Assembly: GCA_014727915.1 (NCBI GenBank)
Contig: WJMO01000009.1
Location: 64,001 to 128,000, forward strand
DNA from: Candidatus Altiarchaeales archaeon
GTDB lineage: Archaea > Altiarchaeota > Altiarchaeia > IMC4 > SCGC-AAA252-I15
Direction of reading: 5' to 3'
Length of the DNA stretch: 64,000 nt
Part shown: piece by piece, positions 1-64,000 of the stretch
Position numbering within the stretch: the stretch's first letter is position 1
How the letters are laid out: every line of letters starts with the position of its first letter
The notes under the pieces: model-generated
What the model was told of the DNA's origin: nothing
The model's input: only the letters and a program-made list of their open reading frames with translations
Databases searched by the model: none
Program-made: the position numbers and the translations under genes

Positions 1-784
1 ATTTGAACTTCAGGTAGCATCGGCTGCAGGCGGTCACATGGTACTTCCCCTCCAAAGGCTTCAAGCCCACGTTCAGGGTGAACTTCCTACCATGATCCCG
101 GGATATGGCTTTCCTCATTTCCTCGAAGGTCAGCTCCTTCACCTCCACCCTGTTGAATTCCCTGCCGAGCCGGTGGGGCCATGGGCTGTGGCAGTCGCTG
201 TTGGTCATGTAGGTTAGGTCCTGCAGCTCTTCTATCCTGTCGGCTGCGTAGGTGTCCGCGGACAGCCCGAGTTCCAGGAACCGCACGCGCTTCAGGTTGT
301 CTCCGTAGCATTCCTTCAGAGAGTCGTATTCCTTGTAGACTGCCGTCCAGGGAGTGAACGCGTGTGAGGGGCCGATCAGCCCGTTAACGTCTTCCACATG
401 GTCTGCCAGCTCTTCCCCGTTCAACCTGACATTGGGCCTCCCGTCCGACCTCAGGTTTGGGCTGTGGGGCTTCAGGGCTTCCGCGAGAGAGTCAGCGGCA
501 GAAAGTGAGGGTAGTAATATGACGTGGTGGACGCGTTTCACGTCCTCGACTTCTGCCTGCACGATGAACCGGGTCTTGGAGTGCCTTGTGGTGTAGAGCC
601 CCTCCTCGTCTATCAGGTGCTCTCGCAGGTGCTTCCTCCACATTGGGTGCAGCGCGTCGCTCGTGGCGACCACGTCCAACCCCTTCAGCGGAGCCTGCTC
701 AGCTATCAGGGGGACTGTCATGTCCTTTGAGGTCCCGCCGGAGTACTTGCCGTGTATGTGGAAGTCTACGTTAGCCTCTAACAT
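1..784 (-). CDS. PHP-domain endonuclease Q / TIGR00375 family protein (3' end runs off window)
   Basis: Manual translation from ATG at 784: MLEANVDFHIHGKYSGGTSKDMTVPLIAEQAPLKGLDVVATSDALHPMW..., matching the DxHIHxKYSxxTS PHP signature; not in ORF track. Confidence 0.8.
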   Translation of the reverse strand, partial: MLEANVDFHIHGKYSGGTSKDMTVPLIAEQAPLKGLDVVATSDALHPMWRKHLREHLIDEEGLYTTRHSKTRFIVQAEVEDVKRVHHVILLPSLSAADSLAEALKPHSPNLRSDGRPNVRLNGEELADHVEDVNGLIGPSHAFTPWTAVYKEYDSLKECYGDNLKRVRFLELGLSADTYAADRIEELQDLTYMTNSDCHSPWPHRLGREFNRVEVKELTFEEMRKAISRDHGRKFTLNVGLKPLEGKYHVTACSRCYLKFK

Positions 785-814
785 GATAAGAAAGCATATG
801 GAATAGGGGTTTAA

Positions 815-1702
815 CTATGAGTGTGGCGAGTGGGGCCTGCTTTCAACGCCGTAGACCACTCCAATCTTCTTGACGCGCTTCTCTCCCATGTCGCTCTTGC
901 CTATCCCCCTCTTTCCGTCCATCATATCCACGATCAACCCTATAGTCTCATCCTCTACCTTCAGTTTTGAGGCTTCCTCCATGTCCTTCTCCTGGGCCAG
1001 CTCTGCTATGGCTTCCTCCCGTCTGGCCTGCAGACTGTCCCTCACCCTTCCCCGTTCGTCCCCCACTACGGGCCGGAAGCTGAACTGCTCGTTCTCTATG
1101 TGCCTTGCAGTAACTGAGACATTATTGGGTGCGCCCTCCTGTATCCTCACCTGGTATTGTGTGCCGTCCAATACTAACTCCAGGTTTCCGCTCTTACCCT
1201 CATAGTGGACTCCCTCTCCCATGGTGGTCGCTCTTGCGTTGTTGTTGTATCCTCTGTGCTCTGATGGCATTTCATCGTGTCTGAGCGTAAGGTACTCGTG
1301 CATTCTCGCCAGCGCCATTATATGCCCTCTCTTGCTGGTGTGGTTAGTGTCTTCCTCGTCAAGTATCCTCTTCTGGAGGTCGCTCAGGTCTGACATCCCG
1401 CTTCGTATTTCCTCCTTGGTTGGCTGGCGTTCACGCATCCTGCCGCCTTCGACGCTTAGGACGCAGCATTCGATGTCGTCTCCTGTTTTCCGGACTGTCA
1501 GGATGCCCCCTCCGGTCTTGCCTCCTCCGAGGCCTGTTTTGAAGGTGTATGACTCCACCAGCTCATCCGATCCCGGTATGGGGTCCTGGGTCCTTATGAT
1601 GTCCGTGGAGATGGGCATGGGCTCGACATTCTTCTCCCCGGGTTTGGGGGCGCTTTCCGGGCCTGCCGCTATAACCCCTCCTTTGACCGTCTTCTCAGGC
1701 AT
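815..1702 (-). CDS. hypothetical protein (orphan, charged)
   Basis: 295-aa ORF, host-like codon usage, no recognised domain. Confidence 0.65.
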   Translation of the reverse strand: MPEKTVKGGVIAAGPESAPKPGEKNVEPMPISTDIIRTQDPIPGSDELVESYTFKTGLGGGKTGGGILTVRKTGDDIECCVLSVEGGRMRERQPTKEEIRSGMSDLSDLQKRILDEEDTNHTSKRGHIMALARMHEYLTLRHDEMPSEHRGYNNNARATTMGEGVHYEGKSGNLELVLDGTQYQVRIQEGAPNNVSVTARHIENEQFSFRPVVGDERGRVRDSLQARREEAIAELAQEKDMEEASKLKVEDETIGLIVDMMDGKRGIGKSDMGEKRVKKIGVVYGVESRPHSPHS

Positions 1703-1771
1703 TTTGGTCTGCTTTTCTTATGTATAACCTTAAGAATCGCTTTTATTTATCTATGGTATCCTACTGGTTTC

Positions 1772-3535
1772 TCAGTTTTCCTCAACGGCTTCTACCATCA
1801 TCTGCCTCTGCCTTGGCTCCAGTTTGAAGAGGGTTGTGGTGTACTTTGACTGGTCCAGGTCCGCGTGGTGCCAGTCTTCGGTCTCCATGGAGAAGACGAT
1901 GGTCGACTTGTACCTGTTGAACAGTTCCAGCCCGTATAACCCCGACGGTGGTATCGGCGATCCTGTTTCGGCGTCGACGAGCATCCCGTTCTCCTTGTCG
2001 TAGACTATGTTCATGTAGGGTTTCATGTTCATCCTGTTGACTGGCACCATAAGCTCCGGGTCGAACTGTATGGCTCCCCGCTCGATAAGCCCCTGGAGGT
2101 TGATTGGCTCGTAGCTGAGCCCTGCGGTGGTTATGTAAACTGCGGTCCCGTTGGACATGTAGTCGTCGAGCATCTTCATATGCTTTGTCATCTCGTCCGT
2201 TTGGAAGGGGTTGGGGTGTCCCAGTCCCATTATGGGGTGGCCGTAGTATTCGTAGTGTCTGGTCTCGTCCATCCCTATCACAACATACCGGCCAGGAGCC
2301 ACTTCGGCTATCCTCTTGCTGAACTCGCAGGGGCCGCACTCCATCCTCCGGTAGTCGAGGACGGGTTTGAAGCCTATGAACATCCACGCAACCAACAGTA
2401 TCACCACAATGTTGGCGATGTTGCCCCAGTTCCTCTGCAGGTACTCGAGGCCCCAACCCATCATCATGACCGCTGGGGGGAAGGCGTGGAAGAAGAAGTA
2501 AGGGGAGGCTCCGCTGAAGTTCCCGAATATCATGAAATAGAGCGTCATCCATGCGACCAGCACCAGCCAGACCCCCCGTCTGCCCCTCCCGTAGTTGACG
2601 ACTATCGAGCCAATGAGAACCAGCCACCCGAGGTATGTGAGGGTCTTGGTGGCCCAGGGTATCGAATATCTCGTGAACGTTTCGGTGAAGAGTCCTACGC
2701 CCGCCTGTCCCTGGGCGGAGCCGGCGCTTCTTATGGCCTCAAAAAGGCTGAAACCCGGCTCGTGCATCATCTTGGGCACGTAGAAAAGCACGAACACGAC
2801 AAGCCCTGTCACCACTATGATCGACACGTCGCGTATGACGTCGAAGGGGTCTTCCATGAGGCTGAACTTCCAGCCTCCTCTCCTCTTCCTCTTCAGCTCG
2901 AATGGGGGGCTGTCATGGTAGTAGAAGAGGATGAGGGGCGCCAGGAAAAGTAGTTCCTGGTGGCGTACCGCGATGGCGAAGCCCCAGAGCGCGCCTGCCA
3001 GCACCTTCAGATGTGTGGTGTCCTCCTCCCTGGCTTTGATCAGCGCGTATGCGGTGGCCATCAGCGCCGCCGAACCCAGCACCAGGTCTTTGAGGTATGT
3101 GGAGAGGGAGAGGTGCAATGGTAGGAAGGCCAGTATTATCCCGGCGTATATGCCTGCTTCCCTGCTTTCCGTGAGCTTGACGGTCAGATAGTATATGAGG
3201 ACGCAGCCTAACGCGCCAAGCAGCGCGTTGGTGAACAGGAGCACGCCTTCGGCGCTGTCGCTCCCCGTGGCAGTATGCCATATGAGGTAGATTAGCGTGT
3301 TGAAGGCTGCGAAGCCCCCGTACCCGACGTCGCCTTGGAGGTAGTGGAGCCTGCCCTTTTCAACGGACCGTTCCGCCTCCTGGGCTGCGATGACCGAGTC
3401 CGTGTGCCACAGCCCCGGCTGCAGGTAGTAGAGCCTGAGGGAGAAGGCGATTATGAACAGTGCGACGATGGCCAACCTGGCTTGTTGCTCGTCCAGGACT
3501 CCGAACAGCTTCTTCGGCTTCTTCTTCCGCTTCAT
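1772..3535 (-). CDS. GT-C fold membrane glycosyltransferase (PMT/ArnT/GT39-like)
   Basis: Many TM helices; AFSLRLY..WHTDS early loop and PLHLSLSTYLKD..GFAIAVR typical of PMT_2. Confidence 0.75.
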   Translation of the reverse strand: MKRKKKPKKLFGVLDEQQARLAIVALFIIAFSLRLYYLQPGLWHTDSVIAAQEAERSVEKGRLHYLQGDVGYGGFAAFNTLIYLIWHTATGSDSAEGVLLFTNALLGALGCVLIYYLTVKLTESREAGIYAGIILAFLPLHLSLSTYLKDLVLGSAALMATAYALIKAREEDTTHLKVLAGALWGFAIAVRHQELLFLAPLILFYYHDSPPFELKRKRRGGWKFSLMEDPFDVIRDVSIIVVTGLVVFVLFYVPKMMHEPGFSLFEAIRSAGSAQGQAGVGLFTETFTRYSIPWATKTLTYLGWLVLIGSIVVNYGRGRRGVWLVLVAWMTLYFMIFGNFSGASPYFFFHAFPPAVMMMGWGLEYLQRNWGNIANIVVILLVAWMFIGFKPVLDYRRMECGPCEFSKRIAEVAPGRYVVIGMDETRHYEYYGHPIMGLGHPNPFQTDEMTKHMKMLDDYMSNGTAVYITTAGLSYEPINLQGLIERGAIQFDPELMVPVNRMNMKPYMNIVYDKENGMLVDAETGSPIPPSGLYGLELFNRYKSTIVFSMETEDWHHADLDQSKYTTTLFKLEPRQRQMMVEAVEEN

Positions 3536-3578
3536 CTTTCTGAACTTATGGAATCCGTTGGTTTTAAACGTTCAGGGG

Positions 3579-4982
3579 TCACGTTATGCCTGTCTTCCTT
3601 GCTATGAGGCTCCGGCCCATCACGTACATCTTCCTCAGTCCGAACATCCCATGGCGGTATGCCATCTTGAACGGGTAGGTGGGCCTCAGGTAGAACCTTT
3701 TTATTATGTTGTTCCACTCCCTGGTTATCTCGTCGCCTGTCATGCCGCTGTCGTATAGGAGCTTTTTAGCCATGAAGTCGTGGCGGTAGGCCATCCAGTC
3801 GTCGTCCACCAGCCCCTGCCGGTCGAGGAGGTCGTAGAGCCTGCTTCCCGGGTAGGGTGTTATCACTCCCAGGCTGAGCTGGTCGACGTCCAGGTCCAGG
3901 GCGAGCTCCAGCGACTTCCGCTCAGATTCGACCGTGGACCCGGGCAGTCCCATCACGAAGAAAAGCCCGATGTAGAAACCGTAGTCTTTAGCGAGCTTAA
4001 CAGCCTCCCGTATCTGTTCTATGGTCTCGCCCTTGTCTATCCTCTCTAGCACCTTGCCGTCTCCGGATTCCACGCCGAAGAATATGCAGTATACGCCGGC
4101 GTCCCTCATCTTCCGGAACAGTTCCGGAGTCACCCTGTCGGCCCGTATGCCGTTGGGGAAGGCGATTGAGACGTCCCAACCCCTCTCTTTTATGCCGTCG
4201 AATATCCTCCCGGCCCGGTCCATGTCCAGGGTGAACGTGTCGTCGACGATGTGTATCTCCCTGTACCTGTACTTTGATTCCACCAGCTCCTCCACTTCTG
4301 CCAGGACGTTATCCGGGCTACGATCCCTGAACTTGCTGCCGAACGTGGCTTTGCAGCAGAAGATGCACTGGTGTGGGCAGCCCCTGCTGGTTATGATCGA
4401 GGCCATGGGCTTCCGCTTCACCTCCACGGCTTTGGTGTCATATTTGCGAAGGTCGAATATGTCCCTCGCGGGGAAGGGTATGGCGTCCAGGTCTTCTATG
4501 AACGGCCTGTCTCCGTTGCGGACGATTTTTGTCTTTCCCCTGTAGACGACGCCTTTCACGCCCATCATGCTGTCGCCGTCGCTGAGCCGCTGGGCCAGCT
4601 CCTTGATGGTCTCCTCTCCCTCCCCCACCACCCCGTAGTCTATCCACCCGAACTGTTTCAGCGTGTCCTCCGGCAGGGCTGATATGTGGGCTCCGCCCAG
4701 TATTGTCTTAACTCCGGGGTGGGCCTCTTTTATCTTCTTTAGCAGTCCGATGTTGTCGCTGATGTCGAAGGTTCGAGAGGTCGCCAGCACGGCGTCCGCG
4801 CGGGAAATTCCCACCTCATCAACCACTCTGCTGTCCGGGTATCCGTTTACTCTGCCGTCTATGACCTCCACCTCATGTCCCTCCCCTCTGAGAACGCTGG
4901 CCAGGTACCCCACACCCAATGGGAGGTACTGGATTTCGCTCCTGCGTTCTATGGATTTTGGGAGGGCGAAGGCGAATTTCAT
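3579..4982 (-). CDS. B12-binding radical SAM protein
   Basis: PLGVGYLASVL, GGAHISALPE, SRGCPHQCIFC (CxxxCxxC), GVESG, PYPGS. Confidence 0.92.
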   Translation of the reverse strand: MKFAFALPKSIERRSEIQYLPLGVGYLASVLRGEGHEVEVIDGRVNGYPDSRVVDEVGISRADAVLATSRTFDISDNIGLLKKIKEAHPGVKTILGGAHISALPEDTLKQFGWIDYGVVGEGEETIKELAQRLSDGDSMMGVKGVVYRGKTKIVRNGDRPFIEDLDAIPFPARDIFDLRKYDTKAVEVKRKPMASIITSRGCPHQCIFCCKATFGSKFRDRSPDNVLAEVEELVESKYRYREIHIVDDTFTLDMDRAGRIFDGIKERGWDVSIAFPNGIRADRVTPELFRKMRDAGVYCIFFGVESGDGKVLERIDKGETIEQIREAVKLAKDYGFYIGLFFVMGLPGSTVESERKSLELALDLDVDQLSLGVITPYPGSRLYDLLDRQGLVDDDWMAYRHDFMAKKLLYDSGMTGDEITREWNNIIKRFYLRPTYPFKMAYRHGMFGLRKMYVMGRSLIARKTGIT

Positions 4983-5039
4983 CTTAGCCTATATTTATTG
5001 GCTCACCGGTTAAATAGAGCTAAACTTATAATAGACCAC

Positions 5040-6230
5040 ATGAGGGTCTTGTTCTTGAGCAACGAGCAGTTCCTCCCCCTCTCGGGAGGTGGGAGTGTGG
5101 GCAACTACCATCTGGTGAGGAAGCTGGTGGAACGCGGCCATGAGGTCACCGTGGCCACGCCGATCTACCTGGGTTCGGAGGAGGTTCGCCGTGTGGAGAT
5201 GGAGAACAACATAGTGCTGAAGCCGTTCTCCCCCTTCTACCTGCACAGGAACATATCCTTACGGGGGCCCAAGTACGTCCTCTACGGTTTCCTCTATACC
5301 TTCCACCTTCTGCGGCTTCTGCTGTCCGGGAGATACGATGTGGTGTTCGTCAGGAACTGTCTCCTGGCCTTCCCGGCTCTGCTCTTGAGGCCTTTGGCGA
5401 AGTGCTTCTACGCGCTGAGCATGACCGACTTCCTGACAGGGTTCCTCCACAACAACAAGAGCTACCCTGCGAAGGCGGTTGAGCTGTTGTTCAAGATGGA
5501 GCGGTCGACTGCAAGGCACTTTGACATAGTCTATGTGATAACCCCGGAGATGAAGCGGATGCTCGCCGCCGCCGGATGCCATGCCAGCAAAGTCCATGTG
5601 TCCCATGATGGCGTGGACACGGCCCTCTTCGACCCTTCCAAGGTGGATGAGAAGGAGGTCAACGACATACGGTGGAAGGTGGGCTTGGAGAAGAGGATCG
5701 TCCTATTCCACGGGACCGTCGACGGCCATGCGAAGGAAAAGCTGGCCGAGATAATCAGGGGCGTGACCTCCCGCAGCGAGGACATGGTGTTCATCCTGTT
5801 GGGCCAGGGCAAGAAGTACGAGGAGCTCAGGTCGGAGCTGGAATCCGACCGGGTCATGTTCCCAGGGTATGTGCCCCATGAGGAGATTCCCAAGTATGCT
5901 CTCGCCGCCGACATAGGGATAATACCCTACGAGCACACGTTCAACAGCAACATCATCATAACCTTGAAGCTGTTGGAGTATCTGGCGATGGGGCTGCCGG
6001 TGGTGTCGACCAACCTGAAGAGCATCGACGAACTGTTCGGAGCCTACGAGTTCGTCCGGCTCTCCCCCACCACCGAGGACTTCATCGAGAAGGTGTTGTC
6101 CGCAGGGTTCCAGGAGAAGTCCGGGGAGGCGGTGAACTACATCAAGGAATTGTACAGCTGGGACAAGGTGACTTCCCGGATGGTAGACGCGTTGGAAGAG
6201 AAATACGGCAAGGAAGTGGATGTTGTGTAG
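5040..6230 (+). CDS. glycosyltransferase family 4
   Basis: Start moved to MRVLFLS; RGHEVTV, DGVD, GYVPHEE, KLLEYLAMGLPVVST. Confidence 0.9.
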   Translation: MRVLFLSNEQFLPLSGGGSVGNYHLVRKLVERGHEVTVATPIYLGSEEVRRVEMENNIVLKPFSPFYLHRNISLRGPKYVLYGFLYTFHLLRLLLSGRYDVVFVRNCLLAFPALLLRPLAKCFYALSMTDFLTGFLHNNKSYPAKAVELLFKMERSTARHFDIVYVITPEMKRMLAAAGCHASKVHVSHDGVDTALFDPSKVDEKEVNDIRWKVGLEKRIVLFHGTVDGHAKEKLAEIIRGVTSRSEDMVFILLGQGKKYEELRSELESDRVMFPGYVPHEEIPKYALAADIGIIPYEHTFNSNIIITLKLLEYLAMGLPVVSTNLKSIDELFGAYEFVRLSPTTEDFIEKVLSAGFQEKSGEAVNYIKELYSWDKVTSRMVDALEEKYGKEVDVV

Positions 6231-7244
6231 TCAGTGTCTGGTCCTGCATGCGAACTCCTTTATCACATCCAGGGGGTGGTCTATGAGGAGTGAGGGTTCG
6301 CCGTAGCATGCTATGAAGCAGGTCCGGTCGCATCTGAACTCGTCCCTTTGGAATCCTTCTATGAGCTCCTCGTAGCTGTCGTGCTCCAGGAGGTTCCCGG
6401 ACTTCTCTTTGAGCACCTCGCAGGGGTGGAAGACGTCTCCGTTGCTGAATATCCTGGGTATGATGAAGGGCCTGCACTTGAAGGGCTTGAAGTCCCTTAC
6501 TGTCTCAAGGAAACGGAGGCTCGTGTTTATGGGGTACCCCTCCCTTTTCATCTCTATTATCCGGTCCATTATCCTCTTGTACTCCTCGTTGTCCTTCAGG
6601 TATTCCGGTGCTGCTCCCCTCTCCACAACAGGTCCTATGCTGAGCCCGCAGTTGTTCTCGAACACGAAGCCCGCCACCTCCGACACGTTGTCCATGTTAT
6701 GCTCTCCTATGACGCAGTTGACGTTTATGGTGAAACCCCTCTCATCCTGGAGCTTCGAGTACTTCACGATGTTGTCCATTATCTTCTTCGCCGAGCCTTT
6801 GACGTTCGTGAGCTCGTCGTATCTGTCGTCCACCCTGTCCAGGCTGGTTGACACGATGTCCACATACTCCAATACTTCCTCCTTGCTGTCGAGGAGGCTG
6901 AGGTTGGTGAAGAGTATGATGGGCTTGAACTTGAGCCTCTTTGCCTCCTTCAGTATCTCTATGATGTCCGGCCTCAGCAGCGGCTCCCCACCAGTCAACG
7001 TTATCCCCGGGGTTACCCTCCTTATCTTCCCTAGTATCTCCTTGGTCTCCCCGGTGTTCAGGCCCTTGTCGTTGTTGTCTCGGAAGGCGCAGTAGCCGCA
7101 TCGGAAGTTGCAGTTCCGTGTTATGTAGAAGCCGGAGAGCATGGGCTTGAGGTTCCTCTCGTCCCCCAGCACCTTTATCCTGAACAGGTTCTCCAGATAG
7201 GCTGCCACGGCCTTTAGGGGTATGTCCCTGAAACCGTATCTCAT
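6231..7244 (-). CDS. radical SAM protein with C-terminal Cys-rich (SPASM/twitch-like) region
   Basis: TRNCNFRCGYC, TGGEPLLR, NGDVFHPC..CDRTCFIAC. Confidence 0.88.
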   Translation of the reverse strand: MRYGFRDIPLKAVAAYLENLFRIKVLGDERNLKPMLSGFYITRNCNFRCGYCAFRDNNDKGLNTGETKEILGKIRRVTPGITLTGGEPLLRPDIIEILKEAKRLKFKPIILFTNLSLLDSKEEVLEYVDIVSTSLDRVDDRYDELTNVKGSAKKIMDNIVKYSKLQDERGFTINVNCVIGEHNMDNVSEVAGFVFENNCGLSIGPVVERGAAPEYLKDNEEYKRIMDRIIEMKREGYPINTSLRFLETVRDFKPFKCRPFIIPRIFSNGDVFHPCEVLKEKSGNLLEHDSYEELIEGFQRDEFRCDRTCFIACYGEPSLLIDHPLDVIKEFACRTRH

Positions 7245-7293
7245 CCCTACCTATATTGTCGACAGGATTAAATACCCTCCCCTCCATTATCCT

Positions 7294-7938
7294 ATGATGG
7301 AGTTCAGGACGTCCCTTGCCGTGTCGGCTGCGCTTGTGGTGTTGTCTTTGGCGTCCTCGGGATTCCTATACGGGCAGCTGCCTCATACCATGGCGTCCCA
7401 CTGGAACGCGTCCGGGGAGGTGGACGGCCGCATGGGCCGGGGGGTGGCGGCGTTCATGCTCCCCGCCATACTGGCGGTCCTGCTGGTGTTCTTCGCGGTC
7501 ATACCCCGCATCGACCCGTTGAAGAGGAACATCGAGGAGTTCAAAGGCTACTATGGCGGGTTCATAGTTGTCTTCACGTTGTTCATGATGTTCGTCCACT
7601 TTCACATGCTGCTGTGGAACGTCGGGGTCCGGTTGAGTACGAACGTTGTGGTGCCCGCTGGCGTCGGTCTTCTGTTCATCTACATAGGCTACCTGCTGCC
7701 TCACACGAGGAGGAACTGGTTCATAGGGGTGCGCACGCCCTGGACCCTATCCGATGACCGGGTCTGGGAGAAGACGCACAGGGTCGGGGGAAAGCTCTTC
7801 ACAGCATCCGGGTTAGTTGCCTTGGCGGGCGCCCTGGTGTCGGACCAGGCGGTGGCCTTCATCATAGTCCCGGTCCTGGCCTCAGCCGCATACCTCATAC
7901 TATACAGTTACCTGGAATACAGGAAACTTGGGAAGTAG
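7294..7938 (+). CDS. SdpI/DUF1648 family immunity membrane protein
   Basis: LPHTMASHWNASGEVDG and RNWFIGVRTPWTLSDDRVWEKTHR signatures. Confidence 0.9.
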   Translation: MMEFRTSLAVSAALVVLSLASSGFLYGQLPHTMASHWNASGEVDGRMGRGVAAFMLPAILAVLLVFFAVIPRIDPLKRNIEEFKGYYGGFIVVFTLFMMFVHFHMLLWNVGVRLSTNVVVPAGVGLLFIYIGYLLPHTRRNWFIGVRTPWTLSDDRVWEKTHRVGGKLFTASGLVALAGALVSDQAVAFIIVPVLASAAYLILYSYLEYRKLGK

Positions 7939-7944
7939 ATCGGG

Positions 7945-8607
7945 TCACAGTCTCCTGTAGTAGAGGTGCATGTTCCTAGTCTTTCCCTCTTCATAGGAGC
8001 ATCCAACCGGTTTTTCTACTCTAATGTAACCGTGTTTTCGCAGTAGTTCCGTGCTTGGTGTGTTGTCCTCGTAGGCTCTGGCTATCATCACAGTGGCTCC
8101 CCTGGCTCTCGCGTGCTCTTCCGCCTCTTCCAACAGTGCGGTGCCTATGCCCTGCCTGAGAAGATTGACCTCGCCCTCCTGTCTACTGTAGGGGTATGCT
8201 ATCCTGTAGTTGACTTCCGCGACTTCCCCCTCCGCTGGTATGTCCACCATCTCGCTCCGGAGTGATTGTCTTGTTCTCCTCATCACTGTGGCTTCTCCGA
8301 GTATGGGCCTGTGAACGTCCGATCCCATTCCGTGTATCTCATCCTCGAAGAGCACGTTCTGCTGTTCTCTGTCATCCTTTGTCACTTCAACTCTGAGCTC
8401 CCTCCAGTCATCTTCCCTCCTGCTCACCGGCAGAAGATATAACCTGGCGAAGGACCCGCCCCCCAGGTCTCCATGGTATTTGAACCCGACCAGCTGCCCG
8501 TGGAGTGTGAACACCTTCGGGAACTCCCCCGAACCAGTGTTGGGGATGGCCTTCAACCTCTGGTCTTCGATGCCCTCCCCCTCTTTGACAACCTCTCTAG
8601 CTACCAT
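7945..8607 (-). CDS. GNAT-family acetyltransferase with N-terminal extension
   Basis: RQGIGTALL acetyl-CoA motif, NTPSTELLRKHGY. Confidence 0.75.
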   Translation of the reverse strand: MVAREVVKEGEGIEDQRLKAIPNTGSGEFPKVFTLHGQLVGFKYHGDLGGGSFARLYLLPVSRREDDWRELRVEVTKDDREQQNVLFEDEIHGMGSDVHRPILGEATVMRRTRQSLRSEMVDIPAEGEVAEVNYRIAYPYSRQEGEVNLLRQGIGTALLEEAEEHARARGATVMIARAYEDNTPSTELLRKHGYIRVEKPVGCSYEEGKTRNMHLYYRRL

Positions 8608-8610
8608 CTT

Positions 8611-9777
8611 CTATCCTAGCCTGTATTTTTTCCCCTTTTTCTTCTTGGGCTTGCATCTTCTCCCTTTTATCTTGTACAGGGTTTCCGTGGGTGTGATCTT
8701 CAGGCTTATCGATGAGATTATGGACGAGATTAGTATGGTGCTGAGGGCTGCGGTGTAGAGCACCTCGTCTATTATGCCCTGGCGGAATCCGAGCAGGACT
8801 ACGATTATGCCGAATGTGAGCCTGTAGTTGAAGAAGAGGGCGGATAGTCTGCTTCCCCTGCCTAACACCCTCTTCACCGAGACCCTGGTGCTTATGTACT
8901 TGGATCCGAACGCTACTATCGTCAGGATGCCGGTGACTTTCAGGGTTTCGAGGTTGAAGTGGGTGAGGTCCATGAGATACCCGCTCTGGAAGAAGAATAT
9001 GGGGCCCATGAAACCGTATACTATGCCCCTGAGCTTGTTCTCGAGTTCCTCGTGGTTTTCGAGGAGGGATGACATGGATATTCCAATGAGGTATGCGAGC
9101 ACGGCTGAGTGGATGCCCACGGACTCGGATAGGAAGCTCAACCCGACCAGGGTGAGCATTATGAACCGCAGCTCCACTTCGACCATGTTCTCGCAGTATC
9201 TCTTGAAGAACCACTGCCCCACATGGGGTAGGATGTATAGGGCGCCCACGATGAACACTATGAAGAGGAGGGTTCCGATGCTCAGTCCCGTGAAGAAGAA
9301 CGAAAGGGAGAACATGCTCATGAGGTCGACGAACATGGCGGATGCGAAGAGTATCTGGCCTATCTCCATCTTCAACAGTCCCTCCTCCCTTAGGTAGGGG
9401 AATACGAGGGCTAGGGAGGTGGTTGACATCCCTATGGACATGAGTATCGCTGCCGTTTGGTCGAGGCCGAGGACCGTGGTTGTGACGGCGTATGTTAGGA
9501 TGAAGGGCACGGCAAAGGATGGTAAGGCGATCTTGAGGCTTTTCTTGTAGTACTTCTGGAGTACGCGGACTTCTGTCTCGAAGCCTGCGAAGAACATCAC
9601 CCCTAGCAGGCCGAAGTTGGCCAGGAAGTCTATCCAGAACACCTCCTTGAGCCCGAAGTAGTTGGAGGCGATAACCCCCGATACTATCTCCAGTATGGCG
9701 GTAGAGAAACCAGCTTCCACCGACACGATGCCGGCTAACAGTATCAATGTGACGATGGATACTCCGGATTGGTCCAT
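8611..9777 (-). CDS. cation:proton antiporter (CPA2/Kef-like)
   Basis: Many TM helices; GLLGVMFFAGFE, STTSLA, AMFVD, PIFF. Confidence 0.88.
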   Translation of the reverse strand: MDQSGVSIVTLILLAGIVSVEAGFSTAILEIVSGVIASNYFGLKEVFWIDFLANFGLLGVMFFAGFETEVRVLQKYYKKSLKIALPSFAVPFILTYAVTTTVLGLDQTAAILMSIGMSTTSLALVFPYLREEGLLKMEIGQILFASAMFVDLMSMFSLSFFFTGLSIGTLLFIVFIVGALYILPHVGQWFFKRYCENMVEVELRFIMLTLVGLSFLSESVGIHSAVLAYLIGISMSSLLENHEELENKLRGIVYGFMGPIFFFQSGYLMDLTHFNLETLKVTGILTIVAFGSKYISTRVSVKRVLGRGSRLSALFFNYRLTFGIIVVLLGFRQGIIDEVLYTAALSTILISSIISSISLKITPTETLYKIKGRRCKPKKKKGKKYRLG

Positions 9778-9812
9778 TATAGGATTATTGGAGGACTAGT
9801 ATATCTACCTTG

Positions 9813-10007
9813 TCATTCCTCGAAAATGAAAAGCTCCTCTATGCTGGCGTCCAATGCCCTGCTGATGTCGTAGGCGAGCCTCAGGCTGGGGTTGTATCTG
9901 CCCTTCTCCAGGAAGACTATGGTCTCCCTTCGGACGCCGACTTTCTTGGCCAGGTCCTCCTGTGTCAGGCTGTGCCTGGCCCTGTATTCTTTGATCCTCG
10001 TCTTCAA
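9813..10007 (-). CDS. XRE-family HTH transcriptional regulator (COG1476-like)
   Basis: [32 protein letters not shown]. Confidence 0.92.
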
Positions 10008-10384
10008 CTGACATCACCTTTCCATGCCAGGACCCACCTGAACGCGAGCATGGAGAATGACATGAACATCACTATCGTCCCGTATATGATCTCCGGCTGC
10101 AGTTTCAGAATGTCGAGGTAGTCTAGCCAGTATAGTATGGAAGTTGCCATTAACGTGGCGAACCAGCTGTATGTGGCAGCCCAGGCTCCCAGCTTCCTAG
10201 TGCGCTCATCGCATTTCAATGCTTCTTCCCCGTGCCTCCTTAACCTGACGCCCCTTAGTATGAGTATGAGGCCGCAGGTCATGACGGTCGCGTTCACTGA
10301 CGGGTGAACGTCCCCTGCTGCGAGACCGAATCCGCTGAACAGGAACAGCACCCCCAATCCCATGTATGTTGTCGGCTTCATCAT
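10004..10384 (-). CDS. DUF2178-like membrane protein
   Basis: 4 TM; [16 protein letters not shown]. Confidence 0.75.
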
Positions 10385-10390
10385 CCTTTG

Positions 10391-10804
10391 TCACTCCATT
10401 GGTTTTTTCAACGTGAAATATAACAATACCCATGCTAGTCCTGAGACCAGGACTACTGTGCCTAGGGATTCCACCGCCGTCAATGGTGTGAGCCCCAGCT
10501 TGTCCGATATTAGGGTGTTGTACCATACGAGGGCGACGCACACCCATATTGTCGTGTAGTAGCTCCACGCCCCCACCTTGTTGGCGTGCTTTCTGCTGAG
10601 CTCGTCCTCCACTGGCATCCCAGCATTGACTTCTCGCATGTTCTTGGCTACGATGTACGTGACTGCCGCTGTTATGATGGCTGTCAGGGCTATCATCATA
10701 TGGTCGATTTGGCTCCCGCTGCCTCCCATGTAGAACATGATCACTACCAGGAGGGCGAGTCCCGCCACCGCGAATCCCATGTATGCTTTGGCTTTGTCGT
10801 TCAT
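10391..10804 (-). CDS. DUF2178-like membrane protein
   Basis: Start moved to MNDKAKAY (ATGA overlap with upstream gene); EDELSRKHANKVGAWSY. Confidence 0.72.
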   Translation of the reverse strand: MNDKAKAYMGFAVAGLALLVVIMFYMGGSGSQIDHMMIALTAIITAAVTYIVAKNMREVNAGMPVEDELSRKHANKVGAWSYYTTIWVCVALVWYNTLISDKLGLTPLTAVESLGTVVLVSGLAWVLLYFTLKKPME

Positions 10805-11202
10805 TCTCCTTTCACCTTCATTACTGCTAGCACTATGAAGTATGTGGCACATGACAGTAGCAGGACGGCGGTGGCTCCGTGCCGTGGCATCATGCCTGGT
10901 ATGTCGTCTATGAACCACCCGACTATGAGGCAGAGGTAGATGGTTATCATCCACGTGTAATACCCTGCCTTGTGGACTATCTTCACGGTCATCTCATCCC
11001 GCAACGGCTCTCCTTTCTTCATGCTGTCCCACATGCCCAACACCACCACCAAACCTATCAACACTATCGTGAACGCAATCCCGATACCGCCCACTTCCAC
11101 CATGTCCAGCGGCCACGCACTAACCGCATACAAGCCCAGGCTGGCGGAAACCGCCGCCACCAAAGCCAAAACCAACACAATCCTCAACCTCACATCCATC
11201 AT
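10801..11202 (-). CDS. DUF2178-like membrane protein
   Basis: 4 TM; DEMTVKIVHKAGYYTW. Confidence 0.75.
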   Translation of the reverse strand: MMDVRLRIVLVLALVAAVSASLGLYAVSAWPLDMVEVGGIGIAFTIVLIGLVVVLGMWDSMKKGEPLRDEMTVKIVHKAGYYTWMITIYLCLIVGWFIDDIPGMMPRHGATAVLLLSCATYFIVLAVMKVKGE

Positions 11203-11216
11203 CTACACCTCACGAA

Positions 11217-11269
11217 TGTTAACTAAATCAAACAATATGTTAGAAATAATTAACATACGGGTTTAAATA
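11217..11269 (-). promoter_or_regulatory. two TGTT-N10-AACA operator palindromes plus TATA box of the DUF2178-XRE operon
   Basis: Sites at 11217-11234 and 11238-11255 (21 bp apart); minus-strand TATTTAAA at 11262-11269. Confidence 0.65.
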
Positions 11270-11378
11270 CTTAACGTTGGTGTCTCTAATACATGTAAAT
11301 GGTCTTTACGGATGTATATTGTACACTAGTGCCAACTTTTTTATATGTGTAGCGCCTATTTCTTCATAGAATAACCAC

Positions 11379-11420
11379 CCCATCCTTAGCTGGCACTATC
11401 ACACGCCAGCTAACGATGGG
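11379..11420 (+). promoter_or_regulatory. stem-loop in probable 5' UTR of the NYN gene
   Basis: CCCATC-C-TTAGCTGGC / GCCAGCTAA-C-GATGGG: 15 bp, one C-C mismatch, 10-nt loop, ends 12 nt before ATG. Confidence 0.6.
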
Positions 11421-11432
11421 TCCAAAAATTAA

Positions 11433-12014
11433 ATGACTAGAGTAATTGTGTTCATTGATGGTAGTAACTTCTATCACACCTGCAAAAACCACCTTGGCAC
11501 CTCAGATATTGAGTTCCGTGCGTTCTGTGATAAACTAGCAGAGAATAACACCATTGTAGAAATTGGGTATTATACTGCTCCAGTTAGTCAACAGACTTTC
11601 CCTGAACGATATCAAACCCAACAAAAATTCTTTTCTAGGATTCGTAAAATACCTCATCTTAAACTCATACTTGGGAAGCTCAGACCACGGAATATAACTT
11701 GTCCTCGGTGTCGTAAGATCATTCCACTATGTCCTGAATGCAAGCGTAAAATTGTATCTCATGTGGAGAAGAAAACAGATGTTAATTTTGCAGTGGATAT
11801 GGTGGCTTTGGCTTTTGAGGATAAATATGACACTGGTATAATAGTCACAGGAGATGGAGATTTCACCAGCGCGGTGAAACTAGCTCAGAAGCTAAATAAG
11901 AAGATAATTATTGCTCATTTTGCCAGGGGCTACTCGTCAGAGCTCAATCAAACTTGCGACAGTGAAATCATCTTAGATGCTGACTACATGGAGGGATGCT
12001 ATCTCGACTACTAA
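11433..12014 (+). CDS. NYN (LabA/DUF88, PIN-like) ribonuclease with Zn-ribbon insert
   Basis: VFIDGSNFY, EKKTDV, VTGDGDF; CPRC..CPEC insert; AT-rich relative to neighbours. Confidence 0.92.
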   Translation: MTRVIVFIDGSNFYHTCKNHLGTSDIEFRAFCDKLAENNTIVEIGYYTAPVSQQTFPERYQTQQKFFSRIRKIPHLKLILGKLRPRNITCPRCRKIIPLCPECKRKIVSHVEKKTDVNFAVDMVALAFEDKYDTGIIVTGDGDFTSAVKLAQKLNKKIIIAHFARGYSSELNQTCDSEIILDADYMEGCYLDY

Positions 12015-12128
12015 AACTAAAATCTACTTGTGAGAATATCAAATATCACTCATAAATTGTTTTTATCTAATAACGGCTATTTTAATTTACTCGTATTTTT
12101 TTCTTAATTATTTTAACTTTTCTTTTGA

Positions 12129-12389
12129 TTATTTGATTAGTTGTATGTTTTTGAGTTCTTGGATGGATTTGCTTATGAGTTCTGTTGTTATGAGGTCTTT
12201 TTTGATGTTGAGTTTGTCGGTCATTTCTTGGCGTATTTCGTCTATGGTTCGTTGGCCGTTGCAGAGGCTCCAGAGGAGTATTGTGGTGTTTTCGGCTGCC
12301 AGGGTCTTGTTGTCCCCTGTTAATAGTGTCTTCCGCCCGTCTTCTTCGACCAGCTTTCCCTGCTTCATTGGCTTGTATTCGTCTTCCAT
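12129..12389 (-). CDS. PqqD-family (RRE-like) protein
   Basis: LWSLCNGQRTIDEI..IQEL winged-helix pattern, 86 aa. Confidence 0.7.
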   Translation of the reverse strand: MEDEYKPMKQGKLVEEDGRKTLLTGDNKTLAAENTTILLWSLCNGQRTIDEIRQEMTDKLNIKKDLITTELISKSIQELKNIQLIK

Positions 12390-12440
12390 CTTTTCTCTCC
12401 CTCCCCCGGGCGCAAGCCATTAAGACCAGACTAATAAAAG

Positions 12441-13892
12441 TTATCCGCCCTTCAACAGGTAGCTGGTCTTCTCGATGATGTTGTCTAACACGGCTTTGGC
12501 GCCGCCGTAGCCGTATATCATCTTCAGATATTGGATGTTCTGGCGGGGGTTCAACGCCACCTTCAGCATGATCCTCTTACGGGCCTTGTGCATGGTCTCC
12601 GCGATCTCAGCCCCGGACAGGTTCGGGTACTCGATCACCGGGTTCTGGCCTGTGAAATCGCTCCAGTCCCCTGCCTTCAACCACCCCTCCCGCTCCGCCT
12701 GCTCGTAGAACTTCGTCCCCGGGTAGGGTATGGCCATGGAGAACTGGGCCGTGTCAGTGCCAAGCGAAAAAGCGAACTTCAATGTCTTCTCCATGGTCTC
12801 ACGGGTCTCGCCCGGCAAGCCGAACATGTACGTCGCATGGGATTCGATGCCAATCCTCTTAAGCAGCTGGACGACCCGCCGTACTTCCGACAGGTTCACG
12901 TGCTTGTTGATGTTATCGAGTATCCTAGGGTCGGCACTCTCCACCCCGAACTTGATGGCGATGCACCCGGCCTCCTTCATCGCCCTCAATGTCTCCTCCG
13001 TCAATTTAGCGTCCGCCATACAAGACCAGTAAACCTTCAAACCCCTCTTCACAATCTCCCCGCAGATGCTGCGGACACGCTCCTGGTCGACGCTGAAGCT
13101 GCTGTCGTCGAAGTAGATCTCCCGGGCCCCGTAGCTCTCCACAAGATACTGCATCTCGTCCACGACGGACTCGGGCGACCGGGCGCGGTAGCTTCGCATC
13201 CCATAGAAAACCCACGGCTCCAGGCAGTAGGTGCACTGGTACGGGCAACCCCTGCTGCTCCACATCTGCGCGTTCGGCGCGTGCTTGCAGAAGGGGTCTA
13301 TGTACTTCTCCATCGGCAGCTCCTCACGCAACGGATAGGGCATCTCGTCCACGTCAGCCAACGGGGCCTTCCCGTTCACCACCGGCTTCCCACCCTCCTT
13401 GAAACCAAGGCTCTTTATCTCTGTGAAGTCTCCATCCACCCCCAACGCGTTCACCAATTCGAGCAGCGGGTACTCGTATTCGTAGGTGATAATGAAATCC
13501 ACATACTCTTCCCTCAGCAGTTCTTCGCCCTTGGCCGTCGCATGCGGCCCGGTCAACACGGTCTTAGAACCCAACTCTTTGGCCTTGGACGTCCACATGA
13601 GGTCGTTCCCTATGGAGGGCGTGGACGTCTCGAACACGGCGACATCCGCGCTCTCATTTTTCATGTATTCGAGGAATTCGACGTCGGTCATCTCCTCCGC
13701 GATGCAGTCCTTTATCAGCACCTCATGCCCTCCTTCCCTGAGGACTGCGGCGGCGTAGGCCAGGAAGAACGGGAATGGATAGTAGGGGAGCTGCTCCTTC
13801 TTGAGCTTCAGATGGGGCCACCTGCTGCCAGCCCTCAAGCCCACCTTCTCGCTATCGCTTATCCACGGGAGATTCGCCAACAGTACCTTCAT
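12441..13892 (-). CDS. B12-binding radical SAM protein (HpnJ-like)
   Basis: RAGSRWP, PFFLAYAAAVL, SRGCPYQCTYC, GVES, PYPGT. Confidence 0.92.
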   Translation of the reverse strand: MKVLLANLPWISDSEKVGLRAGSRWPHLKLKKEQLPYYPFPFFLAYAAAVLREGGHEVLIKDCIAEEMTDVEFLEYMKNESADVAVFETSTPSIGNDLMWTSKAKELGSKTVLTGPHATAKGEELLREEYVDFIITYEYEYPLLELVNALGVDGDFTEIKSLGFKEGGKPVVNGKAPLADVDEMPYPLREELPMEKYIDPFCKHAPNAQMWSSRGCPYQCTYCLEPWVFYGMRSYRARSPESVVDEMQYLVESYGAREIYFDDSSFSVDQERVRSICGEIVKRGLKVYWSCMADAKLTEETLRAMKEAGCIAIKFGVESADPRILDNINKHVNLSEVRRVVQLLKRIGIESHATYMFGLPGETRETMEKTLKFAFSLGTDTAQFSMAIPYPGTKFYEQAEREGWLKAGDWSDFTGQNPVIEYPNLSGAEIAETMHKARKRIMLKVALNPRQNIQYLKMIYGYGGAKAVLDNIIEKTSYLLKGG

Positions 13893-14844
13893 CGTGTACC
13901 CTAACCTTTCGATTCCAAGCTATTAAATATCCTGCGATAACCTGTGGCGTCGTGGACAGCAGCAGGATCATTGCGCTCATCGCCACCAGCGGCTCCCGCT
14001 CGATGCCCATCTGGGTGAACAGGAACAGTATGGTCGCGTCGCGTGTTCCCACTCCCATCACCGACAACGGCAGCACCTCCGCGATGGAGATTATGGGTAT
14101 GAAGAGGATGTAAACCCAGAGTTCCGCGTCCACTCCCACCGCACGCCCGAAGAAGTAGGGGCGGGCGAATATGGTCAGCCATCCCAGGAGGGTCAACGCC
14201 ATCACCGTCCATTTGTCCCCGCTGCCTTTGAAACCTGACACCACCTCATGGAACGCCTTGAACAGTTGCTTGGTGTTGTCCCGGAAACGCTCTGGTATGA
14301 GGAAGTTCTGCAGCGGCCTTAGAATGAGAGTGGACAGGCTCTCGTTCAAGGCGACCGCCAGGGCTGCCACCGTCGCCAAGATAGGCGCTAGCAAGGTCAC
14401 GACACCAACCTCCCCGCCGGTGAACATGAAGGCCACCAGTGCCGTGCAAACCCCCGCGGAGACGAACAGCACGATGAAGTTGATTATCCTGTCCAACACC
14501 CCCACAGCCAGCGCCTTCAACGAGGTCATGCCCGTCTTGTCCCGCAGGTCCGTGACCTTCACCAGGTCCCCTGCCCTCCCGGGTGTGGATGAGCCGAAGG
14601 CTATGCCGATCATGTAGGTCTGCAGCGCGTCCGCCAACCTGTAGCCGTGGGCGTAGATGCTCGCGAAAACCTTCCAGTTCAGGCCGCGGATGACCGTCTC
14701 GACCAAAACGAGCAGGATGGCCAGGAGTATGAACCTCAGGTCCGCACCCGCTATTATGGCAACTGTCTCCCCCAGGTCGATGGTAGCCAAGATGAAGGCG
14801 AACAGCAGCAGACCCACGACCGAGAGGTATTTAAGCATGTGCAT
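13852..14844 (-). CDS. LPG-synthase-TM / UPF0104 flippase-like membrane protein
   Basis: TPGRAGDLVK, LDR, PLSVMGVGTRD; start uncertain. Confidence 0.85.
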   Translation of the reverse strand: MHMLKYLSVVGLLLFAFILATIDLGETVAIIAGADLRFILLAILLVLVETVIRGLNWKVFASIYAHGYRLADALQTYMIGIAFGSSTPGRAGDLVKVTDLRDKTGMTSLKALAVGVLDRIINFIVLFVSAGVCTALVAFMFTGGEVGVVTLLAPILATVAALAVALNESLSTLILRPLQNFLIPERFRDNTKQLFKAFHEVVSGFKGSGDKWTVMALTLLGWLTIFARPYFFGRAVGVDAELWVYILFIPIISIAEVLPLSVMGVGTRDATILFLFTQMGIEREPLVAMSAMILLLSTTPQVIAGYLIAWNRKVRVHDEGTVGESPVDKR

Positions 14845-14876
14845 CTTTCCCAAAACTATTAAGGCTTCCGTTTAAA

Positions 14877-16049
14877 TTAAATCCACGAGACCATGTTCGC
14901 CTGGAACTCTATCATTATCACTGCCAGGAACATGAACAGGGACGAGAAGAAGGCCACGTCCATCCTGTCCAAGGCTCGCCCGTAGTAGATGAACAGGGGC
15001 CAGATGACTCCGAGATACCGTCCTATGCTCCCCCCGGTGCCGAAGACCAGCATGTGGAAGGCCAGGTAGGCGAGGGAGTAGAGCATCAGCTCCCCGTCCA
15101 CGCCCTTCAGGTAGTAGCCGGCGAGGAAGGCGAAGTAGGTGAAAAGCACGGCGACCGCTCCCGTGCCCACCAGACCCCCTAAAACCACATACTTGTATCC
15201 TGCGCACAATGCGGTTATCTCCGTGAGTGCATACCCTGTCAATGCTGGCACCTTTACGTACATCCAGTAGAGTATGGGGGCTGCGTAGACGTTGAGGGAG
15301 ACCAGTCCGCCAGCCAACCTCCTACTACCCCCTCTACGGTTCTTCCAACCATATAGTATCGTGTATATTGGGTAGAGTATCATGCCAGGGAATCGGGTGA
15401 AGGAGGCGAACATCACAGCAACCCCCGCCAAACCCATCCTGCCCCTCTTGTAGCTCATCCAGGAGATCAGCGCGAAAAGCAGGAAGAGGGGTTCGCTGTA
15501 GGCGGTCATCCACACAGTCAGGTTATAGGGGAACAATGCCATCAACAGAGTGGCCTTGAAGGCATCATCGGGTTTCAGCCACTCCAGTGCTATGTTGTAG
15601 AACAGGACTATCACGGCCAGTGATGCCAGGTTGGAAACCGCCAGCGCGGCAGCCTTCACGCTCATCAAGTTAGCGAATGTCCATATGAACGCGGGGTACA
15701 TGAACAGCCAGTTGTAAAGGCATGGGGCCCTCTCCATCTCCCTGTTGTTCGGCTTTAGGTAGGGTGTGTCTTCGCGGCGGAACACGTATCCTTCCCCGGC
15801 GATGTTGACGAACCACCTGCTGTCGAAGGTGTAAGCGAGCTTGTCGACTAATGGTCTGCTGTCGTATTCCATGCCCACGACACGCCAGTTCTCGCTGACG
15901 TACTCGTAGCTTATGCCGAGGAAAGCTCCAACGTCCTCGACGGGTACCGTGGCAAGGACCAACACCAGGAACAGTTTGGCGAGTATGTTAGCGGACAGTA
16001 GTATGGTGAGGTGTTTCCTGGTCGTGTCATCTTTGGGCTTCAAGGTCAT
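14877..16049 (-). CDS. GT-C mannosyltransferase-like (PIG-V-like) membrane protein
   Basis: FDSRWFVNIAGEGY, YSEPLF, TRFPG, GRY. Confidence 0.8.
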   Translation of the reverse strand: MTLKPKDDTTRKHLTILLSANILAKLFLVLVLATVPVEDVGAFLGISYEYVSENWRVVGMEYDSRPLVDKLAYTFDSRWFVNIAGEGYVFRREDTPYLKPNNREMERAPCLYNWLFMYPAFIWTFANLMSVKAAALAVSNLASLAVIVLFYNIALEWLKPDDAFKATLLMALFPYNLTVWMTAYSEPLFLLFALISWMSYKRGRMGLAGVAVMFASFTRFPGMILYPIYTILYGWKNRRGGSRRLAGGLVSLNVYAAPILYWMYVKVPALTGYALTEITALCAGYKYVVLGGLVGTGAVAVLFTYFAFLAGYYLKGVDGELMLYSLAYLAFHMLVFGTGGSIGRYLGVIWPLFIYYGRALDRMDVAFFSSLFMFLAVIMIEFQANMVSWI

Positions 16050-16052
16050 GGT

Positions 16053-16982
16053 CTAGACCCTGGCCCGCCAGTGTTCGAGGGTGTCCTCGAGGGTCTGGTC
16101 TATCCTGATCTTTGGATTGTAACCTGTCCGTTTCACCAGCTTCGAGTTGTCCCCCATTATGATGGGCTCGTCGGTGGGCCTCATCAGCGCGGGGTCCTGC
16201 TCGGTACTCACTTCCCCGCCGCTCATCTCCACCAGCTGGTCCAGGAGGTCCTGTATCTTATGCACCTTCATGGAGCAGAGGTTGTAGACGTCACCGTAGT
16301 CCGCCTTCTCGCAGGCGTGCAAAGCCCTCACCTGGTCTCGCACGTCGGTGATGTCTCGCTTGGCCTCCAGGTTACCGTGGGTGACGGTCTTCCTCTTCCC
16401 AGCCTCGCACTCGGCTACCCGTTTCGCGAAGTCGCTCACCACGTCCTTCACCTTCCCCGGGCCTGTGGTGTTGAATATCCTAGCCCGCACTCCCTTAACC
16501 CCGTTGTTCTTGAAATACTGGTATGTCAGCAGGTCTTGGCCGACCTTGCTCACCCCGTAGGGGTGGAGGGGCTCCAGCCGGTGCGTCTCCTTCACGGGGA
16601 CCTCGTCCTCGGTGACGAAACCGTACTCTGCGGAGGAGCAGGCGACGACGACAACAGGGTCCAGGTTGTGCTTTAGGATCGATTCGAAGAGGTTCGCAGT
16701 GCCGACGGTGTTCGTCTCCAAAGTCAGCTGCGGCTGCTCCCATGAGACTGTAGGGTAGCTCTGGGCTGCCAGGTGGTATACTACGTCTGGCGCGGACTTG
16801 CCCACTGCGTCGTTGACCTCCTCCATCACCCGGACGTCGCATTTCACGAAGTGGTCGGATTCCATGTCCCTGGCGTACTCCTCCTCCTCCACTGAAGCCC
16901 ATACCTCATACCCTTCCTTTCTGAGGAATTCTATCATGTGCCGTCCTATGAACCCTTCGCTGCCGGTTACCAGAGCCCTCAT
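16053..16982 (-). CDS. GDP-sugar dehydratase/reductase (Gmd/Rmd-like SDR)
   Basis: TGSEGFIG, HLAAQS, PYGVSK, GNLEAKRDITDVRD. Confidence 0.85.
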   Translation of the reverse strand: MRALVTGSEGFIGRHMIEFLRKEGYEVWASVEEEEYARDMESDHFVKCDVRVMEEVNDAVGKSAPDVVYHLAAQSYPTVSWEQPQLTLETNTVGTANLFESILKHNLDPVVVVACSSAEYGFVTEDEVPVKETHRLEPLHPYGVSKVGQDLLTYQYFKNNGVKGVRARIFNTTGPGKVKDVVSDFAKRVAECEAGKRKTVTHGNLEAKRDITDVRDQVRALHACEKADYGDVYNLCSMKVHKIQDLLDQLVEMSGGEVSTEQDPALMRPTDEPIIMGDNSKLVKRTGYNPKIRIDQTLEDTLEHWRARV

Positions 16983-17980
16983 TTGAACACCCCCTCATGC
17001 TCCATCGTCCATTCGGCGATCCTCCTGACGCCCTCTTCCACGCTGACCTGGGGCTTCCAGCCCACGGCCTTCTTTATCTTCCGCGTGTCGCTTATGTAAA
17101 CTTTCTGGTCTCCCATCCTCCACTCGCTGTGGTCCACCTCGGACCTCCTGCCTGTGACGTCCTCTATCATGTCCAGCAGCTCGAACAACGATACCGTGTA
17201 GTCGGTCCCCCCGCCCAGGTTGAACGCCTCTCCGTTCACTTTTCTGATGTTCTCCGCTAGGGCTTCGAATGCCCGGTTCTGGTCTGTGATGTACAGCACG
17301 TCCCGGACCTGCTTACCGTCCCCGTAGATGGTTATGGGCTTGCCAGTTACCGCCGCGATGGTGAACCACGCGACCCACCCTTGGTCTTCGTTTCCGAACT
17401 GGCGGGTACCGTAGATGCAGCTCATCCTCGGTTTGGCCACCTTCAAACCGAAGCTGCTGTGGTATGTGTCCAATATGGTCTCCGCCACTATCTTGCTGCC
17501 CCCGTATGGGCAGTTGCTCTCCAGGGGATAGGACTCGTCGATGCCCTCGATCTCGCTGTACCTGTACCTGCTGTCACCCTCCTCGACCGGCAGCTCGAGG
17601 TCTCCGTAGACCTTGTTCGTCGAGCAGAAGACTATCGCAGGGTCGCAGTTGCTCTGCCGCACGGCCTCGCAGAGGTTGAACGTCCCGGTGGCGTTCGTCT
17701 CATAGTCCAGGCGAGGGTTCTCGATGGACGTTGTCACTGCGACCTGCGCCGCACAGTGATATACTATGTCAATGTCGTCCGTCAGGCCTTCGAATGCCTT
17801 TGGGTCTGCGATGTCGGCCTTCTTGAACACCATCTGGGGGTATTCCTCCCCCAAGTATCTGATGTTATGGTCTGTCCTGCTAAGGTCGTCGATGACTGCA
17901 ATGTCATCCCCTTTCTTCAGATGATGTTCTGCAAGATGGCTGCCGATGAACCCGCCGCCTCCTGTCACAAGCACCTTCAT
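16979..17980 (-). CDS. NDP-sugar epimerase (CDP-tyvelose 2-epimerase-like)
   Basis: GGGGFIG, AAQVAVTTS, STNKVYG, RMSCIYG..EDQGWVAWF. Confidence 0.85.
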   Translation of the reverse strand: MKVLVTGGGGFIGSHLAEHHLKKGDDIAVIDDLSRTDHNIRYLGEEYPQMVFKKADIADPKAFEGLTDDIDIVYHCAAQVAVTTSIENPRLDYETNATGTFNLCEAVRQSNCDPAIVFCSTNKVYGDLELPVEEGDSRYRYSEIEGIDESYPLESNCPYGGSKIVAETILDTYHSSFGLKVAKPRMSCIYGTRQFGNEDQGWVAWFTIAAVTGKPITIYGDGKQVRDVLYITDQNRAFEALAENIRKVNGEAFNLGGGTDYTVSLFELLDMIEDVTGRRSEVDHSEWRMGDQKVYISDTRKIKKAVGWKPQVSVEEGVRRIAEWTMEHEGVFK

Positions 17981-17981
17981 C

Positions 17982-18689
17982 CTATGCTCCCCCAACCTTA
18001 AGTCTTAGGTTGAGGTGGTTTAAAATGTTTCGAAGTATCTTGTTAAAAGTGATCTTTGACTTGCCCGCCGCCCGCTCCCTGAAGGTTATCGGTATCTCCT
18101 TCATCCTGAATCCCTTCCTGGCTATCCTCAGCAGCGTCTCCGGGCCGTCGTAGATGTTCCGGTCCGACCTGTAACCTTCTAAGTCCAGGCTCTTCAGCAC
18201 TTCCACCCTGAACATCTTGAAACCTCCCGTGCAGTCCCTCAGCTTCAACCCCAGCAAAGCACGAGCATAGGCGTTGGCAACCCCGCTGATCAGCTTGCGT
18301 ATGGGGCTCCAACCCTCGGCGCCTCCGCCCTCCACGTAACGTGAGCCGACGACCACGTCACAGTCCACTATCTCCTTCAGGAATTCCTTTATGACTTCGG
18401 GGTCGTGGCTGAAGTCAGAGTCCATCTCGACAAGGTAGTCGTAGCCTTTTTCAACCGCCCACTTGAACCCCCTGAGCCCCGCGGTACCCCTCCCCCTTTC
18501 CTTCCGGTGTATTATGTGGACTCTGGGGTCCTCCGATGCCATGCGGTCGACTATCTCTCCGGTCCCGTCGGGGCTGCTGTCGTCGACTACCAGAACCTCA
18601 AGGCTGGGGTCCTGTTCCAACACCGCCTCTATGATGCCCCTTATGTTCTCCCTCTCATTGTAGGTGGGGAGCATGACTATCGTGTTCAT
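17982..18689 (-). CDS. polyprenol-phosphate mannose synthase (DPM1-like GT2)
   Basis: PTYNERENI, VDDSSPDGT, MDSDFSHDP, GSRY. Confidence 0.9.
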   Translation of the reverse strand: MNTIVMLPTYNERENIRGIIEAVLEQDPSLEVLVVDDSSPDGTGEIVDRMASEDPRVHIIHRKERGRGTAGLRGFKWAVEKGYDYLVEMDSDFSHDPEVIKEFLKEIVDCDVVVGSRYVEGGGAEGWSPIRKLISGVANAYARALLGLKLRDCTGGFKMFRVEVLKSLDLEGYRSDRNIYDGPETLLRIARKGFRMKEIPITFRERAAGKSKITFNKILRNILNHLNLRLKVGGA

Positions 18690-18882
18690 ATGGTTTTAGA
18701 ATTTGTCTTATTCGGTTAAATCTGGATAGGAGCAACCCGGTAGGAGGGGGCGTGGGTCAGTTACCCCCTCCTTGGGTGGTCTAATTACGGTTTAACTTTT
18801 GTTTTGGTTCCGGAAAACGATATTTTAATAAAGCCCATATATTTAATTAAGTATTCTGGTTTCCGCCAGGAAAGTATTTATC

Positions 18883-19197
18883 ATGGAATTGGATAGTGGG
18901 GAGGGGGATATCATCGAGTTCCTAGCGTCGAAGAAGTGGATACTGCTCGTGCTGACGGAGCTGCACTTCCACGGGACTCAACGGTTCAACGAGCTGTTGG
19001 AGAACATGCGGATGGTCAGTCCGAAGATACTTTCCAAGCGACTCAAGGAACTTGAGGAGCGTGGCCTGGTTTCGAGGCAGAAGTTCAACGAGATACCTCC
19101 AAGGGTCGAGTACTCGCTCACGGAAAAGGGCGGGGAGCTTGTGAAATCCTTCAAGGACATCGGCAAGTGGGCCATCAAGTGGGAGAGGAACCGGTGA
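18883..19197 (+). CDS. HxlR-family transcriptional regulator
   Basis: KW..RFNEL..SPKILSKRLKELE..EIPPRVEYSLTEKG. Confidence 0.92.
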   Translation: MELDSGEGDIIEFLASKKWILLVLTELHFHGTQRFNELLENMRMVSPKILSKRLKELEERGLVSRQKFNEIPPRVEYSLTEKGGELVKSFKDIGKWAIKWERNR

Positions 19198-19720
19198 TCT
19201 CAAGGGCCTCCTGGAACTGGGGCGTCCAGTCAACCTCTAAAATAGGCTTTCCACCGTGCTCCAACCACTCCTTTATCTCCTCAACGTCCGCGCCGCTGGT
19301 GTTGTCCACCTCCAACACGTTCTCGCACAGTCCAAGGCTCTCGTATAGTATAACGCCGGTGTATTCCGCCTCCAGGTTCTCCACTATCTTTTCTCTGCTG
19401 TAGCCGCGTTCGACCATCCTCTGGTATAGGGTTAATGGGTTGCATCTCAGCACGAGTACGTGTGTGACGTCCAGGTGATGGCTCAGCAGCCCGTCCAATA
19501 TCATGTCTCCGTTGGTGTTCTCTGACAAATGCTTTCTTAGAAGTTCGACGTCCACGGTCTTCGTGTCCCGCATTTCATCGTAGCTCTCGCAGAGCCCCCG
19601 CTCTTCGACCTCCCTGGTGAGGTCCAAAACCTTCATCCTAAGTCGTTCGCCCAGCTCCCGGGACAGGGTCGTTTTCCCTGTGCAGGGGACTCCTGTGACG
19701 GCTAGCACGGTACGCTCCAT
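19175..19720 (-). CDS. archaeal adenylate kinase (AK6/Fap7 type)
   Basis: TGVPCTGKTT, LSHH, VLRCNP..RGYSREKIVENLEAE. Confidence 0.88.
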   Translation of the reverse strand: MERTVLAVTGVPCTGKTTLSRELGERLRMKVLDLTREVEERGLCESYDEMRDTKTVDVELLRKHLSENTNGDMILDGLLSHHLDVTHVLVLRCNPLTLYQRMVERGYSREKIVENLEAEYTGVILYESLGLCENVLEVDNTSGADVEEIKEWLEHGGKPILEVDWTPQFQEALEITGSSPT

Positions 19721-19779
19721 ATTCGTTTTTTAACCATTGAATTGAATAATTTACTATATCTATTATCCGGAGGAATTAT

Positions 19780-20124
19780 ATGAAAATTAAGAGCTTGATT
19801 GCGGCTTACGTCCTGTTTGCTATTATACTCTTCTCCACCTACGTTACTGCGCCAAGTCCTGCAGGCACCAACTACATGAAGGACGTCGTCTGCAGCATAC
19901 TATCGAACATACAGTTCGTATTGGATTCCATAGGCCCCGGCTTCGTGATAGTCATGTTCACCTACGGGGGCATAAAGTACGTCTTCTCCGCGGACGACCC
20001 CCAGGGCAGGAAGTCGGCCAAGAACACGTGCATACACTCGCTCATCGGCGGAATCATCCTGATAGTCGCGCATCACGTCGTCGGCCTATTGGGCATGACG
20101 AACAACTGCACTGGAACACCATGA
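19780..20124 (+). CDS. TrbC/VirB2-like pilin paralogue 1
   Basis: Signal peptide, two hydrophobic helices around FTYGGIKYVFSADDPQGRKSAK. Confidence 0.75.
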   Translation: MKIKSLIAAYVLFAIILFSTYVTAPSPAGTNYMKDVVCSILSNIQFVLDSIGPGFVIVMFTYGGIKYVFSADDPQGRKSAKNTCIHSLIGGIILIVAHHVVGLLGMTNNCTGTP

Positions 20125-20495
20125 AGTCGCATGAGGTATTGAAGTTGGATGGGAGGATGAGAAGGCATTTGCTGGTTGTCCTGACTTTGTCATATCTCTC
20201 TACCACGGCTTTGGCGGTCACGAACTTCATAAAGGCTGTGCCCTGCAGCATCCTGAATATGATACTCGGAACCTTGAATGCTGTTGTTCCCGCTCTTGTG
20301 ATAATATTCTTCCTATACGGGGGCGTGAAGTACATTTTCTCCGCGGACGACCCGAAGGGCAGGGGCCAGGCCAAGTCCATACTCATCAACGCCTTGATAG
20401 GTGGCATCATATACATGGTATGGACTGCGATCAACACTATGCTTTCAACGGTCTCTGGCGGATCAGGGCCTACTGGTATGTGGGGTGTCTGCTAA
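20121..20495 (+). CDS. TrbC/VirB2-like pilin paralogue 2
   Basis: ATGA overlap with paralogue 1 (alternative ATG 20157); FLYGGVKYIFSADDPKGRGQAK. Confidence 0.75.
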   Translation: MKSHEVLKLDGRMRRHLLVVLTLSYLSTTALAVTNFIKAVPCSILNMILGTLNAVVPALVIIFFLYGGVKYIFSADDPKGRGQAKSILINALIGGIIYMVWTAINTMLSTVSGGSGPTGMWGVC

Positions 20496-20496
20496 A

Positions 20497-29684: not shown

Positions 29685-31565
29685 ATGAGGAGAAAACAGG
29701 CGGTTGAAGAGGAAGAGCTCATAATGCTGGCAGTGTTCCTCCTCGCGTCCTCGGTATTCTTCGCGTCGACCTACGGGTTCTACGGGTCCAACACCGGCAG
29801 CCACTACGCGCTTGTGCGGGCGGTGGTGGAGAACCAGTCTTTCAAGGTCAACTCGTTCGTCCGCTACACGGGGCTAATAGACTATGCGGTATACGAGGAC
29901 AACGCATACAGCGACCGGGCGCCGGGCCTCGCTTTCGCTGCCGCGCCCTTCTACCTCACAGGCAAACTGGCCTCCTCTGTGCTCCCGCTTGCCGCATACT
30001 ACAGGGGATGGGACCCCGGAAACCCCGCGGGCTTCACCACCTTGCTATTGCCAGTAATCGCCGGCGGTCTGTCGGTCGCCCTCCTCTATCGTATATGCCG
30101 GGAGCTCGGCGGCAGCGTGTACGCGTCGCTGATAACGGCCTTCACCCTGGCATTCGCGACGATCTTCTGGAAGCATTCGACCATGTTCTTCTCCCATGTG
30201 TTATCTGCGTTCCTTCTCCTGCTTGGATTATGCCTGGCGTTGACGTTGAAAAGCCTAAAGAAACAACGGTCCCATGCCTGCGCGATGTTCTTCGCGTTGG
30301 GATACATGGTGGTTGTGGAATATGCCAACATACTCCTGACGGCCATAGTTGTGTCATACCTGTTCGCATCCCGGAAGATGACGGTTAAGGATGTGACGTC
30401 CATGAAGAAGGAAATCCTCCACCCCATCCTATGCCTGATAGTCCCCCTCCTCATCATCCCGTTCTACAATTCGATCAACTTCGGGGATCCGATGACCACC
30501 GCCTACAAGTACTCCCCCCACCACGGTTGGGTGGGCGACCTCGGAGAGGCGCTCTCCACTCCATTGTCCGAGGGCGTGCCTGGCCTTCTGTTCACTGGCG
30601 AGCAGGTGAACGGCGGGCTGTTCCTCGTATCTCCCATATTGCTGCTTTCTATCTGGGGTCTGAAATACATGTACAGGAGCCGCAAGCCCGAGTCAATGCT
30701 GGTCGCTGCCTTGTTCCTGGCTCACCTCCTGTTCTACGGCAAGTACAAGACCTGGGGTGGCGGGGGCATCTCAGACACCCGCTACCTGATAACAGTCACT
30801 CCCATCATTGTTCTTCCCTTGTATGCGTGGGTCGACGGCTTCCTGCTGAAGCGGAAGCACGAGTTCGAGAAGGCGTTCTACACGCTTCCGCTGCTGGTCT
30901 TGTTCGGCATGTCCGTCGTGAACGTCATGGGAGACATAGCCACAGAGGAAGGCCATGGGACTAGGGAGTTCATCTTTCCTGCGGTGAAGGCGGGGGAGAT
31001 TTCCATGCTCTTCGACAATGTATTCGGCAACATTGGCAGGCTGCCAGCCTACCTTGGCATAGTCGCGATACTCTACTCTCTCGCGTCTCTGGCGTTGAAG
31101 AGGACGGTCGGCATAGCATATGTCATGGGCGAGGACCAGAATTTCGTTGCCATAGTGTTGGGTCTGGCGGTCGCGGGCTTCATAGCAGCAATCGCTTTCA
31201 GCGGGACCTCATCCGTCCCCGCGGAGCTGAAGGGGTGGAGCTACTCATTGGACGGGTTCCACTGGAGCAAGGTCGAGCCGCCCTATGGCTTCGAGGGCGG
31301 CGGCAGGCTCTTTGTGAAAGGGGTACTGGACGTTCCCGGACCATCCTCTAACTCGGTTATCGGGGTGATGGCAGAGGATTGTGTTTCGAAGGTGTACGTC
31401 AACGACCGGCTGGTGTCCGAGGTGTCCAACTGCACGGCCTGCATGCACTGCGATGGAGTCCGGATGGACCTGGGGCCGCTGGTGCAGCCCGGGCTGAATC
31501 CAATATGGTTCGAGGTGACGGGTTCGGGCGAGGCGGTCAAGTTCACAGCCCAAAAACTGGAATAG
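29685..31565 (+). CDS. GT-C-like polytopic membrane protein with C-terminal extracellular domain
   Basis: Start moved to MRRKQ; YSDRAPG, GLFLVSP, WGGG..TRYL. Confidence 0.7.
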   Translation: MRRKQAVEEEELIMLAVFLLASSVFFASTYGFYGSNTGSHYALVRAVVENQSFKVNSFVRYTGLIDYAVYEDNAYSDRAPGLAFAAAPFYLTGKLASSVLPLAAYYRGWDPGNPAGFTTLLLPVIAGGLSVALLYRICRELGGSVYASLITAFTLAFATIFWKHSTMFFSHVLSAFLLLLGLCLALTLKSLKKQRSHACAMFFALGYMVVVEYANILLTAIVVSYLFASRKMTVKDVTSMKKEILHPILCLIVPLLIIPFYNSINFGDPMTTAYKYSPHHGWVGDLGEALSTPLSEGVPGLLFTGEQVNGGLFLVSPILLLSIWGLKYMYRSRKPESMLVAALFLAHLLFYGKYKTWGGGGISDTRYLITVTPIIVLPLYAWVDGFLLKRKHEFEKAFYTLPLLVLFGMSVVNVMGDIATEEGHGTREFIFPAVKAGEISMLFDNVFGNIGRLPAYLGIVAILYSLASLALKRTVGIAYVMGEDQNFVAIVLGLAVAGFIAAIAFSGTSSVPAELKGWSYSLDGFHWSKVEPPYGFEGGGRLFVKGVLDVPGPSSNSVIGVMAEDCVSKVYVNDRLVSEVSNCTACMHCDGVRMDLGPLVQPGLNPIWFEVTGSGEAVKFTAQKLE

Positions 31566-31569
31566 TTAT

Positions 31570-32715
31570 TTATCCCCGGAATTCTGCATAGTCCTTCAGC
31601 ATCAGGTAGTTGGCCGCGTATTCCGGCAGCTTAACTTCCTCTCCTGCGTTGTAGGGTCCGTATCTGTTCTCCATCATAGTCCACGTTCCCACATCCGATG
31701 TTATCCTAGCCGTGACCTCTCCGTCTTTGAACGCTATCGCATCCATGAGGGGGTTGAAAGAGTCAATGTCCTTGACTTTCCTTGCCAGTAATCCGCTGCC
31801 TCCGTGTATGGTGTCCGGCAGCCTTATCAGCCGGGACGTGTCTAATGTGACCTGCTTGTCCGCGTCCTTTATCTCAACGGCCTTGGAGTATATCAGGTTC
31901 TGTATCGGGCCTTTGAGCCTGTCGAAGAGCGCGTCCCACCGTCCCTCGCGCAGGAACCTGAGGTTCATCTCACGGTCTGCCGCGTGCTTCTCGGCCGTGG
32001 TGGCGCCGATGCCCTTGATATTAACCAGCTCCTCCGCGGGCATGGCTATCAGCTCCTCCGCGACGTCGTATATCCTCCTAGCCCATCCCCTGCTGTCCTT
32101 CCTGGGTCCTATCCTGCGGCCGGCCGTCCCCTTGCTCTGACCCCTCTTGAAGGTTATGCCCCTCATTGTCTCCTCTTCGGTTATGAAGTATTCGATGTCC
32201 AGGCCGGTGCCCGTTATGTAGTCTATTATCTCCCTCCGGGCCTCGCCGTTCAAAGACCTCACATCATCGGATATGACGTGTATGTGGTAGCCTTTGCTAC
32301 CGCTGAAGTTCACCTTTATCTCCTTGCCGGTGAATCCGAAGTCGTCCTCGAGGAAGCCGACAATGCATTTGGCCTCCTCTTTGACGTCTTCGAGCTTGCC
32401 ATGGTCCAGCAGGTCCATGGGCTTGTCCAGGTCGAATACGAGGTCTGCGCCCAGCCAGTTCTTCCTTTGCATGGGCTGGTTCTCGGGGAACTCGTAGTAG
32501 GCTGAGGAATATGATATGTAATAGGGGGCTTCGGTCTTAAGGTATTGGGTTAGCTCCCGGCCGGAGGTGAAGCTCTTATGGCGGAACCTTATCTTGTCCT
32601 CCAGTGTCCCGACTCCGAACTCCCGTCGGTGAACGTCCATTGGGCTGTCCACCCTGTTCCTGAAGTAGTATTCCTTGAATCTCTTCTTCAGGTAGACTTT
32701 CGTGTCCGTGTTCAT
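31570..32715 (-). CDS. priS: DNA primase catalytic subunit PriS
   Basis: REFG, GADLVFDLD, FSGSKGYH, VTLDTSRLIRLPDTIHG. Confidence 0.95.
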   Translation of the reverse strand: MNTDTKVYLKKRFKEYYFRNRVDSPMDVHRREFGVGTLEDKIRFRHKSFTSGRELTQYLKTEAPYYISYSSAYYEFPENQPMQRKNWLGADLVFDLDKPMDLLDHGKLEDVKEEAKCIVGFLEDDFGFTGKEIKVNFSGSKGYHIHVISDDVRSLNGEARREIIDYITGTGLDIEYFITEEETMRGITFKRGQSKGTAGRRIGPRKDSRGWARRIYDVAEELIAMPAEELVNIKGIGATTAEKHAADREMNLRFLREGRWDALFDRLKGPIQNLIYSKAVEIKDADKQVTLDTSRLIRLPDTIHGGSGLLARKVKDIDSFNPLMDAIAFKDGEVTARITSDVGTWTMMENRYGPYNAGEEVKLPEYAANYLMLKDYAEFRG

Positions 32716-32717
32716 CT

Positions 32718-32948
32718 TCAGATCAGCCCTGAGGACTTGAGCCTGTCGACGCCGATGCCCGCTGCCAGCACCTTCATGAAGGTCTTCTCCAGCCCGCTAC
32801 TCCCGGCCTCCGTCTTCAGCTGCTTGAGGTTGTAGGATACGGCGCCCTGTGTGATGCCAAGCTCCGTGGCTATCTCGGTCTGGCTGTAGCCCAGTCCCCG
32901 CATCATCAGGATCTTTGAGATTTCCTCATCAGACAACAAACCAACCAC
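32718..32948 (-). CDS. small HTH DNA-binding protein
   Basis: GYSQTEIATELGITQGAVSYNL; start GTG 32948 or TTG 32939. Confidence 0.7.
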   Translation of the reverse strand: MVGLLSDEEISKILMMRGLGYSQTEIATELGITQGAVSYNLKQLKTEAGSSGLEKTFMKVLAAGIGVDRLKSSGLI

Positions 32949-32988
32949 CTTGCATAAAATAATAGAAGAACTATTACTATATAAACTT

Positions 32989-33609
32989 TCAGGGTTCTTT
33001 TCTGTCCATTGTCTCGGACCCCTCAAGCTCCTCAGGAACCCTGTAGACACGCCCACTCTTAATGTCATATACGAGAGGGAGTATCCTGAACTTCCCACTC
33101 TTCAAATCCTCATATTTGCCGGGATAATGGAGCAGGAGAAAGTTCCTGAGGGTCTCAACCTGTATCCTGCAACCCTCCTCTATGACCAGCCTCCTGAAAT
33201 GCTCGTCCGGAAGCTTGAGCTTCTTCTCCTTGAGGAATGCTTCCACCTTGTACTTGGCGTGGGAACCACCATATTCTACCATATGCCTTTTTATCTCAGG
33301 TTCGGTCTCATACGATTCCAGGCTGTTATAGCCGCCGCATTGGGTGTGGTGCAACACTATGAAGAAGTCGGGGTCCAGGTTGTTGACCGCGTAGGTGAAC
33401 GCCGCCTTCGCGTCCTCGCTGAAAAGGCCCCCAACATTCTTCGCCTCGAATATGTTCCCATCCTCGCGGAGGCTGAAGATGTTATGGACGCACACCCTGC
33501 TGTCACTGCAGGAGAGGCAGAAAATCCTAGGGTCCTGGCCGAACTCCAGCTTCCTCCTCAAATGCCTCGAATGCTTATGCCACCCCCTCTGCAACCTGCT
33601 TAACCTCAT
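32989..33609 (-). CDS. beta-class carbonic anhydrase
   Basis: CSDSR, NVG, HTQCG zinc ligands. Confidence 0.88.
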   Translation of the reverse strand: MRLSRLQRGWHKHSRHLRRKLEFGQDPRIFCLSCSDSRVCVHNIFSLREDGNIFEAKNVGGLFSEDAKAAFTYAVNNLDPDFFIVLHHTQCGGYNSLESYETEPEIKRHMVEYGGSHAKYKVEAFLKEKKLKLPDEHFRRLVIEEGCRIQVETLRNFLLLHYPGKYEDLKSGKFRILPLVYDIKSGRVYRVPEELEGSETMDRKEP

Positions 33610-33690
33610 AGCCTCAAAATATCACAACATCATCTATAATAAAATACTAAAAAATACATAATCTACCTGAACAAAACATGGACCAAGAAC

Positions 33691-33865
33691 TGGACTATGC
33701 TAAACTTGGTTTCAAGTGCGGTATAGAGATACACCAGCACAGCCTTTTTAACAAAAAGGCTGGCGAAAAATGTGTGGGGTTCGTTTCACTCACCCCACTG
33801 GGGGCATAGATGGACTTGGACTATGCTAAACTTGGTTTCAAGTGCGGTATAGAGATACACCAGCA
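33691..33865 (+). repeat. 49-bp perfect direct repeat of the gatE 5' end flanking two hairpins
   Basis: Copies at 33691-33739 and 33817-33865; hairpins at 33740-33762 and 33774-33798. Confidence 0.9.
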
Positions 33866-35648
33866 GCTCGACACTCACAAGCTGTTCTGCAGCTGCCCGT
33901 CCCTCATAAGGGATGACCAACCCGACCTGGTGGTGGAGAGGAGGATGCGGGCTGTCGCAGGCGAGCTCGGAGACGTGGACCCCGCCGCATTGCATGAGTT
34001 CCTCAGGGGACGGACACTGCTCTACGAAGCATACCATGACAGCACATGCCTGGTGGAACTGGACGAGGAACCACCCCACCCACTCAACCAGGACGCGCTA
34101 AGGACAGTCTTGGAGGTCGCGCTCCTGTTGAAGGCCGAGCCGGTGGAAGAGATGCATGTGATGCGGAAGACCGTCATCGACGGGTCCAACACCAGCGGAT
34201 TCCAGAGGACAATGCTCGTCGCGGAAGACGGCACTCTAGAAACGAGCAAAGGCCACGTTGGCATACCAACAATCTGCCTCGAAGAGGATGCAGCCCGGAT
34301 AATCAGCGAGGAAGGAGGTGAAGTCCACTACCGACTCGACCGTCTGGGAATACCCCTCATAGAATTGGCTACGACACCGGACATCAAGGACCCGCAGCAC
34401 GCGCGGGAGGTAGCTGAGAAGATCGGCGGGATACTCCGCGCCACCACCGTGAAAAGGGGGTTAGGGACGATACGCCAGGACATAAACGTCTCAATAGCAG
34501 AGGGCGAACGCATAGAGGTCAAGGGAGTCCAGGACCTGCGCCTCATATCCAAGGTTGTTGAAGGCGAGGTCCGGAGGCAGATGATGCTCATAGACGTGAG
34601 GAAAGAGCTTCTGAAACGCGGAGTCAAATCTGAAGACTACGATGCCGGACATGTCGACATCTCCCGCCTGTTCAAGGACACGAAGTCTTCCGTCATCTCA
34701 GATGCGCTGTCAAACGGTGGTGTCGTATTGGCTGTCAACTTAAGAGGGTTGGACGGTCTTTTGAAGGACATGCTCGGACCCCAGCTGGCGCAATATGCTA
34801 GGGCGCTCGCGGGCGTGAAGGGCATCTTCCACGGTGATGAGCTGCCAGCGTACGGTGTCAGTCAGGGGGAGGCCGAAGCAACAAAGAGAGAGTTAGGCAC
34901 TACAGGCGTTGACTCATACACCCTCGTGGCAGCGCCCAGGGAACAGGCTTTGAAGGCTTTGGAAGCCGTTCTCGGCCGCTGCAAGACCGCTTTGGAGTGC
35001 GTGCCCGAGGAGGTCCGGAGAGCCCGGGAAGACGGCAGCACAGAGTACATGCGCCCCCTCCCGGGGAGCTCCAGGATGTACCCTGAAACCGACGAACCAC
35101 TGGTCTCAGTGTATGCGGCCACGCTGAAGTCATTGAAGTCCTCCCTCCCAGAGCTCCGCGATGACAAGGCCAAAAGATACGTCAAGATGGGCTTGGGCAA
35201 GGAGCTGGCAGACCAACTGTCCCGCTCCGCCGAAGCCCCGCTATTCGAATCCTTAGCCGCAGAGTTCGAAGAAGCAGACCCTAACGTGATCGCCCAGACC
35301 CTCACCTCGTATCCCAAGGAGGCGGTTAAGAGGTATGGTGTGGACCCTTCACTGCTGTCCGAGGAGCACTTCCGCCAGGTCATGTCATTGCTGTCCGATG
35401 GCAGGATAACCAAGAACGTCATCGTCGACCTAATAGCGAAGGCTGCTGAGAACCCTGACGAAGATTTGTCTTCACTGGCGGAGTCCGGCAACCTCACCAC
35501 CTTATCGGATGATGAACTCAAGAAGATCGTCGCCAAGGTGAAGTCTGAGAACGAGGGTTTGAACCCCGGGCAGCTGATGGGCAAGGTGATGGCCGAGGTT
35601 CAGGGCCGGGCCGACCCATCCAAGGTCAAAGACCTTCTACGTGGCTGA
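33810..35648 (+). CDS. gatE: Glu-tRNA(Gln) amidotransferase subunit E
   Basis: GIEIHQQL, MRKTVIDGSNTSGFQRT, KRGLGTIRQD, RMYPETD. Confidence 0.97.
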   Translation: MDLDYAKLGFKCGIEIHQQLDTHKLFCSCPSLIRDDQPDLVVERRMRAVAGELGDVDPAALHEFLRGRTLLYEAYHDSTCLVELDEEPPHPLNQDALRTVLEVALLLKAEPVEEMHVMRKTVIDGSNTSGFQRTMLVAEDGTLETSKGHVGIPTICLEEDAARIISEEGGEVHYRLDRLGIPLIELATTPDIKDPQHAREVAEKIGGILRATTVKRGLGTIRQDINVSIAEGERIEVKGVQDLRLISKVVEGEVRRQMMLIDVRKELLKRGVKSEDYDAGHVDISRLFKDTKSSVISDALSNGGVVLAVNLRGLDGLLKDMLGPQLAQYARALAGVKGIFHGDELPAYGVSQGEAEATKRELGTTGVDSYTLVAAPREQALKALEAVLGRCKTALECVPEEVRRAREDGSTEYMRPLPGSSRMYPETDEPLVSVYAATLKSLKSSLPELRDDKAKRYVKMGLGKELADQLSRSAEAPLFESLAAEFEEADPNVIAQTLTSYPKEAVKRYGVDPSLLSEEHFRQVMSLLSDGRITKNVIVDLIAKAAENPDEDLSSLAESGNLTTLSDDELKKIVAKVKSENEGLNPGQLMGKVMAEVQGRADPSKVKDLLRG

Positions 35649-35955
35649 GCCTCAGCTGGGAGAACAGCTCCCTCGGCCGCCGCTTCTCGTGTATCCCATA
35701 GGCTCCCATCATCTTCAGCAGCTTCTTCCTAAGGACCTTCCCCGCCCGGTCCATGTCCGTCAGTATTATCACTTCACTGCAGTCCTGTAGTGCCTCAACG
35801 GTCTCGAGAAGCGACTGACCTTTGTTCAGAACGACTATGTCCCCTTCGTCAACGTCAAGCTTCATCAGCGCTTCAGCGTCCCGTCTTCCCTCGACTATGA
35901 TGGGGCAGTCGAGGGATTCCAGGAACTCTTCGAGAATATCCTGTTTGTCCTTCAT
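35626..35955 (-). CDS. stand-alone TOPRIM-domain protein
   Basis: IIVEGRRD, ILTDMDRAG; start moved to ATG 35955. Confidence 0.85.
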   Translation of the reverse strand: MKDKQDILEEFLESLDCPIIVEGRRDAEALMKLDVDEGDIVVLNKGQSLLETVEALQDCSEVIILTDMDRAGKVLRKKLLKMMGAYGIHEKRRPRELFSQLRLSHVEGL

Positions 35956-36086
35956 TGCCCCCATCTGTTCCCGCAGATTTTGCAGAGGCACATTATGACC
36001 CCGATCTCATGGTTTGGGTTCAATGTTATCTCCGTGCTGTTGCAGAATGTGCACCTCTGAATCTTTCTCATTACTCGTTCGTTCAT
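35952..36086 (-). CDS. 44-aa zinc-ribbon microprotein
   Basis: MNERVMRKIQRCTFCNSTEITLNPNHEIGVIMCLCKICGNRWGQ; ATGA overlaps at both ends; not in ORF track. Confidence 0.7.
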   Translation of the reverse strand: MNERVMRKIQRCTFCNSTEITLNPNHEIGVIMCLCKICGNRWGQ

Positions 36087-36226
36087 TTTCTCTCCTTCAG
36101 CATTATCTTCCCTTTCTCCACGATTTCAAAGTCCAGCCTCTGGCCTTTCACCCATCTCATGCCTTCCACGAGTGGTTTGGGGAGCGTTACCGTGAACTGC
36201 CCCCTGTTGTTCTGCTGGATTATCAT
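36083..36226 (-). CDS. AbrB/MazE/SpoVT-family DNA-binding microprotein (47 aa)
   Basis: MIIQQNNRGQFTVTLPKPLVEGMRWVKGQRLDFEIVEKGKIMLKERK; not in ORF track. Confidence 0.8.
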   Translation of the reverse strand: MIIQQNNRGQFTVTLPKPLVEGMRWVKGQRLDFEIVEKGKIMLKERK

Positions 36227-36242
36227 GAGGATAAAAGATATG

Positions 36243-36320
36243 AATATTTATTTAAATATGAATAAAAATCCTATTTTTATTATTCATATGAAAATATCTT
36301 TTAATATTTAAATAAATATT
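36243..36320. promoter_or_regulatory. AT-rich divergent promoter with 17-bp inverted repeat
   Basis: AATATTTATTTAAATAT (36243-36259) / ATATTTAAATAAATATT (36304-36320). Confidence 0.5.
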
Positions 36321-36386
36321 AATAGGTTCATTTATATAGCTTTATTCACATTATTTCCTATTTAGTAAATATTCTATTTTTGTAGG

Positions 36387-36869
36387 ATGTCGGAAAATAT
36401 CGATTATGTGAGGCGGAGGCTGACTGACAAGTACTCTTCAATATTTCGAGAGTTCGGCCTGCAACCCACCATGATCGAAGTGTACATGTCAGTGTTCCTC
36501 TCCAAGGAGCCCATGGGTTTGCAGGAGATCGCCGACGACACCGGCTACAGCGTATCCACGGTGTGCAAGAACGTTAACATACTGGAGCGGATGACGGACG
36601 TTCGAAGGTTCAAGAAGCCGGGCAGCAAGAAGATATACTATGAATGCCAGCACGACATCAAGAAGGCCCTGCGGAAGAAGATAGTCGAGCAGAGGGGCAT
36701 GGTACAGTCTCTAGTGGATATTCTTAAAGACTCAGATGAAAGATTAAGGAACGATGAGGATCCGGACTCGGAGAGGATCCGCAAAGACCTTGAGAAGCTG
36801 CGCAAAGACTATGAGAAGGTCATCAAACTATTGGACATAATGTCGGCTATGAAGCTTATAGGAGAGTAA
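36387..36869 (+). CDS. GbsR/MarR-family transcriptional regulator
   Basis: EPMGLQEIADDTGYSVSTV..KKPGSKKIYY. Confidence 0.82.
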   Translation: MSENIDYVRRRLTDKYSSIFREFGLQPTMIEVYMSVFLSKEPMGLQEIADDTGYSVSTVCKNVNILERMTDVRRFKKPGSKKIYYECQHDIKKALRKKIVEQRGMVQSLVDILKDSDERLRNDEDPDSERIRKDLEKLRKDYEKVIKLLDIMSAMKLIGE

Positions 36870-36870
36870 C

Positions 36871-37602
36871 ATGAAAAAGCACAAGCAAAAGGAGGAGGAC
36901 GAACGCTGCAAGAAAAAACCCATCATAGACCTGAATGACGTCTGGAAGATATACCGGATGGGCGAGGTCGAAGTCCCGGCGCTCAGGGGCCTGACCCTCG
37001 AGATATTCCCCTGCGAGTTCGTCTCCCTAATGGGCCCCTCGGGCAGCGGCAAGAGCACGGCCATGAACATGGTCGGGTGCCTGGACGTCCCCACCAAAGG
37101 CCATATACTCTTGGATGGGAGGGACATCGCGGAACTGGAAGAATCCGACCTGGCCCAGATCAGAGGCCGGAAGATAGGCTTCATATTCCAGCAGTTCAAC
37201 CTCATAAACAACCTCACGGCATTGGAGAACGTTACGATGCCCATGATATTCCAGGACATGTCCTCATATGACAGGGAGAAACGCGGCGTGAAGCTTTTGA
37301 AGTCCGTCGGATTGGAGGATAGGATGTACCATAAGCCCACCGAGCTCTCAGGAGGCCAGCAGCAGAGGGTCGCTATAGCAAGGTCACTCGCCAACGACCC
37401 GGACGTAATACTGGCCGACGAGCCCACTGGGAACCTGGACTCTAAGACAGGCGTGGAGGTGATGGACCTGCTATCCGACCTCCATAAGAAGGAGGACAAG
37501 ACGATAGTCATGGTCACACACGACGCGAAGCTCTCGAAGTTCGCGGACAGGATTATACACATAAAGGACGGAAAAGTAGTCAACGGAGGTAAGCAAAAAT
37601 GA
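36871..37602 (+). CDS. ABC transporter ATPase (LolD/MacB type)
   Basis: GPSGSGKST, LSGGQQQR, ADEPTGNLD. Confidence 0.95.
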   Translation: MKKHKQKEEDERCKKKPIIDLNDVWKIYRMGEVEVPALRGLTLEIFPCEFVSLMGPSGSGKSTAMNMVGCLDVPTKGHILLDGRDIAELEESDLAQIRGRKIGFIFQQFNLINNLTALENVTMPMIFQDMSSYDREKRGVKLLKSVGLEDRMYHKPTELSGGQQQRVAIARSLANDPDVILADEPTGNLDSKTGVEVMDLLSDLHKKEDKTIVMVTHDAKLSKFADRIIHIKDGKVVNGGKQK

Positions 37603-38900
37603 GAAGAGCATATCTAACGGTTTTTTTGGTTTTAGTGATGGTGTCAACAGCCTGCGCGCAGGCGAGATTCGACTCAGTCTCAATCGAACCGCCCTACATC
37701 GAGCCGGGCAACGACGTCAACGTATACGTAAAATTCCACGAGGGACTCAACAAAAGGGACATCCTCGTGACCCCCACCAAAGACGATGAGCGCCTTCCAG
37801 TGGGAGACGACACTGCAGTATACTACCTTGCAGTGCTGACTCCCAAGGACGATGCGACATCCGACTACATACTGGTCAAGGACCAGAGGAAGAGTATAGG
37901 CCATATGTACCCCGGCGAGACGTGGACCGCACCCTTTGAGATACACGTGTCGGACAGCGCACCACCCACCACATACACATTGAGCTTCGAGGTGCTTAAG
38001 ACCGACATACAGGGCACGGAAGAGGGGGAGGTCATCCTATCGCGGGAGATAGGCCTGGATGTGAAGGGTGTGCCGTCTTTCACCCTGGCCTCGGACAGCC
38101 AGCTGAGGTCCGGCGAGACCAAGGACTTCCACGTTACAGTATCCAACGTCGGCGGAGGCACCGCCAGGCACGTCCTTGTAAGCTTGAACGCGACGTCCCC
38201 ACTCACCGTTCTTAAGTCTTCAACGCTGTATGCGGGGGACATGTCCGGTGTGGCGGCCAAGAACCTGGTGTACGAGCTTCACGTGGACAGCTCCGCGGAG
38301 CCCCGAGCCTACTCCATACCGGTGGAGATAACCTACACGGACCGGAACGGCTCTGCTCATATGGTCACGAAGTCGATAGGGGTCAAGGTCCAGGGCATGC
38401 CCGTGGTGACGGCCAACCTGGACAGCCAGGATGACGTGATGGAGGCGATGTCCGGGTCCATAACCTTGAGCGTGGTCAACAAGGGCTTCATAGACGCGAA
38501 GTTCCTCTCGCTTGAGCTGGAGGACTCCGACCAGTACACTGTGACCTCCAACCATGAGGTGTACATAGGGAACCTTGCATCCGACGACTTCGAGACAGAG
38601 GATTTCACGGTCAAGGTGGCCGAAGGTGTGACGGGTAAGGTCCCCTTGAAGGTGAAGGTGTCCTACACGGAGGAGAACAACAACGAGATGCACTTGGTGC
38701 AGCCCGAACTGTACCTTAACGTCCTACCCTCCGACGAATACTATGCGTTGCACCCGAAGACGAACGGGTCACAGCAGATCATGGGCGTGGTATTCGCGGT
38801 TCCCGCCTTGATAGTCGGCTACATAGTATTGTGGCTGCTGTTCAAGATAGTGAACGCGATAACGGGCTTCATAGACCGTAAGGTGTTCAGGAAGACCTAG
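37599..38900 (+). CDS. COG1361-like S-layer-domain protein
   Basis: Signal peptide, beta-rich repeats (NVGGGTA, YIGNLASDD), C-terminal TM; typical position in archaeal MacB operons. Confidence 0.75.
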   Translation: MRRAYLTVFLVLVMVSTACAQARFDSVSIEPPYIEPGNDVNVYVKFHEGLNKRDILVTPTKDDERLPVGDDTAVYYLAVLTPKDDATSDYILVKDQRKSIGHMYPGETWTAPFEIHVSDSAPPTTYTLSFEVLKTDIQGTEEGEVILSREIGLDVKGVPSFTLASDSQLRSGETKDFHVTVSNVGGGTARHVLVSLNATSPLTVLKSSTLYAGDMSGVAAKNLVYELHVDSSAEPRAYSIPVEITYTDRNGSAHMVTKSIGVKVQGMPVVTANLDSQDDVMEAMSGSITLSVVNKGFIDAKFLSLELEDSDQYTVTSNHEVYIGNLASDDFETEDFTVKVAEGVTGKVPLKVKVSYTEENNNEMHLVQPELYLNVLPSDEYYALHPKTNGSQQIMGVVFAVPALIVGYIVLWLLFKIVNAITGFIDRKVFRKT

Positions 38901-38903
38901 ATA

Positions 38904-40133
38904 ATGATAGCGGAGTACGTAGGGTTCGCCCTGCATAGCCTGTCCAGCCGCGGTCTCCGCAGCTGGCTGACCATGCTGGGCATATTCGTCGGCATAGCAG
39001 CCGTTGTAGCCCTCATATCCCTCGGTCAGGGGCTGCAGAACTACATAAACGAGGAGTTCGAGAAAGTGGGGGCTAACCGGATTATCATCACACCCGGGGG
39101 AGGGGGTGGTGGTGTCATCGCAATGGGCTCCTCTGACCTGACCTCTGCGAAGCTACGGGACTCGGACCTGGACACTGTATTGGACGTCCGGGGCGTGGAA
39201 TCCGGCGCCGGCCTCGCCCGCAAGACCCTGGACGTGGTGTTCAAGGACGAGGCGAAGTCGGTGTATGTGTTCGGCGGCGACTACGGCAAGGATTCCCTGG
39301 AGTACCTGAAGACCGTCGACTACATGGTCGTCGAAGAGGGCAGGTACCTCAGCTCGTCGGACAAGTACAAGGCCTTGGTCGGGAAGCCCCTTGCATTGGA
39401 AGGCTTCGAGCATGAGATCAAGCGGGGCGACAAGATAACAATCAAGGACATAGACTTCGAGGTAGTGGGTTTCACCAAGAAGGCTGGAAACCCGCCCCAC
39501 GACAACAAGGTGGTCGTGCCCGTTGACACTCTCCGCGACCTCTACGACATGGAGGACGAGCTGGCGATGATAAGCGTCCGGGTCATGGACGGCTTCAACG
39601 TCTCCGAGGTAGCGGATAACGTGGAACGGAAGCTCCGCAGGAGCCACGGGCTCAAGGAGGGGGACGAGGACTTCACGGTTCAGACGTCACAGCAGCTCCT
39701 AGAGAGCTTCAATGCCATACTCGGGATCGTGCAGGCTTTCCTCGCGGGCATAGCGGCCATCTCATTGGTGGTCGGCGGTTTGGGTATCATGACCACCATG
39801 TATACTAGCGTTTTGGAGCGCACCCGACAGATAGGGATTATGAAGGCGGTCGGGGCCCGTAACACGAACATCCTCATGCTGTTCCTGGTTGAAGCGGGGA
39901 TATTGGGCATGGTCGGCGGGTTGATCGGCGTGGCGCTCGGCCTTACGATAAGCTTCGGCTCATCCTACGTGGCTGAGAACTACTTCAACAACGACCTGCT
40001 GAAGGCTTCGGCGGAGCCGGCCCTCATATTCGGGGCTCTGGCGTTCAGCTTCATAGTCGGATGCCTCTCCGGGCTGCTGCCTTCGATGAAGGCTGCCAGG
40101 ATGAGGCCGGTTGATGCGATAAGGTACAGGTAA
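38904..40133 (+). CDS. ABC permease (MacB/FtsX family)
   Basis: RSWLTMLGI, SVLERTRQIGIMKAVGA. Confidence 0.92.
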   Translation: MIAEYVGFALHSLSSRGLRSWLTMLGIFVGIAAVVALISLGQGLQNYINEEFEKVGANRIIITPGGGGGGVIAMGSSDLTSAKLRDSDLDTVLDVRGVESGAGLARKTLDVVFKDEAKSVYVFGGDYGKDSLEYLKTVDYMVVEEGRYLSSSDKYKALVGKPLALEGFEHEIKRGDKITIKDIDFEVVGFTKKAGNPPHDNKVVVPVDTLRDLYDMEDELAMISVRVMDGFNVSEVADNVERKLRRSHGLKEGDEDFTVQTSQQLLESFNAILGIVQAFLAGIAAISLVVGGLGIMTTMYTSVLERTRQIGIMKAVGARNTNILMLFLVEAGILGMVGGLIGVALGLTISFGSSYVAENYFNNDLLKASAEPALIFGALAFSFIVGCLSGLLPSMKAARMRPVDAIRYR

Positions 40134-40135
40134 AG

Positions 40136-41344
40136 ATGATATGGGACTATTTCAATCTGGCGGTGAAGAACATCACGAAGAAGGGAGTCCGCAGCTGGCT
40201 GACCATGCTGGGCATATTCGTCGGCATAGCCGCGGTTGTGTCCCTCGTCTCTCTCGGCCAGGGCTTGGAGGACGCTATAATGGACCAGTTCGCCCAGATG
40301 GGCTTTGACGTGGTGATGATAATGCCCGGCTCATCATACGGCCAGAGCTTCGGGTCCACCAAGCTCACCGAACACGACGAGGACCTCGTAATGGGTGTTC
40401 GGGGCATCGATAACATGGCTCCCATGCTCACGAAGATATCCAAGGTGACTTACAGGAAGGAGGTGGAGTACACGTGGGTGTCGGGCATCCCCTACGATGA
40501 CAGGTTCAACGTCTTTGAGACCATGCAGGGCCTTGACCTTATCGAGGGCAGCATACCCAAGGCCAACGAGAAATACAAGGTCCTGATAGGGTACCTCCTC
40601 GCCGAAGGAGACTACTTCAACGATAACCCGCTGAAGGTGGGAGACAAGATAGTGGTCGAAGGGCGTGAGTTCAAGGTCGCGGGGGTGATGGGGGAGATAG
40701 GCAACGAGCAGGACGACAGCCAGTTGCTCATACCCGAGGAGACAGCCAAGGAAATATTCAACGAAGAGGGCTATGACGTCTTCATGGCGAAGGTCAAGCC
40801 CGGCTTCGACCCCGCGGAGGTCGCGGAGGACATCGAGGAGAGGATGCGCCGGGACAGGAACCAGGACGAGGGCGAGGAGGACTTCCAGGTCCAGACGTCC
40901 GAGCAGCTGATGGAGAGCGTCGGGGGCATACTAGGCGCGGTACAGGCAGTACTGGTAGGAATAGCCTTGATTTCCCTGATGGTCGGCGGCATAGGCATCA
41001 TGAACACCATGTATACCAGCGTTTTGGAGCGCACCCAGGAGATAGGTGTCATGAAGGCCATCGGCGCGAGGAACCGTGACATAATGCTAATGTTCCTGGT
41101 GGAGTCCGGCATGCTCGGCGTGGTTGGGGGTCTGGTAGGTGTTGCCATAGGGCTTGGGATGAGCAAGTCAGTCGAATACTACGCCGAGGTCGCTTTGAAC
41201 ACCCCCTTACTCAAGGCGAGCACGTCACCCGAGATAATATTCGGGGCTCTGGCGTTCAGCTTCATAGTCGGCTGCCTGTCGGGCGTCCTGCCTGCCATGC
41301 AGGCCAGCAAGATGAGGCCGGTGGAAGCCCTAAGATACGAGTAG
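40136..41344 (+). CDS. ABC permease (MacB/FtsX family)
   Basis: RSWLTMLGI, SVLERTQEIGVMKAIGA. Confidence 0.92.
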   Translation: MIWDYFNLAVKNITKKGVRSWLTMLGIFVGIAAVVSLVSLGQGLEDAIMDQFAQMGFDVVMIMPGSSYGQSFGSTKLTEHDEDLVMGVRGIDNMAPMLTKISKVTYRKEVEYTWVSGIPYDDRFNVFETMQGLDLIEGSIPKANEKYKVLIGYLLAEGDYFNDNPLKVGDKIVVEGREFKVAGVMGEIGNEQDDSQLLIPEETAKEIFNEEGYDVFMAKVKPGFDPAEVAEDIEERMRRDRNQDEGEEDFQVQTSEQLMESVGGILGAVQAVLVGIALISLMVGGIGIMNTMYTSVLERTQEIGVMKAIGARNRDIMLMFLVESGMLGVVGGLVGVAIGLGMSKSVEYYAEVALNTPLLKASTSPEIIFGALAFSFIVGCLSGVLPAMQASKMRPVEALRYE

Positions 41345-41376
41345 TTTTTATCCTCTGTTCTGAAATATCATATGGG

Positions 41377-42423
41377 ATGAAACGTTATGTCCTATGGCTC
41401 GCGTTGGGCCTGCTGTCAATGTACCTAGTATACCTCATGATAATACCGTTCATTGACGTTCTCGTATACAGCGTTTTCGTCTACTACATTGGCCGGCCCG
41501 TCTACAGGCGGCTTGTGAAGCGCATAAGGTCGCATGCGGTAAGCGCTTTCGTAACGCTTTTCATACTCCTGCTGCCGGTGACGTTCGTGGTAGTCTACGG
41601 CTTCGGCGTGGCAGCGGTGGAGCTTCTGAACTTCATGGACGCGGCAGGGATACCCTATGCCACGACCATCAACAGCGTCCTTGCCGAGTCCTCCTCGGTC
41701 TTGGCTGAGCTGCGACCCCAGGATATTGTTATGATGGTGGAGGAGGACCCCAACTTCCACGACCTCTGGGGCCTCTCAACCTCCCTGTTCCTCTCTGCGA
41801 TGGGTGTCATTTTCAGGGTGATGCTGATGTTCACCATCGCATTGTACCTCCTCATGGACGGCCAACACCTGAGGGACTGGGCTGTCACGGTATTCTCACC
41901 CCCTAAGAAGGACCTGACCGAGAAGTTCTTCAAGGAGGTCGACCGCGACCTCCATGGCGTGTTCTTCGGCAGCATCATGACCGCGATGCTAATCGCCATA
42001 CTCGGATCCATGCTCTTCTTCACACTCAACCAGTTCGCGCCAGCCACCCTGAGGATTCCCTACTCTGTATTGTTGGGGATGGTCTGCGGGGTTACCTCCC
42101 TCGTCCCGGCGGTTGGCGTGGCCCTCTTCTGGGTGCCGGCGTCCATTGTGATGGTAGCATACGCTTACATGAACGGCGTGCTATGGACTGAAGGATGGTT
42201 CATAATAGCATTCGCAGCCTTGACGGCAGTGTTCGTCGACTGGGGGCCGAACATCCTCTTCAAACCCCAGATAACCGGGAAGCGCATACACCCTGGTCTG
42301 ATGATGATGGCCTACCTGCTCGGTCCCATAGCATTCGGCCTAGCAGGCCTCTTCATAGGCCCCATAGTATTGGTTGTCTCATTGAACTTCGCTAAAGTAG
42401 TTTTGCCCGAGATACGGCACTAG
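41377..42423 (+). CDS. AI-2E (UPF0118) family transporter
   Basis: YLLMDG, IHPGL..FGLAGLFIGP. Confidence 0.88.
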   Translation: MKRYVLWLALGLLSMYLVYLMIIPFIDVLVYSVFVYYIGRPVYRRLVKRIRSHAVSAFVTLFILLLPVTFVVVYGFGVAAVELLNFMDAAGIPYATTINSVLAESSSVLAELRPQDIVMMVEEDPNFHDLWGLSTSLFLSAMGVIFRVMLMFTIALYLLMDGQHLRDWAVTVFSPPKKDLTEKFFKEVDRDLHGVFFGSIMTAMLIAILGSMLFFTLNQFAPATLRIPYSVLLGMVCGVTSLVPAVGVALFWVPASIVMVAYAYMNGVLWTEGWFIIAFAALTAVFVDWGPNILFKPQITGKRIHPGLMMMAYLLGPIAFGLAGLFIGPIVLVVSLNFAKVVLPEIRH

Positions 42424-42456
42424 CTTTTTTACCGAGTTCTTTCCTAATATTCAAGG

Positions 42457-43842
42457 ATGGAAGAGGATTTCGGCGAATGGTACCGGCGCATGCTCTCCGA
42501 GAACATGCTTGTCGACGACCGCTATGACGTCAAGGGAATGCTAGTGTACCGCGGGGCTGGGATGCGCATTATCAAGCAGATGAGCCGATACCTCGAGGAC
42601 CTGCTGGAAGAGGACGGCCACGAGCCCACCCTGTTCCCACTTCTCATACCCGAGACGTTGTTGGACATGGAGAAGGAGCACATCGCAGGCTTCGAGGACG
42701 AGGTGTACTGGGTGACCCACGCGGGAGGCAACCCTGTTGAAAGGCGTCTCGCCCTCCGCCCCACGAGCGAGACCTGCATGTATCCGATGTTCGCGCTGTG
42801 GACTCGCACATTCGCAGACCTGCCCATCAAAGTCCATCAGACCACTACTGTCTACAGGAATGATACGAAGCAGACCAGGCCGCTGATAAGGACGAGGGAG
42901 ATACTCTGGAACGAGGGCCACACCGCCTTCGCCACCCGCGAAGAAGCGTTGCAGAACATCGAGACCATAACCAGGATCTACACTGAACTCATCACCGGCC
43001 TCTGTTGTGTTCCCGTGCAGGTGAACAGGCGCCCCGACTGGGACAAGTTCCCCGGCGCAGAGTACACAATCGCATTCGACGCCATTATGCCGGATGGGAA
43101 GACCCTTCAGGTGGCGACCATACACAACCTGGGCCAGCACTTCAGCAATGTCTTCAAAATACAATTCGACGACGAAGGCGGGAACAAGAAACTTGCCTGG
43201 CAGACATCATATGGCCCCGGCTTCGGCAGGTTATTGGCGTCGGTGGTTTCCGTCCACGGCGACGGCAAAGGCATGGTATTGCCTCCAAGACTCGCATCAG
43301 TACAGGCGGTGATAATCCCTATCGTGTTCAAGGACGCGGACAAAGGGAAGGTCACCGACTACGTACAAAAGGTTGTGGAAAAGCTGAAATCCTCTGGCAT
43401 ATCCTATAAGGTCGACGACGGCGACGACCGCCCTGGCGCCAAATATTATAAGTGGGAGTTGCGGGGCGTGCCAGTCCGCTTGGAGGTGGGTCCGAGGGAC
43501 GTCGAGAAGGACGCGGTGATGGTGGTCCGCAGGGACACTGGAGAAAAGCAGAGCGTGAAGCTAAAAGACCTGGACCTGCAGAAGACGTTCAAGGGCATGG
43601 AGGAGAACATCCGGTCTAAGGCAAGGGAGAACTTCGACTCCCGCATATTCACAGCCGACACCCTAGCCGACCTTGAAGAGAATCTGGGCGAGGGCATCGT
43701 AACCGTAAGCTGGTGCGAGAAGAACGAGTGCGCGAAACCCCTCGAAGAAAAAGGCACCATACTCTCGATTCTCGACGACGAGGGCGAATGCATCGTCTGC
43801 GGCAAGAAGGGCAAACAGGTACGGATGGCAAAAACCTACTGA
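42457..43842 (+). CDS. proS: prolyl-tRNA synthetase (archaeal/eukaryotic type)
   Basis: LRPTSET, TRPLIRTRE, HNLGQHF, C-terminal AKTY. Confidence 0.97.
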   Translation: MEEDFGEWYRRMLSENMLVDDRYDVKGMLVYRGAGMRIIKQMSRYLEDLLEEDGHEPTLFPLLIPETLLDMEKEHIAGFEDEVYWVTHAGGNPVERRLALRPTSETCMYPMFALWTRTFADLPIKVHQTTTVYRNDTKQTRPLIRTREILWNEGHTAFATREEALQNIETITRIYTELITGLCCVPVQVNRRPDWDKFPGAEYTIAFDAIMPDGKTLQVATIHNLGQHFSNVFKIQFDDEGGNKKLAWQTSYGPGFGRLLASVVSVHGDGKGMVLPPRLASVQAVIIPIVFKDADKGKVTDYVQKVVEKLKSSGISYKVDDGDDRPGAKYYKWELRGVPVRLEVGPRDVEKDAVMVVRRDTGEKQSVKLKDLDLQKTFKGMEENIRSKARENFDSRIFTADTLADLEENLGEGIVTVSWCEKNECAKPLEEKGTILSILDDEGECIVCGKKGKQVRMAKTY

Positions 43843-44030
43843 ATATCTATAAAAAATCCGTTTTTTTCCCACAATAGTTTTGAAAGCTCCTTGATGCCAA
43901 CCTAAAACGCTCCTCCACACTCACAAAAAAACCCATAAACAGGAAGTTCACAAACCATCTAAAAAAACTCCGCCATAGAGCGCCCGAAAACTAAAAAACG
44001 ATCAAAAAGACCGCAAAACCCTTGTTAATT

Positions 44031-44716
44031 GGAAGTTGAAAAAGTGCGCCTATGGGATATTTTATATAGGTAATAACATCTTAAGAAAATATGGAAATGG
44101 GAAAAAGGCTATATGTGACTAATAGAAAACAATGGCGTTCATGGCTCGCTAAAAACCATAACAAAGAAAAAGAAATCTGGCTCGTTTATTATAGAAAATC
44201 GTCTGGCCAAAAAAGGATTCCTTACAATGATGCCGTTGAAGAGGCGCTTTGTTATGGTTGGATAGACAGCACTTTGAAACGTATGGATGAAAATAGTTTT
44301 GCTCAAAGATTTACTCCCAGAAGACCAAATAGTGTGCTCTCCCAAACCAACAAAGAACGTATCCACAGACTTATTGAAGAAAAGAAAATGACCGTTAAAG
44401 GTCTCAATGCTGTTAGGCATGCGTTTGATGAATCATCAAAAAATCCAAAATGCATAATCAAAGGTGATATTCTCAGATCATTAAAGGAAGATAAAACAAC
44501 CTGGGAGAACTTCCGGAAATTCCCCGAGTCATACAAGCGTATCCGTATAGGGTGGATAGAAGGGGCCAGAACTCGCCCTGAAATCTTTAAGAAGAGGCTA
44601 GAATATTTTCTTAAGATGACTGCAAAGAATAAAAGATATGGTATGGTGCAGTAATAGCTTAATGACGGCGCACTTTTCCAACTTCCTCGGCTTACGCCTC
44701 GAACTCTAGCGAGGAA
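44031..44716. mobile_element. putative single-gene cassette bounded by 20-bp inverted repeats and GGAA direct repeats
   Basis: GGAAGTTGAAAAAGTGCGCC (44031-44050) / GGCGCACTTTTCCAACTTCC (44667-44686), 19/20 match; low-GC cargo gene. Confidence 0.6.
44091..44654 (+). CDS. YdeI/OmpD-associated (bacteriocin-protection) family protein
   Basis: WRSWLAKNH, AVEEALCYGWIDS, RFTPRRPNS, WIEGARTRPE; AT-rich. Confidence 0.92.
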   Translation: MEMGKRLYVTNRKQWRSWLAKNHNKEKEIWLVYYRKSSGQKRIPYNDAVEEALCYGWIDSTLKRMDENSFAQRFTPRRPNSVLSQTNKERIHRLIEEKKMTVKGLNAVRHAFDESSKNPKCIIKGDILRSLKEDKTTWENFRKFPESYKRIRIGWIEGARTRPEIFKKRLEYFLKMTAKNKRYGMVQ

Positions 44717-44725
44717 ACTATCAGC

Positions 44726-44805
44726 ACCTAACCGGCAATTCCTAACGTAATTGTCCGAATCGCCTCCTTCCAGTCGGCGACTCCGTTTACCCGCACTTGT
44801 TATCT
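44726..44805 (+). other. attC-like multi-hairpin remnant
   Basis: ACCTAAC (R''-like), hairpins CGGCAATT/AATTGTCCG and TCGCC/GGCGA, GTTATCT (imperfect R'). Confidence 0.4.
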
Positions 44806-44929
44806 GGCATGCCGGCGGTATTTCTTATTGGTATATGCGTGATCTCAAAGACCGTTTCCAGCATGCTTGCTGAAGAAGTGAAGTGATGCTTGTTAGGGGC
44901 TTCGAGCGGCTGTTTGCCCCCGTTCGTTT

Positions 44930-45352
44930 TCAGATGCCTTTGGGGTATTTTCCGTCTGATTGCATCAGGAGGAAGAGTTTCATCTCGAGGTTCCTCTCTC
45001 CTTCCCCTGGTAATCTTTCGTTGGGGACTATGTTGATCTTGTTGCGGGGGTTGCCTTTCTCGTTGTTGCCCTGGTTGGTGAAGAACCCTTCTATCTCGTC
45101 CCTTTTTACTCTGTTTAGATTGGTTACTATTGTGTAGGTGTTCGTACCGGTTTCAGAATCGCTGCTCTTCCCTACTACTACCATGGAATTAAGCACTTCA
45201 CTGGGTATGCCCAGTTTCCCCCCCCTTTCAGCTATGTCTTTTTCGTAAGAGAATAAGCCCATCTGCTCCGGCTTTCCGGTTTCGACGATCCTCCTGGCCA
45301 TGCCCTGTACTTCCGGCGGGTTGTCTTCCATCCTCCGTTTGAAAACATCCAT
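44930..45352 (-). CDS. hypothetical protein
   Basis: 140-aa ORF with AGGTGA upstream of the ATG. Confidence 0.6.
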   Translation of the reverse strand: MDVFKRRMEDNPPEVQGMARRIVETGKPEQMGLFSYEKDIAERGGKLGIPSEVLNSMVVVGKSSDSETGTNTYTIVTNLNRVKRDEIEGFFTNQGNNEKGNPRNKINIVPNERLPGEGERNLEMKLFLLMQSDGKYPKGI

Positions 45353-45440
45353 TTATTTCACCTGATTAACATTGGAACCCTGAGGGTATAAATGAGATTG
45401 GCCTTCGGGATTAATAGGCTTGGTTTCCTGATATAATATC

Positions 45441-45914
45441 ATGGCTCTGGCTCAGAGAGGACATTCCGGCCCTAACGTTAAGTTGATGCCTGACTTGGAT
45501 GTCTCTTCAGGCGGGGGCAAACCCAAGGTACTTCTCGTGGAGGACAACGACAAGATCCGGAAACTATGGGGTGAGAGCCTGGAACACTACGGGTTCACTC
45601 CCATATTGGCCTCGGATGGGGCTGAAGGCCTGGAGAGGTTCAGGGGCGAACCCGGCGTTCAAGCCGTGATAACCGACTATCAGACACCCCGGATGAACGG
45701 TTTGCAGTTGGCGGAGGCGATAAAGCAGTCCAGCCCCGATGTGGGGGTGATATTGGCTTCAGGGTCTTCCGAGCTGATCTCTAGGTTCGAGGCTGTCGAG
45801 CATGACCCGAAGAGGCTTGACCCCCACATCGACCACTTCTTCAGCAAACCCGTGGACTTTGACAACGAAATCATACCCTTACTGGGGGAGATGACAAAGA
45901 ATACTAGCATTTGA
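45441..45914 (+). CDS. single-domain response regulator (receiver)
   Basis: LLVEDN, ITDYQTPRMNG, SKP. Confidence 0.88.
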   Translation: MALAQRGHSGPNVKLMPDLDVSSGGGKPKVLLVEDNDKIRKLWGESLEHYGFTPILASDGAEGLERFRGEPGVQAVITDYQTPRMNGLQLAEAIKQSSPDVGVILASGSSELISRFEAVEHDPKRLDPHIDHFFSKPVDFDNEIIPLLGEMTKNTSI

Positions 45915-45918
45915 TCTT

Positions 45919-47256
45919 TCACACGCTGTGCCATCCGCCCTCTGCCTGCTCTATGCCCGGGTGGGTGAGGGTTATACTGTCACCGTCTCCCTCGTATCTT
46001 ACTATGTTGTTGTTGGATTGGCCCAGGCGAATTGTGACGGTGTCTCCGGGCTTCTCCAAGGGCTCTACGTTGTTGAATGTTATGTAAGCCAGCTTCTCGC
46101 CGCAGTCGCATTCACCAGGCTCTGGGCAACGATAGGCTAGCGAGGACCCTATGTTCCTAGTCCTACCGTACTTGTCCTCTATGACCTCGAAGTGGCCTCT
46201 TGATGATTCCCCGTCCGACTTGTTGAATAACATGGTTTTATCGTATGCGCTGCGCGGCCTTTCCATGCAGGCCAGGCTCCTGTTATCAAGGGATTTGAAG
46301 TACCACCTGCAGATGTAGTGCAGTTTAGCGTTGTATCTGCTGTCCCTATGCCACATGCACTCCCTCTCCGCAACCTGGAGTAGGGGCGTTTCCGGTTCGA
46401 TCAGTGGTTTAGGCAGGCATTTGAAGTGTCTTACCATCTTCACGTAATGCCTGTTGGTGTAGGTGTTTATAGTCTCCTTGTTATCCCAGTTTATCACTAT
46501 GTACCCGTAGCCCAGCCTGAAGTGGACCTCGATCTTGGCGTCACCGGGGCTCTCGCACCGCATGTGATTTATGTCAAGCACGTAGGAGCCGTCTATTGAA
46601 GTGTACGGTTCTTTCTCCCATCCCAGATTCTTGAGCGGGGAGCCCTGTCCCTTGAAGATGCCCCACACCTGGATGCTCGGCGCGACAAGCTGGTATAGCA
46701 TGTCTGGTATATACATCCTGTCCGATTTTTTCATGATCTCCTCCCGGTCCACAGTCACTTTCAGCTTCGCGTCCACCGTCTCCCCCTCAAGGGTATCCCC
46801 AGCATCCAGGTCGAGGTTGAAGAAGCCGTCGGAAAAATTCCCGAGACCCTCGACTATGAGGTCGCTGAAATGGCCAAGGGTTAAAGTGGCTTTCAACCTG
46901 TCATCGTCTATGGTGATGTATGCATCTTCCACAGCCTCCACATTATCCTCCGATATCGTGTAGAAAACCGGAAGACGGCCGGTGTATGCTCCGAGGTCGA
47001 CTGTCAGGTTAACGGGTTTTTCGAACTTCAGCCCGTCGGGCTGCAGACGGTAGACCCTCCTGCTGCCTGACTCCACTAGTTCAACGCTAAGGCCGTTCGA
47101 TCCCATTCCGTCAGGCATGGCGCCGGCGGGTATGTCCAACCGCGCATCCGGGAATGTAAGGGAGGCGTCCTCAGTGTCCGAGGGTTCCTTGTCTATGCTT
47201 TGGGGTCCCTGGCAGAGGCACCCTGAGACCAGGACCATTAACACAAGCCATCGCAT
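45919..47256 (-). CDS. secreted/lipoprotein-like protein with ZU5-like N-terminal domain
   Basis: Signal ending VSGC; LDIPAGA..LQPDGLKFEKPV..LGHFS. Confidence 0.6.
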   Translation of the reverse strand: MRWLVLMVLVSGCLCQGPQSIDKEPSDTEDASLTFPDARLDIPAGAMPDGMGSNGLSVELVESGSRRVYRLQPDGLKFEKPVNLTVDLGAYTGRLPVFYTISEDNVEAVEDAYITIDDDRLKATLTLGHFSDLIVEGLGNFSDGFFNLDLDAGDTLEGETVDAKLKVTVDREEIMKKSDRMYIPDMLYQLVAPSIQVWGIFKGQGSPLKNLGWEKEPYTSIDGSYVLDINHMRCESPGDAKIEVHFRLGYGYIVINWDNKETINTYTNRHYVKMVRHFKCLPKPLIEPETPLLQVAERECMWHRDSRYNAKLHYICRWYFKSLDNRSLACMERPRSAYDKTMLFNKSDGESSRGHFEVIEDKYGRTRNIGSSLAYRCPEPGECDCGEKLAYITFNNVEPLEKPGDTVTIRLGQSNNNIVRYEGDGDSITLTHPGIEQAEGGWHSV

Positions 47257-47291
47257 AAAAAAGAATAACGGGAGAAACATTAAAAATCAGT

Positions 47292-47549
47292 TCATTCGAA
47301 CCAGTCGGGGTTCTTCAGCTGTGTGGTCTCGTTGATGATCTCCTTGACGGTGTACTTCTCGTCGCGTGTGCCATTATGCATTATATGCCTCAGAGCGTCT
47401 AATTCTGCTTCAGATAGTCTTTCCTCTCTTTTCCGGAGCTTTCCCTGGGCAAGGTCCGTCGTCAGACGCCGGAATATCATCCGGGGGCTGGGAAGCTTGG
47501 AAGCAGGCACCTCCTCCCTCCTGGGGTCCCTCCTCTTCTCCTCCACCAT
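47292..47549 (-). CDS. hypothetical protein
   Basis: 85-aa ORF from MVEEKRR. Confidence 0.5.
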   Translation of the reverse strand: MVEEKRRDPRREEVPASKLPSPRMIFRRLTTDLAQGKLRKREERLSEAELDALRHIMHNGTRDEKYTVKEIINETTQLKNPDWFE

Positions 47550-47621
47550 GTTATGTATTGACGAGTACATGTTAAAGAATTTTAAACATCGATTCTTATC
47601 TTCTGAAACCCATCTTTACAC

Positions 47622-48428
47622 ATGCGTGTTGCGGTTTCCACCACCCACAGGCTCCACCTGTCAGCGGAGAACGCGGTTTGTGAATTGCACCCGCTTGGCT
47701 TCAATGACATCCAGCTGGGCCTGCCACACTACAATGCAGACCTTGATAATCTGGTTAGGATCCGGGATTGGCTCGGTTTGACCTATACCGTCCACGGGCC
47801 GTTCCCCGCGGAGAGGGGTTTCATCTGCAACGCCGCAGCCGTCGATGACAGCGTGTTCGAGAAGACCCGGGGGATATTCACCTCAACCCTGGAAAATGCC
47901 GGAAGACTCGGGGCGGGGTTGGTAGTCTTCCACGTTGCCGAGCCAGGGCATGAGAACAGCCTCGAATCGTCCATCGAGATGTTCAAGCTATTGGCTGGAA
48001 AAGCCGAAAAGGAGGATATGGTCGTTTGCGTTGAGAACAAGATGCCCAACTCGGACGTTGGATTCTCACCGGACGACATACGCAGACTGCTGGAGGAGGT
48101 CGGCTCCGACCACCTGGGCATATGCTTCGACACCGGCCACGCCATCGCCTCAATGGGGTCGGAGAGGAAGGCGCTGGATTTCATGGACTCGTTCAAGGAG
48201 CAGATACGAGACGTTCACATAGTGCCCGGGACCTATGAGTGGGACGTGGCCACGCCACCCCAGCTTGAACCCCACTTCTACAGGGGAGTCGTGAGGATAC
48301 TCGATGGAGTAGGGTATCCTGGTAACCTTACCATCGAGGCCGTGCCTGAGATACCCGACACGGAACTGGTCCGTGGAAGCCAGTACCTGCGGGCCACGAT
48401 AGTCGAACACTACCAGAACAAGATGTGA
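47622..48428 (+). CDS. sugar-phosphate isomerase/epimerase (AP endonuclease 2 TIM barrel)
   Basis: TVHGP, VFH, VEN, FDTGHA, TIE. Confidence 0.85.
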   Translation: MRVAVSTTHRLHLSAENAVCELHPLGFNDIQLGLPHYNADLDNLVRIRDWLGLTYTVHGPFPAERGFICNAAAVDDSVFEKTRGIFTSTLENAGRLGAGLVVFHVAEPGHENSLESSIEMFKLLAGKAEKEDMVVCVENKMPNSDVGFSPDDIRRLLEEVGSDHLGICFDTGHAIASMGSERKALDFMDSFKEQIRDVHIVPGTYEWDVATPPQLEPHFYRGVVRILDGVGYPGNLTIEAVPEIPDTELVRGSQYLRATIVEHYQNKM

Positions 48429-48435
48429 AAAACGC

Positions 48436-49125
48436 TTACTTCAGCACGATCTTCCCTATTCCGTATCTGTCGAACTCCTCCTCTATTGCTTTTATCGCTT
48501 TCTCGCCCGGGTCGTTTCTCCTGCAGGCTTCCGGCAGCAGATGCAGTGCGTTGCTTAGTGCGTGGTATTGGACTCCCATGGATTCAACGGCTTCCTGCAC
48601 GGTCCTGCCGTCGTCTCGCAGTTCCATCCGGTTCGTGACTCCGAACGCGGCCACAACATCAGCGCCCGCGTCCTTCAGAGTTTCGATGCTATTCATAAGG
48701 GATTCCCCGGTGGTGGTGACGTCCTCCAACACGATGGTCTTTCCCCTGGGCTGTCCGAGGAACAGGCGGTCCTTCGCCGCCCCATGATCCTTCGGCCTGC
48801 CCCTTCCCATAGGGAGGATGTGGCTTCGGGGAGCATAGTCGGAGGATGATTTCGCCCACTTGTACTGGGTAAGAACTCCCAGTTTGGTGGCTCCCTCGGG
48901 CACTCCGTAGAAGCAGTCCGGGCTCAAGCCAAGGTCCCGGGTGAAGGCTATCACGTAATCCGTCAACTGGTCCGCCAGGAACACGTCTTCGGCAACGTTC
49001 CTCCAGTTGACGTACCAGTATGTTCTCCTGCCGGATTTCAGCTTTATCGGCTCCTTGAAGAAGCCTACAACACCGTTGTCCAACACGAACCTGTTGAAGC
49101 CGTCCTGGTCGAACCCGCCCATCAC
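48436..49125 (-). CDS. pyrE: orotate phosphoribosyltransferase-like
   Basis: LKSGR, KDHG, VLEDVTTTGES PRPP-binding loop. Confidence 0.75.
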   Translation of the reverse strand: MMGGFDQDGFNRFVLDNGVVGFFKEPIKLKSGRRTYWYVNWRNVAEDVFLADQLTDYVIAFTRDLGLSPDCFYGVPEGATKLGVLTQYKWAKSSSDYAPRSHILPMGRGRPKDHGAAKDRLFLGQPRGKTIVLEDVTTTGESLMNSIETLKDAGADVVAAFGVTNRMELRDDGRTVQEAVESMGVQYHALSNALHLLPEACRRNDPGEKAIKAIEEEFDRYGIGKIVLK

Positions 49126-49422
49126 ACAACCCTCCTTATGCTTAATAGAAGTTTAGATTCAACGTTATAAAGCGACCCCCCGGACGCACACAACATGACT
49201 GTCCTGCAGATTCCTATAATCCATGGTGTTTCCCCCCCGCGTCGGGCGACCCTCCCAAGGCTATCCAATGCACCCGATCGGGTGAAATAACCTATATTCC
49301 AGAAAAATACATATTTTTTTCCGAATAATCTATAAAATACTGGTTTCTTTTTAGATACTTGCTATTTTTAAACATTGTTTTCAATAGCTTATCCGAGATA
49401 TGCTTTTATCTAAAAGGCGTGG

Positions 49423-50052
49423 GTGGCTATGGTGTTGTTGGCAATCGGCATACTGGGTTTCATAGGTCTTTTCGCACTTAACATGCATCATGTGATGAAG
49501 ACCGGCGTAATATCCAAGAACGACGAGGTCCTCTACGACAAGACGATAGTCTCCAAGGCATACTCCACGATCCTGCCTACCATGGGCAACAGGAAGCTAT
49601 GCCCTCGGACTGGCAAGCAGCACTGCTACAACGACCATCTCGGATGCGCGCACTTCCAGGGGCTGAACGATAAGAAGAACAAGGTGATATGCAGCTACCA
49701 TGATAGTGGCTTGTCAGATGCTGCCAAGGGCGGCAATGGAAAGTCCTCGAAGGAGATCGACCTGGAGAAGTACGCTACAGTCACTGGGATAGGCAAGCTG
49801 ACATACATCCTCCACAAGCACCAGAAGCTGACGTTTGACGCGAAGCTCGCGAAGCACCTTAAGATAAAGCCAGTGCTGCTCGACCAGTACCTGAAGACCC
49901 TTGAGCGCTACAAGTTCGTCAACACATACATGGACCCCATACATGGCATGATAATAGAGTGGGTGGACAACAGCGACCGGGTCTATAACGGCTACTCGAA
50001 GGAGTTCATAAGGGACGAGCTTCAGAAGCGCAGGAATTCTATTATTATATGA
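49423..50052 (+). CDS. hypothetical N-terminally anchored protein
   Basis: N-terminal TM, Cys/His cluster, possible winged-helix C-terminus. Confidence 0.6.
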   Translation: MAMVLLAIGILGFIGLFALNMHHVMKTGVISKNDEVLYDKTIVSKAYSTILPTMGNRKLCPRTGKQHCYNDHLGCAHFQGLNDKKNKVICSYHDSGLSDAAKGGNGKSSKEIDLEKYATVTGIGKLTYILHKHQKLTFDAKLAKHLKIKPVLLDQYLKTLERYKFVNTYMDPIHGMIIEWVDNSDRVYNGYSKEFIRDELQKRRNSIII

Positions 50053-50109
50053 TAGGGTGTCATTATCAAATTACCCTATGACTGTGTGAAACCAGGTTTT
50101 GGCTGAACT

Positions 50110-50748
50110 ATGACTTCCGACTCGAACGATGATGGGATAGATAGAGCCTTGGACTATGCGGAAAAGGGCGAGTTAAACCGGGCTAGGGGAGAGTACATTA
50201 GGGCTGTTAAGGAAGACCCTGGGAAGCAGGGCCTCTACTATATGATGTCTCCCGCAGGCGGAGGCTTCGAAAAGGCAGGTAAGCCGACTCGACGGAGGGT
50301 CGGGAGGAGGAAGGGGTTGAGCCCCACATCCGGGGTCGCAGCGATAACTATCGTCGTGTTGCTTGTGTATTACTTCGCGTTCATGCCTGGTGAGCTGCGG
50401 TCAGGCGGCCTGACTGCGGCACAGTCAAATGAAAAAAACAGGTCCGAGGACGCTCAACCCTCCGGTGGTAGCCAAATAGACAGCGATGACCCTGGTTTGA
50501 AAGTAGTCGTCAGGGACGGAATAACGGTTCCTGTTGGAGGTGGTAGAGATGCTAACTCGACCGATTCGGACCCTCAACAGCCGATAACATCTGAGAAGAG
50601 GGATATGTTGGACGAGACTGTTGAGAGGGTTAACACTGGCATGACGGGCTTTGTGATATTCGCTGTGATATTGGTCATGCTTATATTGATAATAGCGGAT
50701 GTGATGAAGGTCTATTGGAGCACCAGAGGAACAGAGAAGGACCGGTGA
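50110..50748 (+). CDS. hypothetical membrane protein (2 TM, TPR-like N-terminus)
   Basis: 212-aa ORF with two hydrophobic segments. Confidence 0.6.
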   Translation: MTSDSNDDGIDRALDYAEKGELNRARGEYIRAVKEDPGKQGLYYMMSPAGGGFEKAGKPTRRRVGRRKGLSPTSGVAAITIVVLLVYYFAFMPGELRSGGLTAAQSNEKNRSEDAQPSGGSQIDSDDPGLKVVVRDGITVPVGGGRDANSTDSDPQQPITSEKRDMLDETVERVNTGMTGFVIFAVILVMLILIIADVMKVYWSTRGTEKDR

Positions 50749-50786
50749 TATTCTCACATTTATTCTTGAATTTCCCAATTATAGCT

Positions 50787-52373
50787 ATGGTGCAGGATCA
50801 GGCTGGCGGCAAGGATAGGCGGGAACAGCAGCCTGCCGAGCCTCCTCGGCCGCACATAGACCCCGTACACGCCAACCCTCTTTCCCCTGGCCAGGCCAAC
50901 CAGCAGACTCCTATGGGTCGGATCAGCGTCGGACCCTATGGTGAGCGGAGGCTGACCCTCAGACCCCGAAAAGGCGAGTCCGTGGCTGATCAGATGGGTG
51001 ACATGATAGAGCAGATGAGAGGCCTCGGAGTTGACCCGTGGCGTGTCCTACAGCAGAATGTCATGCTCTCACCCCAGGGCTTCGACGAGGCTTCCAGTGT
51101 TGCTGCCGGCAAGCTGCGTGACTTCCACCAGTACTCCACTTCTCCGACGTCATATCTCACACAGCCCGCATTGGACGGGAGGGCTGCGATGGAGTTGACG
51201 GTATTCGACCCCCAGGAGGGCTTCTCCCCCGTGGAGGTTGAGAAACGGTCGGTCGTCACCGAACGATATGGTGAAGTCCATTATACCGTGGCTGAGGGGT
51301 TGGACGAGGACGGCAGGCCCTGGAAGGTTCTGAACTCTGCTGGCCTGCACGACCCGAAGGCCAAGGGCATACGCGCGCAGGTCCGGGCAGCATATGGCAT
51401 GGCACGGGAGATATTCAGGGTGGAAGGCATGAGCTGGAGGGACGTGGACTACGTCGAGCATGTTGTCGAGAACATAGACGGCCCGAACTATAAGGAATTG
51501 AATCGTACTCGTGAGGTTGAGTACAGAGAGGATGGCAGAACCAGCAAGTTCCCCTCTGCCACCGGGATCGGCGAGGAGCCTGTTGAAGTGGATTCGCCAG
51601 ACGGCATGCGAACTGAGGACAGGGGCAGGTTCGTGATGAGCTTGAAGGCCTCCCAGGGAGAGTCTTTTGTCAAGGTGCCGTTGGACAACATCGTATGCCA
51701 GCCTCCTTCGCACAAGTACGAGGCAGAGTTCCAATTCGGGGAGACTGTCAGGGGCAGGACCGGCGACGTTGTCGGAACTCCACTTCAGGCGTCTGGCGTG
51801 GGCGCGAAGGTCCCTCGCCCGTGGTTCGAGCGGGGTGGTGCGGTGTTCTGGAGGCAGGTTCCCCCCACACCCGAGGGTCCTGTCGAATACCCCCTTGAAA
51901 CATACTACGCTACTCCGGAGACTGCATTGGAAGCCCAGACGATCGCCACATACAATAGCATCGCAGGTTTGATCGGAGCTGAGAACCTGAGATTGCATGG
52001 GATCGGCGCCTCTGCATCTCTCGCTCGGTTGCAGCAGAACATCTTCTACGTGAAGCCAGGCGAGGAGGCTGAAAGGGCTGCTGCGATATCGGATGCCCTC
52101 GTGTCCGGAGTCCCGAACGTTAATGTATCAGCTGATGTCTGCTATGCGGAGCTGCTGACCGAAGCCAGGGCGGTGGCCCAACTGCCTAATGGTATACTCT
52201 ACATATCCGGAACGGCGTCCATCGGCCGCTCACCGCATAAGAAGTCGCCGATACTCCACTCCCCCAAGGAGTTCACGCCCGGGGACAGAGTGGACGTCAC
52301 ACAGCTTGTGAGGATGTTCGGCGTTGAAGAGTTGGGTAAACGGGGCATCCAAGCCATGGAAACCAAGGATTAG
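50787..52373 (+). CDS. multi-domain Rid/YjgF-like (FkbO/Hyg5-like) protein
   Basis: FPSATGIG, FERG, EAQT, ADVCYAELLTE, YISGTASI. Confidence 0.6.
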   Translation: MVQDQAGGKDRREQQPAEPPRPHIDPVHANPLSPGQANQQTPMGRISVGPYGERRLTLRPRKGESVADQMGDMIEQMRGLGVDPWRVLQQNVMLSPQGFDEASSVAAGKLRDFHQYSTSPTSYLTQPALDGRAAMELTVFDPQEGFSPVEVEKRSVVTERYGEVHYTVAEGLDEDGRPWKVLNSAGLHDPKAKGIRAQVRAAYGMAREIFRVEGMSWRDVDYVEHVVENIDGPNYKELNRTREVEYREDGRTSKFPSATGIGEEPVEVDSPDGMRTEDRGRFVMSLKASQGESFVKVPLDNIVCQPPSHKYEAEFQFGETVRGRTGDVVGTPLQASGVGAKVPRPWFERGGAVFWRQVPPTPEGPVEYPLETYYATPETALEAQTIATYNSIAGLIGAENLRLHGIGASASLARLQQNIFYVKPGEEAERAAAISDALVSGVPNVNVSADVCYAELLTEARAVAQLPNGILYISGTASIGRSPHKKSPILHSPKEFTPGDRVDVTQLVRMFGVEELGKRGIQAMETKD

Positions 52374-52412
52374 GCTTCTTTTAAACCGTGGCATCCTATA
52401 TGTTCAGGTAAG

Positions 52413-52580
52413 ATGCCAGCTTTGAAAAAGGTCAAAACCGACGGTTTGATGGGTGGAGCAGGTCTAATACGTTACTTTGACGTTGACGAGGGCGGCCCTA
52501 AGATGGACCCTAAGATGTTCCTGGGTTTTGTCGTGGCAATCCTGGTCTTGGAATTATTGTCTCATGTAATATTATCTTGA
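52413..52580 (+). CDS. secG: preprotein translocase subunit Sec61beta
   Basis: Manual translation MPALKKVKTDGLMGGAGLIRYFDVDEGGPKMDP plus TM; AGLIRYFD signature; not in ORF track. Confidence 0.88.
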   Translation: MPALKKVKTDGLMGGAGLIRYFDVDEGGPKMDPKMFLGFVVAILVLELLSHVILS

Positions 52581-52591
52581 GTTTTGATGTC

Positions 52592-53014
52592 ATGGAATCC
52601 AGATACTTGAGGGCATTCTCTGTTCTGGCGCTGTTCATCCTCCATTCCGGCTGTACCCAACCCGACACCGAACCTGAACCTGTTACGACAACACATTCGA
52701 CTTCAACTACGACCCCGACGACATCATCAACATCCACTTCCTCCTCTACCCTGCTGTCCACGTCCACTACCCTCGCTCCGACCACTTCGACTCTCCCTTT
52801 CAGGTTCGAATGCTCTGTCAACAGGGACTGCGGGGAGATAACGGAGGCGCTTATCTGCTACATGGGGGATGTCTACGTCAACCGGATCATACCGACTTGC
52901 CAGAGCCCGAACACCCCCTATGCTAAGTGCGTCAACACGACGAAGCTGTCCATGTCCCCTGTCGAAAAGTGCGGGGGTAACAGGTGCCAGGCTGGCAGGT
53001 GCATAAACCAGTAA
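52592..53014 (+). CDS. Thr/Ser-rich, Cys-rich lipoprotein-like surface protein
   Basis: SGCTQ lipobox-like, T/S linker, Cys-rich C-terminal domain. Confidence 0.7.
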   Translation: MESRYLRAFSVLALFILHSGCTQPDTEPEPVTTTHSTSTTTPTTSSTSTSSSTLLSTSTTLAPTTSTLPFRFECSVNRDCGEITEALICYMGDVYVNRIIPTCQSPNTPYAKCVNTTKLSMSPVEKCGGNRCQAGRCINQ

Positions 53015-53015
53015 A

Positions 53016-54923
53016 ATGCGTCCATACCATATTGTCTTGGTGCTGGTATTGGTTTGCGGCTGCGTTGGAACGGAGGTAAAGGACGTCTCGAACTGCCAGC
53101 TGATAGGGAATGACGATCAGCGGGACTGGTGTTACACGAACTATGCTATCGAATCGGGCGACAGCAGCGTCTGCGAGTCATTGAAGAATCCGATGTGGAT
53201 GAGCGGCTGCTATGCGGTCGTCGATGGCATACCTCCGATGTGCGAGAACATAACCGACCAGTTCTGGAGGGATGCATGCTACTATGGTGTCGCGATGAAC
53301 TTGGATAACCAGTCCGTCTGCCACAGGATCCAGGGCACGGACTACCGGGCGTGGTGCATAAGGGACACCGGTTTTGATGAGAACAAGCTTAGGGTCTGCG
53401 ATGATAAGGAGGACAACGATGAGATGCTATGGTGCATCGCTGTCGTGTCCAAGGACCCGACAATCTGCAGTAGGATTGGGGATAGCGGTTGGAAGGAGGA
53501 CTGCCTGTCGGATGTGTTCGAGCTCTGGACGGTAGGTGAGGGGACTTCAACAACCCACACCACGACATCATCCACCATGGAGCCCACGACTTCCACGCTC
53601 ACGTCCAGTCCCACCACTTTGGCGGTTGCGACCTCCACAAGCTTGGCTCCTGTCACGTCCACTACCCTAGTATCCGCTACTTCGACGACGGTTAAGCCGG
53701 TCACGTCCACGACGGGGACTTCGACTTCCACTACTCTAGAGCCGTCCACTTCGACGACGTTGGAGCTCGTTTCCACCACTACGACGTTGGCTCCGACCAC
53801 GACAACGGTCGAGACGACTTCCACCACCTTGGCTCCTGTGACGTCCACGACGGGGACTTCGACTTCCACTACTCTAGAGCCGTCCACTTCGACGACAGTC
53901 GCTCCTACAACGACCACGGTTGAGGTTACATCCACGACGTTGAGGGCTACCTCGACCACTTTACAGCCCACAACCACCTTGGAGGCCAGTTCCACAACAT
54001 TGGCTCCGTCAACCACTATCCTGAAGGTTACAACCACGACCTTGCTTCCTGTTACTTCAACAACCCTGGAGGCGGCTACTTCAACCACTCTCCTGCCGTC
54101 CGCTTCGACGACGTTGGCTCCGACTACTACGCTTATGCCCACTACCACCTTGGCTCCGTCAACCACTATCCTGAAGGTTACAACCACGACCTTGCCGCCG
54201 ACTACCACGACCCTGTTGGGCTGTGACGTGATGTGCGACGCAGACTACGGTCTCCCCGGCGGATACTGCACGGAGAATATCGAATGCGACCGAACATACC
54301 ATTGGCCCACCTACTATGGCGGGCCCCCCTATCACTTGGTCTGCCAGAGCGGAAGATGGTGCTGTTGCCCGATGACAACCACCACAACAACTGCCGCCCC
54401 AACCTCCACGACCTTGCAGTCCACTTCGACGACCTTGCAGTCCACTTCGACGACGTTGGTTCCGTCCACTTCGACGACCTTGCAGTCCACTTCGACGACG
54501 TTGGCTCCTGTCACGTCCACGACCTTGGAGGCTCCTCCCACAGTGGAGGATTGTGAGGCCGTCACCCACCCTGTGGAGAAGGACTGGTGCTTTGCCAAGG
54601 CGGCCGCGGCAGCCAACGACACCAGCATATGCGACAGGGTCGTGAGCGGCTACTGGAAGGACGCATGCCGCCGTGACGTCGCAATATCCGCTGGTGACCC
54701 GTCAATATGCGATGGAGTCGTGGAAGAGGAGAGGCGCGACGTCTGCCACATGGAGGTCGCGATAGAGTGGATGGACCCCTCATTCTGCGTTGGCATAGGA
54801 TACGAGGAGAAGCGGAATCAGTGCCTCCTAGAGATAAGCATACTCCGAAAGGACCCCCGCGTCTGCGACAGCATACTCGACAAGCACTGGCAGACGGTCT
54901 GCTACAAATACGCAGGGCCCTAG
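53016..54923 (+). CDS. mucin-like surface protein with Cys-rich repeats and a long Thr-rich stalk
   Basis: CxxI..RDxCY repeats at both ends; TSTTL units in the middle. Confidence 0.8.
   Translation: MRPYHIVLVLVLVCGCVGTEVKDVSNCQLIGNDDQRDWCYTNYAIESGDSSVCESLKNPMWMSGCYAVVDGIPPMCENITDQFWRDACYYGVAMNLDNQSVCHRIQGTDYRAWCIRDTGFDENKLRVCDDKEDNDEMLWCIAVVSKDPTICSRIGDSGWKEDCLSDVFELWTVGEGTSTTHTTTSSTMEPTTSTLTSSPTTLAVATSTSLAPVTSTTLVSATSTTVKPVTSTTGTSTSTTLEPSTSTTLELVSTTTTLAPTTTTVETTSTTLAPVTSTTGTSTSTTLEPSTSTTVAPTTTTVEVTSTTLRATSTTLQPTTTLEASSTTLAPSTTILKVTTTTLLPVTSTTLEAATSTTLLPSASTTLAPTTTLMPTTTLAPSTTILKVTTTTLPPTTTTLLGCDVMCDADYGLPGGYCTENIECDRTYHWPTYYGGPPYHLVCQSGRWCCCPMTTTTTTAAPTSTTLQSTSTTLQSTSTTLVPSTSTTLQSTSTTLAPVTSTTLEAPPTVEDCEAVTHPVEKDWCFAKAAAAANDTSICDRVVSGYWKDACRRDVAISAGDPSICDGVVEEERRDVCHMEVAIEWMDPSFCVGIGYEEKRNQCLLEISILRKDPRVCDSILDKHWQTVCYKYAGP
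53703..54494 (+). repeat. intragenic direct repeats
   Basis: 56 bp at 53703-53758/53841-53896; 46 bp at 54000-54045/54150-54195; 21-bp unit ACGACCTTGCAGTCCACTTCG at 54408, 54429 and 54474. Confidence 0.9.
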
Positions 54924-54926
54924 GTC

Positions 54927-56240
54927 CTAACTTTCTCTGGGCGGGATGCCCAGGTAACCCTTGATTCTGCGTATCTCCTGCATCGTATCCTGGCTGTTGG
55001 CCACGGTCAATAGCCTGTCTCTCTGCCTGCTCATCATGATCATATGGTCGTGCAGTTGGGAGTCTGGCATTGCCACGACGTTCTTCAATGCCTCAGTGTC
55101 TGGCGTGTGGCCTCCATGTTGTATTATGGCATTGGCTGCCATCATCTCTGGTTGCCCCTGCTCCCGGAGTGCAGCGTATTCCAACGTTCTCAAAGCGTCC
55201 CGTTCCGCCGTTGGCGTTCTCGCGCTCCTACCCGCGATTTTTCTCTGAACCTTAGCCAGCTTCTCATCGAAGGATAGCACCCTGTCCTTTTCAGGGTCGA
55301 GGTCGGTTCCCATCCTCCGCCTTGCACGGGATAAAGATGCAAGTGCCCCTTTAGCTGGCAACGGCGGTTTGGCCATCACAGCAGATACTCGAGCCTGGTA
55401 GTCTCCCTGCTCAAGTGCTATAAGCCTGTTATGGTATGATCCTATGCTATCCGGCTGGTCTGAGGACATGCTTATCCCGTATTGCGCTCCAGCGGCTGGG
55501 TTGGGCGCCTGCGTAATGTACTCTTCCATGTAACCTCCTTTGACTCGCCCAGGCTCTATCCTCGCTGCCTGTCGGAGTTCATCAGCGGTTATCGGCGTAC
55601 TCTGAGCCATTTGGAATGCCCTTTGGGGTTCAGCTCCTCTTTCCCTCTCCAGTGAGAATTTCAGGACTCTCCCGGCACGCAACAGGTTGAGCTCATCGTC
55701 TCTCAGAGGATGTGCGTCTTCTCCTAGTGGAATATCTGCCTCCCTGAGATTGTGGTATCTTGCCATGTCCGCTGCTACCTGGTCAAAGCCCTCAATCCTC
55801 GCGGCAGGTCTCTGGATCGGCGGAGGCGCGAGTTGGGATGGGGTTTTTGGCCTGGCAACCCCCGGCCTGTCCTCTATCCTGAAGCTTACACTTGAGAATG
55901 TCTGGTCGATCACTGCCTTAGCCTCTGCAGTCCTACCAGATGCTGAATGCGAGGAGGCTGCGTTCAATGCAGTGAATGCCCTGGCATACTGCGACCTCTC
56001 ACTTTCATCCCTTGACCTGGTGTGCACTCCAGCCGCTATGTTGGCCAGGTGGGACAGCATCTCAGGCCTGCCGGCCAGCATATCCCCCGGACGGTCTGTG
56101 TTCAGCCTTGTTCCCCTGTGGGTTTCCATGAGCTCCGGTACTGCGGCCTTGAGGTCCATCTGCAGCCTTTCACCGTCCTGCTGGACTTTCAGGTCATGCA
56201 AGTGCTTGGTCTGTATCTGGCTCGCTTTTACTTTAGCCAT
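54927..56240 (-). CDS. hypothetical protein (orphan)
   Basis: 437-aa ORF, no recognised domain. Confidence 0.65.
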   Translation of the reverse strand: MAKVKASQIQTKHLHDLKVQQDGERLQMDLKAAVPELMETHRGTRLNTDRPGDMLAGRPEMLSHLANIAAGVHTRSRDESERSQYARAFTALNAASSHSASGRTAEAKAVIDQTFSSVSFRIEDRPGVARPKTPSQLAPPPIQRPAARIEGFDQVAADMARYHNLREADIPLGEDAHPLRDDELNLLRAGRVLKFSLERERGAEPQRAFQMAQSTPITADELRQAARIEPGRVKGGYMEEYITQAPNPAAGAQYGISMSSDQPDSIGSYHNRLIALEQGDYQARVSAVMAKPPLPAKGALASLSRARRRMGTDLDPEKDRVLSFDEKLAKVQRKIAGRSARTPTAERDALRTLEYAALREQGQPEMMAANAIIQHGGHTPDTEALKNVVAMPDSQLHDHMIMMSRQRDRLLTVANSQDTMQEIRRIKGYLGIPPRES

Positions 56241-56285
56241 GTTAGACTCTGGGAATTATTAGAATAAAACAATTATCCAGAGGGT

Positions 56286-56559
56286 GGCGGACGCTCCGGG
56301 AGTGGAGTCCGTCGTCTAGGATTCGGTTGCTCCAGCTTGGTTCTCTCTCCCGCGACCTCACAAGCACCGCACGCAAATGTTATGGCTGCTCCCTTCCGGG
56401 CCTGACCAGGTTCCATAAGCGGACAGTCCAGTGAGACGAGAAGTCATAGTTCCAAGTTGGACCGGAACCTGGGCTTCGGATTCGCCTCCCGGCTTTCAGC
56501 CCCCCCATGAAGACGGTTTGGGGTGACAGGCAACGCCTAATTGCCCGGCCTAGTCCACC
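56286..56559 (-). ncRNA. ffs: signal recognition particle (7S) RNA
   Basis: 5' GGTGGACTAGGCCGGGC..TTAGGCG Alu-domain start; helix 8 CAGGCCCGGAAGGGAGCAGC; 5' GGUGGAC pairs with 3' GUCCGCC; TTTTTATA box at 56583-56590. Confidence 0.93.
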
Positions 56560-56682
56560 AGAGAATAGATAGGCGGGACATGTATAAAAAGGGTCACCCT
56601 CAGGGGACTCATTGGTTTAAATAGGCTTATGAATAATATTTTACTGAGGTTGGCTGACTTTGGGTGACTGGCTGATTCTAGG

Positions 56683-57777
56683 ATGAAAATGGACTCCATA
56701 GTCAACGCTGCGATTCAACATGGGACTCTTGAGAAGCGGTTATACGATGAATTCGAAGAAGCCGATCATTTGAAGATCGTCGTCTGCGGGATAGGGGGCG
56801 CAGGCAACAACAGCATAAGCAGGCTGAACAGGATTGGCATCGAGGGTGCCGAGCTGGTAGCCATCAACACTGACAAGCAGGACCTCCAGAAGCTCCAGGG
56901 GGACATGACCAAGATACTCATCGGCGCCAAGCTGATGAGAGGCCTTGGAGCCGGGGGGTTCCCCGAGTTGGGGGCTAAGGCGGCTGAGGCGAGCCACCAT
57001 GAGCTTTCCGAGGTGTTGGCGGGCACGCACTTGATGTTCCTGGCTGCGGGCATGGGCGGCGGCACCGGAACCGGCGCGGCAGCGGTCGTGGCCGAGATAG
57101 GCAAGGAACTGGGTGCGATAGTCGTGGCGGTGGTGACCTACCCCTTCAAATTGGAGCGTGCGCGCCTGGAAAAGGCCAGGGAAGGCATTGACAGGCTTAG
57201 GAAAGTCGCGGATACCGTTATCGTAGTGGATAACAACAAGCTAGTGGAATATGTGCCTAACCTGCCGTTGGACAAGGCTTTCAGCGTCGCGGACGAGGTC
57301 GTGGCAAGGGCTGTCAAGGGTATTACGGAGACGATAATGGAGCCTTCTTTGATCAACTTGGACTTCGCTGACATACGCTCTGTGATGGGCGGCGGATCGG
57401 TTGCTGTTATAAGCGTCGGAGACGGGGAAGGCGTCGACAAGTGCGAGCTGGCGGTCCGGAACACACTCGACCATCCGCTGTTGGACGTGGACTACTCGGG
57501 GGCGTCGGGCGCGCTGATACACATAACCGGCGGCCCGGACCTTACATTGGGGGAGGCCAACCAGGTGGGGCAGCTAATCACGGACCAGCTGGATAGCCAG
57601 GCGTCGGTGACCTGGGGTGCCCGGGTGGATCAGGAGCTGGAGGACAAGATCGAGGTCATAGCAATCATAACCGGAGTTAAGAGCCCGAACATACTGGGTC
57701 ACTCCACCAAGTCTAGATACGACGACTACGAGCGTGAGCAGCACGACAGCTGGGGCCCGGACATAAAAGGCCTCTAG
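56683..57777 (+). CDS. ftsZ: cell division protein FtsZ (FtsZ2-like)
   Basis: GGAGNN, GMGGGTGTG, PSLINLDFAD. Confidence 0.97.
   Translation: MKMDSIVNAAIQHGTLEKRLYDEFEEADHLKIVVCGIGGAGNNSISRLNRIGIEGAELVAINTDKQDLQKLQGDMTKILIGAKLMRGLGAGGFPELGAKAAEASHHELSEVLAGTHLMFLAAGMGGGTGTGAAAVVAEIGKELGAIVVAVVTYPFKLERARLEKAREGIDRLRKVADTVIVVDNNKLVEYVPNLPLDKAFSVADEVVARAVKGITETIMEPSLINLDFADIRSVMGGGSVAVISVGDGEGVDKCELAVRNTLDHPLLDVDYSGASGALIHITGGPDLTLGEANQVGQLITDQLDSQASVTWGARVDQELEDKIEVIAIITGVKSPNILGHSTKSRYDDYEREQHDSWGPDIKGL

Positions 57778-64000: not shown

Follow-up and report, generated by a model that had tools for sequence, protein, structure and literature searches.

Genomic context and features

The window, the whole 64,000-nt stretch of DNA analysed here, belongs to an Altiarchaeales genome that is assembled to 1.81 Mb and is 90.6% complete. 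Between positions 44024 and 44805 it carries a single gene enclosed by inverted repeats and followed by an attC-like site. The features of this segment are as follows.

44024..44030, + strand: left-boundary core of the R' type, GTTAATT; G/A-TTA..T.CAAT occupies this position in other copies and cassettes
44031..44050, + strand: left arm of the outer inverted repeat, located by complementarity search; cassette-specific
44060..44069, + strand: TATA-box-like element TTTTATATAG, ~22-31 nt before the ATG; kept in other copies
44077..44092, + strand: inner inverted repeat (16 nt, perfect), left arm, overlapping the first two bases of the ATG start codon
44091..44654, + strand: OmdA/YdeI-family open reading frame, the cargo, 187 aa, GC 0.381
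44603..44618, + strand: right arm of the inner inverted repeat, within the coding sequence (EYFLKM)
44667..44686, + strand: right arm of the outer inverted repeat, including a T-run after the stop codon
44680..44716, + strand: junction leader, AACTTCCTCGG and then a small CCTCG/CGAGG hairpin; overlaps the end of the right arm
44715..44805, + strand: long-form attC-like site, decayed, GC 0.525, host-like

The cargo protein matches the OmdA family (PF13376) over residues 123-180 only, which are its C-terminal 58 residues. The match (E 3e-10, 40.3 bits) lies above the gathering cut-off of 25.6 bits. The label ‘bacteriocin protection’ is only the name of the family, and the function of the cargo is only predicted; the ‘protection gene’ of the initial annotation likewise reflects only the Pfam family name. 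The element TTTTATATAG is probably an archaeal promoter of the cassette itself, and transcripts would then have a short leader or none. In composition, the segment stands apart from its host: its GC content is 0.375 at 44025-44686 compared with 0.543 genome-wide, and steps from 0.375 to 0.525 at 44687.

The outer arms, at 44031-44050 and 44667-44686, are complementary at 19 of 20 positions. This agrees with the initial annotation, which reported inverted repeats of 19/20 around a low-GC YdeI-family gene and correctly gave the sequence of the right end as TCG, 20 nt, CGA and GGAA. At a tolerance of up to three mismatches, the arm occurs at two places only in the window, and each of 100 shuffles yielded 0 matches. 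A search of the host genome at the same tolerance returned the same two places only, with 0 and 1 mismatch, and a control pattern also gave 1 + 1 matches there. Among the 49 genomes of the rest of the order, the single match at three mismatches is not above the control, which gave 15. The repeat is unique in the host genome, and the same arms are present in metagenome-assembled genomes (MAGs) of Woesearchaeota and Nanoarchaeia and in metagenomes.

Nested within the outer repeat is the perfect inner repeat of 16 nt. Among the other copies of the gene that were listed, 26 in number, 17 preserve it at 14-16 of 16 positions, and its changes are uncompensated. The two repeats might also be parts of a single long duplication, inverted and degenerate, of the gene's 3' end. 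This was rejected, as the stretches between the repeats are unrelated (score -5.6, compared with -2.3 +/- 1.9 for shuffles).

Distribution of the gene and its arms

The OmdA gene was found in seven of the 41 genomes searched, including the host, and is absent from the sole other genome of the genus. Its nearest homologues share 76-89% amino acid identity and derive from MAGs of Woesearchaeota, Nanoarchaeia and Pacearchaeota, as well as from metagenome contigs. At the DNA level, these copies are 74-90% identical to the window, with the identity starting at 44023-44040 and ending at 44685-44702, i.e. at the arms. Past the arms, the flanks are unrelated among copies, the neighbors being various housekeeping genes of archaea, among them those for NAC, Nre, PGK, ribosomal proteins and a DEAD helicase. 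Both flanks could be read at 153 of the 160 homologous loci. With a threshold of at most three mismatches to the consensus, the left arm is present at 21 of these 153 loci, the right arm at 15 and both at 14, compared with 0 for reversed control patterns.

By its sequence, the OmdA unit is a horizontal acquisition of an archaeon with 54% GC, the cargo and the arms both being foreign. Two proposals of the initial annotation are upheld by these data. It placed the ends of the foreign DNA near the arms, where both the limits of homology and the GC switch at 44687 are found. It also described a horizontally acquired single-gene cassette, integron-like and of non-canonical layout, and the same gene and arms do occur in unrelated contexts.

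An empty site was sought by synteny at proS and was not recovered across ~1.4 kb in 11 relatives. At these proS loci, 0 of the four downstream window genes occur within ~1.4 kb, and the upstream AI-2E/proS pair is found in five of the 11. The sole other genome of the genus has a PGI gene after proS. The empty site proposed in the initial annotation was likewise missing, with 0 matches at up to two mismatches in the 49 genomes of the order and eight at three mismatches, compared with 11 for the control. Two public sequencing runs, both from one study, contain 4-5% of the sampled words and cover 44036-44693 at 85% likeness. They are uninformative on circles and empty sites, because they hold short contigs of cassette relatives only, with no joint shown. 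In all, neither a circle nor an empty site nor an excision joint turned up in the material searched (49 genomes of the order for the empty site, and the two runs).

Cassette arrays in DPANN archaea

The OmdA cassette is one member among one-directional arrays, which were located at five loci (G050:C6, L035, L126, L134 and L036). Read as its reverse complement, G050:C6 contains a recombinase gene (283 aa), an attI-like sequence GTTAAGTGAAAT and at least 13 cassettes. The recombinase gene is divergent from the array, and GTTAAGTGAAAT lies ~250 nt from it. Among the cargo of this array are genes for an epimerase, for a deaminase and for a methyltransferase, gene pairs of toxin-antitoxin size, genes for proteins without an assigned role and the OmdA gene.

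Junctions between the cassettes were described with a strict grammar, namely TAAC, 1 nt, a box of at least 9 nt, 90-140 nt of variable sequence, a stretch that complements the box exactly, 3 nt and GTTA. Seven junctions of G050:C6 match this grammar exactly (TAAC...GTTA). The GTTA is followed by ..T.CAAT, and the TAAC is preceded by a C/T-rich leader of ~50 nt that begins with ACT(C/T)TTCG. Overall, the junction reads ..TAAC, 1 nt, 11-nt box, variable part, box complement, 3 nt, G|TTA..CAAT, which amounts to a non-canonical attC. A looser left-end motif, [GA]TTA..T..[CT]AAT, is unspecific (135 observed compared with 149 shuffled matches over 1.16 Mb) and its use was restricted to strand-biased clusters within loci.

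The position of the exchange can be read from the arrays. In all six contiguous cassettes, the left end is complementary to the TAAC box of the same cassette at 9-10 of 10 positions, compared with only 4-8 of 10 between the in-situ neighbor and the same box. A seventh cassette, with its left site at 6545, gives 9/10 by eye, and own-end complementarity was likewise seen by eye in L031, L126 and L035. Because each left end complements its own TAAC box, the exchange is placed at G|TT and not at GGAA. Complementarity between the left end of a cassette and its own box is the signature of integron cassettes. For the window copy, the R''/R' complementarity in the arrays suggests a crossover between G44024 and T44025.

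The initial annotation had placed the crossover at GGAA, with exchange between the two copies of this tetranucleotide releasing a 682-bp circle and rebuilding a 23-bp hairpin with an AAC/GTT core. Both the arithmetic and the fold are correct: the join gives 682 bp, and the joined ends form the proposed hairpin at -24.1 kcal/mol (DNA parameters). The direct repeat itself, however, carries no weight. In the window, GTTAATT is followed by GGAAG and then the arm, and other copies have GCAAT at that place, reading GCAATTG where the window reads GGAAGTTG; the left-end GGAAG is thus found in the window copy alone. The second GGAA is within a leader common to a host-family genome (G012). The TCG...CGA hairpin, which had been read as part of a cassette-specific site, belongs to the same conserved leader and is present in G012 without an OmdA gene. 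With the covariation pointing to G|TT in six of six cassettes and the expected empty site not found, we regard a GGAA circle as very unlikely.

Private terminal repeats

Inverted repeats at cassette ends are not peculiar to the OmdA unit. A perfect terminal inverted repeat of at least 10 nt pairs the two ends of the same cassette in 12 of 22 cassettes from five loci, in a count that enters the OmdA cassette four times and merges two cassettes in one row. Such a repeat is seen in 21 of 462 non-self pairings, many of them from duplicate cassettes. For this comparison, the 45 nt after ..CAAT were matched to the final 300 nt ahead of the following site, with exact matches only. These private repeats measure 10-15 bp in about half of the cassettes and 20 in the window. 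One arm directly follows ..CAAT and the other directly precedes the leader. As in the window, the large L126 cassette has two nested repeats (13 and 14 bp).

A transposon-like origin was considered on the basis of these repeats, either as a non-autonomous element with terminal inverted repeats (MITE-like with cargo) or as an IS200/IS605-type element moving as single-stranded DNA (ssDNA), with the transposase supplied in trans. Terminal inverted repeats, a single gene and the lack of an enzyme of its own would all be in keeping with such an element. However, the repeats vary between cassettes and would therefore be unreadable by any single transposase. In addition, there is no target duplication beside the arms, and the unit is single-copy in the genome. 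The Y1/HUH family (PF01797) is present in one of the five genomes searched, being detected in 0/1 for the host and 1/4 for array-bearing genomes; G050, the holder of the best array, has none. HUH mobilization, as suggested in the initial annotation, is not supported by these counts, and a transposon of either type is extremely improbable.

A different possibility is that the repeats are gene-specific control elements, such as an operator, a terminator or a means of pairing mRNA ends, and that the gene spread by ordinary horizontal transfer with no role for the repeats in recombination. Some observations fit this reading. The arms are still present around homologues of 66-68% amino acid identity in L041, L045 and L135, where no site follows, and may therefore serve the gene rather than its mobility. 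The T-run after the stop codon lies in the right arm, and the inner repeat overlies the start codon. Against this, the arrays also contain unrelated cassettes with private repeats that are placed in the same way with respect to the junction and share no T-run pattern. The left arm, moreover, is expected to be outside the mRNA, because it lies upstream of the likely TATA box. A terminator function was also set aside on inspection by eye, which found no consistent orientation of T-runs in the arms of other cassettes. We consider a role confined to gene control to be quite improbable.

An alternative role is suggested by the behavior of the joined ends. As the initial annotation anticipated, the cassette ends pair on circularization: the joined ends fold into a 20-bp outer stem that encloses the site, at -30 to -36 kcal/mol compared with -16.3 +/- 3.0 kcal/mol for shuffles. 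In a circle or in ssDNA, a stem formed by the arms would separate the leader and the site from the cargo, a role resembling that of a clamp. The clamp reading is supported by the joined ends folding well below shuffles. Among copies of the OmdA cassette, the outer arms decay without compensatory change, which leaves no visible sign of selection on the pairing while the copies are resident.

The site behind the window copy

The right end of the window cassette can be resolved into the parts of an array junction, as listed below.

44718-44722, + strand: R''-equivalent CTATC; ATAAC in relatives
44724-44734, + strand: L''-equivalent
44734-44756 and 44760-44780, + strand: two hairpins of the site, with compensatory changes in both
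44784-44794, + strand: L'-equivalent
44799-44805, + strand: R' GTTATCT, the end of the site; the right crossover would be 44799|44800

In the window, the right arm directly abuts AACTTCCTCGG, a leader of the ACT(C/T)TTCG type, and the decayed long-form site follows. A similar leader comes after the right arm of other cassettes too, and a very similar one occurs in G012 without the OmdA gene. The site itself is kept at 79-86% identity over 42-85 nt in three genomes of the host family (G008, G019 and G012), none of which has an OmdA gene beside it. The R' cores in the window are GTTATCT in this site and GTTAATT at the left boundary, and the R'' position reads CTATC; with TATC in place of the TAAC box, the box pairing is weakened and the site fails the strict grammar. 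The window site is accordingly of the host-family type and appears to have lost its TAAC box. A structured RNA at 44686-44810 was also considered; there is no tRNA and no Rfam match at E up to 1. The covarying pairs in this interval are better read as a DNA recombination site common to array junctions.

The relationship between cargo and site is not a simple one. The same cargo with its arms precedes at least four unrelated site types, with the break right after the arm and leader. One site type, ..CTCGACCACG.TGC.CTCTCGCC.., is common to copies as distant as 0.75 in gene identity, and closer OmdA copies, the window included, have unrelated sites. For example, the window and L031 share a gene identity of 0.88 with a site score of 18, which equals the shuffle maximum, compared with a gene identity of 0.79 and a site score of 48 for L031 and L134. 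This disagreement between gene and site is contrary to what would be expected if the site accompanied its cassette on every transfer. Likewise, a site of the host type lies downstream of the window cargo, where simple site-by-site insertion would put it upstream. There are two options: replacement or homogenization of the sites inside a genome, or exchange of the repeat-bounded module in its own right.

On the second of these options, the moving unit would be the cargo with its arms (~44031-44686), swapped between the ..CAAT and ACTTCTTCG.. flanks while the sites stay genome-typical. The swap could depend on a hairpin or cruciform, or the conserved flanks could serve for homologous exchange. 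If such a module is separately exchangeable, this would account for the same gene preceding at least four site types and for the host-type site in the window. In its favor, homology among copies stops at the arms and leader, related genes do not have correspondingly related site types, the arms in arrays always abut the same conserved flanks, and the module in the window has a GC content of 0.375 compared with 0.525 for the site behind it, which has relatives in the host family. The R'/R'' covariation, on the other hand, shows that whole cassettes, including their sites, have moved by exchange at G|TT. Among the array junctions inspected, there is also no ‘empty module’ in which ..CAAT is joined straight to ACTTCTTCG.., and the conserved flanks, at ~11-12 nt, are short for homologous exchange. 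We treat the swapped module as the main alternative, though a somewhat unlikely one, and grade in the same way the broader proposition that it forms a second, separate unit of exchange that may be plugged in before the junction site of any genome.

Recombinases of the arrays and of the host

On the model for archaeal XerA (XerA_Arch), the recombinase at the head of G050:C6 reaches 225 bits, above the cut-off of 220; on the integron-integrase model, its 213 bits fall below the cut-off of 265. Among solved structures, the best relative is the Vibrio integron integrase VchIntIA (2a3v), to which it aligns in two blocks. Between the blocks, it has 17 residues where IntI4 has 59, making it ~42 residues shorter; the missing stretch is the IntI-specific domain that touches the flipped-out bases of attC. 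The same split match is seen in all five array-related genomes, and 0 of the five exceed the integron-integrase cut-off. At L126, a shortened PF00589 gene, with an IS transposase adjoining, lies ~390 nt before the first site. The association of recombinase and array is so far based on two arrays (G050:C6 and L126).

In the host genome, which is 90.6% complete, 0 matches exceed the cut-off of the integron-integrase model TIGR02249. Tyrosine recombinases (PF00589) are found on contigs C3 and C4 only, and the window is on C6, so the observation that no recombinase is nearby was correct. The two proteins are paralogues of 394 and 403 aa with a C-terminal zinc ribbon, encoded away from the window contig. 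A second site of this kind was not detected in the host genome: BLAST returns the window copy only, and the grammar scan gives six matches compared with four in the control. A nucleotide profile built from seven G050 sites (nhmmer) gives a best E-value of 6.8 in the same genome and is a weak probe, because it misses the window's own site as well. With no array, other site or integron integrase in the host genome, the window copy therefore stands alone and is probably immobile.

These results also bear on whether the unit could be an integron cassette of the ordinary type whose attC is classical, a lone attC or CALIN remnant like those reported in Archaea by Ghaly et al. (2022) and moved by a classical IntI. 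The TAAC/GTTA cores, the exchange at G|TT and the arrays with a divergent tyrosine recombinase are all features that such a cassette would share. Yet the sites described here have 1-nt and 3-nt spacers, a ~50-nt leader and a cassette-specific outer stem, and the adjoining recombinase lacks the IntI-specific insert and falls under the IntI cut-off. Published archaeal data offer evidence on both sides: in the available part of one survey, MAGs of Woesearchaeales and Pacearchaeales have 2-12 attCs and no IntI (PMC9668308, Data S1), and the nine archaeal attCs given there measure 59-97 nt with ..TAAC-AA.T.. spacing, unlike the sites here (Data S9). We find a classical cassette unlikely.

Interpretation

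The reading that best accommodates these observations, to which we assign a probability of roughly 70%, is that ~44025-44799 represents a single cassette from an integron-like system widespread among DPANN archaea (Woesearchaeota/Nanoarchaeia), and that the window copy is stranded. As suggested by the covariation, exchange would take place at G|TT, and the cassette would therefore leave as a circle, with the site rebuilt from both of its ends. The cassette probably passed from low-GC DPANN-type archaea into the present host, an archaeon with 54% GC, where the break falls exactly at the private stem. The window copy has most likely lost its mobility and become stranded.

Comparison with known systems

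Integrons are the textbook gene-capture device of bacteria, and both the origin of their cassettes and the likeness of sites within a genome are still open questions. The DPANN arrays resemble classical integrons in their general organization, being one-directional, consisting mostly of single-gene cassettes and, where the gene is present, headed by a tyrosine recombinase. They are also alike in their folded sites, ..AAC/GTT.. cores, exchange at G|TT and cassette starts that complement the cassette's own site. The classical attC consensus is RYYYAAC/GTTRRRY, and the IntI-specific insert functions in its recognition. The sites described here differ in having 1-nt and 3-nt spacers, a leader of ~50 nt and ..T.CAAT after GTTA. 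They also do not have the form expected of a classical attC, with a length of 57-141 nt, classical spacing and both hairpin arms at the 3' end of the cassette. In addition, many cassettes have a private terminal repeat split over their two ends, which is absent from classical cassettes; the recombinase is without the IntI-specific insert; and the cassettes have a promoter-like TATA box.

Two Xer-dependent systems provide further points of comparison. In the integration of CTX phage by XerCD, the substrate of a Xer-type tyrosine recombinase is a site formed only when ssDNA folds into a hairpin. The likeness lies in the folded single-stranded site; the difference is that a phage genome is inserted at dif, with no cassette arrays or cassette-specific stems. 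The pdif modules of Acinetobacter plasmids are small gene modules that are bounded by Xer-type sites, occur in many contexts and carry no enzyme. Their inverted elements are the conserved Xer sites themselves, whereas the inverted repeats described here differ from cassette to cassette.

Cassette arrays have been reported in archaeal MAGs, including those of Nanoarchaeota and mostly without an IntI gene, in the available part of a study by Ghaly et al. (2022; PMC9668308). According to the same part of that study, archaeal IntIs retain the IntI-specific domain. The archaeal integrons it presents have classical attCs of 59-97 nt, and the available text makes no mention of cassette-specific terminal repeats. 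A literature search, conducted mostly at the level of titles and abstracts, returned no description of such repeats or of Xer-type archaeal cassette arrays. Compared with the DPANN-type arrays analysed here, the window copy has the same left end, in which GTTAATT is followed by the arm, and the same order of arm, leader and long site at its right; it differs in being a single cassette rather than a member of an array beside a Xer-type recombinase.

If the repeat-bounded module does prove to be exchanged separately, it would provide a natural route for coupling arbitrary genes to genome-specific recombination sites. This would bear on the unsolved origin of integron cassettes and on the likeness of sites within a genome. 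Under the favored reading of a whole cassette, the system keeps the logic of integrons, with cassettes in arrays, sites that fold and a crossover at G|TT. It departs from them in three respects, namely a Xer-like enzyme without the IntI insert, a different site grammar and a private split stem in many cassettes. Which enzyme recombines the sites and what purpose the private stem serves are now questions that can be addressed experimentally.

Region surrounding the cassette

Two open reading frames lie downstream of the OmdA/YdeI cassette in the window:

44930-45352, minus strand: 140-aa ORF, no Pfam match
45919-47280, minus strand: 453-aa ORF, no Pfam match

A search of the ~1.4 kb next to proS in 11 relatives turned up neither of these ORFs; as a result, the entire stretch that follows proS may be variable. 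Upstream of the cassette, the spacer after proS is A-rich (38.5% GC). A direct repeat (85%) is present at 43942-43954 and 44031-44043, reading GGAAGTTCACAAA and GGAAGTTGAAAAA, and the upstream copy, which is preceded by a sequence resembling a decayed TAAC box (CATAAACA), may be the relic of an older site in this spacer.

Related sites and recombinases

In a host-family genome that lacks an OmdA gene beside its site (G008:C1, locus L023), there are two attC-like elements of the host-family type, at 213-233 and 1319-1339. The second is located ~1.1 kb from the first in the opposite orientation (21 nt, 86% complementary).

The cassette's own genome (G000) encodes two paralogous tyrosine recombinases:

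G000:C4, L112:1219-2403, minus strand: tyrosine recombinase, paralogue 1
G000:C3, L113:1192-2403, minus strand: tyrosine recombinase, paralogue 2

These proteins (394 and 403 aa) carry a CxxC...CxxC zinc ribbon at the C-terminus, and score far under every cut-off of the NCBIfam models. They may be markers of integrated elements. A Vsr-like small ORF adjoins one of the pair.

At the head of the L126 array (2231-4543), the tyrosine recombinase ORF is 187 aa long and comprises the catalytic domain only, with an IS-type DDE transposase gene immediately upstream. It looks as though an IS-type insertion truncated this recombinase.

Cassettes of the G050 array

The integron-like array of G050:C6 (L207, reverse-complement coordinates) includes a 277-nt cassette without an ORF (3642-3919). 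This cassette nevertheless retains a complete long-form site, together with a short terminal repeat of its own (TTTTTTGC/GCAAAAAA). Another cassette is present twice in this single array (6545-7457 and 11156-11931), with nearly identical arms in the two copies (TCAGAAAAAACGTC versus TCAGAAAAAACATC). Its two small genes (~96 and ~81 aa) are the size of a toxin-antitoxin pair.
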